This document shows, piece after piece, positions 1-36,905 of a stretch of 36,905 bases of DNA. The stretch is from IMG/VR virus record IMGVR_UViG_3300030376_006487, positions 1 to 36,905 of that record; one strand, written 5' to 3'. The DNA comes from a virus. Its lineage: Duplodnaviria > Caudoviricetes. The first letter of the stretch is position 1. Each line of letters starts with the position of its first letter. The translations under genes and the position numbers were made by a program. The notes under the pieces were generated by a model. That model made no database searches. It saw only the letters and a program-made list of their open reading frames with translations, and had not been told where the DNA came from.

Positions 1-186
1 GACAGGTGGCTACAAGCGACAAGCCAATTTGGTTCCGAGTATCGTGAAGATGAGAAAAAAGTTGTTTGGGAGTTTCCGAACAATCCTAATTCACACGCTT
101 TGTTTTGTAGAGCTATGTGTATGGAAACATACATGGAACAAATGAATGAAGCTATCGCTAGACTTCCAAACTTAATTAATGTATAA
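1..186 (+). CDS. Partial hypothetical protein (5' end outside window)
   Basis: Frame 1 is open from base 1 to TAA at 184-186 (DRWLQATSQFGSEYREDEKKVVWEF...LINV) and is followed by the AGAAAGGA RBS of the next gene. It is not in the ORF track. Confidence 0.6.
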   Translation, partial: DRWLQATSQFGSEYREDEKKVVWEFPNNPNSHALFCRAMCMETYMEQMNEAIARLPNLINV

Positions 187-207
187 TTTTATTAGAAAGG
201 ATAAAAG

Positions 208-1092
208 ATGACAGATAGATTAAGACTAAATGGTGCTAAAAGATCAGCACTTAAAAAAGAGCATTGGAAAGTTGTTCTTCAAACTCCCTGTGAGCAGAAA
301 GACAATTTAATCGACGCTCAAACTCGTTTCTTTTCTACTCAAACAGATGTTCACGAAATCTGTAAGAAGTTAGTAGAAGAACGATTCCCAAAAGCAGATC
401 GTGATGTAATGAGAAAGTATAATAGCAATAGAAGTTATCATACTACCTTTACAACAATGGACGCATGTTTTGTTCTAAAGAATGTTGAACGAGATGAAGC
501 AGAAAACAGAATATCATTTGATTTAAATGATGAAGTTGCTTCTGCTTTAAATCACGACAAAATGATAGCGAGTGGGTTAAACCCTTTCGTTGATTGCCAA
601 CATCACGCAAATGGTGGTGTAAGAAATCCTCAACTCAATACTGACGCAAGTGCTAATACTAATTGGTTAAGGGATAATTTTGGTCAATCTCATGGTTATG
701 GTAAAGAAGCCGAAAACCCTTTTTCATTAGAAGTTGTGAATACAGGGGGTTGTCATAGTCGAGCCTATTCAGTACAGGATTGGCAACATCAATTTGTTTT
801 GGCTTTTGAAAGTGCCAAAGTTGAATTGATACAATGTCATAGAATGTATTATGAATATTGTAAGACTAATCAAGACACCATGACCACAGTCATAGAACAA
901 GCTAAATACTTAGACGAAGTTCAAGAGTATTGGTCGGACATTGACCAAAGTATTTTGGTTAATGGTGATAGCCTTTCAACTAATCTTGCAGTTGTATCAG
1001 AAGATCGACTAGAGCAGTTGAAAGCCATGGCTAACAATAGAAAAGCAAAAGACGAAACAGTTGTAGTTGCAAAGCTACAAAATCAAGCTTAG
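208..1092 (+). CDS. Hypothetical phage early protein (294 aa)
   Basis: Long ORF with AGAAAGGATA RBS upstream; no recognised domain. Confidence 0.8.
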   Translation: MTDRLRLNGAKRSALKKEHWKVVLQTPCEQKDNLIDAQTRFFSTQTDVHEICKKLVEERFPKADRDVMRKYNSNRSYHTTFTTMDACFVLKNVERDEAENRISFDLNDEVASALNHDKMIASGLNPFVDCQHHANGGVRNPQLNTDASANTNWLRDNFGQSHGYGKEAENPFSLEVVNTGGCHSRAYSVQDWQHQFVLAFESAKVELIQCHRMYYEYCKTNQDTMTTVIEQAKYLDEVQEYWSDIDQSILVNGDSLSTNLAVVSEDRLEQLKAMANNRKAKDETVVVAKLQNQA

Positions 1093-1120
1093 TTCATAGC
1101 CCCCTAGGGGGCTATGAACT
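1091..1120. repeat. 30-bp perfect palindrome immediately after the ORF 208-1092 stop (possible terminator or processing hairpin)
   Basis: AGTTCATAGCCCCCT|AGGGGGCTATGAACT is exactly self-complementary. Confidence 0.85.
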
Positions 1121-1229
1121 GCGTTTGACAATTTCGCAGTCGTCAGATCCTGAAGGGTTTAATATAGACAGGGTTTGACACAAAAGGAACAGGGGGTTCT
1201 TGTGTATTTGTTTCCTCCTGTTTCTTTTG
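1118..1229 (+). ncRNA. Candidate structured RNA with three consecutive stem-loops
   Basis: Stems at 1118-1123/1135-1140, 1142-1152/1169-1179 (2 G-U) and 1181-1196/1214-1229 (2 G-U). The wobble pairs work only on the + strand. Confidence 0.4.
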
Positions 1230-1240
1230 ATAGTAGGGGC

Positions 1241-1272
1241 GGGTGGGCCCACAGGCGGCAAGCAGCGAGCTG
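1241..1272 (+). repeat. Cassette repeat copy 1: GGGTGGGCCCA box plus CA(A/G)GCNN heptads
   Basis: GGGTGGGCCCACAGGCGGCAAGC is identical at 1785 and differs by 1 nt at 2753; its first 16 nt recur at 3370. Confidence 0.9.
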
Positions 1273-1301
1273 TTGACACTGGTCCCAGAAAATGCTATAA
1301 A
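1273..1301 (+). promoter_or_regulatory. sigma70-like early promoter
   Basis: TTGACA (1273-1278), 17-nt spacer, extended -10 TGc-TATAAA (1296-1301). Confidence 0.8.
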
Positions 1302-1400
1302 CTAATTAAGCTTTTTAGTTAACCGTAGCACAAAAGCTAACCCGGAGGGACAACCCTGGCTACACTCGGTCCTCCCTCCGGAGTCAAAGAAAGGATAAAG

Positions 1401-1619
1401 ATGGAAAAAGAAAAACTACAAAAAGACAGCTGGTATTACATCGACAATGGCCTAGGACCAATTAGAGCTAAGCTCGTGGAGTCACCGCGCCAGGGTAAAG
1501 GATGGAAACATGCTGTATTAATGGATGTCAAAGGCTCAGATGCTGGGTTCTTTGATGAGATGGGCAGCGTATACCTGGACGATATCATGGAGGAATGTTT
1601 TGAAATTCCAAATAAATAA
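1401..1619 (+). CDS. Hypothetical protein (72 aa)
   Basis: AGAAAGGATAAG RBS; lies downstream of the promoter at 1273. Confidence 0.8.
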   Translation: MEKEKLQKDSWYYIDNGLGPIRAKLVESPRQGKGWKHAVLMDVKGSDAGFFDEMGSVYLDDIMEECFEIPNK

Positions 1620-1818
1620 TCACGGTTCGTTGATCGGGTTCGCCCCGGTCGACGATACAGCTCAGGCCTGGTGGGACGAACATGTGCAATGGGCTCCAAT
1701 GTTTGGTAACCAGTACATGGTAGACCACAGGCATGCACAAGATATTATTGATGGGATACAGGCGGCAAGCGACGAGCTGGGGGAGGGTGGGCCCACAGGC
1801 GGCAAGCAACAAGCTTGA
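1600..1818 (+). CDS. Hypothetical protein (~72 aa, probable TTG start); C-terminus runs through the cassette repeat
   Basis: GGAGG at 1589-1593 precedes an in-frame TTG at 1600 within track ORF 1525-1818 (KFQINNHGSLIGFAP...). Confidence 0.6.
   Translation: MKFQINNHGSLIGFAPVDDTAQAWWDEHVQWAPMFGNQYMVDHRHAQDIIDGIQAASDELGEGGPTGGKQQA
1759..1814 (+). repeat. Cassette repeat copy 2
   Basis: Heptads CAGGCGG CAAGCGA CGAGCTG, box GGGTGGGCCCA at 1785, then CAGGCGG CAAGCAA CAAGC. Confidence 0.9.
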
Positions 1819-1842
1819 CACGCTCCCACAATATGCTAGAAT
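1815..1842 (+). promoter_or_regulatory. sigma70-like early promoter
   Basis: TTGACA (1815-1820), 16-nt spacer, TGc-TAGAAT (1837-1842). The spacer shares TCCCA.AA.ATGC with the promoter at 1273. Confidence 0.8.
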
Positions 1843-1868
1843 TATTTCGTAGAAAGGATAATTAGATC

Positions 1869-2054
1869 ATGAATTATAAAAAGCAACATATGAACCTAAG
1901 GACCAGAATCTGCAAACTTGCGGAGGAAGTTCGAGAAATGAGAAGCAAAAGCAAAAAACCCTGGCCAAAGATTGAGAGCTTCGGGCTGTACATGCTGCTG
2001 CTAGAAATTATTCAAACAGATAACCAAGAAATCAATGAACAAAAAAGAAGCTAA
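1869..2054 (+). CDS. Hypothetical protein (61 aa)
   Basis: AGAAAGGATA RBS at 1851-1860. Confidence 0.7.
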   Translation: MNYKKQHMNLRTRICKLAEEVREMRSKSKKPWPKIESFGLYMLLLEIIQTDNQEINEQKRS

Positions 2055-2643
2055 TCAAATCACCGGGGGGCTGTCTAAGCCCTCCAAGATGCCCGGATAT
2101 GCCTATAACATACCCGCGACCCGCTGCAAAATAGGCGCTAAGCTGGTAAAGGTTCCGGGCTCCGTGTGCCATGGATGCTATGCACTCAAAGGCAGGTATC
2201 GATTCCGCAATGTAAAAGAAGCATTGGAACGCCGGTACCAGGCCACAATGAACAATCCAAACTGGATTCACGGAATGGTTTATTTAATACAAGTTTCAAA
2301 GAAGAAAGAGTTTCGCTGGCATGATTCCGGTGACGTCCAGTCACTGGAGCACTTGCTGCGGATCTTCCAGGTTTGCGAGCTGACACCAGAAATTAAACAC
2401 TGGTTGCCAACGCGTGAGGCTGGTATCCTTTCTACAATCGACCCGCGTATGGTCCCGGATAACCTGATTATCAGGTTATCCGCAACAAAAGTTGATGGGC
2501 CGGCTCCAAAGAGCTGGCCTTGGACCTCAACCGTAACAACAGCTCAGGCCAGTTGTCCGGCGCCAAAGCAGGGGAACGAATGCAAAGATTGTAGAGCATG
2601 CTGGGATAAGAAGATCCAAAACGTATCATATGGAAAACATTAG
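2035..2643 (+). CDS. GP88-like Cys-rich phage protein (possibly Fe-S / radical-SAM-like)
   Basis: Motifs LSKPSKMPG, C-x11-CxxCYA, FRWHDSGD, HWLPTRE and C-terminal CPA...CxxCRACW, as recalled for the gene-product-88 family. Confidence 0.7.
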   Translation: MNKKEANQITGGLSKPSKMPGYAYNIPATRCKIGAKLVKVPGSVCHGCYALKGRYRFRNVKEALERRYQATMNNPNWIHGMVYLIQVSKKKEFRWHDSGDVQSLEHLLRIFQVCELTPEIKHWLPTREAGILSTIDPRMVPDNLIIRLSATKVDGPAPKSWPWTSTVTTAQASCPAPKQGNECKDCRACWDKKIQNVSYGKH

Positions 2644-2649
2644 AACGCA

Positions 2650-2693
2650 GTTCACCATCCCCTTCGGGGATGGTGAACCACCAAATTTTTTTT
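2650..2693 (+). terminator. Rho-independent terminator
   Basis: 13-bp stem GTTCACCATCCCC/GGGGATGGTGAAC with a T-run shortly after, directly following the ORF stop. Confidence 0.75.
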
Positions 2694-2708
2694 CAAAAAA
2701 CCGGGCGC

Positions 2709-2777
2709 CAAGCAGCAAGCCACAAGCGTCAAGCAACAGGCAACAGGCGGGCGGGTGGGCCCATAGGCGGCAAGCTG
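2709..2777 (+). repeat. Cassette repeat copy 3 (six tandem heptads plus box)
   Basis: CAAGCAG CAAGCCA CAAGCGT CAAGCAA CAGGCAA CAGGCGG, then GGGTGGGCCCATAGGCGGCAAGC. Confidence 0.9.
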
Positions 2778-2805
2778 TTGACATTATGGGATTTTCTGGT
2801 AGTTT
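2778..2805 (+). promoter_or_regulatory. sigma70-like promoter
   Basis: TTGACA (2778-2783), 16-nt spacer, TGg-TAGTTT (2800-2805). Confidence 0.65.
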
Positions 2806-2814
2806 AAAAATGTT

Positions 2815-3246
2815 ATGCAAAAATACTACTTTAACTTTTACCTCGATGAACGCCGATATGGTGGTCCTGAGGAGGGCGGGTGGTGGTACGACTGGTACGA
2901 ATTCCAGACAACACTCGAGTCTAGATCATTTGCAACTCTTGAAGAGGCAAACGATCACGCTGCTGAGCTTGGCGCGAAAATTCGCGAAGAGCAGGAGCCA
3001 GTGTATCATATGGGTAACAGCCCAGATGATGGCCTCAATGAAGCTGGTGAGGGTGATGACAGATACCTGCTGCCCGGCGGAGCTTGGGGTGAAAACGAAG
3101 TTCACGTTACCGCGGAGCTGCTGCCCGGCAAAGCTGGGTACAAGCCCGGCGTCTGGTACTCCGGGCCCACTCGGTCACATGTGTGGCTCGAGGACGGGTA
3201 TGCCTTATATGTGCCGGTTCCTCAAAGCTCTCCTCATTACGAATAA
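2815..3246 (+). CDS. Hypothetical acidic protein (143 aa) with RRYGGPEEGGWWYD motif
   Basis: ORF lies between the promoter at 2778 and the hairpin at 3254; it is GC-richer than the genome backbone. Confidence 0.75.
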   Translation: MQKYYFNFYLDERRYGGPEEGGWWYDWYEFQTTLESRSFATLEEANDHAAELGAKIREEQEPVYHMGNSPDDGLNEAGEGDDRYLLPGGAWGENEVHVTAELLPGKAGYKPGVWYSGPTRSHVWLEDGYALYVPVPQSSPHYE

Positions 3247-3253
3247 TTTATCA

Positions 3254-3274
3254 CAGCCCGCTTCCAGCGGGCTG
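3254..3274. terminator. GC-rich hairpin between convergent genes
   Basis: CAGCCCGCT-tcc-AGCGGGCTG, 9-bp perfect stem. Confidence 0.55.
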
Positions 3275-3290
3275 ACCAACTCTCAGAAAA

Positions 3291-3393
3291 AAGCTACAAG
3301 CGACAGGCGGCAAGCATCAAGCGTCAAGCGACAGGCGGCAAGCATCCCAGCCTTCGGCCACAGGTGGGTGGGTGGGCCCACAGGCTACAAGCT
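3291..3393 (+). repeat. Cassette repeat copy 4 (about eight tandem heptads plus box), overlapping the 3' end of the resolvase gene
   Basis: AAGCTA CAAGCGA CAGGCGG CAAGCAT CAAGCGT CAAGCGA CAGGCGG CAAGCAT; GGGTGGGCCCACAGGC at 3370-3385. Confidence 0.9.
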
Positions 3394-3676
3394 CTTTGAT
3401 CGCGGACCCTGGATAAAGTTTCACTGATCGTGGAGCGAGGGTCTTGACTAAGATATAGCTATCCTTCGGATGCTTATAATGGAACGCTATTTGGTGGGGT
3501 GAGAACCGTATCTTCTTACTACTTGTTACTTTTAACTCAATGGTAAAAAACCCACGCTTATCACCATAACCAAGTATATCTGGAATGCCAGCAGATGCCC
3601 AACTTTCTAGTCTTATAAGGGAAAATGTATTAAGTTTTTCTTTCGTTTCTAGCCAGAAGGCTGACTCTGGTTTCAA
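3317..3676 (-). CDS. VRR-NUC / Holliday-junction-resolvase-like PD-(D/E)xK nuclease
   Basis: N-terminal E-S, RLES...GIPD, IELK and SPHQIAF motifs. Confidence 0.8.
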   Translation of the reverse strand: MKPESAFWLETKEKLNTFSLIRLESWASAGIPDILGYGDKRGFFTIELKVTSSKKIRFSPHQIAFHYKHPKDSYILVKTLAPRSVKLYPGSAIKELVACGPTHPPVAEGWDACRLSLDA

Positions 3677-3681
3677 AGTAA

Positions 3682-3888
3682 TTACTCCACTAGGATTAAC
3701 ATACGATATTTCTCTTTTGCACCGATAATTTGGTTCTCTACCAACTTAATTTCTTTGATATTGAACTCACGTTGCAAAGGATTTCTACCTTGTGGTATCA
3801 CCATTTGTACTTTTGCATGGCTACCAACAGGACTTTCACAGAATTTTTCTAGGACCTGCATCAAAGCCTTAGTTGTATATGATGACAT
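3682..3888 (-). CDS. Hypothetical protein (68 aa)
   Basis: Tightly packed ORF in the minus-strand operon. Confidence 0.7.
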   Translation of the reverse strand: MSSYTTKALMQVLEKFCESPVGSHAKVQMVIPQGRNPLQREFNIKEIKLVENQIIGAKEKYRMLILVE

Positions 3889-3890
3889 CT

Positions 3891-4091
3891 TTAATGTATG
3901 GTTTGTCTATTGATACCGGTTAGGTGTTCAAATATTTCTAATTGTTCTGGATTCATAGATTGCAATATAGGCAGTATATGCTCCGTTCTAAAAAAATGAA
4001 CATCTTGTTTTTGTAGAATTTCCATTGCTTCTTTAAGTTGTTCTTGAAACTCTTCTTCTTCTTTTTTGTTTTTGAATGTCATAGTATTCAT
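3891..4091 (-). CDS. Hypothetical protein (66 aa)
   Basis: GAGGT RBS precedes the ATG at 4091 (MNTMTFK...); the track start at 4142 is probably too far upstream. Confidence 0.65.
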   Translation of the reverse strand: MNTMTFKNKKEEEEFQEQLKEAMEILQKQDVHFFRTEHILPILQSMNPEQLEIFEHLTGINRQTIH

Positions 4092-4206
4092 ATTATAACT
4101 TACCTCTTTTCTTTCAAGTGTGAAGTGAGAGCAAAAAGACAATGTAGTTTAGGAGGAACATAGTAAGAAAGACCCTCACTTCGAGTAAATCAATATCACA
4201 ATTTAC

Positions 4207-4235
4207 TTGCTTTTACAATATATATTTTCTATAAG
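4207..4235 (+). promoter_or_regulatory. Possible promoter for the terminase small subunit gene
   Basis: TTGCTT, 17-nt spacer, TATAAG. Confidence 0.4.
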
Positions 4236-4240
4236 AGGGT

Positions 4241-4762
4241 ATGGGTTTACCTAAAGTATTAACAGAACAACAAACAAAATTTGCAACACTGCTAGTTACA
4301 AATGAAGGACGTAAGTCTCCAACTGAATGTGCTATCGAAGCTGGTTATGCAGAAGGCTCTGCACATGTAAGAGCTTCGGAGCTGCGCAACCCTAGGAAGT
4401 TTCCTTTGGTTGTTAAATATATTGATGAGATTAGATCAGAACTACAAGAAAAATATAGAGTAGATTATGGTTCTCATATCACAGAATTAGCTAGACTTCG
4501 AGAAGAAGCTAGAGAGAAAGGTGCTTGGTCTGCAGCGATCAATGCAGAAGTAGCTAGAGGTAAAGCTGCCGGCCTATACATAGAACAAAAGATTATTAAG
4601 CATGGTAAACTAGAAGACCTTAGTGAAAGAGAATTAGAAGCTAGATTGTCTGAGATTATAGAGGATAATAAATTATTGTTAGAACATGAGGACGTAGAAA
4701 GTTTAAAAGATAAGGTTAAAAAACCTACAGAATTAAAAATTGTAGAACCAATAGAAGATTAA
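4241..4762 (+). CDS. terS: Terminase small subunit-like protein
   Basis: N-terminal LTEQQTKF...AIEAGY...ASELRNP...V.KYI.E helix-turn-helix pattern typical of phage TerS, followed by helical oligomerisation segments. Confidence 0.7.
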   Translation: MGLPKVLTEQQTKFATLLVTNEGRKSPTECAIEAGYAEGSAHVRASELRNPRKFPLVVKYIDEIRSELQEKYRVDYGSHITELARLREEAREKGAWSAAINAEVARGKAAGLYIEQKIIKHGKLEDLSERELEARLSEIIEDNKLLLEHEDVESLKDKVKKPTELKIVEPIED

Positions 4763-5013
4763 ATTTTTCTTATACTTTTAATGCAACCTCTAGGAAATAC
4801 ATTTCTATCTCCAAAAGTATATCCTTCTTCATCATTATAGTAATACGTTGCAAAAGTAATGACCCTGTCATTATCTTCATAAAAAAGATATCCTTCTGTT
4901 GTAGCCACCTGTGGTTCCATTTTTCTTATAGTATCTTCAGAACCCCAGCCTGTCTCTCCTGATATGTCCAACCATTCAACTCTATATTTCTTCCAAGGGA
5001 ATTTCTTAAACAT
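4759..5013 (-). CDS. Hypothetical phage protein (84 aa)
   Basis: VEWLD...GW...T.GYL...FPRGCI pattern; convergent with terS. Confidence 0.75.
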   Translation of the reverse strand: MFKKFPWKKYRVEWLDISGETGWGSEDTIRKMEPQVATTEGYLFYEDNDRVITFATYYYNDEEGYTFGDRNVFPRGCIKSIRKI

Positions 5014-5023
5014 AATCTCACTA

Positions 5024-5295
5024 TAAGGGAGAATTTAGGTAAATCAAATTTCAAATTAGTAAAATAAAAAACCTCTTCACGCCAAGCTAGGAGATTGAAA
5101 AGTATTGAAAAATATAGCTTTTTTGAAATCTACTCTACCACGTCTACCACGGCCGTGGTAGACCAAAATCGTGCTATTATTATTGAAAAATAAGGTGTTT
5201 TCTCACTCTACCACCACTACCGGGGGTTGGGACCATATTTTTTTTTTTAAAAAAATGTTTTCCTAAATCTCCCCTTACCACGGCCCACGGTCCAC
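5024..5295. other. Non-coding element with palindrome, iterons and A/T tracts: candidate replication origin or packaging site
   Basis: 22-bp palindrome at 5142-5163; TCTACCAC x3; ATTGAAAA x3; T/A run at 5238-5255; imperfect flanking inverted repeat at 5024-5043/5259-5277. Confidence 0.45.
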
Positions 5296-5344
5296 GTGTC
5301 AAGAGCCGGGAAAAAAGGTTTTCCCGTACTTGACAACGGTTCAA

Positions 5345-5512
5345 TTATAGTGTTCTGCGGATAAAGTTAGGAAGCTTGCCTTCTTCTTTCCAAGAAACAT
5401 AAGCAGCTTTCCAATCATTTTTATATTCAGCCTGTAGAAATGCTTTCATAGCATTATCAACGTCGGGTTCTAAGGTAAAAAAGTTACCTAAAGCTTTTAA
5501 TAGTTTAGTCAT
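5345..5512 (-). CDS. Small hypothetical protein (55 aa), absent from ORF track
   Basis: GAAAGGAA RBS; MTKLLKALGNFFTLEPDVDNAMKAFLQAEYKNDWKAAY...RRTL*. Confidence 0.7.
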   Translation of the reverse strand: MTKLLKALGNFFTLEPDVDNAMKAFLQAEYKNDWKAAYVSWKEEGKLPNFIRRTL

Positions 5513-5711
5513 TGTAATTTCCTTTCATGGCCCATGTTCTATCAAAAAGTCAAGAGAAAAGAATTGCTGATTTTTAACACCAGGTATGCTAAACTACGCA
5601 TAGAAAGGCGATAGGCATTAAAACAGGAAGGTAATTTCGTGTATAATGGTAATACAATTTATAGAAGTCTAGTCAATTTTTAACAACAGTATTCACTCTG
5701 TCGTCTTTCGA

Positions 5712-5915
5712 CTATAAAAGGTCTTCTATTAATCCGGCTTGAACACAACTAAAATTTAATTCGGCCCCTGTGTCAGCCAAATCTGTCGCCACTAATTGAT
5801 AATATTCGTTGCAACTTTCGTAGGTAGGATGAACGACTTCAGAGGCCATGCGAACACATTTGTAATCAACACCTTGGCCTAGACACACCCAACCCACCAA
5901 AAAAAATTTAAGCAT
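5712..5915 (-). CDS. Small hypothetical protein with hydrophobic N-terminus and 4 Cys
   Basis: TAATG overlap with the upstream gene. Confidence 0.7.
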   Translation of the reverse strand: MLKFFLVGWVCLGQGVDYKCVRMASEVVHPTYESCNEYYQLVATDLADTGAELNFSCVQAGLIEDLL

Positions 5916-6406
5916 TACGCTCGATCGTAGAGAGGACGATCAATCATACCACCTTTGGCGTTTAAAGTTCTGTTTTTATCTGACATATCTGCAAGATCTT
6001 CTTGCGTTAAACCTTCAAATTCAGAATAACTAGATGCCATGTCATCAGCTTCTTGATCAGATATTTCAGTGTCATCAAAATCACCTAGAATTTTACCAGA
6101 AACAATTTCTAATTGATCTTCATCACCTTCAAATCCTCGACGTTTTAAAGCTTCTTTGATCTTTTCTTGATTAATACGACCAAAATATTGACGTTTCTTT
6201 TCTTGTCTCTCTCCAATAGCTTCTTCTGCTTCTTCAGAAGTGTAATCTTTATCGTCTTCTTTTTCTTCTTTAGCCTTGAGTATTTGTGTCAAAGGAGAAG
6301 AGCTAAAGGTTTGCATTAAACCTTTCAACATTTCTGGATTAGATTGTGTAATACCACCACCAATAAGAAGTGGTCCTAGAAGTTTAGGTGCTACTGAAAT
6401 TGCCAT
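5915..6406 (-). CDS. Acidic hypothetical protein ending in AKGGMIDRPL motif
   Basis: ORF overlaps the upstream nuclease gene; its C-terminal motif resembles those in the virion proteins. Confidence 0.75.
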   Translation of the reverse strand: MAISVAPKLLGPLLIGGGITQSNPEMLKGLMQTFSSSPLTQILKAKEEKEDDKDYTSEEAEEAIGERQEKKRQYFGRINQEKIKEALKRRGFEGDEDQLEIVSGKILGDFDDTEISDQEADDMASSYSEFEGLTQEDLADMSDKNRTLNAKGGMIDRPLYDRA

Positions 6407-7070
6407 AATATTGATCGACTCTCCTTAAAAATTCATGTTTATAATGCTTCAACTGAGCACCTGATATAATAAACTCCTGATAATAATTGTCAACGGAACA
6501 CATCATAATCATCGCCTTGTCAATAGAGGTCCCATAAATATAGTCATGCGCCATAGCGTAAGCCGATAGCTGCATAAAATAATCCTCGATCCACTCTTCA
6601 CGTTTGGGTTTATTCGTCTGTTTGAAGTCAATGATTGTGATCTCACCGTCGTGTTTCGCGACCAAATCAGCACTACCGGCATACAATCCAGGGTAATACA
6701 TCAGGGCCTCGATACCGTAATACCCCTCTAGACGGTCCTTTAAACCATTTTTTATGATCTGTGTTGCCATGCTATGAGCATTTTGACCAATCGGAGTCAA
6801 ATCTAAGTGCTGTTGACCGGATACCCACCCTTCAATGATATGGTGCATCGACGTTCCGCGTTTCGAGGCGTCCGCTACAATCTTCTTGGCCTTCTCTTCG
6901 CCAATTCTTTTCCGCCATTCTTTCAAAAACGATTTGTCTTTTGTCTCTCCTAGTATGGTTGTGACACTCGCCAACGCTATCTGATCTTTGACATCATAGG
7001 TCCGGCCTTTACCTTCCATGTCGCTTCGAACAAACGACGTCGGATAATAAAATTCATTAATCTTTTCCAT
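6384..7070 (-). CDS. PD-(D/E)xK exonuclease (RecB/Cas4/MGME1-like)
   Basis: SVTTIL, RGT..H..E, GSADLV, IIDFK and YFMQLSAYA motifs. Confidence 0.85.
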   Translation of the reverse strand: MEKINEFYYPTSFVRSDMEGKGRTYDVKDQIALASVTTILGETKDKSFLKEWRKRIGEEKAKKIVADASKRGTSMHHIIEGWVSGQQHLDLTPIGQNAHSMATQIIKNGLKDRLEGYYGIEALMYYPGLYAGSADLVAKHDGEITIIDFKQTNKPKREEWIEDYFMQLSAYAMAHDYIYGTSIDKAMIMMCSVDNYYQEFIISGAQLKHYKHEFLRRVDQYYGNFSST

Positions 7071-7359
7071 CTATCTCCTTCCAGGGAATATACCGGAGGC
7101 GTACTCCCATTTCTTTTTGTTCTTCGGATAGCGCACGATAAATACGTCCACCTTCATCATGCGTTCCCGATTTTGTTTTCCGAGTGCTTTCGGTTTTAAC
7201 ATCTACTAAAAAACTATTTCCCTTGTCATCCGTGACAACAAGATCAAAAGGACACAAAGGGTCCAATGATAGGGAAACATAAAAACCATTCTTGGTATAT
7301 TCTGCAGCTGCTATTAACTCCGAACTAATGCCTTTAATCGATTTTAGATTAGTGGCCAT
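7057..7359 (-). CDS. Small PD-(D/E)xK endonuclease-like protein
   Basis: KG..SE..A helix, PFDLVV and VDVK motifs. Confidence 0.7.
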   Translation of the reverse strand: MATNLKSIKGISSELIAAAEYTKNGFYVSLSLDPLCPFDLVVTDDKGNSFLVDVKTESTRKTKSGTHDEGGRIYRALSEEQKEMGVRLRYIPWKEIDGKD

Positions 7360-7362
7360 GCT

Positions 7363-7554
7363 TCAACTCTTGTGATAAGTAAGACGGTAATCATCACCAA
7401 CGATACTTTCATGTAATACAGGTCGCTCAACTTTGATATGTCCTTTCCCATTACAACGAGAACATTTCAACACAACGCTCTCGTTCTTATTCCTTCTTGT
7501 TTCTATGTAGCCTAGTCCTTGGCATTCACCACATTTGAATTTAGTTTTTGCCAT
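7363..7554 (-). CDS. Small protein with DnaJ-type zinc finger
   Basis: Two CxxCxGxG repeats (CGECQGLG, CSRCNGKG). Confidence 0.8.
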   Translation of the reverse strand: MAKTKFKCGECQGLGYIETRRNKNESVVLKCSRCNGKGHIKVERPVLHESIVGDDYRLTYHKS

Positions 7555-7702
7555 TTTTCTTTTTAGTTTCTTTGCGAGCTAGATATTCAATAGTCTTTGA
7601 TATTGTCAAAGGCGCTTCAAATATTTCTTTGCTTAGATCAACTAAAATTTTGTACGTCTCATTTGGTACGGATACCGATTTATATTTTTGTGTGTCTGGC
7701 AT
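7541..7702 (-). CDS. Small putative ribbon-helix-helix DNA-binding protein (53 aa), absent from ORF track
   Basis: AAGGAG RBS; MPDTQKYKSVSVPNETYKILVDLSK...TISKTIEYLARKE gives a strand-helix-helix pattern. Confidence 0.65.
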   Translation of the reverse strand: MPDTQKYKSVSVPNETYKILVDLSKEIFEAPLTISKTIEYLARKETKKKNGKN

Positions 7703-7868
7703 TCTTCTTCTCCTTCATTAATGATAATATGATATTGCCTGCTTCTTGTTCTGTATTGGCAAAACTAAAATCACCAATCTCATGTTTGATTACAACGTTC
7801 AAAAATTCTGCAAGAGTCTTGCCTTTCATTTCTGCTACACGTTCTAATTGTTTGTCTATTACGTACAT
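7680..7868 (-). CDS. Hypothetical protein (62 aa)
   Basis: GAAGG RBS; first gene after an AT-rich intergenic gap. Confidence 0.65.
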   Translation of the reverse strand: MYVIDKQLERVAEMKGKTLAEFLNVVIKHEIGDFSFANTEQEAGNIILSLMKEKKNARHTKI

Positions 7869-7902
7869 CTTGTACCTTCTTTCTATTTATTATTATATGG
7901 GA

Positions 7903-7931
7903 TAATATACTACAAAATAGAGAGTTGACAA
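7903..7931 (-). promoter_or_regulatory. Possible leftward promoter
   Basis: On the minus strand TTGTCA, 16-18 nt, TATATT/TATTAT, followed by TCCCA (a motif also found in the early promoters). Confidence 0.4.
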
Positions 7932-7949
7932 AGAAAAAAATATAATAAA

Positions 7950-8011
7950 AAATGAAGGTTCTTCTTCACTTTTGTTGCTCGTCCTATCGTCCGATAGGGC
8001 GGGCCCTCTTT
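7950..8011 (+). ncRNA. Candidate short antisense-oriented sRNA / hairpin
   Basis: 12-bp stem at 7977-7988/7993-8004 with two G-U pairs valid only on the + strand; small upstream stem TGAAG/CTTCA; TTGACA at 7925. Confidence 0.3.
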
Positions 8012-8183
8012 ACAGGTTACTTTCTATGTCTTTTTGTAAATCGTGAATTTCTAAGGCAATACGATTAAGATCATCGATTAATTCTTGGCTTCTATTAGAG
8101 GCATCACCTTGATATTTTTTTCGTATGTTTTTAACAACACGGTGTAAAACTTTTAATTGACGTAAGTATAATTCTTCTCTCAT
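8010..8183 (-). CDS. Small coiled-coil hypothetical protein (57 aa), absent from ORF track
   Basis: TAATG coupling with the upstream gene; MREELYLRQLKVLHRVV...IESNL*. Confidence 0.65.
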   Translation of the reverse strand: MREELYLRQLKVLHRVVKNIRKKYQGDASNRSQELIDDLNRIALEIHDLQKDIESNL

Positions 8184-8821
8184 TATTTACTCTCTTTCAA
8201 ATTATAAAAATAGTTAGTGTCATCACCCGCGGTCCACTTACTTTCAGTCTCGACATTATATTCGATAGTAGAAACTTTGAAGTCAGGTGTCTTTAATTCT
8301 GCCGGTGTCAGTGATTTATCAAAGAACAAACAACGATTATTTGGTTGAGCTGCGAAATGTTTATTGTCTAATCCTAATATATTAAACGACTTGTGTTCTT
8401 CTGGCATTTCTGAATATCCACTGTTCATTGTATTGGCATCAGAATGACAATTATCAATTGTAAATAAATACTCTCCGGCGTGCCAGGATTTTGAAGGCGC
8501 TAAGTATTTTGCCTTACAGCCCGCGATGCTCGATTTACTAATCACTGTTAAATGATAACTAAAAGCATCCCATAGTTCTAATTCTTCTAAAGGTAAATCT
8601 AATTCTGTGGGTTCTGATACAAAAGCAGAGATAGGAAGCTTATCATAGAGTGCTCCATACTCTGGTAGATATGTTTCAAAATATAATGCTCGACCTTCAA
8701 TAGATTTACAGGTCACCCAAATACCTTCAACAAATTCACCATGACCTTTTTGATGATCATAGAGATATTGTTTTTTTACAAAAACTTTAGTGGGTGGTAC
8801 GTTCGCTACTAGAAAGCTCAT
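8183..8821 (-). CDS. Conserved phage hypothetical protein (212 aa)
   Basis: GGAGG RBS; motifs YDKLPISAF, LELWD, YLFTID, EHKSFN and QPNNR. Confidence 0.8.
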   Translation of the reverse strand: MSFLVANVPPTKVFVKKQYLYDHQKGHGEFVEGIWVTCKSIEGRALYFETYLPEYGALYDKLPISAFVSEPTELDLPLEELELWDAFSYHLTVISKSSIAGCKAKYLAPSKSWHAGEYLFTIDNCHSDANTMNSGYSEMPEEHKSFNILGLDNKHFAAQPNNRCLFFDKSLTPAELKTPDFKVSTIEYNVETESKWTAGDDTNYFYNLKESK

Positions 8822-8969
8822 TATGGTCCTCCTTGGGTAAATATACTTCTACAAAACTTTTACAATTAGGACAGCTTAAATTTGTCACAATAAGATACTC
8901 TTCATCTTCTTCGCCAATATCATGATCTCCACCCCATATTAATTGTGTATTACAATGCCAACAGTTCAT
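8787..8969 (-). CDS. Small zinc-ribbon protein (60 aa)
   Basis: CWHC...CPNC; the ATG at 8969 overlaps the polymerase stop. Confidence 0.75.
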   Translation of the reverse strand: MNCWHCNTQLIWGGDHDIGEEDEEYLIVTNLSCPNCKSFVEVYLPKEDHNELSSSERTTH

Positions 8970-10828
8970 TTTATATCTCCCCAACTCTGTCCTTTTTCAT
9001 AGTCAACTTTGTTAGGGACTTCGAGTTTAACAGCTTCTTCCATAACCTCAATTATTTTCTGAGCCTGTTCTGGGTTTTCTACAGAAACATCCAATTCATC
9101 ATGTATTTGAATCATAGGAATAATCCCTTCTCGATACAATTTGACCATAGCAATCTTCGTCATATCAGCAGCACTACCTTGAATGAGTTTGTTTAAAGCC
9201 TTGTAAGTAAATGCTCTTTTAATCCCCGGTCCATGTTCCGCTAGTGCGTCTGCGTGAGCCAATGGTTTATGAATACCAAAGCTAGCCGGCTCCCATAAAT
9301 CAAAATGACAAACACGACCACCAATAGTGCGAATACGTCCTCGTTCTTGGGCTCTACGTGATACAGCATCAATCAACTGTTTCACGAATGGAGCTCGCTC
9401 ATGATATTTTTTTAACAGTTTCTCTGCTTGTTCGACTAACAATCCTAGTTCTGCCATGAGTTTATTCTTACCCATGCCATACATCAAACCTAAGTTAATT
9501 GTCTTGGCATCTTTTCTATCAATGTCAGCCATCTCTGCTACTGCTTGATGGAAGTCTGCATCACCTTCACGATACGCGTCCACAATATCACTAACACCTT
9601 GTAGCTGTGATAGAGCTGCGTAATGAACCACGATCCTCGGTTCTTGTTGAGAATAATCGAAAGCACCCCATATACAGTTCTCTTCTGGTAAAAATAAACT
9701 ACGAATTAACGGACCAATCTTCTTACTTCGAGCGGGGATTTGCTGAAGATTGGGATTGGAATAAGAAAATCGGCCCGTTACCGTTCCACCGTCATCAGAT
9801 CGTATTTGATTGATGTCCGCATGAATTCTTCCTTTGTGCTCATGTTCTAAAATTGTATCAATAAAAGTTGTATGTGCTTTGTTTATTTCTCTCGCCTGAG
9901 CAATGGCTTGTGCAATTTCATTAGGATGTTGTGATAAAAAGTTCTTGGTAAAACTAGGAGCTCCTGTAGCTGTTTGATCATAGGGTAATTTGAGTTTGTC
10001 AAAAACTTTAGCTATTGATGTAGCTGCCCATATCTCTACATTCATTCCTGTTTCTTTTTTTATTTTTTGTAAGAATTGTTTTTCTTCTTTGACTAAATCT
10101 TTTTTTACAATGTGAGCTTTCTCCAGGTCTACTCGTACTCCTTGAAATCTCATATCAACTAAACAAGGAAATAGTTCTGTTTCTACATTAAAAATATCCC
10201 ATAAATCTTGCGATGTAATCTCTTGTTGTAATCGCTCCCATAGTTTCAATGTCGCTACGGCGTCTTGTTCAGCATACTCTCCGACATGCATCGCCGGTAA
10301 TCGCCACATTTCTTTTTTAGGATTGATACCCCATTCTTTTGCAGCTTCAAATAATATCTTTTCATTTTTACCTACACCAACATATTCTCTGGCTAGAGAG
10401 TTCAAGTTATATCTCAGTCTATTCTCATTGACTAAAGACCCTGCTATCATGGTGTCAACAATACGTCCATTAATCTGTAAACCATAGGCACGTATCCATG
10501 ATACGTCATACATAGCATTGTGAAATATTTTTGTAGCCGGAGTTTTCAAAACATCTTTGAACCAATCCATAACAATTTTTTTGTCAATGTTACCACCACC
10601 TTCATGGCCAATAGGAAAGTATCCCGACCAACCTTCAACAGCTACAGCAATACCGACAATCTCTCCGTCATCACGAACGCTCCCCGATCCACGGGTCGTT
10701 AGATTTGGATCTCTTGTCTCTAAGTCAATCGCAATCTCTTTGGCTTGTGATAAATCTTTTAGTTCATCCGGTGGTGTCCACTCCGTTTGTGGAGAAAACA
10801 TGGGTATCTGTAAACTATTTTTTGTCAA
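8966..10828 (-). CDS. polA: Family A DNA polymerase with 3'-5' exonuclease domain
   Basis: Exonuclease motifs DLET, HNAMYD, DTMI and YAEQDA; TGRFS..NPNLQQIP; motif A DYSQQEPR; motif B RKDAKTINLGLMYG; motif C IHDEL. Confidence 0.97.
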   Translation of the reverse strand: MTKNSLQIPMFSPQTEWTPPDELKDLSQAKEIAIDLETRDPNLTTRGSGSVRDDGEIVGIAVAVEGWSGYFPIGHEGGGNIDKKIVMDWFKDVLKTPATKIFHNAMYDVSWIRAYGLQINGRIVDTMIAGSLVNENRLRYNLNSLAREYVGVGKNEKILFEAAKEWGINPKKEMWRLPAMHVGEYAEQDAVATLKLWERLQQEITSQDLWDIFNVETELFPCLVDMRFQGVRVDLEKAHIVKKDLVKEEKQFLQKIKKETGMNVEIWAATSIAKVFDKLKLPYDQTATGAPSFTKNFLSQHPNEIAQAIAQAREINKAHTTFIDTILEHEHKGRIHADINQIRSDDGGTVTGRFSYSNPNLQQIPARSKKIGPLIRSLFLPEENCIWGAFDYSQQEPRIVVHYAALSQLQGVSDIVDAYREGDADFHQAVAEMADIDRKDAKTINLGLMYGMGKNKLMAELGLLVEQAEKLLKKYHERAPFVKQLIDAVSRRAQERGRIRTIGGRVCHFDLWEPASFGIHKPLAHADALAEHGPGIKRAFTYKALNKLIQGSAADMTKIAMVKLYREGIIPMIQIHDELDVSVENPEQAQKIIEVMEEAVKLEVPNKVDYEKGQSWGDIK

Positions 10829-11009
10829 AATATCGTTCTTTCAAATTATCTAAATGAGATTGGTTCATTGCTTTATTAATATCTTGATGCAAAACCGTCA
10901 AAGAACCTATAGGTAATTCTACAGGAAAATGTTTATTTTTATAAAACTTATCAACTTCTTTATCTGTTAGAGAAACTAATAGTTTTTTATCTTGATATAT
11001 TATTCTCAT
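10815..11009 (-). CDS. Hypothetical protein (64 aa)
   Basis: Overlaps both neighbours in the operon. Confidence 0.7.
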   Translation of the reverse strand: MRIIYQDKKLLVSLTDKEVDKFYKNKHFPVELPIGSLTVLHQDINKAMNQSHLDNLKERYFDKK

Positions 11010-12514
11010 AGTGAATAGGACCTTTCATAATTTTTAGGACTGACAATGTGTAGTTCTTTTTTTGCTCTCGTCGTTGCAACATAAAATAATCTGTGAAGTT
11101 CATCTGGACTTTTATCACTTTGATCTAATGCAGCTTTGGTTAAATCAGGTAACACTAAAACTTTATCAGCTTCACCACCTTTAGCTCCATGTATCGTAGA
11201 TAATAAAATTCTAGGATTACGATTTATCTTTTCCCCGTTTGCTCTCATATTTCTAACGTAGTTCTCTGTCATTGTATCTAATTTATCAAAACTTTCAAAC
11301 CATACTTTGTCTGATAATAGGCCATGTTCTTCTTGACATTGTGATAAATAATACTTTGTGTTAGAATGTAATGTTTTACCATCACGAAACCCTGGAGCAA
11401 CATTCGCACCTAAATAAGAATAGATACTTTTAATTTCTAAATTTGTTAAAAGTTCTTTCTTTCTCCATGACTCCCAATTTGATATTGCCAGCAATAATTC
11501 TAGTGATATAGAATTTTTTCCTCGATGTTGATAATACCAACCTTGTAATTCACATAACTCTTTAACATCATCTAAAAAATAATGTGCGGTTGATAATACC
11601 AACCATTGTCCTTCACTCATGTCAACCTGTGTGACATCACTATGATATTTTAATACACCTGTTTCTTCTCTGGGTTTGTAAACTTTATCGTATCGATTAG
11701 AAACGTTTGCAATAATTCTTTGTGATAGTTCATGAATAGGTCCACCAGGTATCCTGTAAGATTGTTCTAAAACTTTTATCTCATCGACTTCTTCTTTCAA
11801 TGCAATGAAGTGATCAATGTCTGCTCCAGCCCACTGAAAGATTGCTTGATCATCATCCCCTGCTATATAAGTTTTCTTTGATTTGTTCCACATCGTGCGA
11901 ACCATTTGCCATTGCAAATAAGATAAGTCTTGTGCTTCATCAATAAACAAAACATCAAACTCTGGTGACATATCCTTATCAATAAAATCCAATAGTAAGT
12001 CTGTAAAATCTTTCATGTTTCTTTCTTGTTTGTATCGAGATAATTCTTTGTCAATCAAATACAAAGTGTCTCTTTCAATATCTAAAAGATGTTCGTTTCG
12101 ATCGTATTGTTCGAGTACAGAAATGCCTTTAACCTTAGCTTTTTCAATGGTTTTGAGATACTCATTGTCAGAATTAAAGATACCGTCTTCATCAGAATAT
12201 GCTGCAGCTTTGATAGGAATACCACACTTCATACCAAAGTCTCTGTAGTCCTGTGGCCTCATCATTCCTTCTTTTGTTGCTGCTAAAAATCGAAAAGCAA
12301 ACGAATGAAGAGTACGAAAGAAAATTAAATCTTCTTTTTCATCAAGATTAAATTTGTCGACAGCTCTTTGCTTTGCTTCATTAGCCGCTTTTTTGGTAAA
12401 AGAAAAATATCCTATTCTTTTTGGTCGAACACCTTGTTGAATAAACTGATCTACCAAGTTTAGTAAAGTTGTTGTCTTACCTGTTCCTGGTGGTCCTAGT
12501 ATTATCGTTTTCAC
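11006..12514 (-). CDS. UvrD/Rep-like superfamily 1 DNA helicase
   Basis: GPPGTGKTT, TLHS, DEAQD, GDDDQAIF, QSYR, STIHGAKGGE and YVATTRAK motifs. Confidence 0.95.
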   Translation of the reverse strand: MKTIILGPPGTGKTTTLLNLVDQFIQQGVRPKRIGYFSFTKKAANEAKQRAVDKFNLDEKEDLIFFRTLHSFAFRFLAATKEGMMRPQDYRDFGMKCGIPIKAAAYSDEDGIFNSDNEYLKTIEKAKVKGISVLEQYDRNEHLLDIERDTLYLIDKELSRYKQERNMKDFTDLLLDFIDKDMSPEFDVLFIDEAQDLSYLQWQMVRTMWNKSKKTYIAGDDDQAIFQWAGADIDHFIALKEEVDEIKVLEQSYRIPGGPIHELSQRIIANVSNRYDKVYKPREETGVLKYHSDVTQVDMSEGQWLVLSTAHYFLDDVKELCELQGWYYQHRGKNSISLELLLAISNWESWRKKELLTNLEIKSIYSYLGANVAPGFRDGKTLHSNTKYYLSQCQEEHGLLSDKVWFESFDKLDTMTENYVRNMRANGEKINRNPRILLSTIHGAKGGEADKVLVLPDLTKAALDQSDKSPDELHRLFYVATTRAKKELHIVSPKNYERSYSL

Positions 12515-12681
12515 CTTTTTCTCACTTTTCTATCATAGTGCTCCTTGTTATAACATTTGATGCAATAGTGTTCGTCAACTTTTGTTTTTCTTCCAGGTTG
12601 AAGAACATTCTCAATAGTAATAACCATTGAGCGAGAATATTTTCTATCACACTCTATACATCTAATAATGGTCGTCTGCAT
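12511..12681 (-). CDS. Small zinc-finger protein (56 aa), absent from ORF track
   Basis: GGAG RBS; MQTTIIRCIECDRK...YCIKCYNK...KR*; GTGA overlap with the helicase start. Confidence 0.7.
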   Translation of the reverse strand: MQTTIIRCIECDRKYSRSMVITIENVLQPGRKTKVDEHYCIKCYNKEHYDRKVRKR

Positions 12682-14182
12682 ACTTCACTCCGGATATACT
12701 AGGTTCTGATTTCTTCATTGCTTTTATTTTAACAATACGAGGTGTTTGATTTTTCAAAGTCATACGAACTTCTTCTACAAATACCCCTGCTTGTTTTAAT
12801 AAATTACCTGTCTTGGTTTTATCTAACTCCCAATTATTTCTTTTTGCAAAATTGTAAAAGTCTTCCAATCTAAAATGACTATGATTATCATCGGTCCACG
12901 ACATTTTGTTCAGCATGTCTTCTTTGGTTCTTGCAGCTGGACGGTTCACTGTAAAGTCATACAATAAATTTTCTAATTGATTGTCATGATTTAATGACTC
13001 CAAAGGTTTTATCTCTTGTAGATTTTCTAATAACTCTTTGAGTATGACCTGTCTCCAATCTCTTGGTTGTACGCCTGCAACAACAATGTTCGCTTGATCT
13101 AAACAACATAATGCAAACATATTAGGGTTATGTAATTCTTCTGATTTTAATTTAATAACTTTACTGTCGACTTCTAAAAACCATTCTGGTGGATTAGAAG
13201 TTATCTTTGTTAAATTTTTTAGTTCTGGTAATTGTTCATCCTCAAAACCAACACCATGTTTTTTTGTTTTACATAAACCCGATTGACAAACAGAATTAAT
13301 TGGTGCGTCTTTACATCGATATTTGTCATAACCTTTTCGTTCTAAAGATTTGATGACACCTAAAACTTCTGCAGCTTTGAGTTGTGGTGTTACGTATTGT
13401 TGGTTTGCTTCTTCTAATAAATCTTTCCAATTATCTGGATCAACTTTTTTGTAGAACACTCCAATATTGAATAAAGCATTGTTTCTACTACCTTCTCCAA
13501 AGCCTTCTTCTGCTAATTTATTAAGACAAGGAGGCCCGTCTTCAAACACTTCTTTAATTTTAGGTTTGACAATTTTTATTTCATCTAATGAAACCTCGGT
13601 CAGCGATACACGATCATACAGTTCAATAAACTCTTCGAGTTGTAGTGCGTCTCCATTTTCATTCAAAGCGTATCGCATGCTTTTGATACCACCGTGATAC
13701 GGTAGATTTAAAAAACTACCTAAGTGTCCTTCTTTGACTAACACTTCATCTTGTTTCGGAAATATTTCTGATGATTGATAACCTAGTAGATCAGCAATCG
13801 CTTTGAGTTTTATTCTCATCAGCTTCGCTGATACAAACTCTTTTACAAATAAAAATACATGTGCTCCACCAGACTTTGATCGAAACACGACCATCGGTAG
13901 ATTATGTTTTTGAATTTTTTGAATTAATTTTTTATGGTCTAAATTATAAATATCAATATCAATACAGCCCCACTTACACTGATTGTTTTCGTTAATAGGT
14001 ATAATACCTAGCGCCGGTGGTTCACCGTCTAAATGTTTTTGCCATAATTCATCGGTAACGATCTTTCTTTCAAATCCCGATTTTACTTTTTCTTTTCCAC
14101 GGTCATCACGTTCACCTGTTTTGTATGTATAACCATGAGCTTCATTGAAGCCTTGAAATATTTCTTTAAATCTTTCTCGCAT
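12662..14182 (-). CDS. DNA primase (archaeo-eukaryotic primase-type catalytic domain plus PriCT-like domain)
   Basis: WGCIDID, RSKSGGAH, EIFPKQ, LNLPY and PPCL...EGSRNNALF motifs. Confidence 0.8.
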   Translation of the reverse strand: MRERFKEIFQGFNEAHGYTYKTGERDDRGKEKVKSGFERKIVTDELWQKHLDGEPPALGIIPINENNQCKWGCIDIDIYNLDHKKLIQKIQKHNLPMVVFRSKSGGAHVFLFVKEFVSAKLMRIKLKAIADLLGYQSSEIFPKQDEVLVKEGHLGSFLNLPYHGGIKSMRYALNENGDALQLEEFIELYDRVSLTEVSLDEIKIVKPKIKEVFEDGPPCLNKLAEEGFGEGSRNNALFNIGVFYKKVDPDNWKDLLEEANQQYVTPQLKAAEVLGVIKSLERKGYDKYRCKDAPINSVCQSGLCKTKKHGVGFEDEQLPELKNLTKITSNPPEWFLEVDSKVIKLKSEELHNPNMFALCCLDQANIVVAGVQPRDWRQVILKELLENLQEIKPLESLNHDNQLENLLYDFTVNRPAARTKEDMLNKMSWTDDNHSHFRLEDFYNFAKRNNWELDKTKTGNLLKQAGVFVEEVRMTLKNQTPRIVKIKAMKKSEPSISGVKYADDHY

Positions 14183-14197
14183 ATTATCCCCTATGTT

Positions 14198-14219
14198 AGT
14201 GGGGCCCTAAGACCCCACT
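14198..14219 (-). terminator. Intergenic hairpin after the SSB-like gene (attenuator or mRNA-stabilising; no U-tract)
   Basis: Minus strand AGTGGGGTC-ttag-GGCCCCACT. Confidence 0.5.
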
Positions 14220-14230
14220 GTTGAGCGACC

Positions 14231-15016
14231 CTAAAAGGGAACTTTGTCTTCTGTTTCTTCACCGCCGTGTTTCGCTTGTACATCTCCTTTAGAGACACTT
14301 TCAGCAAAACTTTTTGCTTGTTCATAGATTGACATGTCTTGAACAGGTCCAACCTTACCAACTGACCATGTAGACCATGTACCTTTTTTGTTGGACATCT
14401 CTACTGTTTTAAGTTGATACAAGTGACTAAACATCGGTGGTGTAAACTTCCCGTTTGTTCCTTGAAGTTTGATACCACTAATCATGGAGTTCCATTGTCT
14501 ACTTGTTTTAAGACTAGTGGACTTCATCGTAATCAAAGCAGTTTCTGCGCTTCCATCATCACTACATACCATGACATAATATGATGCAGTGTTTTCTAAA
14601 TAGTTACCATTTGGTAATCTATCTTTACCCATTGCATCTCTGTTGGCTGTATTGATGACATCAGAATTAGCAGGATGAACAGCTATGGGAGCACCAGGTC
14701 CTTCACCTCTATCGGACCATTCGATATACTCTCTTTTATAATAACAAGGTACCACTGTGATACCTTTGTCACCATTATACAGTTCTTTGGAAACTGTATT
14801 AAAGAGCATACCAGGTTCTGCACCTTCCACATACTCAGCCTTAGATTTCTTAACTTGCGGAGATAAATCACCTAAGATTCTTATGAAAGGTAGAGCTAAG
14901 TCATCGCCCCCCATTTGTTCCATGCCTTTGTGGGCATCGCTTTCAAACATACTTGCCATTGGCAAGTTGTCTTTTTTTACGTCTACGCTATTCGCGGTCT
15001 TCGTTTCTTGTTTCAT
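14231..15016 (-). CDS. Putative single-stranded DNA-binding protein
   Basis: Located next to the primase; acidic C-terminal tail ending EETEDKVPF, like SSB C-termini. Confidence 0.55.
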   Translation of the reverse strand: MKQETKTANSVDVKKDNLPMASMFESDAHKGMEQMGGDDLALPFIRILGDLSPQVKKSKAEYVEGAEPGMLFNTVSKELYNGDKGITVVPCYYKREYIEWSDRGEGPGAPIAVHPANSDVINTANRDAMGKDRLPNGNYLENTASYYVMVCSDDGSAETALITMKSTSLKTSRQWNSMISGIKLQGTNGKFTPPMFSHLYQLKTVEMSNKKGTWSTWSVGKVGPVQDMSIYEQAKSFAESVSKGDVQAKHGGEETEDKVPF

Positions 15017-15029
15017 GTTTCTCGTTCCT

Positions 15030-15596
15030 TTATTTTTTACGGGTTATTTTAGTTTCATCTTTAATATAAATATTAAAGAGATCAGAGGGCATGTCCAACC
15101 CGTTTTGAACACGCTCTCTGAATAACGCTCTCAATGTGGATGGTTCAACCTTTTGAGATTGTTCGGGTTCATATCCACTTGATGCGGCAAGACCTAGAAA
15201 TTCTTCGGCCTTGTTATCCTCGCCGGTGCCGAAGCTCACAGCAACATTGTTTTTAATAATGTCACCTAAGCCTTCCTTGCGAAGCCATTCATGCGCCTTT
15301 TCTTTAAGTTCTGAATCAGCCTTGACAGTGCAGCTAAATTTTTTCTTAACCTCCACTTTACTTCCGTCAAGCATATTCAAAGACGCTAAACCTTGTTCTG
15401 ATAAAAGATTAGGAATTACTTCCGAACTAATAACATCTCTTCTGTTTTCAAGACTTTTAAGTTCTGCTTCTTTATCAGATATTAATTTATCTAAATCCAA
15501 CATCTCTTGACACTTTGATGCCAACTGTTGAATGTTATCTGTGTTCGATGCAAAAGACTCTTGGTCTTTTTCCATCTCTTTCATAAGATCGCTCAT
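15030..15596 (-). CDS. Conserved replication-module protein (coiled-coil N-terminus)
   Basis: GAAAGGA RBS before MSDLMKEM; motifs WLR..GLGDIIKN and VEPSTLRA. Confidence 0.75.
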   Translation of the reverse strand: MSDLMKEMEKDQESFASNTDNIQQLASKCQEMLDLDKLISDKEAELKSLENRRDVISSEVIPNLLSEQGLASLNMLDGSKVEVKKKFSCTVKADSELKEKAHEWLRKEGLGDIIKNNVAVSFGTGEDNKAEEFLGLAASSGYEPEQSQKVEPSTLRALFRERVQNGLDMPSDLFNIYIKDETKITRKK

Positions 15597-15600
15597 TGCT

Positions 15601-15999
15601 TTATCCTTTCTTGTATAAGTCAATACTTAATGGATAATATTTAAACTCTCTTTTATCCCATTTCAAGAGATTAAATTTACCCGTAGTGATATCACTGACA
15701 ATAGCTGTTGATAAGCCAATAACAGCAGGATCACCGGTGCACAGAATATAATCCTGGGCACGAAAGTCCTGTAAGTTTTTTCTCATTTTAAAAACAAAAG
15801 GACCTGTACTAAAAACTATTTGCGATAGCTGCGGTAAGCAGATAACTAAATAGCCGAAGTTAGACGCACTAAGAATATTGATATTCTCAGGGGGATGCTG
15901 AAGAACGTACACAAAAGTCTCTTCAGGGTTGTCTTTTTTAAATTTCAAAAACTCTTCTAAGCTTTTGGGTTTATATAATTCAAATATTTTATTCTTCAT
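15601..15999 (-). CDS. Conserved hypothetical protein
   Basis: GAAGGAAG RBS before MKNKIFELY; motifs DYILCTGDP and LLKWD. Confidence 0.75.
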   Translation of the reverse strand: MKNKIFELYKPKSLEEFLKFKKDNPEETFVYVLQHPPENINILSASNFGYLVICLPQLSQIVFSTGPFVFKMRKNLQDFRAQDYILCTGDPAVIGLSTAIVSDITTGKFNLLKWDKREFKYYPLSIDLYKKG

Positions 16000-16010
16000 T
16001 TTATTCTTCC

Positions 16011-16053
16011 TTCTTGACAATTAAGATAGTGATGATTATATTTTTGTCAAGAA
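16011..16053. promoter_or_regulatory. Overlapping bidirectional sigma70-like promoters in a 10-bp inverted repeat
   Basis: TTCTTGACAA...TTGTCAAGAA. Plus strand: TTGACA-17-TATATT. Minus strand: TTGACA-16-TATCTT. Confidence 0.75.
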
Positions 16054-16064
16054 AGAATTTTACT

Positions 16065-17513
16065 ATGATTGAACATTATAAATTTAAGACAAAGCCATAC
16101 GAACATCAATTGAAAGCTTTGCAACGTTCTTGGGACCAAGAAACATTTGCATTATTTATGGAAATGGGTACCGGAAAATCAAAAGTATTAATAGATAATA
16201 TAGCACTTTTATATGACAAAGGAGATATACAAAACGTTTTAATTATTGCACCAAAAGGTGTTTATAGAAACTGGTATGAAATAGAAGTTCCTGTTCACTT
16301 ACCGGAACATATAGAACATACAACAGTTTTATGGGAACCTAGTTTAACTCAAAGTAAGTTAGCGGAGCTCGATTCTTTATCACAAAACGATGGTAAGTTA
16401 AAGATATTTATTATGAATGTAGAAGCGTTTTCTACTAATAAAGGTATTGACTTCGCAGAGAAATTTTTAAACACTACAGTTGGGCGATCACTAATAGGAA
16501 TTGATGAGTCTACGACAATCAAAAATCCGACAGCCAAAAGAACCAAGAGTATTTTAAAACTTAGGGATTTAGCAAAGTATCGTAGAATTCTCACCGGATC
16601 GCCTGTTACAAAGTCTCCGCTGGATTTATATTCACAATGTTATTTTTTAGATGAATGGCATTTAGGATTTACATCTTATTATGCTTTCCGCTCACGATAC
16701 GCGCACATGGTCGAACGAAACTTTGGTGGCCGTCGCGTACAAATTGTTGGGTCCTATCGAAGACTGGATGAACTATCAGAAAGCCTTGATAAGTTTTCTT
16801 ATCGTGTCTTAAAAAAAGATTGTTTAGATTTACCAGAAAAAACTTTTGTCAAAAGAATAGTAGAATTAACTGATGAGCAAAAAAAATTATATGTATCCAT
16901 GAAAGCTGCAGCTATGGCAGAGCTCAAAGGTAAAACAATGAGCACCATAAATGTTATTACACAGATGATGAGGCTACATCAAATTACTTGTGGTCATTTC
17001 AAAGCTGATGATGGCACTGTCACTGAAGTGAAAAGCAATCGTATGAATGAACTACTATCAATTTTAGAAGAAACAGAAGGTAAGGTTATTATCTGGGCAA
17101 ATTATGTACATGACATAGAAAAAATTGTGGAAGTCTTAAAAAAAACCTACGGAAATGACTCTACAGTTGCATATTACGGTGCTATTGATGCAAACACACG
17201 TCAGAAGAATATCGCTCTGTATCAAGCTGAAAACGGAAATACAAGGTATTTTGTTGGAAACACACAAACCGGAGGCTATGGAATCACCTTAACTGCTGCA
17301 AACACTGTTATTTACTATTCGAACAACTATGACTTAGAAAAAAGACTACAATCTGAAGATAGAGCTCATAGAATTGGTCAAAAAAATATTGTTACCTACA
17401 TAGATTTAATTTCTGAGAAAACTGTTGACGAAAGAATCGTCAAAGCATTACGCAACAAGATAGATATTGCTAATGAGATTATGGGTGAAGAGTTAGTAGA
17501 CTGGATTAAATAG
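16065..17513 (+). CDS. SNF2-family (SF2) helicase
   Basis: YEHQ, MEMGTGKS, DEST, LTGSP, GGYGITLTAA and QSEDRAHRIGQ motifs; probable start MIEHYKFK downstream of the promoter. Confidence 0.93.
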   Translation: MIEHYKFKTKPYEHQLKALQRSWDQETFALFMEMGTGKSKVLIDNIALLYDKGDIQNVLIIAPKGVYRNWYEIEVPVHLPEHIEHTTVLWEPSLTQSKLAELDSLSQNDGKLKIFIMNVEAFSTNKGIDFAEKFLNTTVGRSLIGIDESTTIKNPTAKRTKSILKLRDLAKYRRILTGSPVTKSPLDLYSQCYFLDEWHLGFTSYYAFRSRYAHMVERNFGGRRVQIVGSYRRLDELSESLDKFSYRVLKKDCLDLPEKTFVKRIVELTDEQKKLYVSMKAAAMAELKGKTMSTINVITQMMRLHQITCGHFKADDGTVTEVKSNRMNELLSILEETEGKVIIWANYVHDIEKIVEVLKKTYGNDSTVAYYGAIDANTRQKNIALYQAENGNTRYFVGNTQTGGYGITLTAANTVIYYSNNYDLEKRLQSEDRAHRIGQKNIVTYIDLISEKTVDERIVKALRNKIDIANEIMGEELVDWIK

Positions 17514-17967
17514 CCGACGCGTATTCTGTTTTGCCTTGTTTGTTTTTAAAAGCAATTAAATACTGACCACGGTTATCGTTTGCTTTGTGTGAGCAATGTA
17601 TCCAACCACTGTTTGGATCTTTGCCATCAAAAAATTCTAAAATTAATTGATCGTAAGGTAAGTTCTCATCTATCCAATCAGCAACTTCTTTATTAGAGAC
17701 TCCAGGTATTTCAAAGTCTACTGCTTCTCCTTTGGCATGTTGTGATTTACTAGAAGAACCAATCGCTTCACAAAGTTCAACACTTCTAAATCCTGATGTA
17801 ATAATAACCGGTCGATCAAATGTTGTTCGAATAGGTTCTAATATATTTAAACAAATCATTTTCATATTATACAACTGAGTATCGTCTGGCTCATTATTTA
17901 TTCCTTTTCGTAGTGCTGTTTGTGATTTAATAAATTCTTGGTAACTAAAGTGTTGTGATAGTTTCAT
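17506..17967 (-). CDS. Peptidase M15-family endolysin (Zn-dependent peptidoglycan peptidase)
   Basis: LSQHFS..EF, ITSGFRS, SQHAKGEAVD and WIHCS motifs. Confidence 0.9.
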   Translation of the reverse strand: MKLSQHFSYQEFIKSQTALRKGINNEPDDTQLYNMKMICLNILEPIRTTFDRPVIITSGFRSVELCEAIGSSSKSQHAKGEAVDFEIPGVSNKEVADWIDENLPYDQLILEFFDGKDPNSGWIHCSHKANDNRGQYLIAFKNKQGKTEYASAI

Positions 17968-20900
17968 TATACTCTCCTATTAATTCTCTGTGCTATCGCT
18001 TGTTCTCCTGGTGATAGTAGAGTTTGTTCAGCTTGTGTTAGTTTTGTTACAGGATTGACTACATTAACATTTGCTAAATTTGTTGTTGATGCTACATCCG
18101 GACTGGGTGTTGCTGGTAGCGGTGGAGTTTGTATCTCTGTTTCTGCAACTTGAGCATTAGCGCTAGGTATCAAAGATAAACTTGCTTGCTTTTCTGTAGG
18201 TGGAACTTCTATTTCAAATTTTTTACGTTCAAAATTTCTAATTACGTTATCTAAATCTCTTCTAGGGTAATAATAATTTCTATCTTTTTCTCTTGTAAAG
18301 ATTTCTACATCTCTCTTTTTTTCTAATCTTTTAAGTTCTTTTATCTTTTTTCTAAACAATCCAGAACTGTAATTAACTGGAGTGAATCTACCTTTTAATA
18401 AATTATTGATTCTTTTACCAGATATTTTTCTGTCTTTCATAATTTTTCTTAAATCTCTATCTGATACACCAAATTTTCTAGCTGTTTCTATTGCTTGATG
18501 AATTTGTAATTGTTGTCTAAAAGCTTCGTTCTGAATATTAATAAAGTCATTAACCATTTCTGAAGGATCTCTTGTAGGCCAATTATCTGTAGAATAAAAG
18601 TCTTCTGTTTCAAATACTTCTTTTTGTATTCTGTTAAAATCTGTCAAAACATAGTTCAATGTTTTTTGAATGTCCGCATCAATAACACGTACACCAGTAA
18701 ATAAGTTTGTTAATTCCACAAAGGGATCATAGTCTTTGGCGCCAGTAAAACCTTGACCTATTCTTCTAAAGGTCCTTGTTGCACCAGGTTCAATACCTTC
18801 GATAATATGTCCTAGAGATTTTATTACTTTATCAGATCCATCATCACTATCAGAATATATTTTTGTTCCTGTTTTTGTAACACCACCTCGACTACCAACA
18901 CCATAACCAGCAGGTAAAACATCAGCTATTTTTTCAAATAAAATAGATTCAGAAACAAACGGACTAATTAATTGATTGATAGGACCTGTAACAAATTCAT
19001 ATAACAAACTATCTTGTGCTTCTTTAGGCGATATTTCTCTTTGTTTAAGGATGTTTGTCATGGCTCTAAAAGGAGCAGTTACAACATCATAAGGACTAAA
19101 ATAAGAAAAGTTTATCATTTTAAATAAACCTTTTTCTGGTTTGCTAATAGGAATTAAATTTGAGTTTTTTTCCCAACTAGCTCCATAATCTCTTTTGTAA
19201 TCATCAATCATTTCATCAGTAACACCACTAAACTGCTCTGCTATTTTAGATACAGCTGCATCTGCTCCACCTAAAACAGTGCCTGCTCCAAACAATCGAC
19301 GATATCCCATCTGTCTCATTTTAGGATTTTTTGATGCAATCTCTCTCATTGATAATTCTAATATATTGTAAGTTGTTCTAATCATTTCCGCAGGAAACGA
19401 TACAAAGTTTCCAAGAGGAAGTTTTCTTAAATTTTGAATAACTTTTGGAACTTTACTATAAGTTGGATAAGTATTTCTAATATACCAAGCAGCAGCTTCT
19501 TCAATCGCTTCATCTAAATTTTTTCCAACAACATTATATTCTCTTCCAACAATTTCTTTGAACCAAGCGGCTACATCGTCTGTTGTTTTGAAAACACTTT
19601 TTAATTGTGATTTCATATACTCATGACCATACCACTTCCATAAATTATCACCACCAGCATAGACCCTAGTAACGTCTTTCATAAATTTAGTGTTGGCTAA
19701 TTTATTAATAATTGTATCTGTGTTATCAATTGTTCCTGATTTAATTTCTTTTAGAACAGCTTGTAATTCAGAGGCCACGATGTTTTCATCAATGACACCT
19801 AATTCTATTTTTCTACTTATATTATCAATTAATTCTTTTTCGTTTAATACTTTTCCTGCTCCAAAGATATCATCTAACACCATTTTCAAAGCATTAGGAA
19901 CAGAACCCATACCACCAATATGTCCATTAGCTAAAGGAAAGAAACTCGCAGAAGTCACGTTTCGAACTTGTGTGGCTGGAGATAGAACTGTTTTACCAAA
20001 CTGAACTAAAGTTTTTCCTTGAAGTGCTAAATTATATAAACTGTTTTGCATTAACTTATCTAAAAATCCTTTACTACCTCTCAGCGCTTCAGCTAATTCA
20101 TTAGAAGCATAAAGCTTTCCTAAATCATTACTTTGTAATAAACCCAAACCCGGTAATCGTACAATTTGTTTAGCATCTAAAATTCCTGATGCACGAGCCG
20201 CGGCTCTCGTTTCGAACAACCATCCTTGTCTTTTCCCTAGTTCTGCTAACTGATCAAATAGTTTTTTATTGGTTGTACTTGTAATCATACCAGTGACTGT
20301 TTGTAGAACAGAAGATTTTAAGTTTTTTTCTTCACCTAATAATTGCTTGATGACATCAGGTAATTCATCTCCTGTTTTTAAAAATTCATCACTTCTTAAA
20401 ATATCTTTTGCGATAAACTGTAATGTTTTTAGTGGATCGTCAGCGTTTGTTTTACCTTGCTGTAAAATATTTTGTGTTAAAATTTCAGCATAGTCTTTCA
20501 ATGCTTCTTCCGCAGGTAAGTCAGGGTTAGATTTAACAGCAGCTTCGACTAAATCTTTGTTTTTTCGAACAACATTTTGTGTGACCCAACTAACTGCTTT
20601 GTTAAAAGTTTCTTCCGGGGGTTTGTAAGATGAATTAGTAAATATACTAAAAGATTTTCTCATATATCCAGCAACATTATCTAAAATAAAAGTTTTTAAA
20701 TCACCTTCAGGTAAGGCATCTCCAAAGGTTTGCTTTATTTTTATTAACTCATCGTTAAGATTTTTAGCAGTGCCTCTTAATTGTTCCGGTAAACTATTTA
20801 ACTGTCTTTGTCCTTTTAAATACTCTAAGACATAGTCTAAATATTGTGTTTGTTGAGCCGGAGAACTTGTTGCATTATCATATTGGTTATTAAAAGATTT

Positions 20901-22115
20901 AGCTAAGTTATAAGCTTTCTTTTCTATTGACTCTAAATATTTTTCTATTTTTCTTGATTGACCTTTGATATATCTTGCAGCACCTGAAGTTAAGTTAAAC
21001 TGCTCTCCTGTTTCTTTACCCACAGAACGAAAAGCGGATAAAAAATCGTCTAGTTTTTTTAGTCTTGCTTTTAAAGGATCAGCACTTTGTATAGAAAATA
21101 ATCTCCATTGTTGAAATGGAGGTAGTTTTGTAAAAGGTAATTTTCTAACAGCAATAGGAGCTAATATCTTCTTTAAAAAAACTTCTCCTCCTGCTTTAAT
21201 GCCTTTAGAAATTGTGGGTATGACAACAGGATCTTTTGATAATAAATAAGAAGCTGGACTGATAACTAAAGTATCTGCTGCTTTTAAACCTATACCCGCT
21301 ACTTTTGCAGCAGGTTTAAATAAACCATACTTAAAACCAATCGCTGCGGGTTTTCCCATTAAAGAAATACCACTACCTAAAACAAAACCTTCTTGTCCAT
21401 ATAATAATCTATTTTTTAATCTAGCTGCAGCTAATTCTCTTCCCTCCAAACCTTCTGTATCTACTAATTTTTCTTCTCTAAAAGGAACAGGTGCATCAGG
21501 ACCACTAGCAATAAAATCTGTAGCGGCACCCAAAGAACCAAAACCAATCGCTCTTTGTGCTACATTTGTAAATTTATTTTTTGATAAATAATTTACTAAT
21601 CTACTTGCACCAGGTATTAATTTTTTAGCTCTGCTTCCAACTTTTAATACAACAGAACCAGGTAATCCATATTCAACTAAGAGAGAAGTGATATCCCCTA
21701 CTGCATCTTCTGGTTGTTCTGGTTTGTAATTATTATATATCTCATCTACTTTTTTTGTAAGTTCTGTGTCTAATGCGATATCAACTCCACCAAACAATAA
21801 ATCTGCAAAGCTGTAAGCTACTCTTGCTTGACCAGCGTTGATACCTTTTCTGACTTCATCTATCCAACTATCAGCATCTTGCTCATTTAATTTTCCTTCT
21901 TCTTCTAATTTTTTTTCAAGTTCTTCTTTAGCAAATGTAATACCACTGACCTCTAGAGGATTTAATGGATTAGGTAATTCTTTAACATTCTCTATAAAAT
22001 TTTTCCAACTGAAAATTTTTTTTTCTGGTTCGGGATTTAATTGATCTTTTGTTGCGTCTTTAACATTTTGAGCAGTGATTTGATATTTATCACCGAGTCT
22101 TCTTACAAAAGACAT
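17967..22115 (-). CDS. Large internal virion / DNA-ejection protein (1382 aa)
   Basis: Size, helical composition and position as last gene of the podovirus-like virion module; no catalytic motif recognised. Confidence 0.65.
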   Translation of the reverse strand: MSFVRRLGDKYQITAQNVKDATKDQLNPEPEKKIFSWKNFIENVKELPNPLNPLEVSGITFAKEELEKKLEEEGKLNEQDADSWIDEVRKGINAGQARVAYSFADLLFGGVDIALDTELTKKVDEIYNNYKPEQPEDAVGDITSLLVEYGLPGSVVLKVGSRAKKLIPGASRLVNYLSKNKFTNVAQRAIGFGSLGAATDFIASGPDAPVPFREEKLVDTEGLEGRELAAARLKNRLLYGQEGFVLGSGISLMGKPAAIGFKYGLFKPAAKVAGIGLKAADTLVISPASYLLSKDPVVIPTISKGIKAGGEVFLKKILAPIAVRKLPFTKLPPFQQWRLFSIQSADPLKARLKKLDDFLSAFRSVGKETGEQFNLTSGAARYIKGQSRKIEKYLESIEKKAYNLAKSFNNQYDNATSSPAQQTQYLDYVLEYLKGQRQLNSLPEQLRGTAKNLNDELIKIKQTFGDALPEGDLKTFILDNVAGYMRKSFSIFTNSSYKPPEETFNKAVSWVTQNVVRKNKDLVEAAVKSNPDLPAEEALKDYAEILTQNILQQGKTNADDPLKTLQFIAKDILRSDEFLKTGDELPDVIKQLLGEEKNLKSSVLQTVTGMITSTTNKKLFDQLAELGKRQGWLFETRAAARASGILDAKQIVRLPGLGLLQSNDLGKLYASNELAEALRGSKGFLDKLMQNSLYNLALQGKTLVQFGKTVLSPATQVRNVTSASFFPLANGHIGGMGSVPNALKMVLDDIFGAGKVLNEKELIDNISRKIELGVIDENIVASELQAVLKEIKSGTIDNTDTIINKLANTKFMKDVTRVYAGGDNLWKWYGHEYMKSQLKSVFKTTDDVAAWFKEIVGREYNVVGKNLDEAIEEAAAWYIRNTYPTYSKVPKVIQNLRKLPLGNFVSFPAEMIRTTYNILELSMREIASKNPKMRQMGYRRLFGAGTVLGGADAAVSKIAEQFSGVTDEMIDDYKRDYGASWEKNSNLIPISKPEKGLFKMINFSYFSPYDVVTAPFRAMTNILKQREISPKEAQDSLLYEFVTGPINQLISPFVSESILFEKIADVLPAGYGVGSRGGVTKTGTKIYSDSDDGSDKVIKSLGHIIEGIEPGATRTFRRIGQGFTGAKDYDPFVELTNLFTGVRVIDADIQKTLNYVLTDFNRIQKEVFETEDFYSTDNWPTRDPSEMVNDFINIQNEAFRQQLQIHQAIETARKFGVSDRDLRKIMKDRKISGKRINNLLKGRFTPVNYSSGLFRKKIKELKRLEKKRDVEIFTREKDRNYYYPRRDLDNVIRNFERKKFEIEVPPTEKQASLSLIPSANAQVAETEIQTPPLPATPSPDVASTTNLANVNVVNPVTKLTQAEQTLLSPGEQAIAQRINRRV

Positions 22116-22116
22116 T

Positions 22117-23199
22117 TTACTCCTCCTGAGGTAGAACTAGGTTTACGTTGTATCTTTTATTGAAGCTGTCTACATCAGATTGTGTTCTGATATTTGCAAA
22201 GTCGGATAAAGCTTGATTGCTTTGTGATATTAACATTACAATATCATTAGTAATTTCTTGTGGAAGTCTGGATCTCAAATCTCCAAAAGATAAATTTTCA
22301 ATTTGTTGTGTAGCTGTTTCTTCTTTCACAGGAGTTGCTTGTGTGGTCATACCACCTTCTTCCATCTTTACTCGACCACCTTTTTTGTAAGAAGAACCTA
22401 ATGTTTCTTTTACTAATCTCATGACTTCCGCATAGTATCCTGTATCTGTAGGATTCCAGTTTTCACCTGTTGCAGGATTAATATTTTCTTCTAACATTTC
22501 TGCAACATCACCAAATAAATATTTACCTTCATCAGATTTCAAGAACGCTTCCATGATAGGATCACTTTCAGTTAAAACAGATAACTGTGATTGTTTTAAA
22601 TCTATTTGTCTTTTAATTTCTTCTCTTTCATCTCCTTCACTAAGTGATAAATTTTTATTTAACTCATTAATATCAGTTGTTAATTCACCTATCATTTCAA
22701 TTTTTCTTTCTATTTGATAACCTGCACCAGTAGTTTCTGCTTTTTTCAAAGCTTCTTTTCCAAGTTGTTCGTAAGCGGCTTCAATGTTTCCTGCTTTAAT
22801 AGCTAAATCTCTAAGGTCTGCTTCTTTTGTTTTGTCTTTTCTAGCTTGCATACTTGCTGATATGTCACCAAGCGCATCTGAAGCAGATCCGGCTAGTTTT
22901 TGTGCAAAAGTTTCATCACCACCTTTGGTAGCAAATTCAAAAGATCTTTGCGCTAGATTAAGAAGTTCCGGTCTTGTTAAACCAAAAGTTGTTTTTGTTT
23001 CTGGTCGATCAAAAAGACCCATAGATTTTTGTAATTCTAATAATTTTTCTGCTTCGGATTGCACACGACCCATATCTATACCACTGTCACCACCGTTCGA
23101 GTACCCCGGTCTATCGTCTAATCCAGATGTAATCCCCGTTCCGCGGCTCTCGATCTTGCCGCCACCTCTAAACATTGGTCTTCTTAAAGTTCTACTCAT
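22117..23199 (-). CDS. Putative internal virion protein (360 aa) with xxGG motifs
   Basis: RRPMFRGGG, PGYSNGG and YKKGGRVKMEEGG; lies between other ejection-type genes. Confidence 0.6.
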   Translation of the reverse strand: MSRTLRRPMFRGGGKIESRGTGITSGLDDRPGYSNGGDSGIDMGRVQSEAEKLLELQKSMGLFDRPETKTTFGLTRPELLNLAQRSFEFATKGGDETFAQKLAGSASDALGDISASMQARKDKTKEADLRDLAIKAGNIEAAYEQLGKEALKKAETTGAGYQIERKIEMIGELTTDINELNKNLSLSEGDEREEIKRQIDLKQSQLSVLTESDPIMEAFLKSDEGKYLFGDVAEMLEENINPATGENWNPTDTGYYAEVMRLVKETLGSSYKKGGRVKMEEGGMTTQATPVKEETATQQIENLSFGDLRSRLPQEITNDIVMLISQSNQALSDFANIRTQSDVDSFNKRYNVNLVLPQEE

Positions 23200-24047
23200 T
23201 ATGTGTTCATCGCTCCTATGATACTAGCGATACCTCCTCCAATACCTAAAATATTTTGTAAAGGGCTAGGTGGTTGCTGTGTTGTTGTTTGATATGTTTG
23301 TTGTGCGGGATATCCACCGATTAATCCTGTTAATTGTTGTCCTACAAAACCTAATCTTTGTTGTTCTTCAAAAGCTTTTTCTCTTGCGGCCTGAGCTTGA
23401 GCATCTAGAATTGCTTGTGACTGAGCCTGTTGACCAGTGCCTAATTGTTGTAATGCAGTGATTTCTTGTTGCGCTAATTGTGGCGCTAATTGTGCTAATC
23501 CTTGTTGTTGTGTTGACAAAGCTTGTTGTTGACCAAAAGCTTGAGCAGCTTGTTGCTGTGCATTTTGAAAAGCTTGAGCTCGAAGTTGTCCTTCTAACTG
23601 AGCTTTACCCATAGCAGTTTCCGCATCAAAAACACCTTCTTGAACGGCTTGACGACCACCACCAAAAGCACCTAGTTGTGCTGCTTGTGTTCCTATTTGT
23701 TGTCTAGCAACATCTCGTTCTCTTTGTAATGCAGCAAGAGAAGTATCAATAACTTCTTGCTGATAAGGAGACATAAATTCTTGATACGCTTGTGGTCCTA
23801 CAAATTGTTGTGCTCCTGTGGCTTCGGCACCGGCTTGAGCTAGAAAAGGTTCAAATGATCCAAGGCCCGCGGCTTGTTGATATGCTTGTTGTTGTAACGG
23901 GTCTTGCGCAGCAACGGTTGGAGCATAAGAAGCTGTATCCATAGCGTTAGCAGGATTCAGTAAAGGCATCAGTCTTTCTGTCAGTGTTGTTCCCGCCGCC
24001 TCTATAAACGGCGCGGGTTTCGTCGTGGTAATAGTTTCGTCTGGCAT
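23199..24047 (-). CDS. Q/A-rich putative DNA ejection (pilot-like) protein
   Basis: FMSPYQQEVID and GAFGGGR motifs, long Q/A helices, hydrophobic Gly-rich C-terminus. Confidence 0.6.
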   Translation of the reverse strand: MPDETITTTKPAPFIEAAGTTLTERLMPLLNPANAMDTASYAPTVAAQDPLQQQAYQQAAGLGSFEPFLAQAGAEATGAQQFVGPQAYQEFMSPYQQEVIDTSLAALQRERDVARQQIGTQAAQLGAFGGGRQAVQEGVFDAETAMGKAQLEGQLRAQAFQNAQQQAAQAFGQQQALSTQQQGLAQLAPQLAQQEITALQQLGTGQQAQSQAILDAQAQAAREKAFEEQQRLGFVGQQLTGLIGGYPAQQTYQTTTQQPPSPLQNILGIGGGIASIIGAMNT

Positions 24048-25492
24048 TAGACTCTAGCCTCCAATTTGTGCATTAAATCATACATTCTTTTTGCCCCTTT
24101 GTTAACACTTCCTCCACCGGCAGCTCTCACTGCATCAGCGGTCATAACAAATTCGTTCTTTGATAATCTTGCAGGAACATCGTCGGCTTTTTCTTTAACA
24201 CCAATCGGTACAAAACCTCCTGGTCTTAAATCCATTTCAGCTGGCATACCACCTGTTTTTAAGTTCATAATACCACCGTCTGCTTTGTAAATACGTCCGC
24301 CCATAGCTTCTTTAACACGACCTTCTTCTCGTGGTTCCATAATCTGATCAATCATATCATCACTCACAGAACCCTCTGGAGGATTATCTAATTCCATACC
24401 AATACGCATTTTATATTCTTCTAATTCTTGCATGGCTTGTTTGGTAGCCATTTCATCTGCTTTTTGCATTTGTTCCATACTATAAGCACCGGTTCCCGCT
24501 TCGGCATCAAACATATCACTAAGTATTTCTTTTTTACGTTCTTCAAACATTCTTTGCATAATTTCTTCAGTAGGTCTACCAATACCAAATTTGGCTAAAA
24601 AGTTAGTTACCGTAGAACCACCTATTTTATACCCAATACGTCCGCCGTTTGCTTTGCCCTGACCAAATAAACCTTCGTATATTTCTATAATTTCATCGTC
24701 TGTTTTATCATCTAAATCTTTTCCACCGAAACCACCGCCACCGGCGTCTATAATTTGATTTTTCATTATAAGAATTTTCATGTCTTGCATGGAATCACCT
24801 AATGTTCCACTACCACCACTGGAAAAACCAACGCGGCCCCCGGTCTTATATCCATAACGAGATAATGCATCGTCAATTTCAGATTGACTGAATCCTGCCA
24901 TACCCATGTATCTTGAAATATAATCTATTCTTGATTGTCTGTCCGCAGCGGAATCAGCTTCTCGACCGGCCATTTCTTCCTCATATTTTCTTCTAGCTTC
25001 TTCTGCTGCGTCGTACGCGGATATTGTTCCACCTGCTGTTGCAGCAGCGCTTGCACTTTTTCCAAGGCTACTTAAAACTTCTTCTTCACCAATTCCTTCT
25101 GTTAGTTTAAATTTTCCATCTCCGCTTATTTCTGTTGGAGCTAACAGTGTACCGGCATCAGTAAAAGCACTTTTTGCTTTGTCACCCAGATCCATTCCTA
25201 AAAACTGTCCACTTTGTCCAACGTTTTTAAAATATTGTCCACCGCCCCCCATTAAAGCAGATACGGCTGCGGTTCTTGGATCAACTTTACCTTTAGTTAA
25301 TAAATCAACACCAGCTGATGTTAAACCAGAAGCTAAGGCTTTACCTCCTAAAGTGCTCATGATACCTGTTCCAAGAGCTCCACCTAAAAATTTTCCAACA
25401 AGAGGACCACCAAACATAGAAGCTGCGATAGGTAAAATAGGTTGTATTTCTTTTGGTATAATTCTTCTAACTGCTTTACTTATTGATCCCAT
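24047..25492 (-). CDS. Putative internal virion protein with Gly-rich hydrophobic N-terminus, GG repeats and DDVPARLSKNEFV domain
   Basis: Composition, repeated GGR(V/I)G(Y/F) motifs and position in the virion module. Confidence 0.6.
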   Translation of the reverse strand: MGSISKAVRRIIPKEIQPILPIAASMFGGPLVGKFLGGALGTGIMSTLGGKALASGLTSAGVDLLTKGKVDPRTAAVSALMGGGGQYFKNVGQSGQFLGMDLGDKAKSAFTDAGTLLAPTEISGDGKFKLTEGIGEEEVLSSLGKSASAAATAGGTISAYDAAEEARRKYEEEMAGREADSAADRQSRIDYISRYMGMAGFSQSEIDDALSRYGYKTGGRVGFSSGGSGTLGDSMQDMKILIMKNQIIDAGGGGFGGKDLDDKTDDEIIEIYEGLFGQGKANGGRIGYKIGGSTVTNFLAKFGIGRPTEEIMQRMFEERKKEILSDMFDAEAGTGAYSMEQMQKADEMATKQAMQELEEYKMRIGMELDNPPEGSVSDDMIDQIMEPREEGRVKEAMGGRIYKADGGIMNLKTGGMPAEMDLRPGGFVPIGVKEKADDVPARLSKNEFVMTADAVRAAGGGSVNKGAKRMYDLMHKLEARV

Positions 25493-25916
25493 AATGTTCC
25501 TTTGTATATCTTGTTACAACTCTTGTGATAACCTCATCATCAGTTATTCTCAACCATTTTACAGGTTTATTACATCCAAGTAAATTAGTAAAGTATTGTT
25601 TTGTCCATTTCATAACAGATTTCACATCATCAACGCAAATTGTATCAATGTGCCAGGGAATGTCTCCACTGTTGTAATCTTCAGGGTTTAATTCGGCGGT
25701 TGTCATAAATCGTTTTTCTGCATCCTCATTTAAAAATGCCCAGTTTGTAAAGGCATAAGGTAGCTCATTTCTATAGTGAATCTTATACTGATTCATACTA
25801 ACAGATGGGGCTATATGTTGAAGCACGTCCTCGAACGTGTGATCTTTGTAGCGAGGAAACAACTTATAAAGTCCATAAGCTACGGTAATATCGTATAATT
25901 TACCGATATCTGACAT
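25476..25916 (-). CDS. HlyC/CyaC-like (RTX toxin-activating lysine acyltransferase, TAAT) homologue
   Basis: IAPSV..NQY, PYAFTNWAFLNEDAEKRF and EDYNSGDIPWHID align with recalled HlyC motifs LPAI..NQY, PVAYCSWANLS.E.E.KY and EDWTSGDRKWFID. Confidence 0.8.
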   Translation of the reverse strand: MSDIGKLYDITVAYGLYKLFPRYKDHTFEDVLQHIAPSVSMNQYKIHYRNELPYAFTNWAFLNEDAEKRFMTTAELNPEDYNSGDIPWHIDTICVDDVKSVMKWTKQYFTNLLGCNKPVKWLRITDDEVITRVVTRYTKEHYGINK

Positions 25917-25920
25917 AGTG

Positions 25921-26166
25921 TCAAGAGCTGGAGTCGCTTAAAATATCTGGCATTTTAGCTATTCTAATCTTGACAGTTCTACTTAAATCTTCTTGTTTTG
26001 TATCTGTGTTGACATCATTTACATCATCTTCAGCTTCTTTATCTGAATTATACTCTTTACTAGTTTTAGTATTTATAAGAGTAACTTCTGTTTCGACATC
26101 AATCTCTTCAACGGTTTTACCATCTTTAACAACCGATACTTTTCCACCAGGTTCTAAAAAAGACAT
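25921..26166 (-). CDS. Hypothetical virion-module protein (81 aa)
   Basis: AAGGAGGT RBS. Confidence 0.75.
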   Translation of the reverse strand: MSFLEPGGKVSVVKDGKTVEEIDVETEVTLINTKTSKEYNSDKEAEDDVNDVNTDTKQEDLSRTVKIRIAKMPDILSDSSS

Positions 26167-26175
26167 ACTACCTCC

Positions 26176-26505
26176 TTAATCTCTATTTATTTCTAATATT
26201 GCACAAGTGCCTTCAATATCATTAGCACTAGCTGCTTGTACTCTTAATACATCATTTTCTTCTAAAACAATAGAACCATCTGATATACTTTGTGATTCAT
26301 TTGCAGCGATAGTATGCTTTGCAAAAGTGAATTGTGTTGTTACAGAGCTGTCATATAGATGTGCATGAACTACAACGTTTCCTGATCCTATGTTTGCCAT
26401 GTGTATATTTTGAATAATTGCTCTTGAGTTTGATGGTACAGTATAAACATCAGTGACGTCAGTGCTTGTTAAATCAAACTGTGCATTTTTATAAATATTA
26501 GCCAT
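26176..26505 (-). CDS. Small beta-rich virion structural protein
   Basis: VYTVP...IVLEENDVLRV pattern; coupled to the upstream gene. Confidence 0.7.
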   Translation of the reverse strand: MANIYKNAQFDLTSTDVTDVYTVPSNSRAIIQNIHMANIGSGNVVVHAHLYDSSVTTQFTFAKHTIAANESQSISDGSIVLEENDVLRVQAASANDIEGTCAILEINRD

Positions 26506-26684
26506 TAACTTGTACTTCCTGAAGATTTAAACCATGTATAACGTTCTGCTTCTTGTTTTAGTTCGTCTAAATAAGTAGAGTTTAATTGTTCAATAATAAT
26601 ACCAATCGCTCTGTTTATTTGTTTTTGGTTTGATACATCGTAATCTTCTTTCGGTTCTGGTATTTTAACATTTATTTTTGCCAT
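26505..26684 (-). CDS. Small virion-module protein (59 aa), absent from ORF track
   Basis: MAKINVKIPEPKEDYDVSNQKQINRAI...; TAATG-type overlaps at both ends. Confidence 0.75.
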   Translation of the reverse strand: MAKINVKIPEPKEDYDVSNQKQINRAIGIIIEQLNSTYLDELKQEAERYTWFKSSGSTS

Positions 26685-28849
26685 TATCTACCCCCGTCCG
26701 GTTGCACATCTAAACTAAATGTACCAAATCGCCAGTTTTGATCAACGTCATCGTTTTCAATTTTGATATTGACATATCGACCACGAGCTCGAGTATCTTT
26801 TTTAGTGGTTGATGATGTAATTGAAAATGGACTTAAACCTGTTGTTGATTCTTCTTGAGAAGGAAAACTTTTCACGGCCAACGTTACTTTGGCTGTTCCC
26901 TCTAAAACTTTAAAGTCAGGAATAAATCGTCGAACAGCTAAAAACTGTTCTCCTTCTGTGCCTTGTCCTTCTAAATCAAAATCATAAGACTGTACAAAAG
27001 CATTAATCGCGGTGCTCGATCCGTCAATATTGACTTGATTAACACCTATTTCATGTTCGAAATACGTTGTTGCCCCTAATCCTGTATTCCCTTGAATGAC
27101 TGGAAACGTACCTGTTTCACTAGAAGCAAAAGAAGTTGCATAAGGTTTAGGATAAATAGAAGAGTCCATCCATGATGTACGGCCTTCAGTGCTTGTGTAC
27201 CAAATACCGCCAGGAACTTGTGCTCCTAAAGATTCGAGATAATTGTATGCTACTAATCTATTATTAAAACTTTGACCAGATGCGGGATACCACCAAACAA
27301 TTTCTGTAAACAAATTGTTTACACCTGCAGTAATTTGTTGTCCTTTGGTTAAGTCAATATCATCATATACAAAGTCTTCAACAGAACAAGGCAGTGACTT
27401 AACTGTACCATCGAATAAGAAGAAACCATTGTTGCTCATCCAATACGCAACACCATCTATTTCGACAGCTGCGTTCTTACCAATCAAACCACAGTTGGTA
27501 CCTACTTGTTCAAAACCAAATGTAAAAGGTGCACCAATAAATTTCATAGTATACAAAGCAGTATCGGTCCATATCAAAATTGTTTCTTTTGCTTTCAAAG
27601 CACCAACGATTTTAGTTCCATCTTGCAATCGTTGTGTACCTGCTGCATTGATAGCAGAAGGTATAAAAGTATTAATATCTTCTTGATCAGAAAAACGAAT
27701 AAACATATCGTCTTGTGTTGTTGCTGTACCTATAGTTGTTTCTGTACCAAAGTGAATTAAATGTCTTGTTGTAGGTGATATCAAACTAACTCTTGTTGCG
27801 GTAGGATTATTAGAAGTAGAAAAACCAGATGTACTTGTTGAAGCTCTATTTGATGTTGCATCAGAAGCACCACCATTCCATGTAAAGGTTTTGCCATTTG
27901 CAATTGTAGCTACTAAAACTTCACCAAAGTTATCTATAGACCAGAGTCCTGGTTCCAAAGAAACAAAAGAAGCACCTACTGCAACACCCCAACCATTATA
28001 GTCAGAGGCATCAGTGGCAGTTGCTCCGTTATCATGAGTCGCTGCAGTCGTGCCTAGAGCTCCTCTCGTACAACCTGTTAAATCATTCGTTGATTTACCA
28101 GTATAAGTAATTAATTCTGAATCTACTAAGATAGTACCCGCAGTAGGAAAAGCTGTAGCACTCGTTAATGTAATTGTTGTTTCACTTGCATCCAATGCTT
28201 CATTTACTGTTGTGACTGTAGCAGAGTCAACCGTACCACCCCAATTACCAACACCCCAACCATAACCGTATGTTTGTTCTTGAGGACCAACAACTTCATA
28301 CATTTTACAAGTCATTGAACCACCTGTTGATATAGTAGCGGTTGCAGCTGCAGAAGAAGTAATGGTGAAAGTTGTCGTTGACGGTACAGATGTTATTTCA
28401 AATTTTTTATCTTCAAAGTTAGAAGCACTAAGTCCAGTGCCACTTGGTAGAGTCACTGCATCTAATTGTACAATATCCCCGGTCGACGCTCCGTGAGCAG
28501 ATGTTGTTGTAATTGTTACCGTTGTAGAAGTATTAACGGTTGCCATTGTCGATGATGTCAGAGAACTTTTTATTGGTGTTATATCAAAAAGCTGACCTTC
28601 AAAGTACAATAAAAGAAACTTATCTGTACCGAGGGCCACGTATCGATTGCCATCTAAATCTGTGAAAGGATGTTGTGCTCGAACAACACCGACAATTTTG
28701 TCTGGTAGAAGAGAAGACCAACCTCCAACTTTTTCTGGTAGACCATAACGAAAGCGGACATTATTAGAATCCACAAATCGACGTTCGGCACCTTTCGTGG
28801 TGTCCTGTTTGTCTATCCCAGGTAAAAAGTCTAAGGTAATGAGAGCCAT
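26684..28849 (-). CDS. Tail nozzle / packaged-DNA stabilisation protein (P22 gp10 / T7 gp12-like beta-propeller) with Thr/Ser-rich inserted domains
   Basis: NVRFR.G.PEKVGGW, IRFSDQED, G.NCGLIG and C-terminal RARGR...WRFG; position just upstream of the ejection genes. Confidence 0.65.
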   Translation of the reverse strand: MALITLDFLPGIDKQDTTKGAERRFVDSNNVRFRYGLPEKVGGWSSLLPDKIVGVVRAQHPFTDLDGNRYVALGTDKFLLLYFEGQLFDITPIKSSLTSSTMATVNTSTTVTITTTSAHGASTGDIVQLDAVTLPSGTGLSASNFEDKKFEITSVPSTTTFTITSSAAATATISTGGSMTCKMYEVVGPQEQTYGYGWGVGNWGGTVDSATVTTVNEALDASETTITLTSATAFPTAGTILVDSELITYTGKSTNDLTGCTRGALGTTAATHDNGATATDASDYNGWGVAVGASFVSLEPGLWSIDNFGEVLVATIANGKTFTWNGGASDATSNRASTSTSGFSTSNNPTATRVSLISPTTRHLIHFGTETTIGTATTQDDMFIRFSDQEDINTFIPSAINAAGTQRLQDGTKIVGALKAKETILIWTDTALYTMKFIGAPFTFGFEQVGTNCGLIGKNAAVEIDGVAYWMSNNGFFLFDGTVKSLPCSVEDFVYDDIDLTKGQQITAGVNNLFTEIVWWYPASGQSFNNRLVAYNYLESLGAQVPGGIWYTSTEGRTSWMDSSIYPKPYATSFASSETGTFPVIQGNTGLGATTYFEHEIGVNQVNIDGSSTAINAFVQSYDFDLEGQGTEGEQFLAVRRFIPDFKVLEGTAKVTLAVKSFPSQEESTTGLSPFSITSSTTKKDTRARGRYVNIKIENDDVDQNWRFGTFSLDVQPDGGR

Positions 28850-28858
28850 TTACCCTCC

Positions 28859-29566
28859 TTAAATTTTATCTTTGTATGCCCAACCGCGAGTCGCGTTTAA
28901 AAAAACTAATGTAAAAGCAGCTCCGTTTGTTGATACTGTTAAATCAGAAGCAGAGCCATTGATATTAGAACTGTTTCGACCGACGGTAAGATTGTTAGAG
29001 CCAAAGGTTCCTTTGGCATCAATAAAAGTAACTTCATCACCAACACCAGGAGATGCTGGAAGAGTCATAGTCAAAGCAGAAGAACTGGTATCAATAATTA
29101 ATTGATCACCATCCACGGCTGTGTATGCGCTAGAAAGAGAGTTATATCCCTTTTGTAAACTAACTAAATTAATATTGGTGCCGTCTGAATAGACTACTAT
29201 CTTAGAACCGACAGGCATTGTAATACCTGTGCCGGATGCTGTTTTAAAAGTTAATGTATAATGACTAGAACTTCGAGTCGTTGCATCTTCAACGAGATAC
29301 ATCTTTTCAATGGAATCAGGAACAGTCACATTACGGTTCGCGGCCAACGTTCCTGTTAGCTTGATAATCATGTTTCGTCCATCGGACGATGCACCATTAC
29401 TGATTGTTAATGCTTGATCAGAAGAAGCCACATTGATAGATACATAACCACCAACCGCTTGTTCGACTAGTTCTAAATTAGTATTAGTAACAGTTCCCCA
29501 AAGACCTGCTTTTTCACCTGTTGCGATGAGTTCAAATTTTTGTGATGTTGAATAACTTGATGCCAT
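28859..29566 (-). CDS. Tail-associated structural protein (C-terminal T4 gp9/gp10-like beta domain)
   Basis: ATGE.AG.WG..TN.N N-terminus; IDT...TLPASP..GDEV.FID...NNLTV.RN...GW C-terminus. Confidence 0.6.
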   Translation of the reverse strand: MASSYSTSQKFELIATGEKAGLWGTVTNTNLELVEQAVGGYVSINVASSDQALTISNGASSDGRNMIIKLTGTLAANRNVTVPDSIEKMYLVEDATTRSSSHYTLTFKTASGTGITMPVGSKIVVYSDGTNINLVSLQKGYNSLSSAYTAVDGDQLIIDTSSSALTMTLPASPGVGDEVTFIDAKGTFGSNNLTVGRNSSNINGSASDLTVSTNGAAFTLVFLNATRGWAYKDKI

Positions 29567-29584
29567 ATTGCCTCCAAATTTATA

Positions 29585-30130
29585 TTATGTTTCGACGTTT
29601 GTCCATGTTTGACTTGCTCCTAGATTGATTTCTGTCCAATCTTGTGTAGCCCCAGGGTCAACTGGGTTCCAAGTAATGACACCAGCTGCAGTTGTAGCGC
29701 CTGTTACAAGGTTTGTTGTTGGTAGAACCACAGCCTTACCAATGATAGTAGCACCATTGAAAGACATAGCAGAAGTTCCAACACCTGCTGTGGATAGAAC
29801 AACACGTGCTCCTGCTTTTGGTGTAGCGTCTCCAATCGCACCTGTAACAGCATTTCCGGTAACCGAGAAATTGGCTTTACCAATAATGGTAACCGTGCCA
29901 GTGGCTGTTGTGACGAGGTTCGTGGTGACGTCTACAAAAGCAAAATCTGTTGGAATGACTGTACCGACAGAAGCGGTAACAGCGTTACCTGTAAGGATAA
30001 CCTTACTTTTACCGATGGGTGTAATATTACCAATCGCACTTGTAACGGCATTACCCGATACAAAAACTTTATTTAAATCCGTTTGTGCGGAAAACGGTGA
30101 CGATGCGAAAGCGTCAAAACCAAATAACAT
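29585..30130 (-). CDS. Virion structural protein with V/T/G-rich repeats
   Basis: MLFGFDAFASSPFS start; repeated V.GNAVT..(I/V)G units. Confidence 0.65.
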   Translation of the reverse strand: MLFGFDAFASSPFSAQTDLNKVFVSGNAVTSAIGNITPIGKSKVILTGNAVTASVGTVIPTDFAFVDVTTNLVTTATGTVTIIGKANFSVTGNAVTGAIGDATPKAGARVVLSTAGVGTSAMSFNGATIIGKAVVLPTTNLVTGATTAAGVITWNPVDPGATQDWTEINLGASQTWTNVET

Positions 30131-30132
30131 GG

Positions 30133-30426
30133 CTACGCTCCTGGTTTAGTCGGCCAAGTTACTGAGTTTACTTTTTCTACTGTGTCTAATCCTGTAGTAA
30201 GGTCTCTTAAATCTTGTCTATATTTTTTCTGTGCGTCTGTCATAGTATTATCAGAGGCACCCCACCAATCTGTTTCTGTTAATAAACCATTTCTTTTATC
30301 TCTTAATACAATAAGTGCTCTATCTAAAGCACTATCTTCCCATGCTTTTATCTCTAAGTCTCTTGCTGTTTCCTCTTCAGCAGTGTATTGAATTTTTACA
30401 CCATTTATATTTTTATATCTTGGCAT
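30133..30426 (-). CDS. Tail fibre assembly chaperone-like protein
   Basis: LRDKRNGLLTETDW...YRQDLRDL...WPTKP; start MPRYK coupled to the upstream stop. Confidence 0.75.
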   Translation of the reverse strand: MPRYKNINGVKIQYTAEEETARDLEIKAWEDSALDRALIVLRDKRNGLLTETDWWGASDNTMTDAQKKYRQDLRDLTTGLDTVEKVNSVTWPTKPGA

Positions 30427-31067
30427 TATGTTAATTTTACTCCGTATAGTTCTGCTGTGCCACCGAAATTGCCACTGCCAGATATTGTCCATTTAAGTGC
30501 GTTTATCGCAACGTCTCCTAAAACCATCATATGCACTAAACCCATCTCACTATAATCACCTGTTCTTGAAAATGAGTTGTTGAAAAAAATATTAGTGTAC
30601 CGATTAGCATGATTAAGATTATAAAAAGTAGCTTCAAAGTTGTGTGTTTCAGCAGTGTCATTACCACCACAGTTGACGGCAATTGTTTGAGCAGCCGTGC
30701 CAGTTGCACCATATAATGAACTACTAAAATTATTGTCTGAGGCACCTCTGTTATTTTTCAGACCTGTCGTTCTCTTATTGTATGCTGCATAGCTAGAACC
30801 ACTGTCTGCACTAACATCGAAAATTAAATTAACATCGTCTTGGGTGAACTGTACGTCATAGAAAAATAATTTGTAAACTTCGTAATCGCTAAAGGTTCTT
30901 GCGATTTGAAAATTATCAACACCTGTCCAAGTAAATTGTTGAATAAAATCCATTCCAGAGGCACCAGTAACTGTGCCTGTAAAAGCAAAGTTGTTAGCTA
31001 AATTAATTTTATCAGAACTGATTGCGTTATCTGCAAAAGCTGCTGCGGGTAATGTATTTAATGCCAT
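30426..31067 (-). CDS. Short tail-fibre / receptor-binding-like protein
   Basis: ADNAISSDKI repeat-type N-terminus; beta-rich head ending G...LYG. Confidence 0.6.
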   Translation of the reverse strand: MALNTLPAAAFADNAISSDKINLANNFAFTGTVTGASGMDFIQQFTWTGVDNFQIARTFSDYEVYKLFFYDVQFTQDDVNLIFDVSADSGSSYAAYNKRTTGLKNNRGASDNNFSSSLYGATGTAAQTIAVNCGGNDTAETHNFEATFYNLNHANRYTNIFFNNSFSRTGDYSEMGLVHMMVLGDVAINALKWTISGSGNFGGTAELYGVKLT

Positions 31068-31068
31068 G

Positions 31069-31626
31069 TTATGCTCCTATTAACCTATATCCAATAAAAT
31101 AATTTATATCATTGTTTGCGTAAATAGAACCACTCTCCACATAAACTTGAGTATTTACTTTATCACCGACATTAAGTTGTGCAAAGGTGTGTACTTGAGG
31201 AGCTTCACCTGAATTTGATTCATATCCTCTAAGTTTACCTATTCTTGTTCTCGCAGTATTGCTTGTAAAACTACCAGCACTACCAATGTCAAAACCATGT
31301 CTAATTTGTGCTAGTTCGTTAGTGTCTATTTCTGAAGCAAAAAATTGTGATGCAAAAAAATAATAACCTGCACCACCACTGGGAACTGTAAAGTATCCAT
31401 CTGATGTACTAAAACCGCTACCAAGATTAATATGCGCAGTATTAAATGTGTAATTAGTCCAAGTGTTAGCACTTGGGGTTACATTACCACTATCTCTTAC
31501 TGCTAAAAAAGCTGGAGTATTTTTCAACGCAGCATTATTCAGTGTTAATGTGCCTGACCCATCAGAAGTCATAATGGCATTATCACCACCGTCAGCGAGT
31601 ATATTTACTTTAAGCTTACTGGTCAT
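31069..31626 (-). CDS. C1q/TNF-like domain tail-fibre protein
   Basis: PAFLA...FTVP..AGYYFF...LNVGDKV...F.GYRL. Confidence 0.7.
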   Translation of the reverse strand: MTSKLKVNILADGGDNAIMTSDGSGTLTLNNAALKNTPAFLAVRDSGNVTPSANTWTNYTFNTAHINLGSGFSTSDGYFTVPSGGAGYYFFASQFFASEIDTNELAQIRHGFDIGSAGSFTSNTARTRIGKLRGYESNSGEAPQVHTFAQLNVGDKVNTQVYVESGSIYANNDINYFIGYRLIGA

Positions 31627-32166
31627 CTATATTAATTTAAACCCTTGAAAAAAACTGGTTGATGATAATACATCACCATTACTTCCAGCAGTTGTTTGTA
31701 TGTATACTTCTATATAATCACCAGCACTTAAATCTTGTACTTGTATAGATACTTGAGACATATCAGCATCTGATGCTGCTCTATTTTGATGTGCAAAGTT
31801 AGTGTTTGGAGATATAGCAGAACCATTTTTATATAATTTTATATTATATAAACCTAACTGATTTCCTAAAAAAGCATGAACAATAAACATATACTTACCA
31901 CCTTCGCCTGCAGGTACTGTAAATTTGTTGGAGGCAAACGCACTATCGGTATCAAATTGCTCAGTATCCCACGGAACTTTAACAAAAGTATCGTTAGTTA
32001 AGTCAAAGTTTCCAGATAGTCTTACATAAAAACTAGGTGTGTTTGTTCCACCAAAACCACTCTGTGTTGCCCCAGTTCCTAATTGCACAGTATCTCCACT
32101 CTCACCAATCGTAATTGATGAGCCTGACTGCTTTATAATTTCATTGACTTTTAACTGCGATACCAC
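31627..32166 (-). CDS. C1q/TNF-like domain tail-fibre protein
   Basis: PSFYV...FDTD...FTVP..GKYMF...LSAGDYIEVY...FQGFKL. Confidence 0.75.
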   Translation of the reverse strand: MVSQLKVNEIIKQSGSSITIGESGDTVQLGTGATQSGFGGTNTPSFYVRLSGNFDLTNDTFVKVPWDTEQFDTDSAFASNKFTVPAGEGGKYMFIVHAFLGNQLGLYNIKLYKNGSAISPNTNFAHQNRAASDADMSQVSIQVQDLSAGDYIEVYIQTTAGSNGDVLSSTSFFQGFKLI

Positions 32167-32176
32167 TCAATACTCC

Positions 32177-32506
32177 TTATGATTTAGGGTTTGCGTCTTT
32201 AATAGCTTTAATTCTGGTTTTCCACGCATCGATGTTTTTATAGATTTCATCGAGCTGTTCACCGATATCACCGTACGCTGCTCTACGTGTAGCTCTTACA
32301 GTGCTGTTTTTTTCTTCAGTGTTACCTGCTGCTTCTTGTGCAGCGAGTTGATCTGCTGTTGGTTTGTCCAAACCAGAAATATTCCATTCCTTGATGTAGG
32401 GACCTTTACCATCAGAATCATCCTGAAGTAAAACATCTTTTGTAAAGTCTACAGTCTTCGAGTTAGCTGCGCAGTAAAGTTTTATCTTTGTGCTTAATGA
32501 TGCCAT
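32177..32506 (-). CDS. XkdW-like / fibre chaperone-like small protein
   Basis: LQDDSDGKGPYIKEWN...KPT..QL and R..AY..IGEQLD...IK...PK motifs. Confidence 0.55.
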   Translation of the reverse strand: MASLSTKIKLYCAANSKTVDFTKDVLLQDDSDGKGPYIKEWNISGLDKPTADQLAAQEAAGNTEEKNSTVRATRRAAYGDIGEQLDEIYKNIDAWKTRIKAIKDANPKS

Positions 32507-32515
32507 TGTTTACTC

Positions 32516-32884
32516 CTATCCGCTAAAGTTTGCGTATGACACAATCTTAGCGCGTTCTTCAGCTCTTTTTGTTTTCACATCAGCAGGCATAGCTGTTCCG
32601 CCTTCTGCTGCTCTGATTGAATACCAATCAGTAGATGTTAAATATGCTTGTGCTGTTGCGTTAATTGCTTTTTGATTAACGAACGCATCTTGTTTGTCCA
32701 TGTCGGCTTTAACTTTTGTCCAAGTCACTGCATCAGGTTTAGAGCCAAAAATAGCAGTTCCGTTGGAGTCAGCGCCAGACACCCATTTGACATTAGCATT
32801 AAAATCAGCTTCTGTCTTTACATCACCTGAGATGACGAACTGATAGGAACCGATTGATTGTATTGCTTGTGAACAATCTGCCAT
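32516..32884 (-). CDS. Tail fibre chaperone-like protein
   Basis: A.AYL.STDWY..R..E.G...P..V..KR...R C-terminal motif. Confidence 0.55.
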   Translation of the reverse strand: MADCSQAIQSIGSYQFVISGDVKTEADFNANVKWVSGADSNGTAIFGSKPDAVTWTKVKADMDKQDAFVNQKAINATAQAYLTSTDWYSIRAAEGGTAMPADVKTKRAEERAKIVSYANFSG

Positions 32885-32894
32885 TGTTTACTCC

Positions 32895-33368
32895 TTATAA
32901 TATGACCAGCGTTCCACCACTGGCTACGTTAATTGTCTGTCCTGAGGACACTGTTACAGGACCTACTATACTCGCATTTTCAGATGCTGCAATAGAAAGT
33001 CCTCCTGTTAATGTTTGTACATTTCTGTACGCACCATTAATACTTGTTAATTTGGCCGCGGTCACCGTTGCGTCTGTAGGGGCACCTACATCAAATGTAT
33101 CACCAAAAATGATACCAGAGAAGGTTGCACCACTTGCAGGAGCTGCGGTGAAAGCGATGGTACCACTGGAAGAACCTGCAGTAAACGCGGATCCCGGTAC
33201 TTGATACACTCCATTAATATGAATCAGTAATTGTGCCAAGCTACCAATAATCTGAGTATTACTACCTACTTGTATGGTAAACTGTGTTGTTGATCCATTA
33301 AAACTTCCGCTCAAATCATCAATCTGAGAAAAATTACCTTGTACTATTGGATTGCCTAAATAGCCCAT
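32895..33368 (-). CDS. Tail-associated structural protein (157 aa)
   Basis: MGYLGN.P, FNGSTT.F, INGVYQ.P, I.FTAAP and GPVTV..G..I.V motifs. Confidence 0.65.
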   Translation of the reverse strand: MGYLGNPIVQGNFSQIDDLSGSFNGSTTQFTIQVGSNTQIIGSLAQLLIHINGVYQVPGSAFTAGSSSGTIAFTAAPASGATFSGIIFGDTFDVGAPTDATVTAAKLTSINGAYRNVQTLTGGLSIAASENASIVGPVTVSSGQTINVASGGTLVIL

Positions 33369-33541
33369 TATGAACCTCCCTTATCTGTAATTGTGTTTCC
33401 TTCCGATACCCACTCAAGTATTTCTTGGTAGTGTCGGTTTGCTGTGTCGTGAGGAACAGTCCATGCAGTTCCATCTTGATAAGTAACCTCATAGTTAAAA
33501 GTGTTGTCATCATTATATTTTTTTTCTACTGTATTAATCAT
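33368..33541 (-). CDS. Small fibre-associated protein (57 aa), absent from ORF track
   Basis: ...VPHDTANRHYQEILEWVSEGNTI; TAATG overlaps at both ends. Confidence 0.75.
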   Translation of the reverse strand: MINTVEKKYNDDNTFNYEVTYQDGTAWTVPHDTANRHYQEILEWVSEGNTITDKGGS

Positions 33542-34614
33542 TATAACTCCGCATCAAATTCTAAATCTGTAACATTTGTTGTAGTGCCTCTGTTACTTTT
33601 TTCACCAAAAACAGAATAACCTCTATCTGTAATTGTTTCAGAATCTACAGTTCCTGTATTGTTTGTTTTTGATACACTTGGTGTAGCTCTCATTCTAGTA
33701 TTGTAAGCCATTGAACCACCTAATCTTGTAGAAGTATTACCATCAAGAGCAGTAGTCCATAATTTAAAACTTGCATAATCTTGAAAGTATCTAAAACATC
33801 TTCTTTCATTCACATCAACAGGTAAGAACTCAAAGTCACTAGCAGATGTACCGACTTCTAGTTGTACTCCTGTGATATAAATTTCATTAGAAGTGTTATC
33901 AAAAAAGTTTACTTGATTTGTTGATACTTGAAATAAACTGCTTGTTGCCCATGAACTTGTTGGGCTTACTTTATCATCAGGTCCACTTGCAAGGTGCCAA
34001 ATAACTCTTAATCTTCTAGAACTGTCATAATCAAGAGCAACACTCGTATCTCCTACCCATGTTATAGTTTTCTTTTCCCAAGTGTTTGCTGAAGAAATTG
34101 TATAATCAAATAAAACATAACGACCAGTGCTTCCTTCTCCTTTAATTTGAACACTATATGTTCCAGTTTTATTAGATTTTACCCAAAAAGTTAATGTTGC
34201 ACTTGGTGGGCTTGATTGCCCATGTTCCAAAGTAGCACAATTAAATCCTTCAATTTTTTGTTGAAAACAGATATTACCACCCCCTGTTGGTGTTTCTGCT
34301 GTATCTACGGCAATTTTTACAGATTTAACTAAACCAGTATTATTAGGTGCATCTGACTCTTGAGTTATGGTGCAATCTCCAGTAGCTCCACTTGTTCGTT
34401 CAAAGTGAAACCTATCTACTGTAAATCCACTGCTATCATTAAAAGAAAAAGAAGTACCCCTCTGTGCAATAGACATATCACCATTGATGATGAGGTTTTT
34501 AAAGTTTACATTATTAAAATCCGCTTTAGATACAGTCACTGCATTATCAGCGATCTTAGCTGTACTTACTGCTGTGTCCGCTATTCCCGCTGTTGGTATC
34601 GTTGTTACTGTCAT
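33541..34614 (-). CDS. Tail fibre protein with carbohydrate-binding-like domain (357 aa)
   Basis: IAD.AV..AK repeats; NLIINGDM.IAQRGTS, Q.IEG, TGVQLEVG..A.DFE and C.RYF motifs. Confidence 0.7.
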   Translation of the reverse strand: MTVTTIPTAGIADTAVSTAKIADNAVTVSKADFNNVNFKNLIINGDMSIAQRGTSFSFNDSSGFTVDRFHFERTSGATGDCTITQESDAPNNTGLVKSVKIAVDTAETPTGGGNICFQQKIEGFNCATLEHGQSSPPSATLTFWVKSNKTGTYSVQIKGEGSTGRYVLFDYTISSANTWEKKTITWVGDTSVALDYDSSRRLRVIWHLASGPDDKVSPTSSWATSSLFQVSTNQVNFFDNTSNEIYITGVQLEVGTSASDFEFLPVDVNERRCFRYFQDYASFKLWTTALDGNTSTRLGGSMAYNTRMRATPSVSKTNNTGTVDSETITDRGYSVFGEKSNRGTTTNVTDLEFDAEL

Positions 34615-35163
34615 CTATATTCCTATCATCCTGTATGCACCCCATCTGGAATTTCTTCCAGTAGTTGCGCCACCTTGAAAAGTTAAAGTTCCACTTCCTG
34701 CAATATAAGCAAACATTTCTAAATAATCTGATGATCCATTCATATCTATAATTCCATTTATATTGTACCAATATTGAGAGCCTGTATCTATAATTGTCAT
34801 CTCGTTTCTTAAAATAACAGTTCCGTTTTTTTGAAATTCTGCTCCTCCATAATCATATCCTGTATTCGTATCAGTTGAATGAACATTTACTATTCCGTAA
34901 AAATAATATTTTCCACTAACTGTTGGAGTAAAGCGATAATTTGTACTATTATCATAACAATCATCCGTATCAAAAACTTCTGTATTAGCCTGTAATTTAG
35001 TCCAAGTATCATTTGAAACACCTTGCGCAGCACTTAAATAGGCTTGAAAAGCTGGTACATTAGTAAACACACCTGCAGCGGTGTCACCTTCACTACCAAT
35101 AGTAATAGTCTTGGTTGCGTCTGTGCCGAGAGGCGAGATTGTTGATACTTTGATCGTGCTCAT
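34615..35163 (-). CDS. C1q/TNF-like domain tail-fibre protein
   Basis: PAFQAY...EVFDTD..YD...RFTPTVSGKY...MNGSSDYLE. Confidence 0.75.
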   Translation of the reverse strand: MSTIKVSTISPLGTDATKTITIGSEGDTAAGVFTNVPAFQAYLSAAQGVSNDTWTKLQANTEVFDTDDCYDNSTNYRFTPTVSGKYYFYGIVNVHSTDTNTGYDYGGAEFQKNGTVILRNEMTIIDTGSQYWYNINGIIDMNGSSDYLEMFAYIAGSGTLTFQGGATTGRNSRWGAYRMIGI

Positions 35164-35164
35164 T

Positions 35165-35749
35165 CTATGTATCTCCTAGTCTAATAAATTGTACCCATGT
35201 TCTGCTTTGAGATGTATTGCCATGTAAAGTACAAGCAAATTCACATAAACCAGTAAGTCTGCATTTATGAGTAGATACATTAGTTACATCAAAAATATGA
35301 CTTGATTGAACTGAAGTTCTTGAATTAGGGTGATACATATTACCAGTATTATCTGTAGCAGTAGAATAAGTGCCATTATCTGTAGTAATATCTATAGCTG
35401 AAGTTGCTCTTGTTGCTCCTTGTGAAGGTGATTTAAATTGTGCATTCCATGTTATTTGATAAATACCAGTTTCAGGAAAAGTCCAAATACCACTTGATTG
35501 CGACATAGCACTTCCAATTCTAGTATATGTATTAGTGTCAACTTCTTCCCAGTCAGAATTTACTACTACTGTGGTATCAACACCTATACTAAAGTCAGAT
35601 GTTATTCTCCACATACCAGCAACTTTAACACCCGCAAAGTTCGCATTAACTCCACTAGCTTTTGTCAGTGTGGTTAAATTAGCCGAACCAAGTGTCAAGG
35701 TAGAAGTTCCGCTTCTTGTGTCTATGGTATCAACAAGTATCTTTGACAT
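35165..35749 (-). CDS. Short tail-fibre-like protein (194 aa)
   Basis: Shared N-terminal module MS.I.VDTI...SG..TLTLG; GIWTFPETGIY...FIRLGDT. Confidence 0.65.
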   Translation of the reverse strand: MSKILVDTIDTRSGTSTLTLGSANLTTLTKASGVNANFAGVKVAGMWRITSDFSIGVDTTVVVNSDWEEVDTNTYTRIGSAMSQSSGIWTFPETGIYQITWNAQFKSPSQGATRATSAIDITTDNGTYSTATDNTGNMYHPNSRTSVQSSHIFDVTNVSTHKCRLTGLCEFACTLHGNTSQSRTWVQFIRLGDT

Positions 35750-36288
35750 TATGCTAGTACCTCCGAAACTGTAAATGTAGTAAATCCTTCTTGATTATTT
35801 GAATTATCTCTATTGATAAATACTTCATTTGCTTCGCATTTAAATTGCACTTTGTAAGTAACTTCACTTGCTGAGGAAGGACTATCTAATAAACAAGTTG
35901 TATATGACCTATTACAGGTTATGTCATCTATTCTTATACCTTGAGGTTCTTGTAAAACTGTGCTTCCTCTTAGAATTTGATAAAAATTATTAGTGTTATT
36001 TTGACCAGAGCCAAACATACCTACAAAATTAATTAGCACTTTGCTAGATGTTGCAGTTGGAGTTATTGAAACACTACAACCAGTGATATCTGTAAAACTT
36101 GTTGATGTAGATGCTATTTTAGTTGTAAAAACAGTTTGAACTACTTGACCAATCTTACCAAACCCACTTGCTGTTCCGCTATTTGAAATAGTGCAACCTG
36201 ACGGTATTGTAAGTGTATCACCACTCGCTCCTAGTGTTAAACTAGTTCCTGATTGTGGTTCTAAGTTATCTACGAATATTGTTCCCAT
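35749..36288 (-). CDS. Short tail-fibre-like protein (179 aa), paralogue of 36288-36905
   Basis: GKIGQVVQT, ITP.ATSSKVLI, LDSP and terminal EVLA. Confidence 0.7.
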   Translation of the reverse strand: MGTIFVDNLEPQSGTSLTLGASGDTLTIPSGCTISNSGTASGFGKIGQVVQTVFTTKIASTSTSFTDITGCSVSITPTATSSKVLINFVGMFGSGQNNTNNFYQILRGSTVLQEPQGIRIDDITCNRSYTTCLLDSPSSASEVTYKVQFKCEANEVFINRDNSNNQEGFTTFTVSEVLA

Positions 36289-36905
36289 TATGCTAGTACC
36301 TCCATTAGTGTTAGAGTTGAAATTGTACTATAACTTCCACCTTTACTATTAAAAGTATAACTACTACCAGATACTTTTGTTTGTAAGTGGAAAGTAATAG
36401 AACTCGTACTGTTTGGACTATCTAAAAAATTGATACTAAAACCACCATCACCTCTATCTGAGTTAGGTGTTCCAGCACTTTGACAAGCTGTGCCTTGACC
36501 AGCAGTTCCAGTTTGTAATGTTGTACTATCTCTTAATACTCTAAAAAATATATCCATAGCAGCACCTGGATTATAACCACCTAATCTAAAATCTATTAAA
36601 ATTTTACTGCTTGTAGCTGAAGGAGTTATAGCCGCAGTTATAACATCTGCAAAAGATGTAGTGCTTATGCTAGAACTAGCTGTGCTTACAGTTTGAATTA
36701 CTTGACCAATCTTACCACCACCAAATCCAGTGGCAGTTCCGCTATTTGTTATAGTAGCACCACTAGGTATTGTTATGGTTGAGCTGGAACCACCTAATGT
36801 TAAATCTGCTCCTGCGGTTAATGTAATTGTGTCACCACTGTCGCCTAAGGTAACTGTGCCATTATCAGCAAGAGGCGCTAATTTATTTACTTCAAGAGTG
36901 CTCAT
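36288..36905 (-). CDS. Short tail-fibre-like protein (205 aa)
   Basis: GKIGQVIQT, ITPSATSSKILI, LDSP and terminal EVLA. Confidence 0.7.
   Translation of the reverse strand: MSTLEVNKLAPLADNGTVTLGDSGDTITLTAGADLTLGGSSSTITIPSGATITNSGTATGFGGGKIGQVIQTVSTASSSISTTSFADVITAAITPSATSSKILIDFRLGGYNPGAAMDIFFRVLRDSTTLQTGTAGQGTACQSAGTPNSDRGDGGFSINFLDSPNSTSSITFHLQTKVSGSSYTFNSKGGSYSTISTLTLMEVLA

Follow-up and report, generated by a model that had tools for sequence, protein, structure and literature searches.

Picornavirus VP4 and reovirus mu1 are entry proteins of non-enveloped animal viruses and are N-myristoylated. The modification is made by host N-myristoyltransferase (NMT) from myristoyl-CoA. In class IV contact-dependent inhibition, the toxin-activating acyltransferase (TAAT) CdiC modifies a non-RTX substrate with an acyl chain and retains activity when its His is mutated (PMC8510554). 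The slot before T7 IVP-B (gp14) is normally occupied by an acetyltransferase (PMC4819975), and gp14, the first protein to be ejected, inserts into the outer membrane (PMC8954989). No substrate of the gp13-type acetyltransferase-like gene of T7 and many podoviruses was found in the literature searched.

Here we analyze a TAAT homologue in a window of 36,905 nucleotides (the whole stretch of marine phage DNA studied, a record that is about 59% complete). The phage enzyme resembles HlyC, CyaC and ApxC (PF02794; 4whn) in its family score above the cut-off, its fold and its Asp and Arg columns, and its gene is likewise coupled to that of a predicted membrane-active substrate. It differs from them in having Tyr for His and Phe for Ser, in its length of about 146 aa, in the absence of an RTX or type I secretion gene, and in its predicted acceptor, which is the N-terminal Gly of a virion protein and not an internal Lys. 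As with CdiC, a TAAT appears to be re-used on a non-RTX protein that needs a grip on the bacterial outer membrane, is accessory in its system, and has an acceptor residue that covaries with the presence of the gene (PMC8510554). Unlike the phage enzyme, CdiC keeps the His/Asp dyad; the effector that it modifies is a cell-surface protein, which receives 3-hydroxydecanoate at an internal Lys (PMC8510554). In contrast to T7 gp13 (IVP-A) before gp14, the phage enzyme is a TAAT and not a GNAT, and the next protein begins with Met-Gly-small and not with the Met-Cys that is frequent after gp13-type genes. The predicted fatty chain on Gly2 of an internal protein released to engage a membrane recalls VP4 and mu1; however, the predicted enzyme here is virus-encoded and of the TAAT fold, likely uses acyl-ACP, and does not belong to the NMT family.

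An HlyC-family gene among virion genes

The sequence-only reading had proposed that the ORF at 25476..25916 (-) encodes an HlyC homologue of 146 aa whose gene overlaps that of a 481-aa protein (24047..25492 (-)). Both sizes were confirmed, with an overlap of 17 nt, and all the HlyC motifs that it cited were found in the 146-aa sequence. The homology is real, since the profile search and the structure comparison with ApxC were both positive. PF02794 is the sole Pfam family matched (51.4 bits, cut-off 25, E 1.3e-13, profile positions 10-118 of 127), and ApxC (PDB 4whn, E 6.5e-8) is the sole sequence match of a solved structure with E < 0.6. The AlphaFold model (pLDDT 93) was matched to 4whn by Foldseek with E of 2e-9 to 5e-9 and TM of 0.75-0.78, a closer match than any GNAT fold (E 9e-3 or weaker). 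The NMT family gave no match to the enzyme in Pfam, nor among the PDB fold matches listed. The statement that no RTX toxin or type I secretion gene is present agrees with the absence of PF00353 (RTX calcium-binding repeat) and PF00664 (ABC membrane domain) from the record, which is about 59% complete; within the same limit, a search for acyl carrier protein (PF00550) found no phage-encoded ACP.

By its sequence, the enzyme is a member of a mostly phage Tyr-type TAAT subfamily with the residue pattern F20, Y23, H34, N58, D91 and R123. The wider set comprises 125 clusters at 50% identity (E up to 1e-10), part of which are canonical TAATs. Cellular homologues of the Tyr-type clade were met at only two loci in 185,579 genomes, both on short MAG contigs (L476 is phage-like). 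The catalytic His (ApxC His24, CdiC His37; PMC8510554) is absent: the alignment places Tyr23 (25848..25850 (-)) in its column, and this Tyr is invariant across 54 close homologues. Among 113 aligned representatives the column holds His in 38 and a residue of the Tyr/Phe/Trp type in 57. The canonical Ser column is Phe in the enzyme. His34 (25815..25817 (-)), which sequence alignment with ApxC pairs with an Asn, is a candidate replacement active-site residue. Alignment with ApxC and conservation put Asp91 (25644..25646 (-)) in the catalytic Asp column of TAATs. It pairs without gaps with the ApxC W-x-I-D motif, whose catalytic Asp we take to be Asp93, and its CdiC equivalent is Asp107. Asp91 is conserved at 90% or more in close homologues; a wider sample (n=59) has Asp in 39, Glu in 14 and other residues in 6. 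The Arg123 column, which presumably has a role in ACP binding, is conserved, and the Asp/Glu and Arg columns are mostly kept in the aligned representatives.

The neighbours of the enzyme are virion genes, not an RTX toxin with type I secretion or CdiA/CdiB. Upstream of the slot lies a 721-aa tail stabilisation (tubular tail B-like) protein (26684..28849 (-); PHROG 3287, E 1e-100), which shares its PHROG with the "stabilization protein" of phage DSL-LC04. It is followed by two short genes (81 and 109 aa, 25921..26505 (-)) that are conserved in most relatives, whether or not these carry the enzyme, then by the enzyme and four coupled genes; in HTVC115P and HTVC103P-type contigs the enzyme stands directly after the large tail gene. 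From this position after the tail genes we infer that the four-gene cluster, which the enzyme gene heads, is a set of ejection genes. The 481-aa protein, the first of the four, is a homologue of HTVC027P gp82; position and weak matches suggest that it is the first ejection (internal virion) protein, and it is the predicted substrate. After it come a Gln/Ala-rich predicted DNA ejection protein of 282 aa (23199..24047 (-); PHROG 4287 "DNA ejection protein", E 3.8e-8), a 360-aa protein (22117..23199 (-)) with no family match whose order is kept in relatives, and a final large virion protein of 1382 aa (17967..22115 (-); PHROG 22602 virion structural protein, E 9e-27), which is similar to HTVC027P gp85 and to Cellulophaga phage virion proteins. 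An NCBIfam search with six proteins returned nothing.

The conserved C-terminal region of the 481-aa family (24050..24340 (-)) carries a motif common to tape measure proteins (PHROG 5448, E 1e-4; PDB 8zdo tape measure protein, E 0.007). The model of this region is poor (pLDDT 62), and an ESM Atlas search matched only unnamed viral clusters. At the other end, residues 2-12 form a predicted amphipathic basic helix (25457..25489 (-)) with a hydrophobic moment at the 99th percentile of the protein's 11-mers, and residues 19-49 a Gly/Ala-rich hydrophobic stretch (25346..25438 (-)) with 19-residue hydropathy means of 0.8-1.4. A Shine-Dalgarno-like AAAGGA (25498..25503 (-)), located 5 nt ahead of the ATG of the 481-aa gene and still inside the last part of the enzyme gene, supports Met1-Gly2 as the true start.

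The enzyme is an accessory gene, carried by 2 of the 74 readable relatives of the phage; the enzyme-less IMG/VR records are fragments, 6-86% complete. The virion proteins encoded next to its copies belong to at least three unrelated kinds. In a sample anchored on the enzyme, most copies stand before a tail-tip J-like protein and not before a podovirus-type ejection gene, and two cultured phages have the enzyme in the early region. A universal link to ejection genes is refuted by the enzyme-less relatives, the early-region copies and the J-like partners. GenBank homologues with 31-40% identity, from pelagiphages HTVC026P, 103P, 104P, 111P, 112P and 115P, are annotated "toxin-activating lysine-acyltransferase". 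In the pelagiphage source this name appears once, in the abbreviation list of a figure legend, and carries no substrate or mechanism there (10.1101/2019.12.14.876532). The literature searched contains no account of an enzyme of this kind that acylates phage virion proteins.

The N-terminus of the next protein

Two partner families that are unrelated to each other show covariation between the presence of the enzyme and the N-terminus of the next protein. In the 481-aa family, 75 of 76 enzyme-linked loci begin with MG[SKAGC] and the remaining one with MSS, versus none of 72 enzyme-less loci; all 18 enzyme-less proteins that do start with MG have F, L or I as the third residue. Enzyme-less partners carry Phe, Leu, Trp, Ile or Val at position 2 or 3, and in 40 of the 72 enzyme-less alleles the N-terminus is extended and of another kind. 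Among alleles starting with MG, an aromatic residue occurs within residues 2-4 in 69% of the enzyme-less and 0% of the enzyme-linked ones. Gly2 (25487..25489 (-)), the predicted acyl acceptor through the alpha-amine left after Met removal, is retained in 64 of 65 enzyme-linked homologues. Cultured phages follow the same pattern: partners begin with MGG or MGA in HTVC026P, 111P, 112P and 115P, which have the enzyme, and with MGI in HTVC202P and MGF in 023Pt_psg01, which do not. In HTVC103P and 104P the enzyme is far from the partner, which still begins with MGS. The locus L485 has an MGG start and no enzyme within its 15-kb fragment. The tree of this family offers just four supported pairs (p=0.125).

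The J-like tail-tip family is unrelated to the 481-aa family, and its loci were sampled by a J motif. Here a bulky residue at position 2 or 3 was found in 0/40 distinct enzyme-linked N-termini vs 40/43 enzyme-less ones; counted by locus, after hand correction of two start codons and removal of one GNAT locus, the values are 0/44 vs 43/43. Gly2 is present in 41 of the 44 enzyme-linked loci. The enzyme state switches 10-12 times on a J tree from which the N-terminus was left out, and eight independent pairs point in the same direction with none opposite (p=0.008). Many codons are used for residue 3 inside each class. Residues 2-4 include an aromatic one in 82% of enzyme-less and 15% of enzyme-linked J proteins. 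Simple hydropathy compensation was rejected for this family, as enzyme-less proteins do not exceed enzyme-linked ones in the Kyte-Doolittle sum over residues 2-4 (1.5 vs 2.8); a hydrophobicity gap appears only on an interface scale.

The rule is broken by 15 of 70 enzyme-linked virion partners. All 15 exceptions fall in one enzyme subclade that lost His/Tyr34 and Asp91: among the enzymes that follow the rule, 57 of 59 have His or Tyr at position 34, against 0 of 15 in this subclade. Where a GNAT occupies the same slot, the next protein begins with Met-Cys at 7/7 loci; after a T7 gp13-type gene it often does so as well (5 of 8 records). A search for a hidden GNAT with PF00583 found none in HTVC027P, 023Pt_psg01, HTVC202P, HTVC026P and HTVC115P, although divergent GNATs such as T7 gp13 would escape it.

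The proposed acyl acceptor and competing explanations

Since the N-terminus of the next protein shifts with the presence of the enzyme, the enzyme likely acylates the first glycine. Our leaning, a slight one, is that the phage HlyC/TAAT-fold enzyme transfers a fatty acyl chain to the Gly2 alpha-amine of the adjoining 481-aa predicted first ejection protein. Host methionine aminopeptidase would expose Gly2, and the enzyme would acylate it in the infected cell, before packaging; the donor is probably host acyl-ACP, as the family suggests. The acyl chain would extend the amphipathic N-terminal helix and could anchor the protein to a membrane as it exits the virion ahead of the others. In enzyme-less phages, the bulky residues may give the same membrane grip.

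Several observations were counted against this mechanism. On the side of the enzyme they are the missing catalytic His, the variable Asp91 and the fact that characterised TAATs modify Lys and not alpha-amines. On the side of the loci they are the 15/70 rule-breaking partners, L485, the 481-aa family tree of four pairs, the 40 extended N-termini among the enzyme-less alleles of that family, the Kyte-Doolittle sums and the Lys-free enzyme-less N-termini of the J family, the closeness of residue 3 to the gene junction and the fragmentary enzyme-less records.

The earlier proposal that the phage acylates its own virion or ejection protein keeps its footing in the tight coupling to the next gene and in the N-terminal covariation; its choice of internal Gly-Lys sites is not supported, and the N-terminal Gly is indicated instead. 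The seven Gly-Lys dipeptides are present (K34, 51, 69, 127, 145, 258 and 280), but they do not stand out as an acylation signal. Their number is at chance (7 seen vs 5.4 expected, P=0.29, 10,000 shuffles), no single one of these dipeptides is conserved in over 26 of the 65 enzyme-linked homologues, and the observed/expected ratio is 0.93 with the enzyme vs 0.95 without it, i.e., there is no enrichment. Acylation of a lysine side chain, whether at an internal Gly-Lys or in the N-terminal helix, seems quite improbable to us. It would agree with the activity of all characterised TAATs (PMC8510554), and the site of CdiC is itself not a Gly-Lys lysine, so that a Lys acceptor would not require the motif; Lys6 and Lys69 are retained in 43/65 and 46/65 enzyme-linked homologues of the 481-aa family. 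However, in 11 of the 44 enzyme-linked J proteins the segment ahead of the conserved domain is free of Lys (as it is in 4 of the 44 enzyme-less ones), and it is residue 2/3 that changes with the enzyme.

Modification of the same N-terminal Gly with a short or non-fatty group, as a mark for head packaging or protease protection, is an unlikely variant. Covariation fits any N-terminal modification, the enzyme replaces a GNAT in the same slot, and its active-site columns are unlike those of fatty-acylating TAATs. Yet enzyme-less alleles gain aromatic or bulky residues at this very place, as expected if a hydrophobic group is replaced, and the fold is nearer to ApxC than to any GNAT. The Phe and Tyr in the canonical Ser and His columns, together with the variation at Asp91, could also be read as signs of a catalytically dead, non-transferring chaperone that holds the amphipathic N-terminus of the partner until packaging. 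We give this little credence: the Asp/Glu and Arg columns are mostly retained, the more hydrophobic enzyme-less alleles would need a chaperone more, and the subclade that lost His34/Asp91 is also the one that lost the N-terminal rule. At about 10 nt from the gene junction, residue 3 could be carried along with the upstream cassette by linkage. The enzyme would then be an accessory passenger acting on the host or another target, in line with its occurrence in just 2/74 readable relatives and with the early-region copies. This is very improbable, as the same pattern recurs in unrelated partner families with many codons, the partners of distant enzyme copies still begin with MGS, and there is a third state, GNAT with Met-Cys.

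A possible interchangeable slot and phage entry

A broader model, which we put forward tentatively and regard as somewhat short of an even chance, is that N-terminal lipidation is widespread among tailed phages for whichever virion protein enters the host envelope first, through the use of one interchangeable gene slot. The slot would hold a TAAT-fold enzyme for Gly starts, a GNAT of the T7 gp13 type for Cys starts, or no enzyme, with bulky residues instead. If true, it would be a virus-encoded counterpart of entry-protein myristoylation; the TAAT family would gain its first alpha-amine-acylating member, and T7 gp13 would have a function.

The wider question is what gives ejection and tail-tip proteins their initial hold on the host outer membrane. 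The three-state N-terminal rule (TAAT, GNAT or empty slot) names a substrate, a site and a readout and also bears on the T7 gp13/gp14 pair; cultured phages with and without the enzyme are natural controls. N-terminal Gly acylation by a TAAT without the canonical His, if true, would be new chemistry for the family and possibly a tool for bacterial protein lipidation. Some of the ocean's most abundant phage groups carry the enzyme subfamily, and Gly2 acylation, if true, would give phage entry a lipid anchor not described before.

The enzyme gene and its subfamily

The 146-aa ORF at 25476-25916 (-) had been proposed in the sequence-only reading to encode a homologue of toxin-activating acyltransferases (TAAT, HlyC family), and this was confirmed. 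The product scores 51.4 bits against Pfam HlyC (cut-off 25) and matches ApxC by sequence (E 6.5e-8), and its structural model (pLDDT 93, built with a 54-sequence alignment) fits ApxC best (E 2e-9, TM 0.75-0.78), with a GNAT-like domain as the second-best fold (E 9e-3). The gene shares 17 nt with the next one (24047-25492 (-)), which encodes a 481-aa protein and has its ribosome-binding site inside the enzyme gene. The 481-aa protein is a putative ejection protein, judging from its position, the match of the following gene to the PHROG "DNA ejection protein" (E 4e-8) and a C-terminal motif common to tape measure proteins. As the earlier reading had stated for RTX toxin and type I secretion genes, no RTX repeat or ABC membrane domain was found in this linear IMG/VR record (completeness about 59%); nor was an ACP. 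Three cluster genes match HTVC027P gp82, gp83 and gp85 and phage 023Pt_psg01; thus the window is related, by gene sequence, to HTVC023P-type pelagiphages.

Several other features of the window were observed. The SNF2-type helicase gene (16014-17513 (+)) and the peptidase M15 endolysin gene (17506-17967 (-)) lie tail to tail on opposite strands, as in 023Pt_psg01. The 481-aa family is strongly conserved in its C-terminal region (window 24050-24340), which holds the motif in common with siphovirus tape measure proteins, whereas its total length among relatives is about 280 to 920 aa. Several proteins predicted to be internal repeat the short motif x-G-G-[R/I/M]-[I/V/M/T] in their variable linkers (window 22117-25492: residues 217, 282, 397 and 405 of the 481-aa protein, 273 and 281 of a 360-aa protein; also 4114-4446 of the related locus L260); it could serve as a signal for capsid targeting or maturation cleavage.

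TAATs catalyse with a His/Asp dyad, though CdiC and ApxC in which the His is mutated retain some activity (passages of PMC8510554); the available text of PMC8953716 holds nothing further on catalytic residues. In our enzyme the Asp column holds Asp91, the His column Tyr23 and the preceding Ser column Phe20, and His34 aligns with an Asn of ApxC. A search with the enzyme profile gave 1,060 clusters with E no higher than 0.001; among the 113 sequences of 110-225 aa aligned from the best 150 of these, 57 are aromatic at 23 and have F/Y/H/A at 20, 38 are of the His type, and 18 are of other kinds. In the tree, which drew long-branch warnings and puts one partial row in a wrong place, 13 His-type rows split from the phage rows (98% SH-aLRT). 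Cellular genomes hardly ever carry the Tyr type (two loci, both on short MAG contigs). A Campylobacteraceae-binned contig (L476, CAKZOX010000098.1) is an HTVC103P-type phage fragment with the enzyme and a gp58-family gene, and its binning is probably an error. As a sequence-family member without a defining catalytic feature, the enzyme is filed, on its residues, as a distinct phage subfamily.

Genomic settings

The 50,697 phage records of GenBank include six enzyme matches, every one in a pelagiphage; the gene is real and already carries this annotation. In HTVC026P, HTVC111P and HTVC112P its neighbours are a minor-tail-L-like gene on one side and a J-like tail-tip gene on the other. The HTVC115P copy separates a large tail gene from the gene that opens an internal-protein cluster. 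HTVC103P has its copy in the early region, and HTVC104P at matching coordinates. The enzyme-anchored pattern sample comprised 120 loci, 74 of them with a readable next gene, which is mostly J-like and otherwise of the 481-aa or HTVC103P gp58 family. Four copies are in early regions, and one (L260:1193-1597 (-)) directly follows a portal-like 834-aa gene and precedes a 296-aa protein starting MGA, which is a fourth partner context.

An acetyltransferase-like gene, as for T7 IVP-A, is the usual occupant of the slot ahead of the first internal virion protein, and it is replaceable (passages of PMC4819975). A TAAT or a GNAT can fill the slot, but the linkage is not constant: in the 481-aa-family-anchored sample (120 loci, 80 with flanks, 74 readable) the enzyme occurs at only two of the 74, and searching the full records of 75 fragments from this sample, plus five complete genomes, brought up no other copy. 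In some HTVC111P-type phages a GNAT (PF00583 above cut-off; L348:848-1300 and loci L460-L466) occupies the same L-to-J slot; the slot GNAT is counted as an auxiliary metabolic gene in the CRP-810 paper (passages of PMC11288001).

HTVC111P-type pelagiphages, which a preprint calls podoviruses (10.1101/2019.12.14.876532), have a siphovirus-like module, seen in HTVC026P (L001:6661-12534), with genes for a tape measure, a distal tail protein, an L-like protein and a J-like central fibre. In HTVC023P-type phages a glycosyltransferase gene and a PHROG 1574 gene often lie just upstream of the slot or enzyme (annotated at L049:5397-7239; by similar gene sizes or sequences in L042, L046, L054 and L129), hinting that virion proteins are also glycosylated there.

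Starts of the proteins encoded after the enzyme

The J motif sample of 120 loci included 44 with the enzyme, 44 without it, 27 with too little upstream DNA and five unreadable. Position 2 or 3 is bulky and hydrophobic in 0/40 distinct J N-termini with the enzyme vs 40/43 without. The three enzyme-less misfits, checked post hoc, were two wrong start calls (second ATG; GTG), both reading MGFF once re-called, and one GNAT in the slot; the corrected counts are 0/44 loci vs 43/43. J trees that leave out the N-terminus show 12 changes of enzyme state (72 rows) or 10 (71 rows), and independent pairs gave eight in the same direction, none opposite and three without difference before correction, 8/8 after it (p=0.008). 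Some J alleles (L228, L236, L245, L343, L345, L360) have N-terminal extensions of 25-55 aa followed by an internal Gly-Phe start-like sequence; these may be cleavable leaders.

In the 481-aa family (84 enzyme-anchored loci, next gene visible in 76), 75 of the 76 start MG[S/K/A/G/C] and one MSS, the second in-frame ATG being taken in L076, L078 and L080, which fits the overlap of sister loci. Such starts occur in 13/414 other ORFs and in none of the 72 enzyme-less family loci (MG[F/L/I] 18, MAI 40, otherwise 14). Ten extended alleles keep the internal Gly-Ser/Lys helix after Tyr-Phe-Leu or Tyr-Gly-Leu. The family tree offers too few independent pairs (four, none opposite, p=0.125). In the third, HTVC103P-type family, eight of ten loci combine an adjacent enzyme with an MGS start, one is cut, and one (L485), on a 15-kb fragment that lacks the enzyme, starts MGG. 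Cultured phages fit the rule: the pair with a distant enzyme starts MGS, and HTVC202P, without enzyme, starts MGI.

The enzyme-anchored sample also contains exceptions. A bulky residue at 2 or 3 is absent from 55/70 virion partners (52 MG[G/S/K/A], three MAE); the other 15, whose starts are mixed, all come from a single subclade of the enzyme (97%, 14 distinct sequences), in which His/Tyr34 and Asp91 are each found in 0/15, with His/Tyr34 in 57/59 others. Its J genes have no sampling motif and are therefore missing from the J-motif sample. The enzymes of this subclade may lack activity or differ in specificity.

Where the GNAT fills the slot, the J start is Met-Cys in 7/7 loci (an eighth, weak match was left out). 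Relatives of this GNAT were found in 67 GenBank records; in seven that were read the next gene starts MC in four, and with T7 gp14, which also starts Met-Cys, in 5/8. This suggests that gp13-type GNATs would acylate an N-terminal Cys.

Predicted modification of the N-terminus

Methionine aminopeptidase removes Met before Gly. On the simplest account, the slot enzyme would modify the first residue of the next protein, and strong comparative evidence points to such a predicted N-terminal site on virion proteins. We consider it somewhat better than an even bet that a fatty chain would go onto Gly2 of the partner; another group on Gly2 is improbable. Acylation of Lys, the earlier proposal for the 481-aa protein, seems slightly more doubtful still: 11/44 enzyme-linked J N-termini hold no Lys before the conserved domain, which favours the alpha-amine. 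All seven Gly-Lys dipeptides named in that proposal exist, but 5.4 are expected by chance (P=0.29), each site is Gly-Lys in at most 26/65 homologues, and presence of the enzyme brings no enrichment. That the enzyme acts as a non-catalytic chaperone is about as doubtful as Lys acylation. Linkage alone is a still more remote explanation of the pattern; residue 3 adjoins the gene junction, which makes linkage the main statistical caveat, yet codons are diverse inside classes, the pattern repeats in unrelated families, and it is found in phages with a distant copy.

Partner N-termini form an amphipathic helix followed by a hydrophobic stretch. Aromatic residues at 2-4 are commoner in enzyme-less alleles, an enrichment not visible in the summed Kyte-Doolittle hydropathy of the J family. 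T7 gp14, behind an analogous slot, is the first to exit and becomes inserted into the outer membrane (PMC8954989, whose available text does not contain the word "acyl"). The pelagiphage preprint names HlyC once in its available text, in a legend (10.1101/2019.12.14.876532), and the literature searched, mostly outside subscription journals, gave no description of virion-protein acylation by a phage TAAT or gp13-type GNATs.
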